The position numbers and the translations under genes are program-made. DNA of 63,536 nucleotides, filler included, from Rhabdomonas costata (taxonomy: Eukaryota), in NCBI GenBank assembly GCA_019059605.1. It is 30 parts of 30 records of this genome, joined end to end, with 100 filler letters (N's around TTAATTAATTAA, not from the genome) between each part and the next. Parts side by side here need not be neighbours in the genome. Positions count along the whole stretch, not along the records: positions 40,312 to 42,332 come from JAHMHO010006348.1; 29 more parts are not named here. The stretch is one strand, 5' to 3'. Numbering within the stretch: position 1 is the first letter of the stretch; each line of letters opens with the position of its first letter. Shown here piece by piece: positions 1-63,536 of the stretch. The notes beneath the pieces were generated by a model. That model made no database searches, was not told where the DNA came from, and worked only from the letters and a program-made list of their open reading frames with translations.

Positions 1-2023
1 GTCAACTCATCTTCTGATCATCACCTCATTCCTTTGCGTTTGCCACTATGCACCGCGGAGGCGTTCCACTGCGGCACCCCACTCTCATTTCGCACGCTGC
101 AGCTTCCCCGACAACGCTGCCATCACACTCCACCAGATTCGCATCAATCAACTTAAGCGTGTCACACTGCTGGTTCCTTACACAGACTGGGTACATCTGT
201 ATCACCTTTCCCACCCCAATTTCGACCGGACACGCGGCTATTCACACTGCAGAAGCCGGGCGATTATTTGCCTGTGCTACAACCTTCTTTGTTCCTCCTG
301 CTTCTTCATTTCTGTTCTATCTTTTGCTTTCTCCATTGTTTCACTTCGTTCCCGCCCATTCCCGCTCACGCAAGCCTCCCGCCGTGTTTCACATTTCAAC
401 CCTGTGTTTTTTCCTACATGAGGGCGGTCCTTCTGGCAAAAAAACCCGAGCGCTCTTCTCCTCTCTTCTGCTGCGCTGCGCCCAGATAGAGAGCACGAGA
501 AGGGCCATCTCTCCCTCTATCACGCCCACCACACAGATTGATTGTGGGAGCCTCTTTCTCTGGGCACCCATCTGAACCTCATTTGACCTGGCACCGGGCT
601 GTCTAAACAGCAAAAGCTAGGCGGCTTTATCCTTGCACTTCCTCTTACAACTCTCTTCCGTCTTTTGATGACATGTTTCCTCCCCCTCCCCCTACTTTTC
701 CTGCATTCCCGCTCACCCAGTCCTGTTGCCCTGTTCTTCGTTGAAAAACAGATACCCCGCGTTTTCTGGCGGGAGGGCTTTCTGACTGGCAGCAAGTCCG
801 AGTGCTCTTCTACTGCGCTGCGCCCAGATAGAGAGCCAGAGGGACGTAACTTCTCTCTTTCCCTCCTCCACCGTACAGATCGCCTGTATGTGTGGGGATG
901 AATAGGGTGTAAACCCATTCAGCAGCTTGGGGCTAATCCCTTTGTGTGTCTGTGAGCTGTGTGATCACAGACGCCCTGCCAACTCTCGATCCCCTCCGGG
1001 CAGGGGCCCCCAGTATGGTTTGGACCAAGGGCGCGTGAAGGCAGAGATGACTCTCCTTCTCCCTTGCGCTGCGCTGGCCTCCTTTCTGGAGGCTAAATGA
1101 ATTAATTCAATTACCGACCCTTTTTCTTTTCGTTATTTTTATTTTGGGTGCTGCTCTGCCTTGTGTTGTCTTTGTTTGCTCTGCAACTCTCGCTCCCATT
1201 CTTTCCGGAAACATCCTTGTTGCTCGTCTGAGAGCTTCTGTGTGCATTTGAGCTGGCCTTTTGATGTGGGGCAGAAAAGCCGCGCTGAACACATCTGTGA
1301 GACAGACTATCGCGGTCCTATGCAGTCACTATTTGATTTTATCGGTGTTGAGGAGAGTAACAGGCTGCCGGCAACCTCATGTACGCCGCCGCTGTGCCGC
1401 GCCGTAGCATTCAAGGAAGGGAAGCCCCGCACCAGCGTCGCGGACATCACACACACACACACCAACGTAGCATTCGCACTGTGTGCCCAAAAGGAATTGT
1501 CCCGGCGACTCATGGAACATGCAGCGAACATACTGCAGGCTTAGCCGAAATGGAAATCCGATTTGTGCGCTTGCAAATGCGATGGTGCGGTCCACAAAGC
1601 GGCAAACGGAGACTCACCTTTCATTCGCTGCTATGACGAGGTACGTTCTGTGGTCCTGTAACCCTTACCCTAACCTCTCTGTGGTCCGCCGACACCTAAC
1701 ACCATGACCCCAGCAAGAGCCCTGTTGGTCGCTCCGAGCTTGCGGTGCAATGTCGCGCACCCCCTTGTTGAAGAACGCCCGAAAGCCCGTATTTGGCTGC
1801 AGGTTCCATTCGACGTTTAATGTGCTTTTGCACCGCAGAGTGCCGATGCAACCTCGGCTATCCCCACGCTGGCATAAATTCACCAATTGGTCTCTGGTAG
1901 GCTTGCCAGTTCACCGCTGGTACCTCGTCCTGACCGTCACTCCCATTTGCCCCATTGCACTGCTTTGCAGCAGCCGCTCCTATCACCTCACCATCCCTTC
2001 CCATTACTGCACACAAATGACGG

Positions 2024-2123
2024 NNNNNNNNNNNNNNNNNNNNNNNNNNNNNNNNNNNNNNNNNNNNTTAATTAATTAANNNNNNNNNNNNNNNNNNNNN
2101 NNNNNNNNNNNNNNNNNNNNNNN
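2024..2123. other. Artificial contig-joining spacer (first of 29)
   Basis: 44 N + TTAATTAATTAA (stops in all six frames) + 44 N, recurring about every 2.12 kb. Contigs start at 1, 2124, 4243, 6362, 8485, 10608, 12731, 14853, 16975, 19097, 21219, 23341, 25463, 27585, 29707, 31829, 33951, 36073, 38192, 40312, 42433, 44555, 46676, 48797, 50918, 53035, 55155, 57275, 59397 and 61517. Confidence 0.99.
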
Positions 2124-3237
2124 TGTTGTGTGTGGGTGTTTTCGCTCGGGCGCGTGTGTGTGGTTGTGTGTGGGTGTGTGTTGCCAGCACTGATTTGAGT
2201 TGGTGTGGTTGAATGGGTGGTGGTGGTAAAACGGTTGCGTCCTGGTACTTAATCGGTATTGCATTGAATGTGAAGACCGTCTTGCGTCACACTACTTTCA
2301 CTCTCCCTTTGTTCTGTTGTTCTCGCCTCACAGAAAGTTGTCAGAGGGGAGTCAGCTGGGAAGATAAAGTTGGGTGCTTTGTGTCTGATCTTTTCTTTAC
2401 CGCGGCCGGGGCGACAGGCCTTGGCGCACGTCTTGCACCTGAACCGCACTCGTCTACCATGGCGGCGATGCCTGGGTTCCAGCAAGATTGGGTTCTGCCG
2501 GTTGCGCATGCTTCGTGTACGGAACCCGAGGCCCTTCCAGTGGCAGGGCGCGCTCACTCGAAGCTTCCTGTGCCCCGCGGAGGGGGCGGAGCGGTACCGC
2601 GCGATCTTCGCACGGAGGACGCCCTCCGGAGCTTCGCTGCGGCAAGGAAACTGCACGTGTTTTGGAGTGGCCCCGGTGCGCCAGGGAAGCCCGGTCACGA
2701 AGCTGGTGTCGTCTATAAGCTAGGGCTGACTTCGTTTGTGCTTTTGCATTTCCGCATCTAAGGGCCCAGATTCGGCCGTCGTTTTCGCTTTATTTGGTGC
2801 GTCAGAGGCCCCCTCACTCAAACGCATCTGAAAGTTGCGATCGTTTTGTGCTTCTATGAATAGATCGATGATGAGGAGAAAGTCTTCCAAGGGTCGGCAG
2901 ATGTTTGGGGTCAAAATTTTCCGGCTCTGAGTGGTGTGTAGTTCCAGTAACTAAGGTATGAAGCGCATTCCGCTTCTCCACCCGATGCGCTCGAGGAAAT
3001 GTTTCTAATTATCCGGAGGTTTACATCTCAGATAAAGACACACGGTCTCCATCAAGTCATGACAGTATCCGCTGGCCAAACTTGCAGCGAAAGTTGGGTG
3101 GGGCGCCTTGCATGCCCAGTTTTCGTCTCCACCGGTGCTGTTCTCTTTCTCCCGAGGTTCCCATGTCGTTTCGTGGAGGGCAGCGTCGCCCATTTTTATG
3201 CAAAACTCTTCTTCCGCCTTCCTTCCTTCGATGAAGA

Positions 3238-4088
3238 ATGAAGGTACTTTTGGGCAAGGGACTCCGTGTGGCTGTTTTTATAATGTTGGCATGGTGTTTC
3301 GGACTGGCAATGGTTGCGCCCGGGCTTGCATCCAAGCTGCCACGACGCAGGCCGTCCGCCGATATGCTTGGCCCACCTGTCGCTGCCTCAAGGATTCCTG
3401 TCACTTCTCCACACTCACCGGCCGCGGAGGCGCCTTTGCCTGTGCCTGAAATTGCACGTCAAGTTCCAGGAGCAGCGTCTGTGGAGTCGCCGGCGCAACC
3501 TTCCCCGGTATATTTGTTCTTTTTCAGAGGAAAATCCAAAGCGCAAGCAGAAGCAAAACCACATTGCGCTAGTTTCTAGGAAGCTTCTGGATGGATTCGA
3601 ATCTTGGTGCCGATTGGCACGTGAAACCGAGAAAACACAAATGCAGATATGGATCAATCTCTTCCGAGGATTGGAATACACTAAATGCACGTGTTGCTCA
3701 TGTTGTGTGCAAGTTTCTAACCTGCCGATTTGCGTTGTTCTTTTCCTGCCGCTGCAGGTTTTGAAGCCAGAACCGAAGTTAACACTGATGACCACTCTGA
3801 AGCCCCGGACGGCAGAAATGGATGCCGTGCAGTACAATGCAGTTATGAGCTGGGTCAAGCAGGGCGCTCAGCCGCGAGGTTGGCAACCCCTCCCCCCTCC
3901 CAGCTGTTCCTCATTTTGTGTTTAGAAGCGCATCGACCCGCTTTTCTTTATCTGAGGATCAGTAGTTTCTTGCCTTGTTGCTATTTTCTTTTGTGCAGTG
4001 GTTATCTTCGGTAACTCCACGGGAGCGGAGAATCTGGCCCAAGAAACCGGTGCCCATCATGTGCCATTGGCTCCCCATGGACCCTCAG
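3238..4088 (+). CDS. Type II membrane glycosyltransferase-like protein, 5' part (exons 3238-3507, 3758-3878, 3999-4088)
   Basis: Phase-consistent GT-AG joins. N-terminal hydrophobic anchor (VAVFIMLAWCFGLAMV), then a Pro-rich stem, then LTLMTTLKP...VQYNAVMSW...VVIFGNSTGAENLAQETGAHHVP. This resembles the TTxKP..QxNAxxSW..IILFG motif of an uncharacterised GT-like family (recognised from memory). Confidence 0.6.
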
Positions 4089-5843
4089 GTGCGCCTGGGT
4101 CGGAGAACTTTCTGGGCGCTCACACCTATGATTTTTTTCATTNNNNNNNNNNNNNNNNNNNNNNNNNNNNNNNNNNNNNNNNNNNNTTAATTAATTAANN
4201 NNNNNNNNNNNNNNNNNNNNNNNNNNNNNNNNNNNNNNNNNNTGTTTGTGTTTTGCGGAAGGTCCCAGCACGGGGTACACGGGAGCATGCACGTTCCTTC
4301 ACAGGCATCTCACATTGTCAAAAAAAAAATGACCCAGACGCAGGGCTTCCTTCCCATCCCCCCTCGTTCCACTCCCCGACCTCTAAGTACGTACGTGTAT
4401 ATGTTAGCAAAGGGTTCGCAGCAAGGCAAACCAGATCCTTCGCACACCCCATGCACTAAAGGATGCAGTGGGTGAAGACCGGGAACAGACCCCCCCTCCC
4501 GACCATCAACAACCACTACAACCATTACAATCATGGATTTGAGGGCGGAGGGAATATCTCCACAGCCAACTTCCCTTCTTTGGGAAAACCTGTGGGAGAA
4601 GCGAAACCAAGAAAAATGAGAGAGAAAAGAAAGAAAGATCCACTCCGAGGGGGACAGCGGGGGATGTCTCATCCTCAGGATACTGGGATAGGAAAAAGGA
4701 GGAGCTGCCACGGACAAAAAAGCAGCCCGGCAGAGAACGAAGAGGAGAAAGGGAACCGCCGTGCAGAACCGCGACCTCGAAAGGTGACATGGAGCACACT
4801 AGGAAGGAAAAACCAAAGGAGACGTTCGACTGACCTCACCGCTTGCTGCAAACCACGAACAACGCACCCCCATCACGCACACACACATGGCAGGCCCAAG
4901 AGCAGTTTATGGGCCAAACGATACGGGGTCCTGTTGCATAGTGTACGCGGGTGTGTACCTGGTTTTATTTAAAATGCACCCACGACAGCGGTGCTCAATT
5001 GAGTTCCGGTCCTCGCAATTGCACAATTTAAAACACCGCTGGTAGCCGAGGAAAGAAAAACGGGGATACACATCCCGCGAATTTGTTTTCGGATTGGATA
5101 AAAATGAGACAGCCCTAAGGGGGACCTTTCTTTCGCAGGGATCCTTCCCGCTTCCTCCTTTCTGGACTCTATAGAAACGATCCTTGCCATTTCGCGCTCG
5201 ACCTTTTTCATTCATGTGCCTGTGTGTTGTCAGCACAATTTGAAGAGATAACGGCATATATTTTTTAGGATCCGGACGCACGCCTGTGACTTTTTAAGGT
5301 TCCGCGGTACTCACAACACCAATCATATTGGTGTGTGTGTGAGTCTCTCAGAAGTACTGGGAGGATTTTTTTGCTCATAAACTGCTCTGTCCTTGCAACC
5401 TGTGAAAAGAACCCCCACCCCGGAGCATACCCCTCTCCCATTACACGGACGTGTGTGTGTGTGGATAAACACAGGAAACCACACCCAAAGCAAAAAGAAA
5501 AAAGGAAGAAAAAGCTACCGGGGTGTATTCCCCGGGTCAAGCGCAAGCTACAGTACTGGAATGGGGTACCTGTGCGTATGAGTTAGTGTCAGTGTGCAAA
5601 TGTGTGTATGTGTGAACACGTGAACACACGTGCAGCAAGCACACAGCACGGAGCAGCAGGCCGGAGTGAGGCTGAGGGAGTGCACCCCTCATCCCCACCC
5701 ATCGAAACACGGACCCCCACCACACACACAATACCGATCTCTTTCTTGGCTCACATTTCCAACGATCTGCCTTCCCCCACCGTCTTCACCATCACCTACC
5801 ACCACTACAGCTTACTATGTCAGGGGCAACGTCCCGCCATGGC

Positions 5844-6005
5844 TTATTTGGTCAGCACTTCGATCACCCCGTCTGAAGAGCTGGTGGAGCTTGCGCACAG
5901 CTCAGCCAGCACGCGGCAGGCCTTGTCCGCGGGCAGCACGGCACGGGCCTCCGTGAACCACTTCAGCGCGGCCTTGGTGTCACCGCTCTGATACCGCTCC
6001 ACTCC
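5844..6005 (-). CDS. Terminal exon resembling the TPR-like C-terminus of class III adenylate/guanylate cyclases
   Basis: GVERYQSGDTKAALKWFTEARAVLPADKACRVLAELC...DGVIEVLTK* matches the GxxxYxxgdfxxAxxxF...PxD...DGVxxxxxK* tail pattern. The exact acceptor is uncertain. Confidence 0.55.
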   Translation of the reverse strand, partial: GVERYQSGDTKAALKWFTEARAVLPADKACRVLAELCASSTSSSDGVIEVLTK

Positions 6006-7604
6006 CTTTTGTTTTTTCGTGCACCGGTGCTCTCCGCGCAAAAAAAAAAAAAGGACGAAGATTCTACCGCAACTCAAAGGGAATGCAGTGCACCGGTTGA
6101 TGTTTCGAGACTTGGGGAGGGGGGCGGATTACGTCTTGGGGCAGGTTTGCATGCGTTTGCGCCAGCCACCCCTTGTAAGAATAGGAAAAGCATCTGGCCC
6201 AAGAAGAAGTTGAGCAATGCTACAGAACAGATTCACAAACAGTGTTCTTCTCCCACCCCACNNNNNNNNNNNNNNNNNNNNNNNNNNNNNNNNNNNNNNN
6301 NNNNNTTAATTAATTAANNNNNNNNNNNNNNNNNNNNNNNNNNNNNNNNNNNNNNNNNNNNGTGTGGGTGGTCCTTCCTTCCAGATAGAATGTACAGGTA
6401 ATCCATTTTGAAACCTTCGTGCACGTACACGAGTTATGACAGCAAAGAACTAAGACGAAACGCCTTCCACAAGCACGATGAAGCAGACCGTGAGCATAAT
6501 AAGGTGGTTTTGAATTTGGGAGAGCGTGTGTGTGTGCATGCGTGCGTGCATGTTTATGTAATTTGAGTAACGACCGCTCCAAGAATCCAACGTAGAAAAC
6601 GCCTAAACGGCAGCGAGGTGGTCCTGGTCGGACTGAGGGGATCACCAAACAGCAGGCCGCAGCCCTAGTGCCAACCACTTTAGTAGGTGAGGAAACAACA
6701 CCGAACGAGGGGCAGGGTGTTCATTGGCAAACGAGGCAAAAAGTGCAGTTGCCAAGCGGCAGAAGAATGCCACTTGTTCGAGATATATATACATTTCTCA
6801 GTCATCACCAAAGGAACTTATGTCACCAACCAGGCACTGGCCCACTTGTTTCACAAGTATTGGTTGGGGTGGGGCCAGAGTTGACTTCATTTATACGCCA
6901 CATCGAGGTCATTGTTGCCTTCAATCAAACGCCTAATCGACCAGTCTGTTAAACCATGATATGTACTTGAGTCGACCTCGGTGCGTGACAGTATCCGTAC
7001 CAGTTTTCTCCCTTCACAACCAGCTCAGTGTGTGTGACCCCCTCTGGTGTGGCGCCCTGACTCCACGTGGAGATTGGGGGACAACGGCCGGCATTCTCCA
7101 GGCCTGCCGGCGAAGAGCTCCCGACCCCTGCAGCCCTGACACCGGGTTACGCCAACCCCCGTCCCAACCGCTCTTCCTTCTTCCTCTTCCGCTCGGCCCC
7201 CCAGCAGCAGGTGGGCTCCATCACGGAAAGCCCGGAACCGGGCGATCCACGCCGAGCACGGCAACTGACCCAAGCGTGGGGCCCAGCTCCGCCCCTTCCG
7301 CAGCTCCAGTCCCTCTGTCCATCCGCCCCGATGATTGGCCGGTGCCCCTCCGGCCTGCCGATTGGACGGGACGGCGACGGGGTCCTCTTCCTACCCCTCG
7401 TGTTTCCTCCGTCTATACTTGTTGGCGTATTCGTTAGCTTTGGAAGTTTCTCACCAGTGCTCACAGCGCGAAGGCAGTTCGATCAGGCGACGTTAAGATA
7501 TGAAGTACGCTACACACTTCATCCCCATCCATCATGAGGTCCCTTCTCGCTCATCACCCGCCCACTTAGTGCAGTGCCTTTGTAAATAACAGATTCTCTT
7601 CCAA

Positions 7605-8384
7605 TCACACACGTGGCAGTAGGCAGCTCCAACATTTCTCATACACAAGACGCAAGCAAAATCTCGCATCATCTTTGATCTGCTCGCCTTCAACGCCCAC
7701 TTTCACACACTTTTTGCCGAGCCCCCCGAATTCCACCTTCCAATACTTGAGCAACTTTCTCTCTAAAAAACTGCGACCCCTATGTTTTTCACCAATCTCG
7801 ACATGTAAAATTGCTTCGGGGTGTGCGGGGTTCTTTTTCAATCCGGTCCACCCCATATCTCCACACGCCGTCTTACTTTTGGAGCCCTTCCTAGCTTACA
7901 CCTTTGTGCAGACCATGCTATCACCACTTCGTCGCTGTTGTCCAATTATTGTCGTCTGGCACTCTCACCACGAACCCTGCGTCGTTTCCTCTGCACAAAC
8001 TATGCTGTTTTCTTCTTGAAGGCAGCCGGATTTCTGTTGAACACGGGATCCAAAACATTCCGGCACGTCGAACTCATGGCTGGGAAAACGCTTTGAAAAG
8101 CCCACCCGCGCACACAAACACGCAACCTGCCAGGACAGCTCTCCGTACTTTTCCACGTGCTCGTGCGGGCGCCGGACCCCAAACGCCCGCATCAACTGCT
8201 AAGCATCTGAAGTTGGCATCCCGCTTCCCGCCCTGAACCTCGCGACGCCCACCCGCCACCTTTCCGCTCGGGAAGCCTCTGCTGCAAGCCAGCATTCTTA
8301 TTATCCCCGCATCTCTATGTCCGGACGCTTTCTCCGACATTCCCTCCTTTTTTCCGATGCTGCACCACAACCCCCCCTGTTCAT
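7605..8384 (-). mobile_element. Possible decayed non-LTR retrotransposon (post-RT region)
   Basis: Frameshifted, purine-rich minus strand with GVWG, ACGDMGW and RKLLKYWK fragments resembling the EVW..GELGW..KLxYW pattern of LINE ORF2. No intact ORF. Confidence 0.3.
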
Positions 8385-10607
8385 NNNNNNNNNNNNNNNN
8401 NNNNNNNNNNNNNNNNNNNNNNNNNNNNTTAATTAATTAANNNNNNNNNNNNNNNNNNNNNNNNNNNNNNNNNNNNNNNNNNNNGTGTTGGGTGTGGTTG
8501 GGTTGGGGGTGGATGAGGAGGACATGCCGGGGTGCGCACCAATTTGACTTTCGAGGTGATGCCCCGACGGCTCCCCTTGGGCATGGCACTACAAAGGGTC
8601 CCCTCCACTGTGAATAGCAGCGTTTGTGTGCTTGAATGGTTTAAGCTTAAGCCGCTTAAGCCTTGCACCCTCTTAGAGGTATGGGCACTGTGCGTGAGCA
8701 GAGGGTCAATGCGATGCACAATCCCTCCCCGAAACCGATGTTTCCTTCGGGAACGTTTGGTTTTCTACTCGCACAGAAAAACTCTTGCAGATGGCACAGA
8801 AGGGGAAAGCGAAGGTGACAGAAGCGCTGGGGTATAGGGGAAGGGCACATCGGGGCAAACCAGTATGGAAGGGCGTGATCTCCAACTTAGCGCACTCGTG
8901 AAAGCAGGAGAGAGTTCAGCGAGACCGTGGTGTGGCTGCGGATGGTCGAGAGGCACCTGGGGAGAAGCCATTGATTCGAGGCAAGGGGATCAACTCAGAG
9001 GGTTCGCAGGGAAGGTGGCCAGCACCAAACAACCACCGAAAATGAACAATGTTCTGCGACCGGTCGAAAAAGGGTGGTTGAGAAGTGGCTCTCTGTTTTT
9101 TGTCCCCACGCAAGAAGGCAGTCATGTTTGAGTATTACATCCCCTGGTTTCCAGCACAAAATGATCAATAGGGTGGCAAAGGGGGCTTCGGATTCTTTTT
9201 TTTTTTTTGGACTTTTCGATGCTCTCACAGGACCCTCCCGTCTGCGAGGCCGCGGGGATGTTGTGCTGAACACGAGGCATGCCCGGCCCCGCCGAAACTC
9301 CAAGGTGTATGCATGTGGGGTTGTTTGTTTGGGTTTGTTTGTTCCGGGCAATGCGCAGGTGAGGTGGACAAGCAGTCTTCTAGGAGGAGCTGCACACTTG
9401 TGTTGGTATCAGTGACTTGCCTCCTGCTCGCCCCTCATCCGTGGTTCCGGATGGTCTGTCAAAATGCTTTAGCTCTAGCTTTGGTTTGTTTTGAACTAGC
9501 ACTCCGATGTCTCTGGATGCATTGCTATGCCCCTGTCCCATCGTGTACTGCGCCTTCTGTCTTTTTTACATGTGCCAAGAGGTAACTTTGTGACTTGCGT
9601 AAGAAGGGGCTCCGGCGGTTTTTCTGGCCACTAGGGGGTGCCATGGGGTGCCATGCCCTCAGCCCTGCATGCATTTGCCGCATCACTAGTGACCAGTAAG
9701 CGTCAGTGTGGACCATGCGTGGGGGAGGGGGTGCGACGGCAATGCTTGTGCGATGCTTTCGGACCCATACCAAATGCATGTCTGTGCATGAGCCGATTCG
9801 ACGCCTATGTGTGTGTGCTTCTTTTCTTGCAGCCGGAGACGTTTGCTAAGGCTGTGCCCGGCGACCGCTGGTGAGTATCGCTCATCTGGGCTAGCTCAAC
9901 AGAGCACCTCTGTATTTTTTTCATGGTGATCTGTCTGTGTGGTTGCTGTGGTCATGTTAGTGGTGATGGTAATGGTGGACTTTTGGTGAAGAAGAGTAAA
10001 TGTCGTGGAGTTCTGTGTCATGCCCCATATGTACTGCAGCTGTTCGTTTTCGTGAGGGCCCACCGTTTGCGCGGAACGGCCACCCCCCGCATGCTCAAAG
10101 CGTTTGCAACCCCTTCTACTTTTCATGTGCGTACCGTCGTGAGTATTTGTGAAGGCCTTTTTGGTTTTGCAGGCATGAAAACTGGGTAAGCTGGCTCCGC
10201 CACGTTACTACTCACCTTTTTGCATTTTAGGTGGAAACTACTACATTGGGGCAAGGCCATGTGGTCACCATCGCAAATTTGCTCATGAACGTTGTTGTCA
10301 CACACATGTGATGACCATCCAGGAAGATGTTTGCCAGCATGATGACAAATTACCTTAAATTACCTTCTAATGCTCCACGAGTTCGAGTGTCGTTGACGAT
10401 TGTGTGTCCGGTGGTCATGGCACCCGCGGGGTTCGTCGTAATTCTGTTCATGCTTGTTCAAGCAACCATGCAGGATTACCTCCTGGGAAGGGCGCGGGTG
10501 CCACACANNNNNNNNNNNNNNNNNNNNNNNNNNNNNNNNNNNNNNNNNNNNTTAATTAATTAANNNNNNNNNNNNNNNNNNNNNNNNNNNNNNNNNNNNN
10601 NNNNNNN

Positions 10608-11874
10608 GGGTGGGGGTTGTCTTCGCTCCTTCACCTTACGATGTAAATAAAAACAGCTTCGTGGCCAATGCCGGGCTCCATGCCTTTGGTTTCGACGCGG
10701 CGCCTGCTGCAGCCACCATGCGGCGTTTTGCGAGGGACATGACAGACTACTTCGCTCTGCTTCGCCAAGCGACGCAGGTGTGTCACTGTGCGCTCTGTTG
10801 CCGTATTTACGCAGACAGGTGAAGCGGGTTATGCGTGTGGTTGGAGGCACATTATCGCCGCACGCCGTATGGCCGTCTGGAATCATACCGCTTTGGTAGA
10901 CCTGGGATCGGCACGTGGGGGCGGCGTGGGCATGTGACACGCGAACTTACTAAACTATGAGCGAACGAACTTCTATGAAACAAAACAGTATATTTCGGTT
11001 GTTGGTTGCCCTTTTTGTGCTCAAAGTGGCTCCGAGGGAACAATATCTTTTTGATTTCTGAAACCTTGCGTTTTCGTTTTTTCGGATGCTATGATGCACT
11101 TCCGGATCTGCAGGTGAAAGCTGCACTCCAGAGCCAAAGACATAAAATAATGGGGACCCACAAGATCCCTCACGCAGCACGTGATTCCACAGATTTTACT
11201 TCCTTAAAGCCAGGTATGTGGCGCGTTTCAACTCAAAATTGAGACGTTTTGATCAAAATCTTGAAAATCAAAATACAGAAGAACACTACGCATGGAATCT
11301 ACATTGTCCTTCAGTCACCATTCTGCAAACACCAGCAACCCAGAATTATGCAAAATGTTGAAACCTTTGAAAAACATGGCCATTTCATTTCGAAAAACCG
11401 TAACCCTGATCCTAACCCAAACCACAATCTATCCATTCAGGATCGTAAAGGACAACAACCACAGGTGCAGCACATTTGGGCAATGCAGACAAAATGCTAA
11501 CCTCCTTTCGGAAACGTTTTCCGTACATTTACTTGGAGGTGAAATGAGCATTATCGCTTTTCGTCGTGGTTATGGTCATGCGCTGCGGGCTCTAATTGCA
11601 GGCCCGGCGGGTCGCTCGGGAGATGTGTGTGCTGTGGAAGGACACTAATGTGGTGAACCCCTCCGGGTGTGCCTACGCGGGGTTCTTCGCCGCGCTGAAC
11701 CACCACAACGCCCCCTTTGTTTCGCTGGAGGGGGCCCACGTGGTGGACCCCTCCGCGATGACTCTCAAGGCGCGGAGCTGCAACGTCCACGACGTGGACG
11801 TGTACGCCCTGGGGCGACTGGTGCTGACAGCCGCCGTGCAGGGCTGCCCCAGGCCCGAAACACCCGCGGCATGA
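10608..11874 (+). CDS. Hypothetical protein, 3' part (exons <10608-10777, 11602-11874)
   Basis: GC3-rich exons with a phase-0 CAG|GTGTGT ... TTGCAG| join, ending in TGA. Weak resemblance to SGNH-like proteins only. Confidence 0.55.
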
Positions 11875-12976
11875 CCTCCGCGTTTTGAGCAGCCGAAAGA
11901 AGGAGGGACCTTTCAATTCCAATGACTTTCCATGCGCGGGCTCCATGGCTCTTTCAGGTCGGAAGAAAAAATATGACGAAGTTGAGCATTACGCAAGGGA
12001 CTGATCAAGATGTGGATCCCCTTCTGCGGAAAATGGCAGGAATGAGGATGGGATGAGGATGGGCTTGGTGACGACTCCCGTATCGAACAAAAGCAGTGCT
12101 GAAGGCGCGCTTCAGCGAGCTTTGAAGCAGGAGGGGTAATCGAACTGTCCTTCGGGAGCTAGTGGCCGGGGCCTTCCCTTCTCTTCCCAAGCGGAGGGCA
12201 AAGAAGAAGACATGCCCTTATGAGCATGTTTGCTTGGAGTTCACCAACCTCTGCTGGATTTTGACACTGTTTATGGTTATTTTACTTTAGCATTACGTGG
12301 AGCTGGGTGTTCTTTTTCTGTCCTTTTTTTTTTACTGTCGCAGCAATTTCCTGCGCGTGAAGCGTGAATACATAAGGCTAGCTCCACCCGGAAACTGAGA
12401 GATTAGTCTGTAACATTCCGAACAGAAGTCTTTCCCCCCTGTTTTTAAGCCGCTGGTCTCAAAAATGTAGTGTACGTGGAGATAAGCGCAGCCCGTAGAC
12501 GAGGTTTTGACTGGGAGGCAAAATACGGTAATGGAAAGGAGCTTTGCGGGCCCAAGGCGCGGGGATTTTTAGGAGTAAATCTCCAGTCCTTTCAGGCTTT
12601 TAGGTACACAGTGCAAAGGCGAAGTTTCGGNNNNNNNNNNNNNNNNNNNNNNNNNNNNNNNNNNNNNNNNNNNNTTAATTAATTAANNNNNNNNNNNNNN
12701 NNNNNNNNNNNNNNNNNNNNNNNNNNNNNNCGAGGGGGGTGTGGCTTATTTTCTCAGTTTTTCCATCTTTTCTGTTTCCGGACACGTAGTTGCGTGAGTT
12801 TGCGTGAGTTTAATTCGATTTGCGTACACAAAGAATGCCTTGCTTGGCCTGAAGTTATCTTCTCATGAGCGACGCATAGCGCATCCTCGTTCACACTGTG
12901 CTACCTGAATTAGTACACTTCTGTTTAGTTAGTCCAAATGATCGCGTGCTTCAATTGTTTGTCCGACATATATAAG

Positions 12977-14654
12977 GGGGAGGTTCTGGAGGACGCCATG
13001 CAGGAGCTCGCCGAGGAGCACCGGCTGGCCCTGATGCAAAGCAGGGCCCAGCAGTTGTCTGGGCTGGAGCACACTCCAGTCTTCCTGACCCCACTCAGCC
13101 CAACTCAGCTGAATACCGACCACCCCTTTGGGTTGACGGTCTCCTTGACAAAGGTCACAGGGAAGTCCGAGAAGCTTCGGCTTGGGCCTGGGCCTGTGGT
13201 GACGTGGTTCACAGAGGTATCCATCTCTTCCCTGCCGTGCTTCCCCCCACCCGCGCCCCCTCTCCCAGTGGTTTGTGATGTTTTCCCTCTCACAGATCTC
13301 AGAGGTGCGAGCTCTTCTTTTTTGGTATGTTTTTCTGACACAACACTGTGACACAAAATGACAGAGTGCTGGCCGCCTTTTTCCACCCTGCCGGATCCCT
13401 CGCTGGTGCACTGACATCTTTTAACAGATGAGTTTGCAGGCTGGGTGGCGATCGATTCCCTTTTGGACACAATGTGACGGACAGTCGAGCAAGCGTCGAG
13501 CATTTTGCCCGCCTTCTTGCAAATGCTCGCTGATGCACTGTCCTCTTCGATGTTTTGCCGCCCTTTCGCATCGGAAACCCGACGAAGTTGAAACGGATGT
13601 GCACCGCCGGTTCTTTCTGCATCACGGGTCACGGAGTTTTCCTACGAAATTTTGCTACCTGGCCGTTTGCAAGCACATTTTCGCTGCTTGCCCCCTCGAA
13701 ACATTCCACACAGGAGAAAGAGGACCTGGAGGACTGTCCCTCGGTCTGCACCCCCCGAAGCGAGGCCTCGCTCTCCCCACGAAGCTCCCTGAAGAAAGCC
13801 TCCCCCCGTGCTGGCACCGTGGACAGCCTGGTGTCCTCGCTGGGCGCTGCGCCTTCCAGCGCTGTCTCTCCTCGAGGGGCGGAGGCCGAAGATGGGAGAG
13901 GCGAAGCCGCACCCATGCCTGGGGTTGTGGTGGAGAACCCCCTGGCCTCCCCCGGTCACCGGGTCAGCTTCAGCATCCTGGTGGACGTGGAGGGAGGAGA
14001 CCATCTTACTTTGGCTTCCCCAGCGCCCCTGATGACCGAACCCCGGAAGAGGTTACTGAATGAATGTTTTTCGGGCAAGAGCTCCATGGGCATCGGCTTG
14101 TCGGCACCCCCCCCCCATGCACTCATGCACCCTCCGTTCGCCGTCAAACTTCTCAAACAGCAGTTGAGAAGATGGTCTGTCCTTGCCTCCGGGTTTCTGT
14201 CCTGGGATGCTGTTATGGCGGGCCATCACAATATTAGAAAGAGTGTTGCCACTGGTAATTGTCATCCCAAGTGGTGATGGCAAACATTGATTAAAAGGTA
14301 CCTGCGCGCTCTCCCCGAATCAATGCCATCCCATGATAAAAGTTCGCCCGCAAGACGGTCACGGAGAGAGGGGGGAGGGAGGGAGAGCGACGGAGAGATT
14401 TTCGAGCACTGCTGTCACCGCTTGAATTTCTTGCTTGTTGCTGGGAACAAAGCGATCTGCCAGCATGAGGACTTGGGAATGCACTTCTGGGACAACGGAG
14501 AAGCAATTGCGAGAATGCTAGGAGTAGGAGTGAGCTTCGCTCTCTTGTGCTTCGTTGACCCGTCCATCGTGCAGGGACAACCTCGCAGTACTTTTGGCCA
14601 CGCTCCGGTGTCTTCCTCGTACCAGCGCCTCCGCTCCAGCAAGGCCGAGACAAG
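12977..14654 (+). CDS. Hypothetical Ser/Pro-rich protein, internal exons (12977-13216, 13714-14051, 14575-14654)
   Basis: GC3-rich exons with phase-compatible GT-AG junctions (phase 0, then phase 2). Confidence 0.55.
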
Positions 14655-14877
14655 GTTTTCCCAGAAAGCCCTTCCGGCGCAGTGTGGAAAGGCCATCGAG
14701 GGTTTCCGCGCTGCTGGTGCGGCTGTTCGCGTGTCATCGTCGCCCAACCCCCNNNNNNNNNNNNNNNNNNNNNNNNNNNNNNNNNNNNNNNNNNNNTTAA
14801 TTAATTAANNNNNNNNNNNNNNNNNNNNNNNNNNNNNNNNNNNNNNNNNNNNGGTTGGGTTGTGCAAGGATACTAAC

Positions 14878-15946
14878 CTGTGATACGTTTCCGCGAGCAG
14901 CAGAAGGGCCTCCTCTCGAAGCTCCTCATCGGAGAACTTGAGCCCCAGTAGAGCTTTCAATGTTCCGACAACCTTGCCCTTCTTATGCCCTGCACACCCA
15001 CAGTGAACGCGCATCGAAAAAAATGAGCACCAAAAATTGAAAAACCAAATGCTTCGCGATTCACTTGTGCGAAGCTGATCTCTATTCAAAGTTAAGCATC
15101 TGAACAGGTTTGGCAGGTGGCGCAAAACATTCGAAGCACCACGCTGCTGCGATGGGAACACGTTTGTGGAAAATAAGAGGCTGAACCTTTCAATGCGTCA
15201 ATGAAGGTTGCAGGGTGGTGGGTGGGTGGACACGGGGGGCGAGCTTCTTGCCTCGGTCAATGTGAAGATCTGCTTTGGCTTTGAGCAAGCGGGCTGCCTC
15301 GTCGGGGTCAGAGTACTTAAGTGCCGCGGCAGCCCTCTTCAGGCAGTAAGTAGCCTCGTCGTACTGCCCCTGCTCCATGTACCGGAGATGAAGCTGAGGC
15401 AAAAAACAGTTGAGCGTCACTCGCGCGGGGTTTAAGGTTGTGATTCCAACACATTTGCCTGTTCTTCACATACACTTTCTTAACCCCATCACTAGCCCTG
15501 TAGCAAGCCTCTAATTTCCCGATGATGAGGTCCATCAATCCTTTCCCAAGCCGGGACGACCTTTGGTACGGGACCGAAACATTCTGACCTCTTCTTGCCG
15601 AGATGTTCATCGGCAGCAGATCGAACAAGCCGGAAAAGGAGTGGCACTGACCTCAGAACTCAACACAAAACCAGAAACCGTTCCAAGACTACACGCACAA
15701 CGGCTTCCTGGCATTGTTCGGTGCCTTCAGAAAACTGAGCATCCACGGGCCAAACCTTTTTCCACAGCTCCCAGTCCACTCTCTGGAGGTGAGCCTGGAG
15801 CATCATCAGCTCCGTGGCCTTGCGGTGGCACGCCCGCTTGGGCACCGTCTCATAGATGGAGGCCAACAGCTGAAAGGCGTGGGCAGTGGGCCGCCTCGCA
15901 ATCGCCTCTCTTACCAGCTGCACCACTTCCCGGAAGCGCCCAGGGC
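14878..15946 (-). CDS. TPR protein resembling TFIIIC subunit Tfc4/tau131/GTF3C3 (exons 15946-15756, 15393-15252 or 15234, 14989-14878)
   Basis: VREAIARRP.AHAFQLLASIYE...KA..LMMLQAHL...DWELWKKL...MEQGQYDEATYCLKRA matches the AAHL.P.D...W..L and QA.YC..A pattern of the Tfc4 N-terminal TPR array. Confidence 0.6.
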
Positions 15947-16457
15947 CTATTGTACAGTGGCAGAATAAATGACGTGCCGCAGTTCTTACCTGTTTTTGCT
16001 GCTTTTCGTCCTGTTCGTTGTGTGTCGACCCCAACCTCTTACTTTTGAGATGACGCCTCCAGGTATATCAGCTTTTTCACCAACCGCTGTTTGGATTCCA
16101 AGTCCGAAAATTTTCTCGGCGGTTTTTTTTAGGTGACCATACAAGAAAGAAAAATCTGAAAAGCAGAACATGGACTGAACCCAGCAGAGCGAAAAAACAC
16201 GCCATCTGGTGTCAACATTTCTGCGTACTGCGCATATGTTTGGCAAACGCTCGGGCGTCTCCACGACCCCAACCGGCGCGCTGCCCCCAGCTGCGGGGAC
16301 CACGAGCAACGAGGAGACGGAAATCCTGTTCACGCGCTGTCTCCTCTCACGTGCGGTGCTGGAGGTCGCGCCCTCCACCCGCCACAGACATGCCCACGTG
16401 CTGTCATCTGGCACTCCTTCCCCCCTCACGTCCTGGTTCTGTAACCTTCGGTTTCCC

Positions 16458-16874
16458 GTGGACGTGTTTTCTGTGCTGTTTGCCTGGGCTTGCGGGGAGA
16501 AATCAAAAGTTTCCGAAGGAAATTCTAATCTTGCTGCGGCAGCAAGATATGGCAAATACCCCAATAACCATAACCAACAGCCAAATACCCCAATAACAGA
16601 CAAATACCCCAATAACCAAGAGCCAGTTGGCTGTTCCAAAAGCAGTGAGATGAACGAAAATATGCCCAGCTTGCTGGAAAACAACCACTAGAAGACCACG
16701 CATAAGTCAACCCCCTGTCGTCACCTCGCTTCGCCCATCCTGTCAGAGTGGACGTGTTTTCTGTGCTGTTTGCCTGGGCTTGCGGGGAGAAATCAAAAGT
16801 TTCCGAAGGAAATTCTAATCTTGCTGCGGCAGCAAGATATGGCAAATACCCCAATAACCATAACCAACAGCCAA
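16458..16874 (+). repeat. 127-bp exact direct repeat (16458-16584 and 16748-16874) plus a short CAAATACCCCAATAAC tandem motif
   Basis: Read directly. The second copy runs into the contig end. Confidence 0.9.
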
Positions 16875-19800
16875 NNNNNNNNNNNNNNNNNNNNNNNNNN
16901 NNNNNNNNNNNNNNNNNNTTAATTAATTAANNNNNNNNNNNNNNNNNNNNNNNNNNNNNNNNNNNNNNNNNNNNGGTTTTTGGGCCACACAAGGATTCCT
17001 GCGAATGTCGAGTTTTCTACGGGCGTTTGAAACCTTTCCTTTTGCGAGGAGAGGCTTCAGCATATTAAGTTGGCTCGCCAATTCGTGGGTTGTTGTGACA
17101 CCACGTTTTGCTGCTCTTTTGAGGTTTCTTCTTGTCACAGAAGACCAATGCTGGGCCCGCAACCCGTTTGTGAAGGCCGCCATCTCCGACCTCAAGGTAA
17201 TTCCTCGCAGGAACTTTCAGATTTGCTTAGGAGAAGAAAAGGATAGGAACGGAAATTTGGGCCGATATGGTCCAGAGTTAGGAAGCAAGGCCTCTTACCA
17301 TTGCACTTCATTTGCTGCTGGTTCCTTCCCATTTTTTCTTTTCCATTACCACCTTCCTCCATCGCCCTTCATAAAGCTGGTTTTCCCTTTCCGATTAAGT
17401 CCCCCCACCCAGCCTTCCTTGCACTTTAGCGAAACAACACTAAGCAATCGTCTTTCTGTTCTCTTACCGCCACCGGCGGCCCCATAAGTGTTGTCGTTCC
17501 ATGGCATACTTCAGGCACCAATGGTTTAATGACAACTTGTTCCAGCCCCCCCCCCCGCTCCTTTTTTACCTCCTCACACCCTATTGCCGGTAAAACGTTT
17601 GACTCCTCCCAAAACTCTTTCGTTTTATTTTCTGACTTTATAAGTCGTTGTTGCTGCTTAAATGTAAATTTCGAAGCTGAAGCATTCAAATCAAACCTTC
17701 CCCCCATGGGTTGTGGGTACCACCCATATTCGTGATGCGTGTTCCTCAGTTTGACTGCTGCTCTCCGCCGGAGCCTGAGAGCCCGTCACAGATCTGAGCA
17801 GGTGCTCCTCTCCTTTTTTCTGACGCCTTGGACCGCTTTTTCTGGTGGTGGTGAGGAGAATTCTTGTTTCATTTGGGGAAAATCGGCGGCAGTTTACTCT
17901 CCCAATTGCTTCTCCTCGCCCTCTGTCCCATCTTTTGCTGTGTGCCGCCCTCTGTCGCAGTTTTTGGTCGGCGTTTCGGTAGGTGCCCAATCAACCATTC
18001 CTTCATAGTTGCTTTCGACATGTTCTCTTTTTTACGTTTTGCTTGTTTCCCTCCTTCTACTCCCTCCAAGTTCCCTCCTACTTCTTTTTTTTTGGGGGGG
18101 GGGGGTAGCCCCTCCCCCGCTGAGTGGAAGCACCCCTCTCGTCAAGCAAACCGCTTTTTCTGTTTTCAATTTAGCTGATTTGCTGCATTGCCTCGTACAA
18201 GCTGTCACGCTTGCTCTAAGATTGTTTGCATTCAGTTGTCAAGAGACAAAACCTTTTTCAACCATGGTATCAACGTTGCGGTGTTTTTTTTTGGGGGGGG
18301 GGCATCACTCTCCTAACCGCATACCGCTTGAACAGCTTTTGGTTCGTGTTTGCATGTGAACGTGCTCAGGAATGAGGCCGGACCAGTTGGACGCCTTTGT
18401 GCCGTACCCTGCTGCCCCATCTTTTGGGCTTGTCGGGATTCTGCACTGCGCTGGGACTGGACGGATGGGACCGTTGGGACGCACCGTACTTTGTTTGGCT
18501 ATTGTGTAATTGCCTTCTTGCAAGCTCGTATATCAAATGACGCAATTGTACCACTGCTTTCTCTCAACGGTGGTTGAATTATATTTTAACAGGCCCTTCT
18601 GACCCGCACAGGAGAACTAGAAGCGGGTGTGCGGTCGGAATAATATTTTTAATTGTGAACGCAGTCCTCTCTCGAACTGTGCGAAGTTGTCCTTTAACCC
18701 TTTAGTCGCTCCTTTTTGTTTTTGCGCCTTTTCTTGCGAGGGTTAGTTGTCCACACCCACAACATCAATACCCCCCCTCAAAAAATGAGACAACTGGCTG
18801 GAGGACCCAACCCTTTTCAACTCACGTTCCAACAAAGTCTTCGCATCCTCAGTGCCGCTTAATCATTTTGCATTGGGAGCCCCTGACATATCCGACCACC
18901 AGGCTGGCGGCTTCGGCCCTGGGCTGGGAACTATGCTGGGAACTGTAAAACCATGTGGTCCGGTTTCTAGGCACATTTGTCTTTCCACCAACCACCNNNN
19001 NNNNNNNNNNNNNNNNNNNNNNNNNNNNNNNNNNNNNNNNTTAATTAATTAANNNNNNNNNNNNNNNNNNNNNNNNNNNNNNNNNNNNNNNNNNNNTGAG
19101 GGTCCGGCACAGCGCCAAAGCAAGTGCCAAATGAGAGAGGCTGCAAGTGAGAGTGAAAGGGGTGAACTCAAAGCTGAGCAGCTGACTGATCTCTTGCAAT
19201 ACTGGAGTGAAGGAAGTTTCGACCCCCCGACGGAGTCGTTGGGCCTCTTTCTGCAAGGCTCCTACTCCACCTGCCTAGAACACTCTTCGTCACGTTCTTT
19301 GCATCTGAGTTCAGAGGAGGTTGGTTCTGTGGGCTCGACGCGAATAGCGAATAGGGAAGAGGAGGGAAGTGGGGAGGGAAGCTGGTGCAGGTGCAGCAGG
19401 GTAAGAAAAACACGGAACATGAGAAAGCAAACTAAATTTAGTGTCGCTCAATTAGCCACTGTTTTTTTTTTCGCCTTGGGAGAATTTTTCTTGGAATAAA
19501 AACAAAAAACTGGGAAAACCGGAAAATGTTTCTTTCTAACCACCACTTCCCTTCTGGCATTATTCTTTCATCCGTCACATTTTCAACCCACCATTTCCCT
19601 ATTCGCACACTTTCCTTCTCTTATCTCATGCTTTCCATCTGCCTTCTCTTTTCTTTTCTCTGCGAAATCGATGTTCACGGTTTTTCTAGCCTACCTCAGG
19701 CATGGACACCCCTCTGTTAGGGTATTCCCCTGTGGATCATTGCTGTTTAAAAATGTTTGAATGACAAAAAACCTCACGAATTGCTAACACCAACACAACT

Positions 19801-20540
19801 TTTTTCGGCATGCAATGCCGTCGCACAATTTTTTTTCAAGCTTCAATACTTTGGGTAGGACACATTCCACGCCTACTGTTCAGTGAAAGCTCCACGTGCA
19901 ACATCTACAGCAAACAGCACACAACAAAAGATATAGATGTCGGCAGGTGGTACAGAAAACACGTTCCTCCCATTTTTCCAGCCCTGCTACATCCACACAC
20001 AGGAAACACGCGTCGAAAAGCAGGCCCCCAGTATGCAGGTACATCCATGCATGCGCGACCTCTTTCGTCAGGGCATCCCTTCTACTTTTGCAAAGTGAAA
20101 TTTACACTGGCGCCCTCCCTCAAACTCATTGGAATGGGGTCTCCTCCGATCGCTTTTTTTTTCAACGTTTGTTGCGTGCTGAGCTAAAGGGCAAGAGTAC
20201 CCTTGCTGAACACGCCCATTAAAATACAGCAAGAAGAGCGGGTGCAGAAAAGCGAGCCTCCCACCACAATGCTTTTGAGTAGGGAGGGGGAACCCGTGTG
20301 AGCAGAAGCTCTCGCCTTGAGGCGGTGACTGCGAGTAGCAGTAGAACTCTGTAAGGCGGTTGACGTGTGCGAACCCAGGACAGAAACCGGACGCACGTGA
20401 GAATTTGCTACTTGTTTTTGCAATTTGTTTCGGGTGATACGAAGGAGCACAGGATATCTCTATCCGCTCCTCTGAAACCGAGTGCATGAATGCATGAAAC
20501 AGAAACCTGTTCCAGCGCAACGCAAACCACACTCGCACAC

Positions 20541-20697
20541 CTTTGACTGGGGGGTGGTCTAAAAAGTTCCACTGGGTGATCTTTAGGTTGGACTCGTTGA
20601 AGGCCGCCAGGACCTCCTGGCGGTGCTTCGGGTCCAGGCTGCTGGCTCCTCCCACCCCGAGGTCCTTGCGCTGCCACTGCTCGAACAGCTCAATCAC
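20541..20697 (-). CDS. Hypothetical protein internal exon (VIELFEQWQRKD...QWNFLDHPPVK)
   Basis: CAG| acceptor, |GTGTGC donor, GC3-rich codons. Confidence 0.5.
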
Positions 20698-21281
20698 CTG
20701 CTGCGCCTCACGGGCCCGCTGTAAAGCTTCCGCCGCAAGTCATCGCCTTCCACAAAGATGCGGTCCACCTTTTCAAAACCCCACCACCCCCTACCAACAA
20801 ATATTCCTTTCCCTTCCCTCCCGCGCTCGCGACAAAACCTCCAAGCATCTGTGAGTTGAGTGTGAGAGATCAACTCACTATTTTGTGAGCTTGTTTCCAG
20901 CCAAATTCTGTGAAGGACCTTGAAATCCTCCGCCATTGAGGGCACACACGGAGAGGGTCTCGAACAAGAGGGGGGGGGAACGAAGGAAGCTGAAGTTGAA
21001 GTTTTAGTCTTTGTGCGTGATACAAGTGCACGAGGCGGCTCAAACGCAACTGTCGCAAAAGTTAAGCAGGTGGTTCGCTGGTGTGTAGGTCGGTAGCTTC
21101 AACTTTTCGCAGGCTCGGNNNNNNNNNNNNNNNNNNNNNNNNNNNNNNNNNNNNNNNNNNNNTTAATTAATTAANNNNNNNNNNNNNNNNNNNNNNNNNN
21201 NNNNNNNNNNNNNNNNNNGGTGTGTTTTTTGGGTTTTGCTGGCGCTGTTTGGGTTGGTTTGTCGTGATTTATTTTGCGCAG

Positions 21282-22146
21282 GTATAAAACTTCGCTTTGT
21301 AGACAGTTTGCGATGACAGGAACATGTCCCTATGGAGGTGTGCCGCTTTTGCGCATGCTCGTTTGGGTGCGGTTTCCGTGTCAACCCGAAAACTCGAGCA
21401 ATGTCCCGTTTTTTCCCGCATTCACTGGCTTATTCTTTTTGCTCTTCATTTTTTCATTTGTTCCCACAATTTGCCTCTTACATGCGCCGATCTGTCTTCC
21501 AGCTGTGTGCAGTAAACAATGATGTCATGGTATACCCGGTTTGGATTTGGGGGGCAGAGAGGGCGGAAAGAAAGCGAGGACCCGAAAGATGACGAAACTT
21601 CTTCCCTCTTTCGGATTGAAAAAACTGCTCTTTCTTTTCTTTCGATGGGGGCGGTGACGGTTCGGTCGGTACGGGAGAATTTCGTCAAAAACTGCGAATA
21701 TAATTGTTTCTTTCAGAAACTTTTGCTTTCTCAGAAAACAGGGGAACACTTTCCACGGCAATGTTTGCGCACAAGGCCAACGTTCAAAGTTCTAAGACAA
21801 CACAAAATGGGCGGGCGGCAGGGCTGCGGATGTCTCGACACAAACAGAAGGCAGCTGCGAGAAAACAACAGTCTTTTCTTCAGGTGCTTTCTGCGCTGAG
21901 ATGTCGGTTTTAACAGGGCTATAAAACTACTCATGTGAAGTTGATGTCCAAGAGCCTTCTTATTGGCGTGGGTTGACGTTGCCAGAGTGCTCCCCCGTCC
22001 CTTGTCATCCGAGTGTCTTTGCGTGCGCAGACATCTGCGTGTTTGCTCACGGCCCGAGCGAGCTCCGCAGCGTCGCTAATAACGCCGCGGTGGTTCGCTC
22101 CCTGGGACGTCTGGCCGAGAACCTCGCCATGCGCACGGGCGTGACG
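21282..22146 (+). CDS. CCCH (C-x8-C-x5-C-x3-H) TIS11-type zinc-finger RNA-binding protein, partial (exons 21282-21337, 22031-22146)
   Basis: Spliced product YKTSLCRQFAMTGTCPYG|DICVFAHGPSELRSVANN. A phase-1 GT-AG intron splits the finger. Confidence 0.92.
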
Positions 22147-25100
22147 GTGTGGGGACCAGACAGTTCTTCATTTCATTTCTGCTAAGCTCATACACTCACA
22201 GCTCATAGAACGTGGTGCTGCTTTTCTCATCCGTTTGTCTTCTGATTACTCCTGTGCCTGCAGTATGTGCGGTTCTGTAGCAAATGAGTTACTGACCAAA
22301 CTCGAAATGAAAAGGGGCGTGAAACGGGCAATAATTCTAATTCTCCCTTTTCCACCTCGTCAATATATAGGCCGGCAGGGCACAGGTCCCGTTGGGACAT
22401 TTTGCCATCATGGTTTCTGACTCAATATTCCCTGTATGTGGGGACTGGGACAGAATTTGGACTGAATGCCTAAAATAGGCAAAAAAAAAAAAGGCGAAAA
22501 TGAGCTGTGACCTACGGGTCATTGCGAGTGGAATTCGACTGCTGTATTTTCGAAAGTCTTCAGGAGACCCCGTCATTTCAGGGGGGTAAACGGGAATGAG
22601 ACTTTGTGTGCCATTCGATTATGTGTGTGGCTCATGCTGCGGGTGGTACGATCTTTCGGAAGGAGTCGAGCCTGATCGCCGAATTGATGAACTCTGCAGT
22701 GGGCTTATCCTCTTGGCTTTTGGATATCCTGCAAGTCCGCCTTCCCCTGCCACCGGCGCTGTCCACGTTTTCTACAGAACCTTCACTCCCTGGGACCTGT
22801 GCGATACCGCAAGAAGAAGAAGCGCTCGGGCGCCGCCGCTTCCTCGTCATCGTCTGCTGCAGCGCCAGAGGCAGGCTCTGGCTCTCAAAGTGCCTCCATG
22901 TTTCCCGGCGCTGACCTATGAGGAGTTTTTAACGAGTCGTCGACCACGTTCGCATATTGGTGGTTTGACACCCCCATGCGCCCATGGTTCTCTATCCCAC
23001 CGAATCTCTGCAATACCACGTGTGCCTTCTTTTTTTTTGCCGCAATAGTTTCCTTCCACTGCTGCTTCTGCTGTTGCGGGCATCACTGTCGCACTGTACC
23101 CCGGTGCATAGGACTCGCTGCTTCTTTGTCACTGTGCGAGTAGTGATGCAGGGTACCCCCTCCTCTCTCTCTCTCCAGCTTTCATCGCTTTGTTTGCATA
23201 CACTTTCTTCTTCCCCTCCCCTCCCCCCCATTCGTTGGTANNNNNNNNNNNNNNNNNNNNNNNNNNNNNNNNNNNNNNNNNNNNTTAATTAATTAANNNN
23301 NNNNNNNNNNNNNNNNNNNNNNNNNNNNNNNNNNNNNNNNTTGTTTTGGTGCGGTCATCTGCGTGCCGGGCTGTCCCTAGGGGGCGTTTGTGGGAGATTT
23401 GCGTTGCTCTGCTCCGTTCGCCCGTGGTTGTTGACCTTCCTCCATACAAACGTCGAGGGTGTCGTCGAGGGTGTCGTGTGGGCTACATGAATATTTTTTC
23501 TGTACTGTTTCTGCTCTTTTCCTTGTGGTTGCATAAACAAACACACACTCTGTCAGCGTCAGGCGTCAGGTTGGCTGCTCATGGGAAACCATTCGCTTGT
23601 AGGAGTTGTGCACGCCACAACCAAAGCCCGTGTACGAGCTGTGGTTGGAGACTCCACCTTCCTCTGCTCTGGAGACCTCAGTGCAGCCATCTTGCGCGAG
23701 ACCTATCCTTCATATCTTGCCATGCTTTTTGTGGCACCTCTGCATGCAGCAGCTGGTTGCCGCCCTATATTCGGCCTACTTTCCTGTTTCCTGTGCATCC
23801 TTCAGTTTCTGGGATGAGCCCTGCACCTGCCCTTTTGCGTGGCCGCTTGCTCCCGTGCGTCGGGTGTGAGTGGATCGGGTAGAGGCGAGGGTTGCTGAGA
23901 GAGAAATGTAAACCTTCTCTCTTCTTGGTTTCTAGTTTTGGTGTGTCCTCGCTGTTGGTTTGCTTGTCCAACGCCCCGCACTGTGGAGTTATGGTGTGGC
24001 GTTGGGCAGTTGAGGTCGTGACCAGTCCGCTGAGCCCGTGAGCGCTAGATCGCCTGTGGTAATTACTAGTGGTTTGCTCCGCCAAATCCTCCTTTTCAGG
24101 TGGTTACACACGGTGCCAGTACCATGTGCTCTCTCCCCACCACCGCCGTCTCCTCAACTGCCCTCTCCTCTCTCGTCCTCCCTCGTTTTCGATACTGGAA
24201 AGCTTTTCTCAGAGTGCATAAATTCTGAACACCCCCCCTCCTCCAACTCTCAAGTGCCGCCTTCCATCTCCTCATGTCTCTGCTTGGAATGCGTTAGTGT
24301 GAATTCACTTTGATCAAAAGGTTCGTCGAATGCTCATGCCATGTCATCGCACGACCGTGTACCTTTGGTGAGTTTTGTGGTAGTTCCCAGGGAGTGTTCA
24401 TGTGGGAACTTTTCGGCGTTTTCTTATTGCCCCTCTCTCTCTCCCGTTTTTGTTTTCTCTCTCTGCCAAATTGCAAGTAGAATTTCCTTGTGGTCCCAAT
24501 GTTCTGTTAGACCCCCATGAGCACTAGTTGAAGTGCTGCCATCGTCACAGTCCCGGGGTCGACATGCAAAGGGTAGGCGACAAACCCATTCAAAACGAAC
24601 AGGCAGACGTTGGGAGAGAGTGGCTTGGGGGAAGAACAGGCACCTCCCGTCGTGGGTGGCGCGTGCCACACCTTGCCTATCTTTGCTGCTTCACCCATGG
24701 GTTCCCAGCCTTGCCACCCACGCACGACTTCTCTTCCTCGTGGTTCATCTTTTCTTTTGTTTCCTTTTGGCACCTTTTCATGCACTTTTTCACTTTTCCG
24801 TTTTTAGGACTTTACGGTTTTTCTGTTGCTGCCGGCGGTATTTGTCCCTGTGAAGTGTGTGGTCCATTCCACATGAGCAAGGGAGCTCATGGTAAGTCCA
24901 CTGGATGTCTTTGTGTTGATTAGTGTTGATTGCTGCTGCTGCGGCCAATGAAACGATGTCCTATACGGACCTCCTTCGCATTTACTTGGAATGTGGGCGC
25001 CCCTTGGAGTGGAAGGATGCTTCGTGAATGTTTCCTGAGTATCTCCCTGCCTATTTTGTAGAACGTATCATTCTGTTATTTTCGTGATTCATTTACCTGC

Positions 25101-28100
25101 GCTTGAATACCGCAACGACCACGAACACGAGAGAATCAGCAACCACCATCAACCCAAGATCCCTCAAGACCCTCAAGATCGAAGACCATATCAAGATCAC
25201 CACCACCATCACAACCTCCCGAACCCGAACATCATGGACCCACGATCGCCAAAGAGAACACCCCAACTACCACCAGTATCAAGACGTAAATCCCCAACAA
25301 CAACACCCAGAATTTTTGCACCAGATATCCCGACGCGAATCTGAGCCCCCCTCCCCCCAACANNNNNNNNNNNNNNNNNNNNNNNNNNNNNNNNNNNNNN
25401 NNNNNNTTAATTAATTAANNNNNNNNNNNNNNNNNNNNNNNNNNNNNNNNNNNNNNNNNNNNGTGTTGGGTGTGGTTGGGGGGTTTGTTCAACTGAACTT
25501 CTTGCCTTGCCTGATTGTGTCTTCCTTTACATATTGGCTGTCTTTGCAAGTACAGCTTCGTTTCGCCTTCTTTGCATCCGGTTGCGTTCAGACGTTGGCG
25601 CTGACTTGAATAAAGGAAATAGCTGTTCCGAAGGAGTTTGAGAAAAGCGTGATTGCGCCCGGTCTTTCTGGTTTTTGTTAGCGCCCTCACCATTATGGAG
25701 TATGGAGTGGGGGTCCAGTGGGACCGAGCGACGCACAATGATGAATCTTGGAATTTGGTGACGCAGCGCCGTAAATATTTTTTTCTGAAATTTAATTAAA
25801 TAACATATAATATGGAGATTGTAATGAGTCGCCCTGATTTGTCGACTTGCTCTTCCCCTGAGGCCCTATTCTTGTGATTTTACAAGCATTTTTTTTGAGT
25901 TGCCTGGTGTTCCCATCTCACAATAGCAGTAAATCATTGGTTTCTCCGGTTCGCTCGGGCAATGAGCTGGCGTTGGCGTTTTTTTCAGGGCTCCTGTTTC
26001 ACGCTGTTTGAGGACCGCGGGATGGCCGCCCACAGCGCCCGCGTTCTGCCGCAGCTTGTCCGAGTGCTGCAGGAGCTCCCGGGTTTCGGAGCCGAGGTGC
26101 CATTCGCTTTTTTGCGCACGGATGCATCGACCACAGCTAAGGTAGTACGATGTCTTAGGTGCTGGCATTGAACACAAAATGGAAAAAAGACTGTTTACCT
26201 TTATGTCCTTGTTCATCGTACATCTTAATATTTCGCGTTCCTCTGTGTTACACTGCTCACCGCGGCAAGGTCACCGGAGCTTGAGCTTGCTGGCGTTTGC
26301 GCAGGAACTCTGTGACCGGCTCCTTGAGGTGTCGAGTGTCTAGAGTGATTGAATTTTGGGACATTGTGGTGAAATTCTGAGCTTACGGTGTTACTTGCTT
26401 TATAATGAGTACCTTTGTCAAACCAGCCTGAGAAGCGAGAGCAGAAAAAACAGCTCTAGTTATAGAATTTCGCGCCTAGTTGCCGGTTTATAGCGTGATG
26501 TTGGCCTGAGTGACTTTCAGTAACCGAGCTTCAACTGGTGACCTTTGGGGAAGTGGCTCGTCTCCCTTCTGCTGCAGTGATGCATTAATCAGGGTTTCTT
26601 CCATTTGGTATGGCAGCCTGCTCCTCCCTTCGATTGGAGGTGCAGCAACCCTGTTGTGGTCATACTAACTTTTTGGTGGCATTGAAGGCGATTCAGCCCA
26701 GAACTAGCTGTGTTCCCAGAAGTTTGACAATGTTGAAGTGTTGAGGAAAGGCCATAACAACGATGAGCGTTGAAAACCTGAAACTCACTATCTGCTTTTC
26801 ACTGTCCCACAAGTTGTGTCTAGGGAACCCATTGGGGACCGAACCCACCGAACCCACCCCTTTTCCTCTTTAAGCATACTTGGTGGGCCACGTCCGAGAA
26901 AATGGGAGAGGAGGGGGGTTATATTCATTCATTCTCCCCTTCGCCTCCTGCAGCCCGACCTGATCGCACTACAGGGGCCCAGCTGTGTGGTGTCTCTTCT
27001 GAGGCCCCTTGTTCTTCGCGTGGAGCCCCCCGCAGCCCTGCGGCAGTGCAACATTGCCAGTGGACCCTTCCTGGTTCGCTGTGAGCTTCACAGGCCCGCC
27101 TCATTCACCTCAGTCTCCCTCTTCTCTCATTAGGCCGCTCCTGCTTGGGACACCGACTAAAATTCATTTGCCTTTTCGCTGCATGAGACCAACTTTGGCA
27201 GCATGCGGTCTCTTGGGACTTTTCCTTCCCCCCCCCCTTGAGACTGACCTCACGTGCAGACAAAAGAACGGGCGCATAATGAAGATTCTCGGAAAATTGG
27301 GTTATTGTGTCAGAAACACGCTCTTTTTTGCACGGCATGTGTATGGCGGCGGGAGCATTGTGTGTTCTGCGGTGTCTTATTGTCAGGCGGCACCTTACAG
27401 GGTTGCAGCAGAACAAGTTCCTTAGCCGTTCGCCCATGTACGAAGAGCTGGGAATGTCCCTATACCTGCTGTCATTCTTCCTGTNNNNNNNNNNNNNNNN
27501 NNNNNNNNNNNNNNNNNNNNNNNNNNNNTTAATTAATTAANNNNNNNNNNNNNNNNNNNNNNNNNNNNNNNNNNNNNNNNNNNNTTTTGTTTTTAGTCCA
27601 AGAGCTGTTACTGCAATAATCGTGTGAGTGCCAGCTTCACACACCGCGTGCAGAAAAGCCGCGGGCACCGGTTGCTCTCAGCTTCAGAGAGAGAATCTGC
27701 AACTGTCACGAAGCCAAGCGGGGCCCTGGTATACGTCGGCCCATGACCCAGAACCCGTGGCAGAGAGAGATCGAAGCGCTCTAGAGTGCATTTCAAAAAA
27801 GAGAGAGTGAGCATTTCATATTCAAGGTAGAGAGAAGAGAATGCCGGAGAAGGAGGGTGGTGGGCGCACTTTTTTGATGTTGTCTTGCAGGCTGATCCGC
27901 TTGCGCGACGGGGAGAACAGGTGGGCCGTGCCCTTGACCCCTTCTGGAACGCTGACATTGGTCAGTGGCGTGCCCCGCGGCACCGACGCCTTCTTCAGCT
28001 TGCCCAGGTTTAGGCTCATCAGGGCCTGTGTTTTTTCCATGGGAGCATAGCGGGACAACGTGAGCGGGAGACCCAGGAGCTGCCACCTCGACACCCATTT

Positions 28101-29330
28101 TGGGGAGGTCCCAGAACCCAATGGATGTGGGTCAGAAGTGATCGGGAACACCGCTCCCCATCACCAGACCTGCGCACAGTCTCACCTTTCATTCTTGGTG
28201 CACCACACTTCGCATCTGTGCCCTGACTGCGCTTACATTTTTATATCCTCTCGAATGTTTAGCCTTCTGCTCAAGAGTCGGAAGAGTCGGAATGTCGTAC
28301 ATGAGACAATGTTTCCGCGGGTATTCAGCCAACTGAGATTTTGTAGAACTACTTAATTCGGTAATGGGGGTCTCCGAGACAGGGCCGCGAACAGTCGTCC
28401 GCTTCCCAACCCGTTCTTCATCTTCACCAGAACCAGCCCCCCCTCCCTTCCTCTCGAGGAAAAAGGGGCGAGAAAGGCAGAGCAAAGGGTGTTGAAAATG
28501 GATAGGGGATCGCTGAAAAGAGCATAAAGTTAGGACAGAGGGAAAGGGGTAAGACTCCCCACAAAAGAAAACTGCACCTCTGCGGAGGGGAGCCGTCCAC
28601 TCAGAGCTCCCGGGAGGAGGAAAATATTCGCGGTACTCCACCCGTGGCTCAGCTGAAAAACTCCTTGAGAAGGCGCACAAAGAGTGAAACATCCAGAACG
28701 CGGAGAGCCTCTTTCGGAAAAAACTAGGAAATCACTCCAAATCTGCAAGCTTCTGGTAGCCGAAGTACTGTGCTATTTAAGTCCTGGTTTTTGGGGTGAA
28801 CGGGTATTACCCATATCCGTATGCCATTCTATCCACAGGTGTCAGCACTGCAATGTCGACCACCGGAAATGCACGAAAACAGTGCACACAACAGCGAAGC
28901 AGTATGAATATTCACAACATGTACACAAAGGAGGGAAGTCACAGATCCCCATACCCGTAGGCTTTCAGCTGGTCACGGGACTGGGACAGCCTCCCTGAGG
29001 CCAGAGAAGACAACGTGGCTCCCGCAAACCCTGAATCCATTACGAAAGTATCAATGGCAACGCTTTATGAGCGCGGGTGAAAAAGGAACGCTTAAAGAAA
29101 AAAGAGCAAAAGCAGCCGAGCCTGTGCAGGGAAGGCAAGCAACCCAAACACCCAAACACGGCGGAGCATTTTGATTCCCTATCCCAGCCCCGGATGCCTC
29201 CAACACCGCACAGCCAACATTCCCTCGAGTCGGTACTTGTCTTCCTCCCTTCCTCCCCTAATTAGAAGCCAAATGAAAATGGCATGGCACGTCGCACGGA
29301 CTAAGGGGCCAAAAATCCCCTGTACTCCAC

Positions 29331-29376
29331 TACAAGGTAGCCCGGTACAAGGCAGCTCCGGTACAAGGTAGCCCGG
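29331..29376 (+). repeat. Short tandem repeat, about 3 x TACAAGG(T/C)AGC(T)CCGG
   Basis: Read directly. Confidence 0.75.
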
Positions 29377-29706
29377 ACGCACAGCACAGCGGCAAAGGGA
29401 CTAAGAGTGGAACCCTGCCCGGTGTCCCATTGCCACATGGAGGCATCAAGCCGCGCCCACCCGCGGGATCTGAGGGGAAGAGCAGAAGAGTGATGCCAGC
29501 CCTAGAAGTTGAAGAGCTTGCTCACAGCCACTGCCGTGGGCAAGAGCGTTCCCGCCTCCTCCTGGTGGTTTTGCACCCTGAGCCCCTCCTCATGGCCCCC
29601 CCACCCNNNNNNNNNNNNNNNNNNNNNNNNNNNNNNNNNNNNNNNNNNNNTTAATTAATTAANNNNNNNNNNNNNNNNNNNNNNNNNNNNNNNNNNNNNN
29701 NNNNNN

Positions 29707-29930
29707 TGATACAGGTGCTATAGTAGGCTCCACCGTAAACTGAGACTTTTGTCGGAACAGTTCTTTTTGAAGATGACAGGTGTGTTTCGGGTGCTCGGCG
29801 TGCACATTCAACGCCAAACATCAGCCGACACACTGACTGCCCTGGTTTAGTGCCGCTCAGCCCTAAACCCAGAGAACTGCTCCGACAAAAGTCTCAGTTT
29901 ACGGTGGAGCCTACTATAGCACCTGTATCA
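29707..29930. mobile_element. MITE-like element with 58-bp inverted arms (29707-29764 / 29873-29930, one mismatch)
   Basis: Inverted repeat read directly. The core TATAGTAGGCTCCACCGTAAACTGAGACTTTTG recurs, slightly diverged, on another contig at 38828-38860. Confidence 0.75.
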
Positions 29931-30431
29931 CCATTTACACGTTTACTTCACCCACACAGGAACTGGTCAATGATCGTTGTTTGTCAAGTCTTCACAGGGA
30001 AGGAACTCCAAGACATAAAAGCCGGTGGAAATGCCTCATTTTACCTTTTGCTGCGCTTCAACCGTGTTGTTTCGAGTATTCATACTGTCACTCATGACGC
30101 GTGGGAACCAAAAAGCATCTTTACAAGTTTCTTTTGAACCCTACTTTGTGTGCGTACCCATGCAGGTGGGTGATTACTTCCGGGAGGACTACTTTTGTCG
30201 TCCCCGAAACCCCCAAAACCTGTCTAAGATAGAAGTGTTCGCGTTTTGTCACAAAACCAATGCACCGCCAAAAGAAAGCGGGTAAAATCGGTGTCCACAG
30301 CGATATCTGTCTCCGGTTCCCTGTATTGCATTGTTCGCACTTTGTATTGCCCCTCCTACCTGGTTTTATGGTGTGGCTGCGGACTATAAGAATGGTTTCA
30401 AGAATGTTCACGTTCTCGTTGTGCTGTTCAG

Positions 30432-30593
30432 ATGTGGCTGCAGCTGATCTGCTCGGCCTTCCCATGCGAGGACATCATCGCAGAGGGCGCGTTTGAGGTA
30501 CCCTCGAGCGCCGCCGGGAGCTGGTCCGCCACGACCGTCAGCCTGCGGCCGCCCCGGGCCGCCCGGGACCAGACCTTGTCCGCATCCGCGGAG
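30432..30593 (+). CDS. Hypothetical protein internal exon (MWLQLICSAFPCEDIIAEGAFEV...)
   Basis: TTCAG| acceptor, GAG|GTGCAC donor, 54 open codons, GC3-rich. Confidence 0.45.
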
Positions 30594-33430
30594 GTGCACT
30601 TCACGATTTAAGCCTTAAAGCTAAGTCACGGCTGGCGCTCGTCCGACGGTGGGGGGAGACGGTAGGCGTGACCCACCACGTGACCTACTCCCCCGCCCGG
30701 CTCCGTGCGCCGTTCTGCCACTTCACTTTTTCTTAGGGGAGTAGTTGCGTTTTGCAACCTCTGCCCCAAAACGGTTCGACCCGCGGCTGTCGCCGTACGG
30801 TTTGCTTCGCAAGGGGCTATTCGCTTCCTTTTTCTTCCGTCGATGTACATACGTGCTATTTGGGCTTTTTCTCTGAGGAATGTGTGTTCGGGCATGGCCC
30901 CTTGCGTTCAAGGTATTTGCCACATTCACTTTCTGTCGGGCGTTGTTTTGTCTGTTGGTGCCCTTGCCTTTGCCCGCGTGGTATTCTGACCATCCCTTTT
31001 TTGCACCGTTGTTGTTTAGTTCTGTTGGTGACACTCCTTCTGTTGCGGTTTGCCCCCCCCTCCACACACACACTCGCCCCAGGCAGGAAGGACTGCTGTA
31101 CGAAAGAAGTCAGCATTGTGGGTACAATTGGCATGGTATAATGGAAAAGGCGGTTAAGGGCGGCTGGGCGACACGCCGCTTCTCGCAAGGCAACCTTGAG
31201 TCGCCTTCCAAGCCTCACTGACCGTCGTGTACTGAAGGAGCTTATTGCAGTAAGCTCATCTTACTCTTGCGAAAAGCACAAGGCTTTTAATCGCCACTCT
31301 GTGGTCCCTGTTTTCTGCTGCACCAATTTTCATGCTTCGCCCCCCGCCCTCGTAGATTATAGAATTTTCTTCGCGCGTTACGTTGTTGCATGTGCTCGTT
31401 TTTCTCACAGCAATATTTGTGCCTGTTCTTTTTTGTTGTGTTCTTTTTTCTGTCTTCGTTTGTGCGTTTGTGCGTGTGGCTGGGATCTGCTGCAGTCTTG
31501 TCTGTTGTCCGCTGCTGCAGTGCGGGTGCATAGTCGATGGCTTTTTAGCTCATAACCAAGCGGTCCAGTTTATCTCATTCCCTCTGCACCGCCACGCTGA
31601 GCTGAGCTCGTGAAGGTGCCCCGTTAGCAAAGATGGAGCCGTCATCGAACTCTCAGGGTCGCTCAAGTACTGTGGAAACCTCAGCCAACCACGTTGGCTC
31701 GTCCGCCCCCACCGCTCCCACACACCCCNNNNNNNNNNNNNNNNNNNNNNNNNNNNNNNNNNNNNNNNNNNNTTAATTAATTAANNNNNNNNNNNNNNNN
31801 NNNNNNNNNNNNNNNNNNNNNNNNNNNNGGTGGGTGCAGGACGAGACTTCCCTCATGCTGTGGGTTGGTCGAGCGGAGCGGGGCAGCATGGTTCGGGTCT
31901 GCTCCGGCGCGGAGGAGGGGTGGTGTGGGCCCCGGCGCTGGCCCTTTCGGGGATTGGGCCCAGTACCGCTAAATGATGAGTCTTCCGAGGAGCTGTCGAT
32001 GAGAAACTCTTCCGCAGACTCCTCGTCATCGTCTGGAAATCACCAAAAGCAAATAGAACCAGCACACCCTGACCCTGAACGAGCATCCAATTCTGAATTG
32101 TTAATGCTCCCGCACAAAAATGAAACATGAGAGGTGACGTGGGTCTCCAGAAGGGAAAAAACTCTGTAAAGTATTCCACGCGCACCTTGGGTGGTCGCTC
32201 CAGAACGTCGCGCCTTGGCTGGTCGTGAAGGCCACTGATCTAACTCCATGACGGCATCGCTCGTTCCAAATCTATGCTGGGCTAGAAGACTGGAGAAGCC
32301 CCCCGCGGCTTCTTCATAACCATTCTCGTGGTCGTCGTCTCCGGCCGACCAGGCTGGCGCACCTGTGGATGTGTTGATCCTTACAAAGACAGAAAACCTC
32401 ACCTTAAACAACGACGAACCATATCACACGATCCTCTCGTCTTAAGGAACAATTTCCCAACAACTGCGATTAACAATGAATACCCCATGTATTCAGTAAA
32501 TGAGGCTAAATGAGGGAACTCGAGCACTACCGACCCCACACACTGATTTGTGTGGATGAATTGACATCCTTTCGCGGTTGACCAGGGGGACCAACAACCT
32601 CGCCCCCCCTCCCCCCTTATAAACAAAGAAGTGCAGACAAATACCTCCAGAATCACCGCTTGACCTCGAGCATTTTGGGGTCACGGCCACACGGCGAGCA
32701 CGGGGTCGAGAGCTGCCACTCAGCCCCGCCTGAAACTTCTGCACTGGCTGGGTGGTGGTGCTACGCGGGGGAGGTCGCATTTCCGCTAAGGGTGCTGTGC
32801 CTCTACCTACCCGACCAAAACAAAATTCAAACCGAAGCGCCGGCAGAAACCGTACGTGTCGTAATACACGTGTGGAAACTGCTGCGCCGAAAGGCTGTTG
32901 GGAAAACAACATGAAACCAGAGAGAAAAAGGCATCGGGCTCGGTTCACCGTATTCCCCGCGCAAAGGAACCAACATGCAAAAGATACACCAGATAAACCA
33001 TAGAGTTTTAGCAAAAGACCCTATGCTCACATCAGCCCCTATCAAAACACATCCTCTGAGTATTTAAGTTGAAGTGTAAATTTTTACTTCTCAGAAGGAT
33101 GAAAGCAAGTGATACAATCAGGTATTTCACGAAATTTATCTGCTTCTTCAGTAGCCTCTGTCTTTCAAACGCCAATACGTTCGGCTTCTACCACGTCCAA
33201 GTTGCAGAACTTTGAAGGTTGCTTTGGAAACAGAAAGTTCTGAGAAGGGAGCCAGACAACAATGTCCATCATCATGACATGGAAGATACAAGTCGACCAA
33301 AAAATTGAAAAGCAGCTGAACCATCGTCCGCGCCCTATGTAACGACGTGACCAACCAGGGAATGCGCGCGGCTTTGTGCCAGTGTCACCCGGCTTCTCCG
33401 CGATCACCATGCATTCAGGGAGCCACAGGC

Positions 33431-33634
33431 TCATGTGGCAGGGCCGCTGCAAAGGCTGTACACAGTGACCGCAGTGCCCACAGTTCCAATGACCACGCCC
33501 AGGCCTAGCAGCAGCCCATGGGCGGCCCAGTGCACTGCGGAGTTCCCCGGGCAGCCCACCCGGATCCCCAGCACGGCGGGAATCACGAAGCAAAGCAGGG
33601 AGCACGCCAAAGACCCAAGAAGCTGAAATACCAC
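33431..33634 (-). CDS. Terminal exon of an AAAP/SLC38-like amino acid transporter (last two TM helices)
   Basis: VVFQLLGSLACSLLCFVIPAVL...AAHGLLLGLGVVIGTVGTAVTVY fits the vf.l.Gs......f..P and Gv.....gt pattern. CTCAG| acceptor and TGA stop. Confidence 0.75.
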   Translation of the reverse strand: MVFQLLGSLACSLLCFVIPAVLGIRVGCPGNSAVHWAAHGLLLGLGVVIGTVGTAVTVYSLCSGPAT

Positions 33635-33985
33635 CTGAGGAAGCGTCACGTCACACAGAAGTAGTGATATTCTTTCTGTGCCACTCTGCATTCTCATTCG
33701 CTTTCACATTTTTATTGGCTCACAACATCTGAAATGTGGAAGCGGTGTCCCTGCTTTTCTCTGAAGCACTGGCGCCAAAATCGTCAACTTAAGTGCATCG
33801 GCAGGCTCCCCAGCTCCGGGGCCAAGTGGGTGCAGCATCTATTCCAACACNNNNNNNNNNNNNNNNNNNNNNNNNNNNNNNNNNNNNNNNNNNNTTAATT
33901 AATTAANNNNNNNNNNNNNNNNNNNNNNNNNNNNNNNNNNNNNNNNNNNNTGTGTTTGTGTGAATGACAAAGAACGAGCAAAGAC

Positions 33986-35323
33986 CTGAAAATGTGCTGG
34001 AGAGTAATCTCTGAGAATGGCGAAGGGCTGTGGGCACCACTTCTGAATGAAGATCGTGGAGTTGCCAAGCGAGTCCTCGTTCAGCAGGGCCCAGCCCTCG
34101 GTCTGCACGATGTGATGGAAGGCCGGGTCGGCGGTGCACCCGAACAACGTCCTCTCTCCGATATACACCACGAAGCGGCCTTTTTAATAAGCAGACGAGA
34201 CAGGAGCGAATGCGGCGGCGCAGGTACTGGGTGACAATCCTTAGATGAGAGTTTAGGATTGCACTGAAAAGAAGGCAGTGTTAAGTGATACTATCTGTTC
34301 ATGTGGAAAAAACAAGGTTATTTCCACGACCAACCTAGGACGTTTTCAGGGGTTTGTGTGTTCGTTTATTCGGAGGCTGCTGGGCTGCATGTAGTGCCTT
34401 TTGCACTGGGATTGGCAGTGCAAGTGGTGATGAACATGGTTGAGACCGAGGTGGAGAACCTCCGCGAGAAGCTGGAGGCCGCCGAGTACAAGGAGAGAGA
34501 AGCTATGAAGAAGGTCTGTGATGATCTTGCTCAGAGGTACTGAGAGTGTGGGAAAAGCAGAAACCCTGCAATTGCTTGAACTCAAAGGAAGCCATGGGGA
34601 CTGCGGATTAGGAAAGAAAAAATGCACTAATATCTAACGCAAGCCCAGATGTCTGTGTGTCTGTGTGTGCGTGTGCGTTTGTGTGGAGCGGCCCAGTTGA
34701 GGAGGGGGAGAGGGCAAGGCAACGTGAGAGATGAGAAAAGATGGGAGATGAAGGACCTCCTTTGGAAGCGAAGTTCCTTATGGAGTCGCTCGCCATGGTG
34801 TTCGTGGGACGGTTTGGGTCTGGTGCAGCTATAAACGCAGCAAATGGAGATGAGCGAACGAGGACATCACAAACAATGCGACGGCGAAACCGGGGGGAAG
34901 ATGCAAGCGGCAGGAGAAGAGGAAAAACGTCGAGAAACAGGAAGGCATACGATTGAAGGAGCCATCAGCCAGCGAGCTTCCTGTACGGTGAGCGACGAAA
35001 ACGGGGGAAAATACAAGCGCAATAACCCAACGCAGTGATTGAACCTGGCCTTTCCCACAAACCTTGTGTGAATATTTCTGAGATCGTGGTGAATGCTTGT
35101 TCATTGTGGGTTGTGGGTAGTGTAGCTCACCGCTCTTGCCCTTTTTTAGAGTTAAAATCCCAAAAGGCAGTTTGCAAGGGAACATTTCTCCGGAGCGACC
35201 AGCTTTCTTTATACTGTGGCCATCTCAAAATCTCCAGGAAAGGAAGCGCCGCGCACCTAGAGGGGGCCAGCAGAGCAACAACAAACAGTCCTCCGTGGCT
35301 GCAAAGTCGGTCAGGATGTTTGC
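33986..35323 (-). CDS. Uncharacterised SAM-methyltransferase-like protein, partial (exons 35323-35257, 34980-34951, 34828-34757, 34179-33986)
   Basis: Three phase-1 GT-AG joins give ...CLLLLCWPPLGSSLADGSFNPAPDPNRPTNTMASDSIRNFASKGGRFVVYIGERTLFGCTADPAFHHIV. The order LLCWP..MA..G..VYIGE..GCT is typical of a known uncharacterised MTase-fold family (recognised from memory). Confidence 0.7.
34419..34513 (+). CDS. Coiled-coil exon of a separate gene lying antisense inside an intron
   Basis: TTGGCAG| QVVMNMVETEVENLREKLEAAEYKEREAMKK |GTCTGT, with strong GAG/AAG/CTG codon bias. Confidence 0.55.
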
Positions 35324-36072
35324 CTGGGTGCCCGCATAGACGGGGACAAAGGATTGACGGTTCGGGTAAACGTCGTACGCTACAACCTGAGCGAAATAAA
35401 TCACGCGCTAACAGCAGTAAAAAAAAATTGTGAGATTTCTCAAACAACTTTCGCACCACCCAAGAAAGAGCAGAACAACAGTGAAGCTTCGTCAGCGTAT
35501 GAAAACGCACGAAAGTCACAATGGAGCGTCAGTAGTTCGGTTATCTGTTTTGCTTACCGTCTTGTAACCCACAAGGGCGGCTAAAAGATTTTGAGCTTTG
35601 CGGATTTTTGGAATTGTCGTTGCCGGACTTTGGCAGGCAAATGGGACAACTATATTAGGAGCGGAGGCCAGTCCGCTGCGCGGCCGGATTGGGCACTGCT
35701 GCACAACTGAACTGGTCACTTTTTCATAATGCTATCGTTATTTCGCGGGAGTATACTGTTTTCTGCCCCACGAAGGCACAATTTAATTGGCAGTGCTAAA
35801 CAACCACCCGTATGAAAATGAGACCCTTCAAGTGTGCTTAATTTGACTGATGCAGCGTCGCTCCAGAATTTGGGGCACCAACTAAAAACCAGCTTGGGGA
35901 AGAATTGGGTAAAAAGCGAGCAAGGGCAGAAGCATACCTCAAGAAACAGATCCAGGGAACGGGCAGCGCGGANNNNNNNNNNNNNNNNNNNNNNNNNNNN
36001 NNNNNNNNNNNNNNNNTTAATTAATTAANNNNNNNNNNNNNNNNNNNNNNNNNNNNNNNNNNNNNNNNNNNN

Positions 36073-37830
<1,758 letters not shown>

Positions 37831-38337
37831 TTCACCTTTGGAGAACGTTGCTTGGGCACCACTGTGGGCACTTCTTCGGCGCTGCTGGGCGGGTATCGGG
37901 CCTACGTTCCCGGCCTTGCAACAGGGCAAGGACAAGAGCCAGAAACTTTCTTTCTGCGCTGAGCGAGCTGCGACGGCCAACTTATGTTTGCCCTCCGAGA
38001 CCGTGACACCGTGCGCAGAAAGTGGCTCTGGGCGCAAGCTTTGTCGTGGGATTGCAAAGGCTCGTGTGCTGAGATTAAATGAAAACAACACNNNNNNNNN
38101 NNNNNNNNNNNNNNNNNNNNNNNNNNNNNNNNNNNTTAATTAATTAANNNNNNNNNNNNNNNNNNNNNNNNNNNNNNNNNNNNNNNNNNNNTGTGTTGGG
38201 TGTGGGTGGGTGTGTGTGTACCTGAAGACCGCACCGATCTTTGGCAACGTGGCAGTATTGTTATTTATTATTATTATTTTCTGTGGTGGTTGCTCGTACC
38301 CGTTCGTCTCACCCGAAACAAAGAGCAGAATGGACGG

Positions 38338-38455
38338 ATCATTATTCCGTTGAAGTCGAGTGTATCATTATTCCGTTGAAGTCGAGTGTTTCATTGCCTT
38401 CCTTTTCCTATTCCTTTCCTTTCCTTTCCCTTCCTTTCCCTTCCTTTCCCTTCCA
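38338..38455 (+). repeat. Tandem duplication (ATCATTATTCCGTTGAAGTCGAGTGT x2) followed by a (TTCCC/TTTCC)n microsatellite
   Basis: Read directly. Confidence 0.8.
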
Positions 38456-38827
38456 GATTATGCAGTGTGAAGGGCTGGTAAGAGAAAAAGGGGCGGTGAT
38501 TATTTTTTTGGGGCTTTTTGCGTTTAGACCTGCTTATCATATGAGATGGGATGGGGTTGGGGTCGCAGTTCGAGCAGAGCTGCGCCGAGCTGAAAGAGCT
38601 GCAAGACCCTCTTCATGGTATCCAGACCAAGGCCGTTGAGGGCACGCTTGATGTTTCAGAGGCACAGGTTGGCGAGGTGCTGGAATCGCAGGCGAGCCTT
38701 CGCGAAGAAGCAGATTCAGAGGTGTCTGCGCTCTAGCCTGCTGGCTGCGCTGCGGATGTGCTTCAGCCAAGCGTTTTGCAGGACCCATCGACTTTGTGTG
38801 TTTTTCATATACCAAAATTATCATATA

Positions 38828-38860
38828 CTATAGTGGCCCCACTGTAAACTGAGACTTTTG
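38828..38860 (+). mobile_element. Solo terminal-inverted-repeat copy of the 29707 MITE family
   Basis: CTATAGTGGCCCCACTGTAAACTGAGACTTTTG versus CTATAGTAGGCTCCACCGTAAACTGAGACTTTTG. Confidence 0.7.
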
Positions 38861-40758
38861 GTAGAGCGTCCAGCGTGATGGTACATCTCGGTGGAACCCG
38901 TATTATCCCATAAGACCATTATTCTTTCAGTGCAGCTTCTTCATCTCTGGGTCAGGGCGCTGGTGAGGGCTGCTGTTCCTTGGATCATAGTTCGGGAAGA
39001 CCGTCAGTGGTTCCTCGGGCTCGCCGAGCTGCCCGTACTGTGCTTCGGCCCGCAGCTACGTGCAAACGGTACAATCGCTGAACTCTCGCTTGCAGCAGCA
39101 CCTGGCCCAGCTGGGGGCCGCCCTTCATGCGCAGGCTAAACCTGCCTCGTGCGCACTTGCTGCTGCGGTTGAAGGTGTGTTTTCGGTTGGTGTGCCGTAA
39201 AAGCATCGTGGATGTGTGATAACGCATGTCGCTTCCCATTTTTGCTGCGCTAAGGCACGTCTCTGACTTTGTAGGATGGAAGTCCCTCGCTCTTGGGAAA
39301 GTGAAGGTGAATACTAAAAAGTTACTGGAGCTGAATTGGAACCTAACATTCGAGTATGATGACGGGAAAACGGGAAAACGGGACAACGGGACTAGCAATG
39401 CGAGCTCACATGCCTCTTTATTTTCTCCATTGCATCCGTCGGAGTTTTCCGTACCCTTTTATCCAGCTCAAATGTGAGCAAAAATTATTTAGATCATTCT
39501 GTCATTCACGATCTTTAAGTCTTTCACGATCTTTAGATCTTTAAGTCATTCACGATTCATTCTGATGCCAAACTGAGTTATCCTGTCCACGCGGACGGAG
39601 CATTTTATTTTGGAGGGATTTTCTTGATGGTCTGGTGCCAAACATTCGTCAATTGCTCTTTTTGTGTCCGCGTCCGCCCTCTTAGGTTGCAACACTCATT
39701 GTTGTGCGCCGGAGAGCACCCTGCCGCCGCCTTCTGGGCCCCCTCCAGAACTTACTCAGCCGAGCCCGGGTACCGGCGCTGTCACCGAAGTTTTTTCACC
39801 GGAGCTCAAAGCAAAGGCTCTGTCTCCGTTTCCTGCCACTCCAGGCAGGGTGCCGAACAACACCTTACCTCAGGCTGAGTGCAGAAAGGCTCCGCAAAAA
39901 GAACGCAAACTTTCGTCGCTTCACCTTCGCGTCAGATTCGAACTGCAGCACGATGCACCCGCTCACGGGGACTGTTACCTCGAACGTGCTCAGCTTCTCA
40001 GTCGCGGGCGCGACCGCAGGTCTAAAACAGAGTGAAAAGACATCGGCAGCATCTGCAAAGGACGCTTCACAAACTGTACCGAATTCTACTAATTCGGTGC
40101 GTGGTCAAAGTTACGTCCGCAGAACTAAGAATAAGGTTGACAGTAATGTGTGAAGGAGATCCCTATCTTCTTAGTCTCGAGGAAGGGATCAGATTGCATT
40201 AACCAAAACAANNNNNNNNNNNNNNNNNNNNNNNNNNNNNNNNNNNNNNNNNNNNTTAATTAATTAANNNNNNNNNNNNNNNNNNNNNNNNNNNNNNNNN
40301 NNNNNNNNNNNGGGTTTTGGTTTTGGGGTTTTGGTAATACCCTTTTCGACTGGCTCCAGCTTCTAAGGGAGCCAGGTGGACCTCTAGCAGGCAGTGGCAA
40401 TTCAATGTGGGTGTGGTGCATCATAAAGCACGGTGGCCTACCGAAGCAAGGTTTAATGCAAGATTATTTACAGGTAGGTGCTCCTCTGTGGGCAATATGC
40501 ATGCGATTTGACTGGAGCGCTATTGCGGCATATTTGTGGCAGCAATTTATGAAAGAAAAAAAATCGTCGGCCTACGAGGCAACGACTAAACTCTGTGGCA
40601 AGTCAGCCACACAGAAAAACCCCAAAAAGCATTTCCCTCGGCCCACCAACAGGAACGCACATCGTTTTAAAAGCACAGATAGGAACTCAGGAACCCATGC
40701 GAACTTTCCTGAGCACTCTCGGCTTCGCTGTTGTCACGAGTACTGAACCAGACAAAAT

Positions 40759-42264
40759 TTAATATTCGTCCGGATCTTCGGCGCCGCTGGGCTCCGAGGT
40801 AGCAAGATCCTTGCAAGCTGCTGTGTAGGAATGCAGCTGAGAGAGCGCACTTTCCAGATTTTCCGGATCATAGGTGTGAACAAAAGCCCGCTTGCGCAGA
40901 AGCTTGCAGGCAGGCAGGCAAAGCACGTCTTCCAAGTAATCCCCAATGCATACGTTGTTATAAACGGATAAGATTCTCCGAGAAGGGTTTCCGTGCAATA
41001 GCCCCAACGGCTTCGCCGCGCACATGCGATAACGAATGCCACACTTGAATCCTGTAGGACACCAGTCCACAAACTGAATGCTGCGGCGGGTTTTGAGGTA
41101 ACCCACGGCAGCCATGACGTCCTTTGGGACAACCTCCCCGCTGAAAGATAAGCACAAGCTCGTATACTTTCCAAGTCGTATCCCAAGGTCAAGGGTCTGG
41201 GCTGCGGGAGAAAAGCACACATTGGTCATCTCAGCCACCGACAGGGACGAGGAGGACTCTTCGAGTGTGGGTCGGGGAGCCATAGCGCTGCAAATGAACT
41301 TCAAAGCTGGGTAGGGAACTAGATTTGCCTCCATCTCCCCCCACGAACTGTTCAGGGCACCGTCCCAACGAATGCCCTGGGTCAGCTCACTGAACCAACA
41401 TCCCATGACCTCGACATTCCGCTGGCGGAGTTTGGAATTCCAGAAGCTGCCCGTGCCCCCCGACCAAGAGTACAGCCCTTTCTGCGAGTGTAGCAGCACA
41501 AATTGTGAGCAATCATTAAGGTGGCTCAGACCCAGCAAGGAGTTGTAAATCAGTTCAGGCTCCCCTCGACCGAACTCGCGTCCAAAGTAGGGCAGCACAA
41601 CAGCTGAGTACACAGAGGCCTTCGAGACCACTGTCTGGATACCCTCAATTATTTGCGTGTTGAGAAGGTCACGACAAAAGGAGGACGCAATCAGTGAAAT
41701 GGAGGGCTTGTAAGGCTCCGCTTCGCAAAGTTTTCTGAAACGCTCAATAAAGGAATCCAGCGTACCGGGGTGTACTGAAGCAGGCTCGCAAACGCACCGT
41801 CGCGCCAGCGTGAGCGGAGTAACGAGGAGCTCCTCAGGTTCACTGCACCGAAGGAGGAAGTGCGGAATAGCACGCCCACAGGAGTCTTCTGAAAAGAACG
41901 GGGACACGGAGGGGCGATTCGGAAGCAACACGCCATCTGACGTAATGCCGTGCTCGATCGCCAGCCGCTCAAGGATCCCCAACCCACAGTGCGCTCCCAA
42001 AGAACCCAGGCCAAGCACAACTGTGCTGCTGGAGCAGCTTGATCTGTTGTCCCCGGTCGATAAAAACCTATCCTGCAGTCTGCGCCACGCAGCCTCATAG
42101 CTCTCGCGACGATAGAAAGGGAGCAAGTGCTGCCTCCACCGTTGGCAAACCGCGGAGGCCGCCACTAGGCTGCTTTCCAGGTCCAAATACTCCCCGATCA
42201 ACAAGACCACGTCCATAACTTCGAACCAGGCAGTCACAACTGTGCAATCGGTACTGAAGTTCAC
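40759..42264 (-). CDS. F-box-like domain fused to a divergent alpha-tubulin (single exon; first ATG at 42216; frame open to the contig end, so possibly 5'-partial)
   Basis: Residues ~13-47, WFEVMDVVLLIGEYLDLESSLVAASAVCQRWRQ, fit the F-box pattern (I..YL....L.....VC+.W). Residues ~80-501 align colinearly with alpha-tubulin: EHGI..DG, FFSE..G, RKL, YNS.L, RWDGALN, NLVPYP, LSVAEMTN.CF.P, GKY...C...G.VVPKDV.AA, SIQFVDWCPTGFKCGI, KRAFVH.Y, and terminal DEY. Confidence 0.93.
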   Translation of the reverse strand: MNFSTDCTVVTAWFEVMDVVLLIGEYLDLESSLVAASAVCQRWRQHLLPFYRRESYEAAWRRLQDRFLSTGDNRSSCSSSTVVLGLGSLGAHCGLGILERLAIEHGITSDGVLLPNRPSVSPFFSEDSCGRAIPHFLLRCSEPEELLVTPLTLARRCVCEPASVHPGTLDSFIERFRKLCEAEPYKPSISLIASSFCRDLLNTQIIEGIQTVVSKASVYSAVVLPYFGREFGRGEPELIYNSLLGLSHLNDCSQFVLLHSQKGLYSWSGGTGSFWNSKLRQRNVEVMGCWFSELTQGIRWDGALNSSWGEMEANLVPYPALKFICSAMAPRPTLEESSSSLSVAEMTNVCFSPAAQTLDLGIRLGKYTSLCLSFSGEVVPKDVMAAVGYLKTRRSIQFVDWCPTGFKCGIRYRMCAAKPLGLLHGNPSRRILSVYNNVCIGDYLEDVLCLPACKLLRKRAFVHTYDPENLESALSQLHSYTAACKDLATSEPSGAEDPDEY

Positions 42265-43473
42265 CTTGAGATTTTCTTCTGGCGAACCCCTCTCAGACCA
42301 AACCGAAGGAGCAAGTGGAAAGCCAAGGCACANNNNNNNNNNNNNNNNNNNNNNNNNNNNNNNNNNNNNNNNNNNNTTAATTAATTAANNNNNNNNNNNN
42401 NNNNNNNNNNNNNNNNNNNNNNNNNNNNNNNNGTGAGTCAGAAAAGTGCAGACTACGAGACCCATGCATCAGCCGGGGAATGCGGGCAGCTGCAGCCGGA
42501 GCAAACGGCTCAGGCTCAGTGTCGTGAGTGGGGCCTTCAGATCACACTCGGTTTGGAAACAGACTGACTGACGTGCTGACGAGGTAGCGTATGTGTTAGA
42601 CCAGCCAGCAGGCGCCTGGCACGCACGCAGCTCACCAGAGCAGAAGACGGTACGTCCCAGTCCCATCTGATCCGCATCAGCTAGAGCGCGTTGCATGCAA
42701 CGCGATTCAAGGAGTTCAAAGTGGGACCGAAATGGCAAGATGCAACCTAAGGCTGGGAAGATTTCCCGAGTGCCACCATACCACCAATTAAGAGCCATAA
42801 ACAACCAGCCAAGCTCAGGTAGTGATGCCCGTGCCTGAGCCATGGTGGCGTCTTCTAATTGTGGGTCGTCACTTTAATCCGAAGTGGACGGAGAGCCCAG
42901 GTTCAGCGAGCGGGGCAGGGCTCGCCTTCTTTGGGGGTAGTCTCTGCACAGTTGCAGAGTGCACGCCTCCCACAGGGGTACTTTGGTATTCTGCAAAGGT
43001 TCGCCCGCGCAGTACAAGCCTTCTTCCACATCCGGGCCGCCAAAGTCGCTCATGAAAACCACCATATAGGAGGCTGTCCTGGGAGCAGCTCAAGTGGAGT
43101 CCCCGAAAAAAAAGGGATATTGGGCGCCTCAGCTGACTGGGCTGGGAGGGTCACGGCCACCCAGCGGGATCGTGCTCGTCGGATTCTGGGCCCAAAAACC
43201 AACCCGGTCGCCCACCTGAACACCAAGGACTGATGTCCGTGCCTGATACCCGACCCTCCGGCTCCGGCTTCGGTTCCACAGCGTCCAGCCAGTAAGTCAC
43301 TCAGTGATTACGACGAAGTCCTACCCCACTCCCACCCTCACTATCTCCGGCATCTTTCTGAGGAGTGTGGTTGCTTTCGAGTTTCCACACACGGGAGGGC
43401 GCGATTTGATGCACGTCCGGATGCCGAGGAAAATAACGCAAGACGGTCAATAATGAGTACAGTTGAAACTCAC

Positions 43474-43609
43474 CTCTTTCAGGAGCTCGGTGTCGTTGAG
43501 GTTGAGGTTTGTGGCCGCGGCCTCGTGGGCTGCAAGGTCCGATGCCAAGCTGGGTACAAAGGAGCTGATGGACCACCACGCCAGCAGTGCAATCAGGGGC
43601 ATTGAAATC
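43474..43609 (-). CDS. Exon with signal-peptide-like start (MPLIALLAWWSISS...ELLKE)
   Basis: AG| acceptor after a pyrimidine tract and a GAG|GTGAGT donor. Confidence 0.45.
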
Positions 43610-44703
43610 CTTCGAAGAGAAAACAGACTAAAGTGTCGAACGGGATGAATCAGGCTGTGGTAAACTGTGTGTGTGTGTATGTGTGTGTGTGTTAGGCGCA
43701 TTGCGCGCTGGCTGTTGCCTGGTTATGTGTGTGTGTCTGCGTATGTGTGTAAAGCATATTAAAACCTCAGAAAAAGCAGAAGCGATGAATTGCTGACGGG
43801 GTCCATCAGTTGAGACGATGGAAAAAAGTTGAAACGGATTTGAATTTTGCCTACTTCCCACTCGTCACGACTGCCTGCGACTTTGCGACACCTATTACAG
43901 CAACGATCAACGATAGTGCCTGGGGCAAGGAGACGGTTCCCTCCCACTCCACACATACATAGGCTGTCATACACTTCCCAGAACCTCATTTATCGCTGTC
44001 TTACGAAAGGCAGTAACGCCAGCGGTGCATAGCTGCCAGCAATGAATAATGGATGGAAGCCGCTGCATACAAGCCCGCACGTCGACCGTAAGCCATCCGC
44101 ACCACGACAACCTCAGGCGGGAGCGGGTATGAAAGCTGTCACCTGGTTCCGAACAATCCAAACCATAACCCCCCCATTAAACACCACAGAACATGAACCC
44201 GTGAGCTGTACTGACCCAAATTCGGAAGCCACAAGCTGGCCCACTCAAACGCAAAGTTGCGTCACACTGTCCCAACAGGATGCGATATGCAGAACGGCGA
44301 TCCTGCACATTTTATCTCTCGGCACCATAACACACTTTGAAAGCATTACTCGCAGCGGAATGAAGAGCAATACATGTGACGGTGGTGGCCCAGGAGGGCT
44401 GGAATCCAGACACTTTATCTGTAATATATGTCTATCCAGACAATAACCCTCCCCNNNNNNNNNNNNNNNNNNNNNNNNNNNNNNNNNNNNNNNNNNNNTT
44501 AATTAATTAANNNNNNNNNNNNNNNNNNNNNNNNNNNNNNNNNNNNNNNNNNNNTGTTTTTGGTGCAACGTTAAATAATGCAATGGAAACAGTGAAGGCC
44601 GCGAAACTGCAATCGTTCCCTTGTGCGCGAGTTGCTCTTCAAGGTGACAACATGAACGTTCCCTTCTTTCCCTTCTTTCCCTTCTTTCATCTCTCCTTCG
44701 CAG

Positions 44704-44988
44704 GAATTCCGCGCCTACCTCCCGGAGGCCGTCCTGGGCGCTGCAAACGACGCGCAGTCCTCAGGCGGGTTGGTAGGGGAGCCTGACAAGCCTGCACCCC
44801 CACACACCCCACACAGCGCAGGGCCTCACCGCATCGCCCCTGTGACCTCGCGAATCTCTGCGCGGTATCCCGAGGAGCCACTCGCCGGTCCTCCCTGCGC
44901 CGCAAACTCCGCAAGGAACAGCAGCACTCGCGGGGGCTCTCTGCAGACCTCGCCCCGGGGATACGCCGACCTCTCCGCGGCGTGCCGG
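44704..44988 (+). CDS. Probable receptor class III nucleotide cyclase, linker exons (44704-~44764, 44822-44988)
   Basis: EFRAYLPEAVL directly after a strong pyrimidine tract and CAG resembles the (E)YRxYLP..V helix preceding cyclase domains in protist receptors. It is followed by a Ser/Arg-rich linker exon. Confidence 0.5.
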
Positions 44989-45031
44989 GTCTATTTTCGC
45001 GGTTCGGGGCAGAGGGCTGGACAGGGGGTAC

Positions 45032-46189
45032 CGCACAATATACTGGTCCCTGGCCAGGTGGGGGTGCTCGTAAAAGAGCGCCTCGGTGAGATTCCCACGG
45101 AATTCGTTCCACGTAGTATGGTGAGCCAACTGTGGGTAAATGACCGAAGATTCATTAGAGCAAAGGCGACGTTTCACCGCAAAAATGTATCGCAAATAAA
45201 AGAAACCGAACTGCTGCAAAAACAGCACCACGTGATTGAAAAGAAAAAAAAGAAAATAGGGTCAAGAGAAGTGCTCACAGCCAGGTGCATGACCCGCATG
45301 CCCAAAATACAGCTACCTGGAAAGAATCTGACAAGGCAAATAACTCCGGATTTCAGTGAAGAGGTGCTTGAGAGCAGGAAAACGAGTATGTAGGTCAAAT
45401 CCGGTAGTGTTGTGGGGATGGAACCTAGATGAACTTCAAAACAAGCCGGTGGGTCAAGTGACCAAAGGGTCCAAAGGGGGGGGGGAAGCGGTCCCAAAGC
45501 ATACCAAAAACGGGAAGAAAAGCACGGAAAAGACAAGGGGTGTTGTGCAGGGAAAAGGCAGACACAGGGCAAATGAAATTTCTCGCACACGCCATTTATG
45601 GATACATTTTTCGGACGCTCGCCAGTCACTCCTAGCCTAGCCTGTCAAGCCGGGCCATCTGTTCCCCGTGCAGCTTTCCTAGCTGGAAGAGCATACGCGC
45701 AATTACGTGTGGTCGCTACGGGCCGTAGCTTTCTGGCCACCAACAAGGTTAGGGATGGATTTAGGTTTTACCAAAACGTGTGCGCAAGCGCGGGGGTGGC
45801 ATTGTATCACCTCCACGGGAGTCACCTCGCTGCGGCCAGAACGGAAGAGGGGCCAGAAGTCAGGGCGTGCCATCTGCTCCCGCACAACGGCACACCGCGT
45901 GCAGCGGGTGGGCCTCAACGCGGGAGAGGAAGACGAACACGATGGAGTAACAATGAAGGTGCCGGAAGAAAGGCCAACACCGGCTGCTGTCGCGGGTGCA
46001 GCGGGCACGGGTGTCACGGGCACGGGTGCGTAGTGGTAGGGCCGCAGGGGCTCCCCAGGGTAGAAGTCCCTGGGGCGGCGGCACCTCGCCAGGGTGCCCT
46101 TGTCACCCACGAGGCTGGCCACCTCCTCGGCAGATGCGGCCAGGCCATCAATGACCCCGGACAGGGGTTTCACAACCGCACCCACAACC
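45032..46189 (-). CDS. VPS13-family C-terminal region, partial (exons ~46189-45811, possibly split further, and 45129-45032)
   Basis: VVGAVVKPLSGVIDGLAASAE...RCRRPRDFYPGEPLRPY matches the VPS13 G.V.KP..G..D....EG...R.R.PR.F....L.PY motif. Confidence 0.75.
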
Positions 46190-46385
46190 CTACGCAGCAC
46201 ATAACAAACACATTTATCTTTATTGAAGAAGGGCGCCAAAAATCCCCTCGCCAAAAAGAGACGTGTGATCCAGGCCGCAACAAGGAGCATCTACAACTGA
46301 AGACATAAGCGGCAAATCCAGACTATCAAGCCAATGCCAAATGCACAGCAACCAGATTGTTGAGGAATGAATTTTTTAGTTCAGA

Positions 46386-46575
46386 TGGTCATCGTTGATG
46401 TTCCACGGAGAAACGTCACTGTTCCTCACTGCCCTCAGCGGACATCTGTAAATTCCGCATTCGTGAATGCGTGGACATATGTAAATCTCCAGATAGACAT
46501 TGATACACTTTGTTTTCCTTCGTTTAGGGCAGTGAGGAACAGTGACGTTTCTCCGTGGAACATCAACGATGACCA
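46386..46575. repeat. 50-bp perfect inverted repeat around a 90-bp spacer (46386-46435 / 46526-46575), MITE-like or fold-back
   Basis: TGGTCATCGTTGATGTTCCACGGAGAAACGTCACTGTTCCTCACTGCCCT and its reverse complement. The right arm ends at the contig end. Confidence 0.85.
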
Positions 46576-46952
46576 NNNNNNNNNNNNNNNNNNNNNNNNN
46601 NNNNNNNNNNNNNNNNNNNTTAATTAATTAANNNNNNNNNNNNNNNNNNNNNNNNNNNNNNNNNNNNNNNNNNNNGGGTTGTTGGCCCAGAGCAGGCCGG
46701 AATGCTTTGGTTTGTAGCTGCTGTCGAAGCCATTCCACAGTCGGAGATTCGTGTTCTTCTCTTAACCTCATGCAGATCCCTATGAGTCAATCCTCTTATC
46801 GAACCGCTGTTGGATGATGAGCATTATCTAAAAGAAAATTATCTAGCTGTATAATAAGGACTATCCACCCTGAAAAGTGGAGGGGGGGGGATCAACAGTA
46901 AACCCTATTTTTCAACTGGAGTTGGGCTCTTTTTCTTTGGTTCTGCTTCAAG

Positions 46953-48291
46953 GGCCTGGCGATCGTGCGTCAGCTGGTGGAGCTGATGGGAGGCACATTG
47001 AGGATGACTTCTGTAGAAGGCGAGGGCTCCACCTTCTCTTTCACCCTGTTGCTGGAGGCCCACAACACCGAGCACCTCGAGGCCGCTCCACAGGACGCTG
47101 TGGTGCTGGCTCCGCTTCTCGGAGTTCGGCTGCTGGTATCCCCACTTCGCTCAATGATGGCACGCATGATCGTTGACCGCGAGGGACGTACATTCATCCC
47201 GGCCCGAAATGCTTCCCCCCATTGCCGCTGTGTTCGCGGCGTTTTGGTGGAAGTGTAGAGAAGTATCATAGGAAAGATGAAGAGGAAAAAACCTGGGTTA
47301 TTTTTCAACTGGAGGTTTGACTTCACTCCAGTTATGCATGCTCACTTCCCGTGGCCTCCGCAGGTCGTGGACGACAACGCTATCAACCGCGCTGTGATGC
47401 AGAGCTTCGCCACCCGGCTGGGCTGCGGCGTGGAGTTCGCTGTGGATGGGCTGCAGGCGGTCCGCTTTTTTGGGGAGGTTTGTGGTCGCGCACGAGTTTC
47501 CTCTTTTCACCATTGCAGCTAGCTCTGGCATAGCTTCTGTTGCGTCCACGTCGGGGACCCATTGCGCTCGACGTTGCCGCGTTCGAGGTTTTAAGTGAGG
47601 GGTTGGGGCTCATATTTGGTGGGATGGTAGTACTCCTGAGATGAGCTGGATGGCCGCTTCCCTGTCTGGGACATCTTTACTATGCCTAGATATGACCCCT
47701 TCAAGGTCCAATTTTGGCCCTTTTAAAAGGGCATTGCCGACGTAAAAATTTCAGCGGTCTGATGCACCTTTTGGAATAATGCAGGCCTTCACACTGAGCC
47801 TAAGCTTTCGGCCTGTCCTGCTTAGCGTACCTAAGGGCAGAGCCCAGGAGTACTTCATGCTGGCACCGGAGTGGGCCAGAATGCTTGTGTTTACAGGCAC
47901 CCCAGAGGACTCGCCAATGACCATTTGTTTAGGGACGAACGCCAGCGAAGTGGCGGGCCCCGGAGGCCAACCCGGAACGCGGCCGGAGTGGGCGGATGGG
48001 GATTTTGCTCCATTGACTACCTCTCTTTCATATCATTTTTAGTCGGGCCTCTTTTCCGCTCATTGGTATGCCGCTTTTCGTCGTGTTCCTGAGGGCTGCT
48101 TCTTTTTGTTGTTGTGCGTTCTGACACAGAAGCACCCGCTCGCGGTTTTGGAGACGGTGGACTCGACCCCACCGTTGACGTCCATCCCGTCAGGCAATCC
48201 TCTCAGCCCCCATACAAAGACGAGCACCACCACTCTTGCTGAGGTGGTCACGGGCCCTGGCGCCCCCGTGGTGGATATCGTTTTTATGGAC
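46953..48291 (+). CDS. Hybrid sensor histidine kinase: end of HATPase_c plus receiver domain (exons 46953-47135, 47364-47459, 48130-48291)
   Basis: GLAIVRQLVELMGGTLRMTSVEGEGSTFSF (G2/G3 boxes), RLL|VVDDNAINRAV (REC beta1), AVDGLQA, and VDIVFMD (phospho-acceptor Asp). Confidence 0.93.
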
Positions 48292-49207
48292 GTACGTGCC
48301 CCCCCTCCCTCCGCCTCCTTCGACTGCGGGGTGTGCTTGGTAGTCCACGCGCTAAGGAACCCAACACACCAGAGCTGCGGTGCGAAAGCTGTGCATTCCA
48401 GTGTTAGAAGCTCAACGTATTCAAAATGCATCTCTTTTCCATCATCATGCATCAAAAATAACACGTCCTCCTTTCGCATCTTCCCCCAGAAACGTTCTTT
48501 GGCCGGCACTTCTTTCTCCTCTTTGTGTGCCGCCGCTGCAGTGCTCGAAGTGCCGCCGCTGATGTGCTGTTCTCAACCACTTGATTATGAAAAATTTTAA
48601 AGAGTTAGGGATCAATTTTACCTTCTACACAACAACAGTGGCACTGTTCCAGAGCTTGGTCCACGACACAGACACAGAGAAGCACGAACCAACACCNNNN
48701 NNNNNNNNNNNNNNNNNNNNNNNNNNNNNNNNNNNNNNNNTTAATTAATTAANNNNNNNNNNNNNNNNNNNNNNNNNNNNNNNNNNNNNNNNNNNNTTTT
48801 TGTAGGGCCCCCGCGCTCATCACCGTCACAGGGGCCCTACAAAAAACGAAACGTAGTGGAAACGAAACAAACAATGAGCGGAATCAAAGAAGAAACAATG
48901 AGCCAAGGCAAGAAAAAGGGAAAGGGGGGGGGGTGGCGCCATGTCAGACCATGCCAAAGTATGCAGAGCTCTTTGGTTACTAGACACCATTTGACGGCCC
49001 CAGCCCAGGCTGCCTTTTCTGTTCTGGAGATGAAGCCTCTTGCTCGCAGAACCCGCGTGAGGGCCCGCATTCAACAGGTCCCATTGGTAAAAATCCAAAC
49101 TATCTATCACACGAACAGCCGAAAAACCAAACCTTCAAAATTGTGAGCTAGAAAAACCCTGAGCAACGACGAAGAAAGGGTGGGTGACGGAGGGAGATGT
49201 GTCACAC

Positions 49208-50639
49208 TTCATGTGCCACCGCTGCTCTGGGATCTCGCGGGGGACGGTGCTGACGGCCTGCGGGTTGGTGATGATGCTGCGCTTGTATCCCATCGCCCCT
49301 CCGAAGAACACCAGAGGCACGGAGACCAGGAACCACAGCGCGATCTGTGTGCCCCCCCCCCTATGCACTGATGGGGAAGTTCCGCAGGAGTGGTGCAAGG
49401 ACTAACTGTATGGCGTTGTGTACGACTCTCTTCGATCCGCTGCACTGCTGACTCCTAAACAAAACGCTGTGGTAAAGTAGCAGTAGCAGGTATAGTAGGA
49501 GTAATTGGAGGAATCGTTTCCTCCGGTGTGGGCAGGAAAAAGTGAAAAAAAAAGTAAGAGCACGGGTGAAATGGACAGAAAGCATAACAGAAAACGGATG
49601 TGCACCTCCAACCTCGATAGAGGAGCAAACGTGATTTACCAACACTCCGAGCGGCTCATACACTGTTGTGGTGGGTAAGGGGCATTTTCCGTTTGTAGGG
49701 AGAAGAGAGAGAGGCCCCGCAGAGATACCAGCCCCACGAGGCCGAAGAAGGGCACTGCGCTCGCCGCGCCCTGCTGCCACAGCATGAGGTTGAGCAGGAA
49801 GAACACCCCAAACACCTGTTGTAGACGGCAGTGGGATGCAAGGGGGGCATCGATGGAGAAAATGAACCCACCTATATTTATAAATGCATTCTTCTGGATT
49901 CTGGTTTCTTTCCCTTTCTGCTTATCCAACAACTTTCTACGCGATCCGAGGTGCTGCTAACTTAAGCCATTTTAAAATTCCTCATTCCAGGTGCTGTGAT
50001 GATTCTGTGACGCCACTGTTTCTTTTTGCTACAGCTGACTGAACAATTTGGATAATAGATGTTTTCAGAACGCAACCCGCTGTTTTGCCCCGAAAGGGAG
50101 CACAGCTGACTGCAAATGCATTGTTGTCTCTAAGTACATAAGGTTGGCCGGGTGGGCATCTGAGCCCGTGGGGATCAAGTGCACCGAGGGGCCGTTATGA
50201 ATCATAGACCCTAAAACTGTACTCCACCTCCCGTAGAGGCAGCGCCCTTCAGGGGGAATAGTGGTGACTGGAAGGGGGGGCGAGCACAAAGCTCACTTTA
50301 GACCGTACGAAACGCACCAGAACAACCTCTGAGTTGGTGCCGCAACAACCTGGAGTCTCTCGTTCACACTTCAGAAGATCAGAGACACAAGGGGCAAGAA
50401 TTAAAAACCAAAAGAAGGGGCAATAATTAAAAACAAAAAGAAACCAAGAAAAAAGGCTTTGACAGACATCCAGACCTTTCCGGGGAAGTACAGGCTGGTC
50501 ATCAGGATGGTCCTCCAGCTCTGCTCGTGGAACATCTTCGCCAGCACGGCGGTCACGAAGCCCCCCAGGCTTCCCATCAAGCAGAACAGCACCAGCATGG
50601 TGGTCATCAGCCACCCCCGGCGAGCAGGGGAGAGGAACC
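49208..50639 (-). CDS. TM9SF/EMP70 nonaspanin, internal exons (50639-50476, 49815-49729, 49344-49208)
   Basis: GFLSPARRGWLMT...FPG, LNLMLW..G...AVPF, and LWFLVSVPLVFFG...GY....P......PREIP.Q.W. Junctions are phase-consistent. Confidence 0.95.
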
Positions 50640-51234
50640 CTGGTTTTGGTGTTGAATTTTCCCGCCAAATCCTCCCAAACAACAACGGAAAGCGCTCAAA
50701 ATTACCATTGGGCAACGGCGCATTAGCCGTCAGACCTGCGATGTACAAAGCATCACAACTTAATCCCCCTCCCCGAGCCTCATATATAACAAAACCAAAG
50801 AAGGAGGCTGCCGCATGNNNNNNNNNNNNNNNNNNNNNNNNNNNNNNNNNNNNNNNNNNNNTTAATTAATTAANNNNNNNNNNNNNNNNNNNNNNNNNNN
50901 NNNNNNNNNNNNNNNNNTTTGTGGGTGTTATATCTTGGAACCACCGGTGCCGCACTAGGTGAGCAAAAAGGTAATCAAATTTTGCTGCACGTCGCTATTG
51001 CGTAAAGGAGTATAAATTAGTTGGAGGAGTGTGCGGGGCAAAATAGCCGCCTTGGTAAGGGATAACGTAAAGAACCCGCAGCCGTTTCCGTGCCTTTGGG
51101 TTCAAGAACGAAACATGAAGCTCGAGGCGTTTCGGCTTTCGCTCCAAGAAAGAAGGTGTGCACTTTGCCGGCCTTGTCCCTCCGCTGACTCTGAGGTGTT
51201 CTTGTGTGAGTGTGAGAGTTGTCTTCACTTGCAG

Positions 51235-52502
51235 GATGAGGAGCTCGTGGCGCTGCAGCAGAACCTGGACAACTCCAAGGGGGTGATCTCGGAGTGCGAG
51301 CTGGCACTCTCCGCGCTTCTGCGGTCCAACCTGCTGGGGGATGGAGTGATGGTGGCTGACCTGAGGCACGTCCTGAAGAGGGTCCAAAACATGCAGCTCA
51401 TGAGCCCCGACGAGAAGAGCCGAGTCCAGGACGGAGGGCCCTCCAGGCCCCAGGTTGGGCGACCCCGCTTACCTACCCACTCACGCATGCACGCACTCGC
51501 GAAGGAGCCGTCTTGCAAGGTGAGATCAGAAGCTCGCTTTCCTTCTAACTTTGCACGTGAGTACCAGTCCTTTTCGGATGGAGGTGGTTTTTTCGCCACA
51601 CCCCGGAATCTGCCAGGTGTTGTCAGTAACCCTGATTCCGCTAAGTTTTAAATAGCATGTGAATTACACAGACACGAATGTTTCGGGTTGCGTCCCCCTT
51701 TTTCGAGCCTTGCTTTTCCCTCTCTCTGTTAGTTGACTGCAAATTTGAACGTGTGTGTTTTCCTGTCCTTTCCGCTGTTATTCCTCTTTTGCCTCTCTCT
51801 GGCGGATAAAATGTGAAGCCCATGCAATGCGTCACAGGTTGAGATCCTGGACGCCAGCACATCCGAGCTGCGAGCGAAAATGGAAGCATTGCAGGACCAG
51901 CTGGCATGGTCTAAGAAGCGAATCGCCACCTTGGAAGCCGAGAAAATGGCCACCCAGAAACGCCTCGACCGAGACCTTTGGTATTTCAGGAAGGGCGTTT
52001 TCGGGAAAAGCTCCTTGCGAGGGGGACCGTTTTGTAACCAAGCCGGTTAGCGCACCGCATCGTGTCTATCCTATGGACATCTTTTTCCGACATTGCATCG
52101 TATAAGTATACCTCCGCTACCTGCCTTTCTTCTCTCAGCTCTGTGTTGTTCCCAAATCCCGGGTGGTGTGGTACAGAGAATGTCTTTGTCCTCAACATTC
52201 CCGTTCCGTGTGTGGTGTGTGGGCTTCAATGCACGTTTCGGAAATCTGACGAGATCGGTTGTCCTTATCAACTTCCGTTGCGTCAGTTGCTGGACAGTGA
52301 ATCCGGTTCTCCTCCGTGGGTCTACGTGAACGTGCCAACCAGCATGTGATGCGTTCTAAGGGCCCTCGTACCTTTGAGCCCTTTTGTCCCCATGTCCTCA
52401 GGAATTTTCGCCGGGTCACCCGCCTTCACCACACCGCGCTGAGCTTGGTGAAGTCTGAGCTCGTGCTGCTCTCTGTGGACGTCGCCGAGGTGGCCTCCGC
52501 AG
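51235..52502 (+). CDS. Coiled-coil hypothetical protein, internal exons (51235-51453, 51838-51980, 52402-52502)
   Basis: Phase-consistent GT-AG joins and heptad-like E/L/Q-rich sequence. Confidence 0.7.
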
Positions 52503-54543
52503 GTTCCCTACCCCTTCTTCCTTCCCCCTTTGCCCAGTCAATACTTCCCAAGTTCGACCCCGCCTCCTCTCTCTCCCCCACTGCGTCAATGTTCCCCATT
52601 GCGAAATAACGCTGACTTCATGGGGGAAAGGCGTTTGCTTGCACTGCGCAAAAAGGGTTGTTTCCAGCTAAAAAGTCCAAAATTAGGAGCCAAATCAATT
52701 TTTTAGACCAGCGTTGATCACAAAAAAAAAGAAGCGGATTGCAAGCACACGCAGGCAAGTGGTGTGGTGACGCCACAAAAACAAAAAGAGGAGCTTGAGG
52801 ATTTCCTTCGTCTTCGGGAGGGTACGAGGAGTTCCGGAGACAGAGAAGCACAAATTATTGAATTATTGACCCTTTCTAAAATCGAGCAATGTCAAAAGCA
52901 ATGCCATGCCGCGCGTTCCCCAACACCCCAACACNNNNNNNNNNNNNNNNNNNNNNNNNNNNNNNNNNNNNNNNNNNNTTAATTAATTAANNNNNNNNNN
53001 NNNNNNNNNNNNNNNNNNNNNNNNNNNNNNNNNNGGTTGTTGGTCAAGTGCAGGTGCTGAGATGAGGATAGTAGTTGGCATGGGGCGAGTCATGGGCGTA
53101 CCTTTCAGGTTGTCACACCTCATACCTCCCAGCTTGTCACACGTTCATGACCCCACGTATCCAGAGACACAGCACCACAGTGCATATGTGTGTAGTACCA
53201 ACGTAGGGTGTGTTACCCTATTAGTAGTGTTATGCGTGTTATGCGTGCACTAGAACCAGGTGATGGCATAGACGTAGGGTGTGAGTCGCCATGGTTATGC
53301 CGCCGATGTACAGTGTCGTCAGCGGTGGTGGTTCTACCCGTACCTATACCCTCACTCAGTGGTGGTGGTGGCATTGGCGTATCTGGGTCAACAGCACCAC
53401 AGCACCACGCGTAGAAGCCATTGATGATCATGGCATGGTAGTGGTGATGCATACCGGGTGATGCCAAGACCCAAGGGAGGGAGTGACGCATAGTGGAGGT
53501 CGCCGAGACCGACATGTCAGCGGATGTTCCCACCAATGTGTCAAGGCCTCGCCTCACCGCATCAACCCACGTAACCATGGTCGTCACCACCATCCTCACT
53601 TCTGTCACCGTCCACGTGGCATGTTGTGATGTTGGTGTTGAGGGCTGCCACGCTCCCACGTCATGCTTTGTGTAAAGGCAACCACCACACCCAGCGATGT
53701 CAGTTGAAAGGTGGGATAGCAAGGCTACATGTACAGGCTGCCGACCCTAACCCTGATGTCGTAGAGTGAGGTTGGTGTGGGGGCATGGCTGATGGCATGA
53801 TGGCATTCTGTAAGTGAGACCGATTACGCAATTTGCCAACCCTGGTGTGGTGAAGAGTGGCTGCATCAAGGCCGCTAGTGTGTACCCCTTCCTCTATGCC
53901 TCATGCTGACTATGTGTGGGATTACAACGCTGAGGGTGACCTTGATGCGTAAGATGACCGCGAGAGTGACAAGGCCGCTACCTCCACCCACCCAGTATGC
54001 ATGATGCTGATGGTGGTTGATGGCTGAAACCCTAACTGAGGGAGTAAGCTAAAGTGGAGCCCGCAGAGGGCGACCATGCATACCTGATGTTCAGTGAGCG
54101 GAGGCACCTTAGGGTGGTGGAGCGAACCATGGTCCCGCTTCCTTTTGCTTTCCCTATTTGCCGTCCTATGCGACGGCTGTATATGGAATCAGGTTTTTCC
54201 CACTCCTGTGCGTCAGGCTGGTGACAGTCTGGACTTCTTGGACGCGTGGTGAGAAGTGCAGACCTCCGGGTCAGTGAAGAGACCCGAAGCCCTACCTCCC
54301 CTGCTGCTAGTTTACCTGTGAAACGCTCTTCTCCGGGAAACTTTTTGCTCCCTGAACTGAGTGAATATTGATACTAACCAAAAAAGAAAGACCCCTTCTC
54401 TTTCGCCTTTTCGCCTCATTTTCCCGGTGGTCATTTTTCCCGATGATTGCGATGATTGCCGTCAATTATCTTTCCTTGCACGTGCCTGTCCCACAAGCAA
54501 CGCTGATTTGCGCTCTTTGTCGCGTGTGGTCTGACCCTCACAG

Positions 54544-54815
54544 GGGTCGCCCCGGTGAGCGCCCTGAACTCCACAGTGCTGCTGTACATCGTGTCCGCCT
54601 CCGCCCTGCGCTCGGTGTTTCAGACCCAGGCTGTAGATGTTGTCAACAAAGCCAACCAAAACATACACGCCACGGACGCCAGCTTGGAGCTGCTGGTGGT
54701 GAATCGAGCTTCCTCGGGGACTCCGCTGACCACCATGGATCCCACCACCTGCGCCAACCAACAATGCACCTCAGACGCCGCAGCAGCTGCCGCGCTGGAC
54801 TCCTCGGGCACCCAG
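54544..54815 (+). CDS. Hypothetical protein internal exon
   Basis: CACAG| acceptor, CAG|GTATGC donor, GC3-rich. Confidence 0.55.
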
Positions 54816-55995
54816 GTATGCACGCCTGTCCTCTCCCTGTCTCTCTCTGTTCTTCCGATTTCCGATGCGAAGCATCCACAAATGTCGGCCACCACCCCAC
54901 AGTTGTTAAGAACCCGACGAAGAGCGTCCAAGGCTGGCGGAGATGGTGCCTTGCTGAGGATGACCCAACCACTCCCCCCGGGTCGAAACGTCAGTCACTC
55001 TAGTAAGGCATCAGATCATTTAACTGCTCAACCCAGAGTTCACCACCACCCACANNNNNNNNNNNNNNNNNNNNNNNNNNNNNNNNNNNNNNNNNNNNTT
55101 AATTAATTAANNNNNNNNNNNNNNNNNNNNNNNNNNNNNNNNNNNNNNNNNNNNGTTGGTTGTGAGCGTACGCCACTTTCCTTTTCTTCTTTCCAGGTTG
55201 CCTTGGGTGCATTCTGTTTTTGTCATGCTTGGGACGAAGGACCAGCGCCAGGCGGTCTTCTCCCCCCTCCCGCCCCTACTTCCCGGAGGTATCTGCAAAA
55301 AGATCTGTACACTACCTGTGCCGCTCTTTTAGCCGCCACATACTTCGGACGTCATGCGCGGAAACCCTGGCCCGTCGTGGGGCGTGAAAGGTCTTCGCAG
55401 CACTCGCACCGGAGTATGCATGAGTGTTTGTGCTCCTTCGGATCTGCCTCGCTGGCACTGCGAGAAGGCTTTCTTTTTTGCAAATCGAGAGATGATGAAT
55501 GGCTGGCGGAATTTCTCTGCGATATTGTAGGGACCCTCTGAGGACTGTAATGGGTTTAGGGTCCCCTTCCGCAGTGTGGCCAATCATGGGAGAGGTGGGG
55601 GGGGCGGAAAGCCCGACGAACGAAGGCGAGCATCACGTTGATGGGATGTAAATCTCAACGCTGCTGAAGTGTTTGGCTTGACAAAAAAATTTGTGACTGC
55701 ATTGCTTGTGCGCATAGAAAGTCCGGGTCACCAACTTCGCGCCGAGCCACCGACTTCGCAAGCTGGCATCTCAACAGGCTTGAAACCACACCCTTGAAAA
55801 CCCATACGGAGCTGAACCACAACAGCAACCCCATCACTCTTAAGGGAAACTGTGCCGCAGCTTCTATTTTTATCCTTCTCTCTCGTTTCTGATTGCACCT
55901 GTGCTTTTTTGGTTTATTATCGCTTATTCAAACGTGATAGTAAACTCTGTCGTTGACGTGCGCCTTTACAATTTCTTTTCCAACGCGGAGTGACT

Positions 55996-56973
55996 ATGTC
56001 CTCCCCCGAGCAGCACATGTCGGCCTCGTCCCAAGGAGAGGGCCTTGCGGAGTTCTCCAATCCTCTCTCTGGACCAGCGCCGGCAGGCCACCAGTTCAGG
56101 AGGCTGAGAAGCTCCCTGAGCAGTGGTCGCTTTGTTGAGGCCGCCCACCTGGGACCCGCTTCATGCTGCATGGGGTTCCGGGTTCCGATCTGGTTGCTGA
56201 TGGTGCTGCTGGCCGTGGTGTCGGCCGCCGCGGTGGGAGTGCTGACGTTCTGCCTGATGTACTTCCGCAGCGTCAGCGCAATCAACGAGGTCGGGGTGAG
56301 CTACCGCGGGGTGTACTGCACGGTGGTGCAGAACGAGGTGGTGGCGTTCTTCACTCGCATCATGGGGGCCACCCGGCAGACGCTGAACTTCGCCTTCCTG
56401 GCTGGGGTGGGTCCAGGTCCGTGCATTGTCTCTCAGGAGTCTTTTTCTAGGGCTGCCAGTGCTGCGATTTCTAACGTGTGTGGGTTTGCAGACTGTTTAT
56501 ACTGTGATGAGCGGCATTGTCTTGTCCTTTTGCATACTCTGTGTTTTCGTTTCTTTCAGCGGGTGCGTGTTGCCTTTTGCACAGGACGGGATAGGTTTGG
56601 GCGTTTTCTTTATTTGGAGGCCACAGACCTTTCAAACGAGAGACTTTGGATTGCCACGGCGCCACTGAACTGGCTGGGGCTGTTTGGCTCTGTGCATGCA
56701 GGGTCCCTGTACCCGATCGAGTTCCGGAAGTACCTTTTCTCGGCCTCCGGGGTTACCAGCGAGGCCAACAGCCTAGTGATAGGGCTGGCCAGCGGGGAGT
56801 TCTTTGGCCTGGACCGGGTACCCACGACGGGGGAGCTGCACTGGGGACTGAGCAACGCGCAGACGGGGTACCTGTTCAGCACATTCCCGGCTCCGGGGTG
56901 GGGGGAGGATGAGTGGTTCCGGGAGTTCGGCAACATCACGACGGTTCCTGGGCACAAAAACACCACTGTTCGG
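55996..56973 (+). CDS. Membrane receptor with N-terminal TM helix and a Cache-like extracellular domain, 5' part (exons 55996-56416, 56702-56973)
   Basis: TM helix IWLLMVLLAVVSAAAVGVLTFCLMY, then a long helix, then SLVIGLASGEFFGLDR, which resembles the dCache y.g...G.f.g motif. Phase-1 GT-AG intron. Confidence 0.65.
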
Positions 56974-57506
56974 GTGTGCGCGCTTGGGTTTTATTTAACT
57001 GGTAGACTTTCTGTGAGGCTCGGAATAATGATCCCTATGAGTGATATAGTGTGGTGCTTTTCATCGTAGATGCAGGTGGCTCATTGCATGATGTGGAGTC
57101 TGAATTCTGGGTCGTTGAGACCATGTTTACCGGAGAGCTCACGAATACTGCGGACCGACACAAAAACACTCAGGNNNNNNNNNNNNNNNNNNNNNNNNNN
57201 NNNNNNNNNNNNNNNNNNTTAATTAATTAANNNNNNNNNNNNNNNNNNNNNNNNNNNNNNNNNNNNNNNNNNNNGTGTGGGTGTGACTGAAGAAGGCAGC
57301 GCTCCAAAATGCCGGTGGGCCATTACATCTGCATAAGGCATGAGTTTTGGGTTACGAACGTGAAATCTGAGTCTTACATTACGAGCCTGGTACTTCTCCG
57401 AAAACAGAGAGCTTTGAGTTAATTACTTTCTTTCACTGCTTTGTCTTTCCTTCGATTTTTTTGACAGTTTTCTTTTTGCTCATTTTCCAGCTTAACGATT
57501 TTCGGC

Positions 57507-57726
57507 ATGAAAGCAACCATTTTGGCAGCGCTCACTCATTTTTGGATTCGCTGGATCAGCATGGGCACCGTGTTCCTTCTGGCACTGTCCTTTTTCGCGG
57601 GCGAGGTTGCCTTCGCCGATGAAACTTTGGACGCCCGAGAAGGAGCTGTGTCGCCACCTGTTACTACTCACCTCCGGAGTTCCGGAGCTTCAACGAGCTC
57701 AAAAAAGGAAGTTTTACAACCACAAG
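57507..57726 (+). CDS. Possible first exon of a secreted protein
   Basis: ATG after a pyrimidine tract and AG, hydrophobic signal-like stretch ending AFA-D, and a CAAG|GTTTCC donor. Confidence 0.35.
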
Positions 57727-58738
57727 GTTTCCTGGGGGTCGATGGGGGGTGGGGATTCGTCCTTCCTGAAGCTGAACAGCTGTGGCTTTGTAACACTGAG
57801 ACAAGCCTCGTTATAGGCTCGGTGTTCTGGCGTGAGAATTGGTGCGTCTCTACCATAGTAAAGGCACGATATTGACCTCACGTTACTTCTTATGGTTCGG
57901 GTTACTGGGACAGTGTATAAGATTATGAATGTTTCTCGCGTTGCTGAAGGTATCTTTAGAGTTTCTACAGAATTGAATTCGTTTCCAGGGCTCTTTTTTA
58001 GAAACTAAAAGTGACGCACACCTGGCGTTTTCCTCGGAAAGTTTTGCTGCGCCTTAATTTCTTTGACAGTGCAACAAAAGCCCCAACCGCACCACAACAC
58101 CGGGTTAAACCGAACTTTTCGCCTCCTTTTTGGGTCTCCTGTAAAGTAGTGTGTGTATGTGGGGGGGAGGGGGAACCGGGCACCACTGGTGCCCGTCTAA
58201 AACCCCCAAAATTCTAAGTGTGATCATTCAACAGTAAGTACCTAGAATCATGGGCCGAGGACCGCAGCGGAGGCCCAAGACATCCTGGAGTAATCCGCTT
58301 CTGTTAGAATCCCAGGGGACACGTGCATAGCCACCTAACCCTTGCAAATCTTCTACTCGAATTTTTTAGACTTGAGCGAAGCTTAGCTTGAGGTGTATTC
58401 CTGTGTCGCTTGTTTCCTGTGTCGCTCGGTGCAGGAACACGGGGTGCTAACATGACTTGACGGGGGGAGCTGCATATTCGACTTGATCGAGGAAGGGAGG
58501 GGGGTGTTGTCTTATTGACCTTCGCCCAGAAAAAACGTGGCGCCAAATATCACCGCAGTTGCAGCGGTTGACCCACCGGTGGCAGCATGCGTGATCCTCG
58601 AGAGTTTTCAGACGACGTGCTGATGAGAGGGAATCCGGACGGACGATGGGGGCGCCCCTACATTCCATTACTACAGCGGCACAAGGCAGCAGCAGGTCCT
58701 TCTACAGAATCCCTTCGCACCAATCGCGCCACATGCAC

Positions 58739-58870
58739 CTTGGTCAGGTTGGAGAGGCAGGTGAGGGCGATATCCTCCACTTCCGCTAGGTCCGTGGAGC
58801 CCAGCACATTGTCCAGGACATTGATCAGCTCCTTGATGCAGCCTGCACCCAACACATACTGCAAAGCAGC
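58739..58870 (-). CDS. ARM/HEAT-repeat-like exon
   Basis: AALQYVLGAGCIKELINVL...DIALTCLSNLTK fits the G.i..Lv.lL...A...L.NL ARM pattern. CAG| acceptor and AAG|GTGCAT donor. Confidence 0.65.
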
Positions 58871-60247
58871 CTGGCGTTTCCACGCGATGAATCGTTCCCC
58901 CTCAGAGCTGAATAAATTCTTCCCACCCACAACTGCCCACCACATCCAGGACTCCCTATCACGTGTGTCCTTCCTGTTGCTGCGACTCTCCCTTCTGCAC
59001 CCATCACAGTACCACAAGCCCGGGATGGATAAAGAGCAGCTCAGCAGGAAAGCCAGAAAAACCAAACAGAAAAATCCGCGAGCAAGCAATGAAACAACCG
59101 CATGCAGACACACCGGCGTTGGAGATGTTACCCAGGTCAGCGGATTGAGTGAGCCCCAGCACACAGTTCAGCAGCCCAGCCTTGTCCTGGGGCACCGAAA
59201 GCTGTCTCACACAGTCGAACAGCCTATTGAAAAACATGCGCACATGCACACGCGCTTAAATGGCAAATTTTATTCGATACCCAGGCACAACAAACCNNNN
59301 NNNNNNNNNNNNNNNNNNNNNNNNNNNNNNNNNNNNNNNNTTAATTAATTAANNNNNNNNNNNNNNNNNNNNNNNNNNNNNNNNNNNNNNNNNNNNTGTG
59401 TTAGGTGAGTTTGGGTGGGGTGGTGTGGCGAAAGCAGCGATCGATGGTGGTGGCTTGATGCATTCCTAAGGTAGAGGTGTACGTTCTATGGAAAGAAGAA
59501 AAAGTCACATCTCATGGGGTTGATTCGGCCGGGTTCGCAATCCGCCATTTGGAAGAAAGGGCGTAAGAGAACCAATGAGGTGGGCATGCTCTCCCCATCC
59601 CGTTGACTGGGGTTATTGTTGCCATCCGCTGTTACTGTTACTTTTAATTATGGATCATTACAAATAATGGCCCCATAAATGAGCGTCGAAGCTTGAACCA
59701 TTATCTGATGAACCACAATTTCCCATCTCTCAAAGTTGTTTTCATCTGTCGGAAGAGTCCCGTCTTAAACCATTATTTTTCTTCACTGAAAATCCGTGGT
59801 TGATCCATTATCTTTCAGATCCATGCCTGGGGTGTGTCCAGCCGGTTGTGCACACCTCAGATCTTCGTTCAGAAACAAAGGAATACAACAGCTCGGCGCC
59901 ACCCACAGGGGAGCACAAGCGTTGCACAGACAAGACAAAAAAGCCAGCAAAAACGCCACAAATGAGAGAGAAAACCCCGAATCTTACCCCACCACCAGCA
60001 CAGCACCGGCCCCCCCCCAAAAAAGTGGCACAAAAATGACGACAAGATGAGCGAGATGCCAAAGGCGACCGGGCAGCGACTCCTTCCTCCCCTGGAGAAA
60101 TCCAGGATGTGGCCCAGAATGTCAACAAAAGAAAAAAAACGGCCCACTGACTGTCATACAGTTCCCGTTACTTAGAAAGCAAACACGGCCCTCATCAACT
60201 GGAGCTGGGGCAACCGGCATCATTACCGCGGATCCTCACAGGAGGCA

Positions 60248-60443
60248 TCATGCAGCAGTGCCGGGCTGCGGCGAGGCCATGGCGGCGTGCTCCGTGCACA
60301 AGGGCTGCCCAGAGGACTTTTCCCGCCCGCACCCCGCTACAGAACACCGGTGGGCTGAGCACAGGGTGGACCCGGAGACGGTCTGACCCATGCACTGCTG
60401 CCCGTTACCATGGGCGCACGGCCGTGGCATCGCATGTGCAGCC
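60248..60443 (-). CDS. Terminal exon with a Cys/His-repeat (putative Zn-binding) motif
   Basis: PCAHGNGQQC...LCSAHRCSVAGCGREK.....LCTEH followed by TGA. Confidence 0.5.
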
Positions 60444-63400
60444 CTGGAGAGCAGCGGACGGGAGAGAATCCTGGAAGCGCTACGCTCATGCCTTCCCAAA
60501 CTTTTAAAGCTGAAGGTCTGTAACACAGGGCTCTGAACGGCGACTTTCATTTTGATGCTTCACTTTGTTTGTAGAAGGGTGAGGGAATGCCCCTGCTGCC
60601 CCGAGAATGGGGGGTTGGCCTGACATTCACGTTGGGCAATTGCTTGGGTCTCGCAGTAACACTTTGCGTGCGTGCTATGTGTGCATAAATTGTCTCTGGG
60701 AGACTTTCCTTCATTCGCCCAAATAAACCAGGCTTAAACAAAATTTCGCTTTACAACAGCTCCCCCCACATCATCATTACACGCGCTTACACACAAACAG
60801 ACGTGCCGCTTGGGACGAATATGTAAAAGCATTTTTTACGTAGTGAGCGGGGTACTTGTGAATGTGCGTAAGCAGCTTAGGGTGGTGGAGCACATGAACC
60901 ACTACATGTAGGGAGCATGCGGAGCGGAGCGGAGCATGCCGGAGCATGCGACCAGAAAAACACTCAAAGCCCCCACGACGTCACCTTACGTATCATCATG
61001 CCTTCACATCCTCACGGAGCATGGGTGCGTCAGCGACCACGCGTAGTAGCATGTATGTAGGGCATCGCAGATAGAGGTGGGTATCTGCTTGGGTTCCGCT
61101 TCTCTGTTCGCAGGTCTTGCTGTTGTGGTATCGCTGTCGTAGTCTCTAGGATTGGTGTGTGCTGTACTTGCTGTGGGCTTCTTACTGTAGGTGTCTCCGG
61201 GCCTTCTACTCACTGCCTCTTATCCATGTCACTCTTATCCTATGCGCGGTTCCTGTCTCTATTCGTGTGTGGTTCCTGTTGATGTTGTTCCCTCTGCTGT
61301 TGGTGTCAAATTCTGTGCTTGTGTCGTAGTCTGTCTGTGTGCAATGCTTGTGCTGTTCTTGTTGTAGTCGGAGGGTGTTGGTGTTGGAGTTGGCGTCGGA
61401 GGGAACAACACCAACCNNNNNNNNNNNNNNNNNNNNNNNNNNNNNNNNNNNNNNNNNNNNTTAATTAATTAANNNNNNNNNNNNNNNNNNNNNNNNNNNN
61501 NNNNNNNNNNNNNNNNGTGTTGGGTTGTTTGGGCTAATGCGAAGGGGGGTTTGGGGTGGTAATTGCATCGAATTTTCCGGTGCCAACTTGTCTTTCCGCT
61601 GGGCCCGTGGAGCCGCGCATGCCGACTGGAACAAGCAGAGCTGGTCGATGGCTCTCATTTCTACAAAAATTGGGCAAGTAAGGGAGGCAGAGGCTCCTCT
61701 CCGCCTGAAGATTAAAGTGCTTTCATAGAAAAGAAGCCCGGACAACCAACTGGACCCAGCTGCAGACCAAAGCGAAGACAATCCACTCTCCTCGAGTGCT
61801 TGGAGTCTTCGGGAAGTCTTCGGGAACCAACGGTAACGTTGGTGAGCATTTTCTTTGAAGCGGTGGGGAAAAAAGCCGAAAACCCCACAGTGTGCCCACA
61901 GTGCCCACAGTTCGAACCTTTACCTGTACCGCTCATTTAACCCCGACAACAAGGGGCACGGTGTACCCCTACCCCAACAACTCCCGCACGCCTTCTCACG
62001 GATCATAAAAAAAGGTTCGCTTAGAAAAACGTGGCAGTGGTTGTTTCCCATGAATTGGAAGCTCCCATGTTCAGTTTACTTAATTCAGAACGTGCCCACG
62101 TTGTTCAGGTGTGCAAAAGAGACGAGCTGTAGTTTTTGCGGGAGCCGGGGACCCCCCTCCCCAACAGCAATATGAGACCTGACAATATTCAAAGCTGTTG
62201 ATGCCGGGCTCACAGAATCGGGACAAGATGTATCGGTACCCTTAGTTTGAACGACAACGAAAAGGGTGAAAAATATTTTGAAGGGTGTTGTAAAAAAATT
62301 CAGCCTTGATCTTACGCGACGCCCACACGACGCTTTCTTCCCGACATTCCCATGTTTGCACGTCTTTTTTTCCGCTCGTGCATGTTTTTTCTGTCAACTT
62401 CTTGCGTGAAAATAGTGCTCTTCCTTCCTTTTTGTGTATTCGCTGTCCTCCGCCGTTGCGCATTTGTTCCGTTTCTCTTTTCCACTCTCCAATTCTTCGC
62501 TAACGGCTCGGTTTTTGCTCATTTTTGCTCGCCAAAGACTGCCCTCTTCACTTTCCAACTTCAGCATTTCTCCGACCCCTCTTCTGTTCTGATCTTCAGA
62601 TGGCGTTGCTGCTTGCAAAACTGTCGCTAAACTGTTCGTTCTGTTCCGAACCCGAGCCGTTGCAAAGCTCATGCGCCTGAGTGTCTACTGCCATCATTTT
62701 TCTTACGCTCGGAAAAAAAAAAGCAAAAAAGGTAACCAAGAGGGGCAGGTGAAACAATTTAAGGTCGGAGTAGATAAATACAACGAATGGCCGTGAATAA
62801 AACCTGAAAAAGACCAGTTAAATCTTGGCGAGGCAATTGGTCAGCCGCGATGAAAGCGCGGAGACCTGCTGTACTCGCCGTGGAGCTGTGCTTGATCGAA
62901 GAGAGCAAGGGCAAGGGTGTCCTCGCAGCTTCTCTCGCGCGTTTTCTGTACTTAAGCCTGGGACACCTGGGGGCAGGCAGAGAGTCCCGGCCTGTGTCTG
63001 GTGAGCCGGCAACCGATGCTTCGCCACGTAACCTCCTGTAAACTTGCCTCCAAGAAAGGCCACTGTAACCTCTCCTTCTTAACCTCCCAGAACGTGCACG
63101 TGAGGAACAGGACGTCCTCGAATTACCTGCTGCAGGACACCGTTCGGACTTGGTAGCATGAGAGTTCCGAGAGTGCAGGCTGAGGCCAGGTGCCACCTCG
63201 TGCGTGATTGAGACGTCGACGGCCGTTGGGTCAACAGTAGTGCGGCATCTGAAAAGGCGTCGAATTCCGGTGTTCCAAAAGTTAGAAAAAATTTCATCAA
63301 AAAGGGAGAGATTATTTTAGATGCGCAAAACCGATCACCCAAGAGCAAAAAGGCGGAATGAACAAAAAAAATACTTCAACGATTGCTACGACGTCCGATC

Positions 63401-63536
63401 ACCGAATTCTTTGTTTGGTCTTCGACTATGTATCCTACCAACAACCGCCTCGTGCCCAGGGTGGAAGTCAACGTTGCTTAAAACACACGAGGACCGATCC
63501 GCTATATGCCCCCACCCCCCCAAACACACCCACCAC

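Follow-up and report, generated by a model that had tools for sequence, protein, structure and literature searches.

Few eukaryotic proteins are as constrained as tubulins, and the divergent alpha-like ones that we inspected (n = 8) keep their GTP motifs. Alpha-tubulin requires non-exchangeable GTP for a stable dimer, and its intermediate domain binds beta-tubulin at its exchangeable-nucleotide end. The longitudinal end of beta-tubulin is also the site capped by DARPin D1, stathmin/RB3 and CPAP PN2-3. CAP-Gly domains recognise the -EY end, as does the tyrosination cycle. Misato/DML1-type proteins are tubulin-like. In the literature searched, we found no described tubulin-family pseudoenzyme of the kind reported here. 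In a per-residue analysis (PMC4452272), the inter-dimer contact is stabilised on the alpha side chiefly by the H10-S9 loop, the H8-S7 loop, S9, H8 and H10, with W346, Y262 and K352 as the residues named for it.

The locus analysed here is an open reading frame (ORF) on a short contig of Rhabdomonas costata (Table 1). The window, a stretch of 63,536 nucleotides, chains together 30 contigs, unrelated to one another and each about 2 kb long (58 N-runs of 44, 29 linkers); since such linkers border the host contig, the sequence adjoining it in the window is not its genomic context. The initial annotation had placed a tubulin at 40860-41960. A tubulin-derived ORF does lie there on the minus strand, but that span covers only approximately residues 86-452. 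Three features had been missed: the loss of D251, the -DEY end and the F-box-like residues 2-32. The gene is intact. Its frame contains no stop and remains open for 523 codons when counted to the contig end, whereas the other five frames have 11, 16, 14, 15 and 18 stops; the probability of no stop is 1e-11 for 523 uniform codons and 3e-7 for 485 codons if the empirical density of stops is used. Both halves of the ORF have a GC3 of 0.63, compared with a GC content of 0.48 in the 3′ flank. At the start of the open stretch upstream of the first ATG, several AG dinucleotides follow a pyrimidine-rich tract, and the stretch could be a 5′ UTR that includes a splice or SL acceptor or else additional coding sequence; 38–39 codons without a stop would arise by chance with a probability of about 0.15. 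The F-box profile match stops short of this stretch. The contig that carries the gene is 2 kb long and comes from short reads, and the 5′ end of the gene may be missing from it. No second gene copy was found in the window, where the next tblastn match had an E-value of 0.21. Tentatively, and at somewhat less than an even chance, we read the locus as an intact, selected euglenid gene encoding a GTP-less pseudo-tubulin, in which a probable F-box is followed by an alpha-tubulin body that would bind the beta-tubulin end and recruit the ubiquitin machinery.

Table 1. Features of the pseudo-tubulin locus; positions count along the window and residues along the ORF.
Feature	Position	Strand	Residues	Basis or remark
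Host contig, 2,021 bp	40312..42332	.		N44-TTAATTAATTAA-N44 linkers at both ends
Upstream stretch, 38 more codons open in the ORF frame, without ATG	42217..42330	-		runs to contig end
ORF, 485 codons + TAA (40759-40761)	40759..42216	-		first ATG at 42216; uninterrupted, no intron-like break
F-box-like motif DVVLLIGEYLDLESSLVAASAVCQRWRQHLL	42121..42213	-	2-32	Pfam, below cut-offs; language-model neighbours
Linker	42025..42120	-	33-64	helix 40-51 predicted, then Ser/Cys-rich; low model confidence
Degenerate nucleotide-binding domain, S1 to H7	41368..42024	-	65-283	fold predicted kept, motifs lost
T1 remnant GSLG (GQAG in alpha)	41995..42006	-	71-74	sequence, alignment
T3 slot TPLTLARRCVCE	41785..41820	-	133-144	1/12 identical to GKEDAANNYARG; alignment unstable
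T4 slot SFCRD (GGGTGSG in alpha)	41668..41682	-	179-183	alignments, AF2 model
T7 loop + H8 RWDGALNSSWGEMEANL	41320..41370	-	283-299	E254 equivalent E294 at 41335-41337; D251 equivalent is Ser
H9, VAEMTNVCF	41212..41238	-	327-335	7/9 identical
H10, H10-S9 loop, S9 PKDVMAAVGYLKTRRSIQFVDWCPTGFKCGIRYRMC	41020..41127	-	364-399	conservation peak; W346, K352 equivalents inside
H11-H11' motif KRAFVHTY	40870..40893	-	442-449	R402, F404 kept; W407 replaced by Thr
C-terminal DEY	40762..40770	-		ends on Tyr like alpha-tubulin (alignment columns 501-544)

The protein descends from alpha-tubulin. A tblastn comparison returned a single colinear HSP in one frame over alpha residues 4-434; this, together with the absence of alternative-frame similarity, rules out a frameshift as the cause of the odd N-domain. 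Alpha-tubulins in the PDB matched at 1.3e-45, and among 170 matches the top 60 were without exception alpha. The tubulin C-terminal/intermediate domain of Pfam (PF03953) matched residues 303-429 with 72.6 bits (cut-off 26.6, E 4.3e-20). The Tubulin/FtsZ GTPase domain (PF00091) reached 15.2 bits, below its cut-off of 33 (E 0.027), which 26 of the 27 other tubulin matches scanned passed. With a custom HMM of the alpha N-domain the score was 15.4 bits, a value that none of 2000 shuffles attained (maximum 6.3). The N-domain on its own is faintly alpha-like by sequence, its homology still detectable.

The AF2 model (pLDDT 79.5, pTM 0.79) predicts that the tubulin fold is kept over both domains; it leans towards the alpha fold, because its input alignment was made solely of alpha-tubulins. 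With an alignment of 26 sequences the pLDDT was 46. Foldseek aligned the model with alpha chains over about 440 columns, at a target-normalised TM of 0.81–0.87. Compared with canonical alpha-tubulin (PDB 6u42, 9e78 and 9e2g chains), the protein has a like predicted fold and is colinear over alpha 4-434; it shares the H10-S9 motif IQFVDWCPTGFK, GALN of T7, E254, KRAFVH.Y and the terminal -EY. It differs in lacking the GTP motifs T1, T3, T4, T5, N206 and Y224, in a gap of 16–17 residues near H2, in a shortened K40 loop without K40, in its degraded M-loop, H3 and H12, in the exchanges of D251 for Ser and W407 for Thr, and in a 64-residue N-terminal extension with the F-box-like motif.

The GTP motifs are lost from the N-domain, where 43 of 205 residues are identical to the alpha consensus. 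That the GTP-binding face is destroyed, as the initial annotation had proposed, is supported at the level of the sequence, both by the PF00091 score and by 17 changed and 8 kept residues among 25 N-site GTP-contact positions (T2, T3, T5, N206, Y224 and N228 among them). The changed positions include all of G143, G144, T145 and G146, plus Q11, D69, D98, N101, N206 and Y224. The replacement of GQAG by GSLG in T1 was recovered, as was that of the T4 signature by ASSFCRD (177-183), with 0/8 identities to FGGGTGSG. ASSFCRD can be assigned to the correct T4 location on the boundaries in the AF2 model, with strand S4 at 172-178, the loop at 179-183 and H4 from 184. For T3, said to be deleted, the motif is indeed absent, but deletion versus substitution depends on the alignment: two MAFFT alignments put a gap of 16–17 residues at alpha 73-89 (H2 region) and fill the T3 slot with the 12-residue segment, and BLASTP placed the gap around T3 otherwise. 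The pLDDT in this slot is 56–59. Identity is also low in T5 (2/11), the M-loop (3/14) and H3 (4/23). GTP binding would be lost, and the sequence speaks against heterodimer formation and polymerisation as well.

The intermediate domain presents the opposite picture. Between T7 and S10, 65 of 138 residues are identical to the alpha consensus, with approximate secondary-structure boundaries and alpha numbering, anchored on P0003. Strongly conserved columns are kept in 27 of 94 cases in the N-domain vs 41 of 61 in T7-S10 (Fisher p=3e-6); conservation is domain-specific, and the contrast is not due to chance. H10 (9/13) and the H10-S9 loop (11/13) are near canonical, as annotated, and the latter is identical at 10/10 of the columns conserved in at least 90% of sequences; the alpha-specific H10-S9/S9 sequence FVDWCPTGFK is present. 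T7/H8 (RWDGALNSSWGEMEANLVPYP) had been called near canonical too. Here the E254 equivalent stands, along with G246 and N249, but the segment is half canonical (T7 4/8, H8 3/8); the loss of D251 from the catalytic T7 loop weakens the idea of a GTPase-activating protein. The equivalents of E254, W346, Y262 and K352 are all kept. In sequence terms, this supports the view that the elements stabilising the alpha-side inter-dimer contact, as listed in PMC4452272, are the best kept. We addressed surface versus core via per-element counts, a polar/hydrophobic comparison and the published hot-spot residues. The proposal that one face is conserved goes further than the data allow: all of the intermediate domain has been retained, including buried parts and core elements (H9, S8), and interface elements (24/31) show no significant advantage over the remainder of the domain (17/30, p=0.11). 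Consensus residues of T7-S10 are retained as often when polar (21/42) as when hydrophobic (22/41), which indicates that constraint is not on core packing alone.

Of the 30 elements compared among 100 alpha or alpha-like sequences, 27 place the protein lowest or nearly so (rank 0–5 of 84–100); it ranks higher in H9 (48/100), H10 (19/100) and H10-S9 (14/100). The eight divergent alpha-like tubulins inspected (P0218, P0252, P0231, P0259, P0224, P0250, P0180 and P0181) resemble it as alpha-derived paralogues with lowered identity and a recognisable H10-S9 motif. All eight, however, keep a GGGTGSG-type T4 (identity 0.75–1.00, against 0/8 positions here) and, wherever the N-terminus is present, a GQAG/GQPG-type T1, whereas their H10-S9 identity is 0.46–0.77 compared with 0.85 here. 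The loss pattern of this sequence is the reverse of theirs.

On the plus-side face R402, F404 and E71 survive and W407 is lost. Degradation extends to the M-loop and H3, which make lateral contacts, and to H12 (6/21 conserved), the motor/MAP surface; only a few residues remain of the acidic tail. The C-terminus nevertheless still reads DEY, which would suit a functional pseudo-tubulin with a partner other than the beta- or gamma-tubulin end. Such a protein could be an adaptor or decoy towards factors by which alpha-tubulin itself is recognised; examples are cofactors B/E and other CAP-Gly proteins via -EY, tyrosination/detyrosination enzymes and the chaperonin. The spread of conservation over the entire intermediate domain, beyond the interface, is consistent with this, and so is the top Foldseek match, an alpha-tubulin in a cofactor D/E/G complex, though the other top matches are plain alpha-tubulin too. 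Against it, so little is left of the acidic tail, K40 is absent, and the strongest peak of conservation (H10-S9, W346, K352) coincides with the inter-dimer contact according to PMC4452272. We regard a partner of this other kind as unlikely.

Searches for relatives bear on whether the gene is maintained. A HMMER search of 1.84 billion representatives yielded 2,031 matches and no orthologue, all matches being at the level of ordinary alpha-tubulin (≤153 bits) bar one; this 271-bit outlier (P0122) was rejected as a tandem alpha-tubulin gene-model fusion. In a word-index search, 8,000 candidates were scored and 160 matched (up to 169 bits), but ordinary alpha-tubulins crowded the list; with only the N-terminal 272 residues as query, none of 4,718 candidates came to E≤1. 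When metagenomes were scanned with the N-terminal 275 residues, tblastn confirmed one of 140 pattern matches; that locus (L001) was rejected, with a stop inside the match, which was mostly the searched pattern itself. As no orthologue was found, cross-species conservation, the usual proof of function, is missing. Likewise, among the protein sets derived from euglenid transcriptomes in the database searched there was neither a self-match nor a partial match, and hence no sign of expression.

These results would fit a lineage-specific alpha-tubulin duplicate, possibly a retrocopy, that is decaying with its frame still open and no maintained function. Its place as the most divergent of the 100 alpha-like sequences in nearly every element points the same way, as do 0 introns over 1.57 kb vs 2 in tubA of the nearest named euglenid (PMC8219788). 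If stops were as dense as in the other frames, neutral decay to 21–47% identity should, on the other hand, have produced about 15 of them, and none is seen; it should also have proceeded evenly along the gene, yet the halves differ as tested above. GC3 is raised in both halves, the terminal -EY is kept, and the alpha-specific H10-S9 is complete at its conserved columns. Decay is in our judgement quite unlikely.

Residues 2-32 are, on profile evidence, probably an F-box. The Pfam F-box-like model matches with an E-value of 1.2e-4 against the whole library (22.2 bits, cut-off 24.3) and the F-box model with 0.006 (16.9 bits, cut-off 20.5), each over residues 2-31 and profile positions 7-35. F-boxes are usually found at the very N-terminus, as here. 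The ten best language-model neighbours with an assigned family are all F-box proteins; their top score of 0.86 is a lead only, within the range reached by a third of shuffled proteins. The motif is without the leading Leu-Pro, and its pLDDT is 36–60. This sub-threshold match is the sole basis on which the protein may be linked to degradation. Of 27 other extended or odd tubulins scanned, none contained an F-box. They comprised 22 with an N-terminal extension and 5 without a strict T4 match, from 122 full-length-like matches, so that 7 of the 11 matches lacking a strict T4 were covered (P0026, P0048, P0057 and P0079 were left out). The extra domains seen (Pex26, GH20, RVT, Ig/Sushi, BTB_2) look like gene-model fusions. 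In P0140 a C-terminal fragment of beta-tubulin is fused in. In the literature searched, we found no F-box–tubulin fusion or GTP-less tubulin paralogue, and the available parts of PMC12816148 and PMC3935182 hold nothing of the kind.

A pseudo-tubulin could also cap or sequester tubulin with a spurious F-box match; its first 64 residues would then be just an extension, or serve in targeting, and would have nothing to do with ubiquitination. Scores under both Pfam cut-offs, a language-model value that shuffled proteins attain and low model confidence allow for this; two independent profiles that fall on the same 30 residues, and neighbours drawn from one family, argue for an F-box. We consider this combination rather improbable. 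Weakest, and very improbable, is a working tubulin with normal beta pairing, built into special microtubules (pellicle, flagellar): the full tubulin fold is predicted by the model and the plus-side residues survive, but T1 and T4, which the eight divergent tubulins keep, are gone, and T3, T5, the M-loop, H3 and W407 are lost or degraded.

The reading that we favour, a GTP-less pseudo-tubulin with an F-box, would operate as follows. Behind the probable F-box lies a full-length alpha-derived body, whose nucleotide-binding domain would be a fold without a GTP pocket. With the pocket absent and the lateral and motor/MAP surfaces degraded, the protein should neither form a normal alpha-beta dimer nor enter the lattice. 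Its intermediate domain, still alpha-specific (H9, H10, H10-S9 loop and S9; W346, Y262, K352 and E254), could bind the exposed beta-tubulin end on free dimers or plus ends, and nothing could then be added on top. By way of the F-box, Skp1/cullin would be brought in to ubiquitinate tubulin or a partner bound at the end. The most specific form of this reading, an SCF receptor for its own polymer in which a GTP-less alpha-tubulin docks longitudinally on the exposed beta end of free dimers or growing plus ends, caps it and marks tubulin, or proteins bound at the end, for ubiquitination, we hold to be unlikely. We infer the loss of GTP binding, the binding to beta-tubulin, the function of the F-box and the effect on microtubules.

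If the favoured reading is true, the protein would be a natural separation-of-function tubulin, with the nucleotide site lost and the alpha-side longitudinal contact kept, and would help work on end recognition, capping and GTPase activation. A real F-box would mean a new route from microtubule ends, or from the pool of free tubulin, to ubiquitination, and docking and F-box together a natural, genetically encoded cap and degrader specific to plus ends. Were the gene unexpressed or confined to a single species, it would be a mere curiosity of gene decay.

Other known systems come close to the proposed protein. SCF F-box receptors share the arrangement of an N-terminal F-box match of about 30 residues followed by a separate protein-binding domain, but here the match is sub-threshold and incomplete at its Leu-Pro start. 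Pseudo-GTPases and other pseudoenzymes are alike in keeping a fold in which the nucleotide-binding motifs are all lost and a partner-binding surface is retained. DARPin D1, stathmin/RB3 and CPAP PN2-3, complexes of which appear as titles among the Foldseek matches, share only the proposed principle, in which the beta-tubulin end is occupied and the next subunit blocked. They are unrelated folds or designed binders, whereas the predicted binder here would use tubulin's own contact surface.

The alpha-tubulin-derived gene encoding the protein with an F-box-like N-terminus, hereafter the target, is intact. Its frame contains no stop, whereas the five alternative frames of this stretch have 11, 16, 14, 15 and 18. 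The probability of finding no stop was calculated as 1e-11 for 523 codons with uniform codon usage and as 3e-7 for 485 codons with the empirical stop density. The first 270 codons have a GC3 of 0.65 and the remaining codons one of 0.61, against a GC content of 0.48 in the 3′ flank. A tblastn search of the contig with three alpha-tubulins returned one HSP, colinear and confined to one frame, which spans alpha residues 4–434 (E 2e-44 to 3e-40); no match in another frame was better than E 0.03. As the frame is free of stops and the HSP is colinear, a frameshift artefact is excluded as the cause of the odd N-terminal half. The ORF has no intron-like interruption either. The same frame is stop-free upstream of the ATG to the contig end (42330). 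The pyrimidine tract and AG dinucleotides found there resemble a cis- or spliced-leader acceptor, which makes the 5′ end of the gene provisional. PMC8219788 gives two introns for tubA of the nearest named euglenid (Rhabdomonas); the ORF without introns would fit an origin by retroposition.

Features of the target gene and of other parts of the window
Feature	Position	Strand	Size	Remarks
Target ORF	TAA 40759-40761; first ATG 42216 (putative start)	-	485 residues	
Open stretch upstream of ATG	42217-42330	-	38 codons	starts with ~38-nt tract, ~70% pyrimidine, then several AG dinucleotides
TM9SF/EMP70 exon-like fragment	50404-50817	-		Pfam E 7e-11
HATPase_c exon-like fragment (histidine-kinase-type ATPase domain)	46902-47255	+	34 residues matched	E 1.2e-6
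Long open frame	55957-57069	+	370 codons, stop to stop	DUF456 E 0.0055, below Pfam threshold
Long open frame	37262-38143	+	293 codons, stop to stop	no Pfam family above threshold
Long open frame	58572-59348	+	258 codons, stop to stop	no Pfam family above threshold
GT/CA dinucleotide microsatellite	43630-43700			in contig adjoining the target's; translations show CVCVCV / THTHTH runs

The window is split by 58 N44 runs and 29 TTAATTAATTAA linkers, arranged as N44-TTAATTAATTAA-N44 six-frame stop spacers, into about 30 contigs of about 2.02 kb each, apparently ordered by length over 63,536 bases. Since it is a chain of contigs and not a continuous chromosome, the neighbours of the target's contig (40312–42332) give no genomic context, and any finding that crosses a linker or relies on adjacent genes would be artefactual. 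A Pfam scan covered 150 of the 156 window ORFs of at least 110 aa (excluded were 4 that overlap the target and the final 2 of the list) and matched only two, the short exon-like HATPase_c and EMP70/TM9SF fragments, consistent with a eukaryote rich in introns. The exon of TM9SF is alike at 51 of 56 residues to EukProt RCo017857 and at 71% to a Euglena gracilis transcript, by which the DNA belongs to a euglenid near Rhabdomonas.

The protein descends from alpha-tubulin. Pfam Tubulin_C matched with E 4.3e-20, and the GTPase-domain model reached only 15.2 bits (cut-off 33). Among PDB sequences, 170 distinct chains matched at E ≤ 0.01, the best 60 of which are all alpha-tubulin (top 1.3e-45), most strongly between query residues 274–467 and alpha 234–427. 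The N-domain alone scored 15.4 bits against an HMM built from the alpha N-domains of our alpha-tubulin alignment A2, a value reached by none of 2,000 shuffles (maximum 6.3), and the language-model neighbours of residues 62–283 are Tubulin GTPase clusters (0.85; a lead only). Judged by these matches, the N-terminal half derives from a tubulin domain that has decayed and is not of foreign origin. The AF2 model reached pLDDT 79.5 and pTM 0.79 with a 101-sequence alignment, compared to pLDDT of only 46 with 26 sequences. Foldseek aligned about 440 columns of this model, which leans on an alignment consisting of alpha-tubulins only, with alpha-tubulin chains (target-normalised TM 0.81–0.87, 26–27% identity).

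Constraint is strongly uneven along the protein and the nucleotide motifs are lost. Numbered by the database protein P0003, which follows standard alpha numbering, residues 1–205 match the alpha consensus at 43/205 positions, residues 244–381 at 65/138 and residues 382–435 at 18/54; columns conserved in at least 90% of alpha-tubulins are kept in 27/94, 41/61 and 17/40 cases, respectively, and retention differs between the N-domain and T7–S10 (p=3e-6). With approximate element boundaries, few positions match the consensus in T1/H1 (6/19; T1 motif GSLG), the T3 slot (1/12; TPLTLARRCVCE), T4 (0/8; SFCRD), T5 (2/11), S6-H6 (1/18), H7 (4/20), the M-loop (3/14), H3 (4/23) and H12 (6/21). Of 25 presumed GTP-contact positions, 17 are changed and 8 kept. 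MAFFT placed gaps of 16–17 residues at alpha 73–89 and of 6–7 residues in the K40 loop. Identity is 7/9 in H9, 9/13 in H10, 11/13 in H10-S9, 5/10 in S9, 4/8 in T7 (including G246 and N249) and 8/13 in the KRAFVH.Y element; the E254 equivalent is retained and the C-terminus is DEY. Ranked with 100 alpha or alpha-like sequences, the target is lowest or nearly so (rank 0–5 of 84–100) in 27 of 30 elements; only H9 (48/100), H10 (19/100) and H10-S9 (14/100) stand higher.

The initial annotation had proposed a one-faced tubulin that lost its GTP face and kept its minus-end polymerisation face. PMC4452272 analysed the energy of the inter-dimer contact residue by residue. On the alpha side it ranks S9 and the H10-S9 and H8-S7 loops as the top stabilisers, gives importance to H8 and H10 as well, and names W346, Y262 and K352 as the key residues. 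The equivalents of these three residues are all present in the target (W385, Y302, K391). For the opposite plus-side face, the same study names beta R401, F404 and W407 and the T2, T3 and T5 loops; at the aligned alpha positions of the target R402 and F404 are kept, W407 is lost and these loops are gone. The direction of the proposal is thus right, its confinement to the interface is not borne out: within the intermediate domain, 24/31 strongly conserved columns are kept in interface elements versus 17/30 in the remainder, which is not significant (p=0.11). The presence of the buried elements H9 and S8 among the best kept and the loss of D251 limit it further. A softer point, which would favour surface constraint, is that from T7 to S10 retention is equally frequent for polar or charged consensus residues (21/42) and for hydrophobic ones (22/41).

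At the N-terminus, residues 2–31 match positions 7–35 of the Pfam profiles F-box-like (22.2 bits, E 1.2e-4, cut-off 24.3) and F-box (16.9 bits, E 0.006, cut-off 20.5); including the 38 upstream codons did not lengthen the match. The language-model neighbours of residues 1–62 are all F-box clusters (best 0.86; a lead only), and AF2 confidence is low over the extension. The putative F-box is probably real. None of 27 extended or atypical tubulin matches scanned contains an F-box. One fungal ‘alpha-tubulin’ record (P0067, 824 aa) has a BTB_2 domain (E 3.3e-5) ahead of a fully intact alpha-tubulin and is probably a gene-model fusion. As BTB is a cullin-3 adaptor fold, P0067 is a possible parallel to an F-box-like tubulin. 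Two other database proteins, P0122, a tandem alpha-alpha fusion with a score thereby inflated to 271 bits, and P0140, a beta-tubulin C-terminal fragment joined to alpha-tubulin, resemble products of read-through gene prediction in tubulin arrays; both can mislead orthologue searches.

No orthologue was found by word-index search or by a full HMMER search of 1.84e9 representatives, and the N-terminal part alone gave no match at E ≤ 1. The one candidate locus in metagenome contigs was spurious, leaving no orthologue there. The literature searched yielded neither an F-box-tubulin fusion nor a tubulin paralogue without GTP. Because the searched libraries contain no near-identical protein, full or partial, the target is absent from their transcriptome-derived protein sets. 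PMC8219788 describes a very fragmented Rhabdomonas genome draft and a protein set derived from the transcriptome and reduced at 90% identity.

From the intact gene, alpha-tubulin ancestry, motif loss and uneven constraint we infer a non-polymerising pseudo-tubulin. Most likely, the kept domain would dock on the exchangeable-site end of beta-tubulin, as the same domain does in alpha-tubulin, and would block further subunit addition; the F-box, if real, would recruit SCF. We propose this combination tentatively, as possible rather than probable, its main weakness being the missing orthologues and the lack of any sign of expression in the protein sets searched. A decoy or adaptor whose partners would be factors recognising alpha-tubulin itself is unlikely. 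Quite unlikely is a relic gene, whose frame would still be open by luck. The same cap with a spurious F-box match is distinctly unlikely, and a tubulin that still polymerises with its nucleotide motifs lost is highly improbable.

T4 is retained in each of eight divergent alpha-like tubulins that the same search returned (identity 0.75–1.00), whereas the target keeps none of its 8 positions. In contrast, their H10-S9 identity of 0.46–0.77 is lower than the 0.85 of the target, whose pattern of loss is thus the reverse.

Follow-up and report, generated by a model that had tools for sequence, protein, structure and literature searches.

A degenerate alpha-tubulin with an F-box-like N-terminal motif in the euglenid Rhabdomonas costata: a candidate SCF substrate receptor

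A 2-kb contig from the genome of the euglenid Rhabdomonas costata carries what is probably a real orphan gene, in which a degenerate F-box-like motif is followed by a linker and by a highly divergent descendant of alpha-tubulin. The explanation that best accounts for the data as a whole, and which we put forward tentatively at somewhat short of even chances, is that this is a real, intron-less nuclear euglenid gene whose product would combine a pseudo-alpha-tubulin body with an F-box-like head and serve as an SCF substrate receptor.

The window (the whole stretch of DNA that was analysed, 63,536 nucleotides in length) comprises 30 contigs of about 2020 bp each, with spacers of N/TTAATTAATTAA between them. 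The pseudo-tubulin gene is the sole gene on its contig (40312-42332). On the minus strand, a stop-free frame of 523 sense codons (40759-42332) is open up to the contig edge; the ORF caller's version of this frame (40759..42264) has 501 codons and starts from a GTG. The stop-free 501-codon frame described in the initial annotation was therefore confirmed, with one correction: the GTG start at 42264 is artefactual, a product of bacterial ORF rules, and the first ATG lies at 42216, giving a protein of 485 residues. Since no stop interrupts the frame before the contig edge at 42332 and the first ATG is at 42216, the true N-terminus is not fixed by the sequence. Residue numbers used here follow the 501-residue frame, in which the first Met is residue 17 (M17). 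The features of the locus are as follows.

40312..42332, unstranded: gene-bearing contig, with N spacers on both sides, a 24-base G/T-only run at its start and ...CACA at its end, like the window's other contigs.
42217..42332, minus strand: in-frame leader 5' of the first ATG, stop-free as far as the contig edge and probably part of the 5' UTR, its third-position GC of 0.47 equalling that of non-coding flanks.
40759..42216, minus strand: ORF of 485 residues from the first ATG to a TAA stop, with no evident intron (third-position GC; neutral-drift simulation).
42124..42213, minus strand: F-box-like motif, residues 18-47 (Pfam match to profile positions 7-35 of 47).
42034..42123, minus strand: linker of about 30 residues (48-77), a predicted helix (53-70) and then a Ser-rich, low-confidence stretch (pLDDT < 50 at residues 67-77).
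41977..41988, unstranded: 12-base A/C-only run (G/T-only on the coding strand) at codons 93-96, a possible amplification-primer footprint and the only such run inside the ORF.
41431..42033, minus strand: degenerate nucleotide-binding domain of the tubulin fold, residues 78-278, with GTP loops lost and 17 residues deleted in the alignment.
40954..41430, minus strand: conserved intermediate domain, residues 279-437 (73/160 identical, reference residues 221-380).
40762..40953, minus strand: C-terminal helices H11/H12, poorly conserved in the alignment, and a short acidic tail ending in ...DEY.
40312..40418, unstranded: 3' flank with two G/T-only primer-like runs (40312-40335 and 40406-40418, from the run scan), which lies outside the ORF and may be an amplicon end that was appended.

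Stop-free frames elsewhere in the window, on its 29 remaining contigs, extend to 370 codons at most, and most have fewer than 250. No paralogs or repeats of the pseudo-tubulin gene were found elsewhere in the window, a window scan found no tandem repeats bearing on it, and Rfam and tRNA scans of the whole window returned 0 matches each. An alternative genetic code was considered and rejected, as stop reassignments opened no long frames across contigs that pointed to one code.

The initial annotation had described the larger part of the frame as a colinear, full-length but divergent alpha-tubulin, and this is borne out. Colinearity with alpha-tubulin extends over the whole length, from about residue 78 to the C-terminus; sequence identity with six canonical alpha-tubulins is 31-34%, and the Tubulin_C model (PF03953) matches residues 319-445 with an E-value of 4.6e-20 (72.5 bits against a curated cut-off of 26.6). 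The Tubulin GTPase-domain model (PF00091) reached 15.1 bits, below its cut-off of 33, and aligned with residues 82-138 only. An AlphaFold2 model of the full-length protein (pLDDT 76.5, pTM 0.75) was compared with the PDB using Foldseek, which gave at least 500 matches at E <= 0.001; all among the matches listed were tubulin entries, the best being tubulin chain 9edr_A (E 1.7e-29, TM 0.84 on target, 27% identity). The predicted structure of the body is a tubulin fold. In a search of protein databases, all of the at least 120 matches listed carried tubulin Pfam domains, and those with names were alpha-tubulins.

Conservation is distributed very unevenly along this body, with 42/220 identical positions over reference residues 1-220, 73/160 over residues 221-380 and 18/71 in the last third. 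Amongst the nucleotide loops, T1 keeps 2/5 residues of the alpha-tubulin consensus, T2 1/4, T3 1/6 and T6 0/6; the T4 signature GGGTGSG keeps 0/7 and has a 2-residue gap; and the 17-residue deletion sits after reference residue 71. The M-loop (3/13), H11 (1/13) and H12 (5/16) are likewise poorly kept. The retained elements are T7 (5/8), H9 (7/9), H10 (9/13), the H10-S9 loop (11/13) and S9 (5/6), together with E310, a Glu that aligns with the invariant E254 column of alpha-tubulin, and a terminal Tyr (Y501) that is invariant in the alignment. The decayed nucleotide-binding domain is still built as a fold in the AlphaFold2 model. Judged from the alignment, the pseudo-tubulin appears to have lost its GTP pocket, and its body is predicted to have given up both GTPase activity and a place in the lattice. 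The alpha-specific traits (named best matches that are alpha, Glu at the E254 position and a C-terminal Tyr) clearly point to a body derived from alpha-tubulin itself, and a Misato-type origin is not indicated.

Counted from the first Met, an N-terminal extension of about 61 residues lies ahead of the tubulin part. In its Pfam scan, F-box-like (PF12937) matched with an E-value of 8.1e-4 and 19.5 bits, below the curated cut-off of 24.3, while F-box (PF00646) matched the same 30 residues with an E-value of 0.088 and 13.2 bits, below the curated cut-off of 20.5. An F-box normally opens with a Leu-Pro pair. Here the Leu-Pro positions of the profile hold E15-V16 (Glu-Val), so the hallmark pair is absent, and because M17 falls at profile position 6, a protein begun at this Met would be without the start of the motif. 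The motif shows F-box hydrophobic spacing and a V-C-x-R-W core; in a six-frame translation of the window, this motif is the one place where a loose F-box core pattern occurs, and no F-box match was found in 12 other window ORFs (10 scanned at E 0.1 and 2 at E 0.01). The top language-model neighbour of residues 1-80 in the Atlas is an F-box cluster, a lead only, with a score of 0.89. As to the F-box-like motif that the initial annotation had placed at about 42228-42124, a Pfam match was thus found at 42124-42213, but it lies below the cut-offs and without Leu-Pro; similarly, when the Pfam models proposed as a check (F-box PF00646/PF12937, Tubulin/Tubulin_C) were run, Tubulin_C came out above its cut-off while the F-box models and the GTPase domain fell below theirs. 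The sequence is only suggestive of an F-box.

Structural comparisons bear little on this identification. In the full-length model the extension forms helices at residues 8-26, 29-50 and 53-70 with low confidence (pLDDT 42-69), and folded alone it gave two long helices with a low-confidence pTM of 0.37. A Foldseek search with the extension model returned 0 matches, which says nothing on an F-box either way. A wide VIA-align search with the extension gave 29 chains at Z >= 5, none at Z >= 8 and a best Z of 6.4, all of them generic helical hairpins and uninformative on an F-box. A phmmer search of residues 1-95 against the PDB found no F-box protein and one irrelevant match (E 0.33). F-box proteins usually consist of an N-terminal motif, a linker and a protein-binding domain. 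The order found here is the motif at residues 18-47, the linker at 48-77, where a linker of about 30 residues had been claimed, and a separate tubulin fold at 78-501.

These data leave room for a reading, possible but rather on the unlikely side, in which the gene is a real pseudo-alpha-tubulin gene and the extension is not a working F-box. It would then be a lineage-specific helical appendage (involved, for example, in targeting, dimerisation or auto-inhibition), its F-box likeness would be chance or a dead relic, and the protein would be an SCF-free tubulin decoy, capping factor or pellicle component. The sub-threshold scores of both F-box models and the Glu-Val in place of the hallmark Leu-Pro speak for this reading, as do the two long helices, rather than a compact three-helix module, of the extension folded alone and the lack of an F-box protein in the fold searches and in the PDB sequence search; the evidence that the gene is real (drift simulation, third-position GC, fold) is shared by both explanations. 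Against it, a single query searched against all of Pfam is unlikely to reach an E-value of 8.1e-4 by chance, two models related by clan point to the same stretch, an F-box cluster is the closest language-model neighbour, and the order of motif, linker and protein-binding domain is the usual one for an F-box protein.

We also looked for relatives. For residues 1-95, 0/89 scored candidates reached E <= 10; among the 150 matches listed from an exhaustive search, none had its best stretch in the extension, before query residue 66; and a relative sharing the extension was not found in two very large protein searches. As nothing nearer than an ordinary alpha-tubulin was found in sets that include euglenid transcriptome proteins, these searches gave no hint that the protein is expressed or conserved. 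When 52 long tubulin matches were scanned with Pfam, no F-box family was seen among the 25 families listed, with six weaker families besides. RING-finger domains were seen in one of these 52 proteins. A strict Leu-Pro-type F-box start pattern matched 0/271 retrieved proteins, and the literature searched yielded no description of an F-box joined to a tubulin fold. The initial annotation's check for the same architecture in other proteins was therefore negative in protein searches including euglenid transcriptome proteins, and its claim that no F-box family with a tubulin fold has been described held, none having been found in the literature searched or in protein databases.

The frame itself bears the marks of selection. 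When the ORF was subjected to neutral substitution down to 32% identity, 0/300 runs remained stop-free (mean 16.4 stops, minimum 8). Because neutral drift to equal divergence never stayed stop-free, selection has kept the ORF open, as the initial annotation had argued from divergence without stops. Third-position GC is 0.63 in the ORF against 0.47-0.49 in the leader and 3' flank, and within the ORF it is highest in the N-terminal extension (0.75, 47/63 codons; p 2e-4 against 0.52). Since it is raised in the extension and not in the leader, the extension appears to be coding, with the ATG at 42216 as its likely start. Sure exons in the window have a third-position GC of 0.88-0.93, far above the ORF's 0.63. 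This is an intron-rich genome: three TM9SF exons of 33-56 codons each lie inside 1.5 kb of the window.

A second alternative, which we judge quite improbable, is that the ORF is not the translated form: it could be a recent, unexpressed pseudogene relic, or the extension could be an intron or leader, with the true first exon beyond the contig edge. The frame's openness to the contig edge makes an upstream exon possible, and the genome is intron-rich, as the TM9SF exons indicate; the canonical alpha-tubulin gene tubA of a close relative has two introns (PMC8219788). The lack of a matching protein in databases including euglenid transcriptome proteins, and a third-position GC well under that of sure exons, point the same way. 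The absence of any stop-free run in the 300 neutral simulations speaks against it, however, as do the roughly 100 stop-free codons that precede the tubulin core, improbable in non-coding sequence, the extension's third-position GC (the ORF's highest) together with its Pfam match, and a conservation that is not uniform but follows structural elements.

The assembly carries footprints of amplification. G/T-only runs of at least 6 bases occur at 24/30 contig starts and A/C-only runs at 16/30 ends, with 0 in the opposite orientation; these G/T-only starts and A/C-only ends are amplification-primer remnants. Interior runs of at least 12 bases number 91, against 40.4 +/- 5.6 in shuffles (maximum 53 in 100 shuffles), an excess that makes it probable that chimeric joins are present in the assembly, and the gene-bearing contig holds three primer-like runs. 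The G4T4-like run at 40312-40335 was considered as the telomere of a ciliate nanochromosome, and this was rejected on its reversed orientation, a GC of about 52% and the irregular G/T-only starts of 24/30 contigs. A published draft euglenid genome is reported to be fragmented through uneven whole-genome amplification (PMC8219788).

The primer remnants at contig ends, the excess of interior runs, the three runs inside the gene-bearing contig and this reported fragmentation would all suit a chimera, formed when whole-genome amplification or the assembly fused a truncated tubulin-like gene, in frame, with F-box-containing sequence of a different locus. The sole run in the ORF (41977-41988) does not bear this out: the 15 residues just upstream of it fit the tubulin N-terminus in fixed register, with only 41/53,478 background 15-mers fitting as well (p ~8e-4), so that tubulin homology is in register on both sides and the run is not a join of unrelated loci. 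The linker (42027-42124) is free of G/T-only and A/C-only runs that reach 10 bases, and no primer-like footprint was found in it. A random join would preserve strand and frame about 1 time in 6; there is no Met between M17 and the tubulin core, so the tubulin part would be without a start codon if the extension were removed; and third-position GC is raised over both parts and not upstream of the ATG. We consider a chimera improbable, though a real risk in an amplified, fragmented assembly.

Under the preferred explanation, that of a candidate SCF substrate receptor, the body (about residues 78-501) would be a descendant of alpha-tubulin that keeps the tubulin fold and has shed its GTPase and lattice roles. 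The GTP pocket, the M-loop of the lateral contacts and the H11/H12 outer ridge would have decayed, while the face that alpha-tubulin turns toward the neighbouring dimer's beta-tubulin (T7, H8 with the E254 equivalent, H10 and the H10-S9 loop) would have been kept. Such a body may act as a non-polymerising alpha-tubulin mimic. Its docking site would be the plus-end face that beta-tubulin exposes in free dimers or at the ends of microtubules, or else a factor that recognises alpha-tubulin. The head, about 61 residues from the first Met, predicted to be helical and with the degenerate F-box-like motif at its opening, would recruit Skp1/Cullin, and the protein would thereby act as an SCF substrate receptor that brings about the ubiquitylation of tubulin or tubulin-binding proteins, the tubulin fold being a putative substrate-recognition module. 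The translation start, expression, Skp1 binding, docking on beta-tubulin and ubiquitylation are steps that we infer. The most specific form of this proposal, that of a first F-box protein with a GTP-dead alpha-tubulin as its recognition module, which docks on the E-site face of beta-tubulin and brings SCF to free dimers or plus ends, we regard as doubtful.

Should the fusion prove genuine and its head bind Skp1, a cytoskeletal subunit would have been recycled for recognition within its own polymer system, a design undescribed for F-box proteins. Euglenid cell shape depends on a microtubule pellicle. The protein could then be a natural tool to cap or degrade tubulin, and a dedicated ubiquitin switch for tubulin homeostasis in euglenids. 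Even without an F-box function it would be a rare tubulin pseudo-enzyme, an alpha-tubulin paralog under selection despite the apparent loss of its GTP pocket, lateral contacts and motor-binding ridge, with one longitudinal face kept. This value is tempered by the nature of the evidence, which is a single 2-kb contig of amplified DNA with no ortholog or transcript found in protein searches including euglenid transcriptome proteins.

Several known systems offer points of comparison. With canonical alpha-tubulin (PF00091 plus PF03953) the pseudo-tubulin shares its colinearity, its predicted fold, the elements T7, H9, H10, H10-S9 and S9, the Glu at E254 and an acidic tail with Tyr. It differs in its identity of just 31-34%, in the degeneracy of the GTP loops, M-loop and H11, in the 17-residue deletion, in having an N-terminal extension of about 61 residues and in a GTPase model that falls below cut-off. 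Its gene is intron-less, whereas the canonical tubA of a relative has two introns (PMC8219788). Like F-box proteins (PF00646/PF12937), the pseudo-tubulin has a motif of about 30 residues at its N-terminus, from which a linker leads to a protein-binding domain. This layout is exemplified by Skp2 and Fbxw7. Unlike them, its motif is below thresholds and without Leu-Pro, and a tubulin fold stands where F-box proteins have C-terminal WD40, LRR or Kelch domains. Misato/DML1 are degenerate tubulin-superfamily proteins that have diverged from a polymer-forming, GTP-hydrolysing role, and the pseudo-tubulin would resemble them in this divergence. The Tubulin_3 model matched 15/53 proteins scanned and was absent from the pseudo-tubulin's own matches at E 0.01. 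Finally, beta-tubulin plus-end caps, such as those in DARPin D1 complexes, would be alike in occupying the face that the next alpha-tubulin would bind; these caps are unrelated folds, whereas a pseudo-tubulin cap would be a relic of alpha-tubulin itself.

Our favoured, though tentative, reading of the open frame on the minus strand of the contig at 40312-42332 is that it is a real orphan gene encoding a GTP-dead alpha-tubulin mimic with an N-terminal degenerate F-box. The degenerate F-box head (the extension ahead of the tubulin core) would recruit SCF, while the body (aa ~78-501, numbered from a GTG at 42264) would act as the mimic. The observation behind the initial annotation, an F-box-like motif joined to a divergent alpha-tubulin, was upheld once its start codon had been corrected and the window recognised as 30 contigs.

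The body is read as an alpha-tubulin-derived pseudo-tubulin. As had been claimed, it is colinear, full-length and divergent, aligning with six canonical alpha-tubulins from aa ~78 to its last residue at 31-34% identity. Pfam identified Tubulin_C at aa 319-445 (E 4.6e-20), and the tubulin GTPase-domain model scored 15.1 bits, under its cut-off of 33. An AlphaFold2 model based on a 57-sequence alignment has a tubulin fold (pLDDT 76.5, pTM 0.75; strand S1 at aa 81-86), with tubulin chains on top when searched against the PDB using Foldseek (9edr_A, E 1.7e-29, TM 0.84 on target, 27% identity). Measured against a consensus of 47 alpha-tubulins, identity is uneven (42/220 over reference residues 1-220, 73/160 over 221-380 and 18/71 over 381-451), and 17 residues following reference position 71 are deleted. 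The boundaries of the elements listed here (T loops, helices, strands) follow the tubulin structure literature.

Identity of tubulin elements to the alpha-tubulin consensus
T1: 2/5
T2: 1/4
T3: 1/6
T4 signature: 0/7
T6: 0/6
T7: 5/8
M-loop: 3/13
H9: 7/9
H10: 9/13
H10-S9 loop: 11/13
S9: 5/6
H11: 1/13
H12: 5/16

Both the Glu at the alpha-tubulin E254 position and the C-terminal Tyr are retained. The body is probably unable to bind GTP, form lateral lattice contacts or show the usual motor/MAP ridge, and we read it as keeping the longitudinal face through which alpha-tubulin contacts beta-tubulin in the adjacent dimer.

The F-box-like motif noted previously stands as a Pfam match, but one that lies under the curated cut-offs and lacks the opening Leu-Pro, which is replaced by Glu-Val: F-box-like aligns with aa 18-47 (at positions 7-35 of its 47-position profile; E 8.1e-4; 19.5 bits, cut-off 24.3) and F-box aa 22-46 (E 0.088; 13.2 bits, cut-off 20.5). 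Hydrophobic residues in the head are spaced as is usual for an F-box, and there is a V-C-x-R-W core. Across all six translated frames of the window, a loose F-box core pattern was matched a single time, here, and none of 12 other window ORFs matched an F-box (threshold E 0.1 for 10 of them, E 0.01 for 2). In a language-model neighbour search with aa 1-80 an F-box cluster ranked first (0.89), a similarity that serves as a lead only. A real orphan pseudo-tubulin gene whose head is not a working F-box is a somewhat less likely alternative. Structure prediction and fold searches of the head pointed neither way: three helices at low confidence in the full-length model (pLDDT 42-69), two long helices when the head was folded alone (pTM 0.37), no Foldseek match, and only generic helical hairpins by VIA-align (best Z 6.4). 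No F-box protein was matched by phmmer against the PDB.

Against 5.8 billion proteins, a word-based search scored 8000 candidates, of which 1850 matched at E <= 0.001; among the matches listed, 120/120 have tubulin domains (28-49% identity, at most 87% query coverage). Exhaustive phmmer against 1.84 billion representatives gave 2031 at the same threshold; among the 150 matches listed, the best stretch started at or beyond query residue 193 in 149, spanned 66-452 in one, and lay in the head in none. With aa 1-95 as query, 89 candidates were scored and none reached E <= 10. A Pfam scan of 52 long tubulin matches yielded no F-box family among the 25 families listed (six weaker ones lay beyond). 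One long match, from among P0122-P0271 of the public protein set, has RING-finger domains (zf-RING_2, E 3.6e-12) as well as tubulin ones, which may reflect a further ubiquitin-ligase-tubulin fusion or else a faulty gene model. The literature listings searched held no description of an F-box-tubulin architecture or a euglenid tubulin pseudogene. The protein thus appears to be an orphan in the searched sets, and since these include Rhabdomonas costata transcriptome proteins, this counts against strong expression or conservation.

That the ORF does not represent the translated product, being either a relic or dependent on an upstream exon, is quite improbable.

40759-42332, minus strand: open frame of 523 sense codons between the contig edge (42332) and a TAA stop at 40759-40761

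The ORF was confirmed, but its GTG start at 42264 follows bacterial rules; an ATG first occurs at 42216, giving 485 aa and corresponding to profile position 6 of the F-box-like model. As no further Met lies between it and the tubulin core, translation of the complete tubulin part would have to include the extension, unless a start is provided by an exon further upstream, outside the contig. Third-position GC is 0.47 in the leader, 0.63 across the ORF and 0.49 in the 3' flank, reaching 0.75 over the first 63 codons from the ATG (47/63, p 2e-4 against 0.52), which supports coding from 42216. The bias is real but weak, given that the sure exons of a TM9SF/EMP70 gene reach 0.88-0.93. When the ORF was randomly substituted in simulation to 32% identity, stops averaged 16.4 (minimum 8) and no frame stayed open (0/300), bearing out the earlier argument for selection over pseudogene decay; a drifting pseudogene is ruled out for most of the ORF's history.

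TM9SF/EMP70 gene, three colinear exons (contig 48797-50817)
50473-50640, minus strand: exon
49720-49818, minus strand: exon
49204-49344, minus strand: exon

These exons are 91%, 91% and 98% identical to EukProt protein RCo017857 and separated by introns of ~650 and ~375 bp; the genome is one of short exons and frequent introns. In PMC8219788 the RCo prefix marks proteins derived from the transcriptome of Rhabdomonas costata, a euglenid, so the window belongs to that species or to a close relative. The paper also reports a canonical alpha-tubulin gene with 2 introns and a euglenid draft genome broken up by uneven whole-genome amplification.

Rather than a single locus, the 63.5-kb window comprises 30 contigs (2017-2023 bp each, sorted by size at ~2.02 kb) separated by N runs around the word TTAATTAATTAA (e.g. 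40212-40311 and 42333-42432); features across a spacer are artificial. Only three ATG-started ORFs of at least 250 aa are present under the standard code, and alternative genetic codes left this scarcity of long ORFs unchanged. A 357-aa ATG ORF (55996-57069, plus strand) is predicted to span the membrane once, close to the N-terminus, and has no Pfam match above threshold (DUF456 at E 0.005) and bacterial periplasmic sensor domains of dCache/PDC/CHASE type as nearest language-model neighbours (0.95); it may encode a membrane protein with a sensor domain or have come from bacteria.

G/T-only runs of at least 6 bases start 24/30 contigs and A/C-only runs end 16/30, with the opposite arrangement in 0/30. 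These look like remnants of untrimmed whole-genome-amplification primers, presumably from a kit of the G/T-degenerate type. A ciliate telomere was rejected for the G4T4-like start of the ORF's contig, as it runs the wrong way round for a telomere and an irregular version is seen in every contig. Interior runs of at least 12 bases number 91, against 40.4 +/- 5.6 in dinucleotide shuffles (max 53, n=100), and this ~2x excess suggests primer footprints, possibly chimeric joins, within the assembly.

29140-29159: interior primer-like run
9314-9343: interior primer-like run
18085-18106: interior primer-like run
41977-41988: sole primer-like run within the ORF (codons 93-96)

The 15 residues just upstream of this last run fit the alpha-tubulin N-terminus in fixed register, with scores as high in only 41/53,478 background 15-mers from other contigs, and AlphaFold builds strand S1 from them, so this run does not mark a junction of unrelated loci. 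The stretch at 42027-42124, between motif and tubulin start, is free of G/T-only and A/C-only runs of at least 10 bases; a chimera without a footprint at the join is possible, and an amplification or assembly chimera is, overall, quite improbable.

Because the head scores under the curated F-box thresholds and the GTPase features of tubulin were sought without being found, we class the protein as neither an F-box protein nor a bona fide tubulin. We instead file it as a variant form with a resemblance to both.
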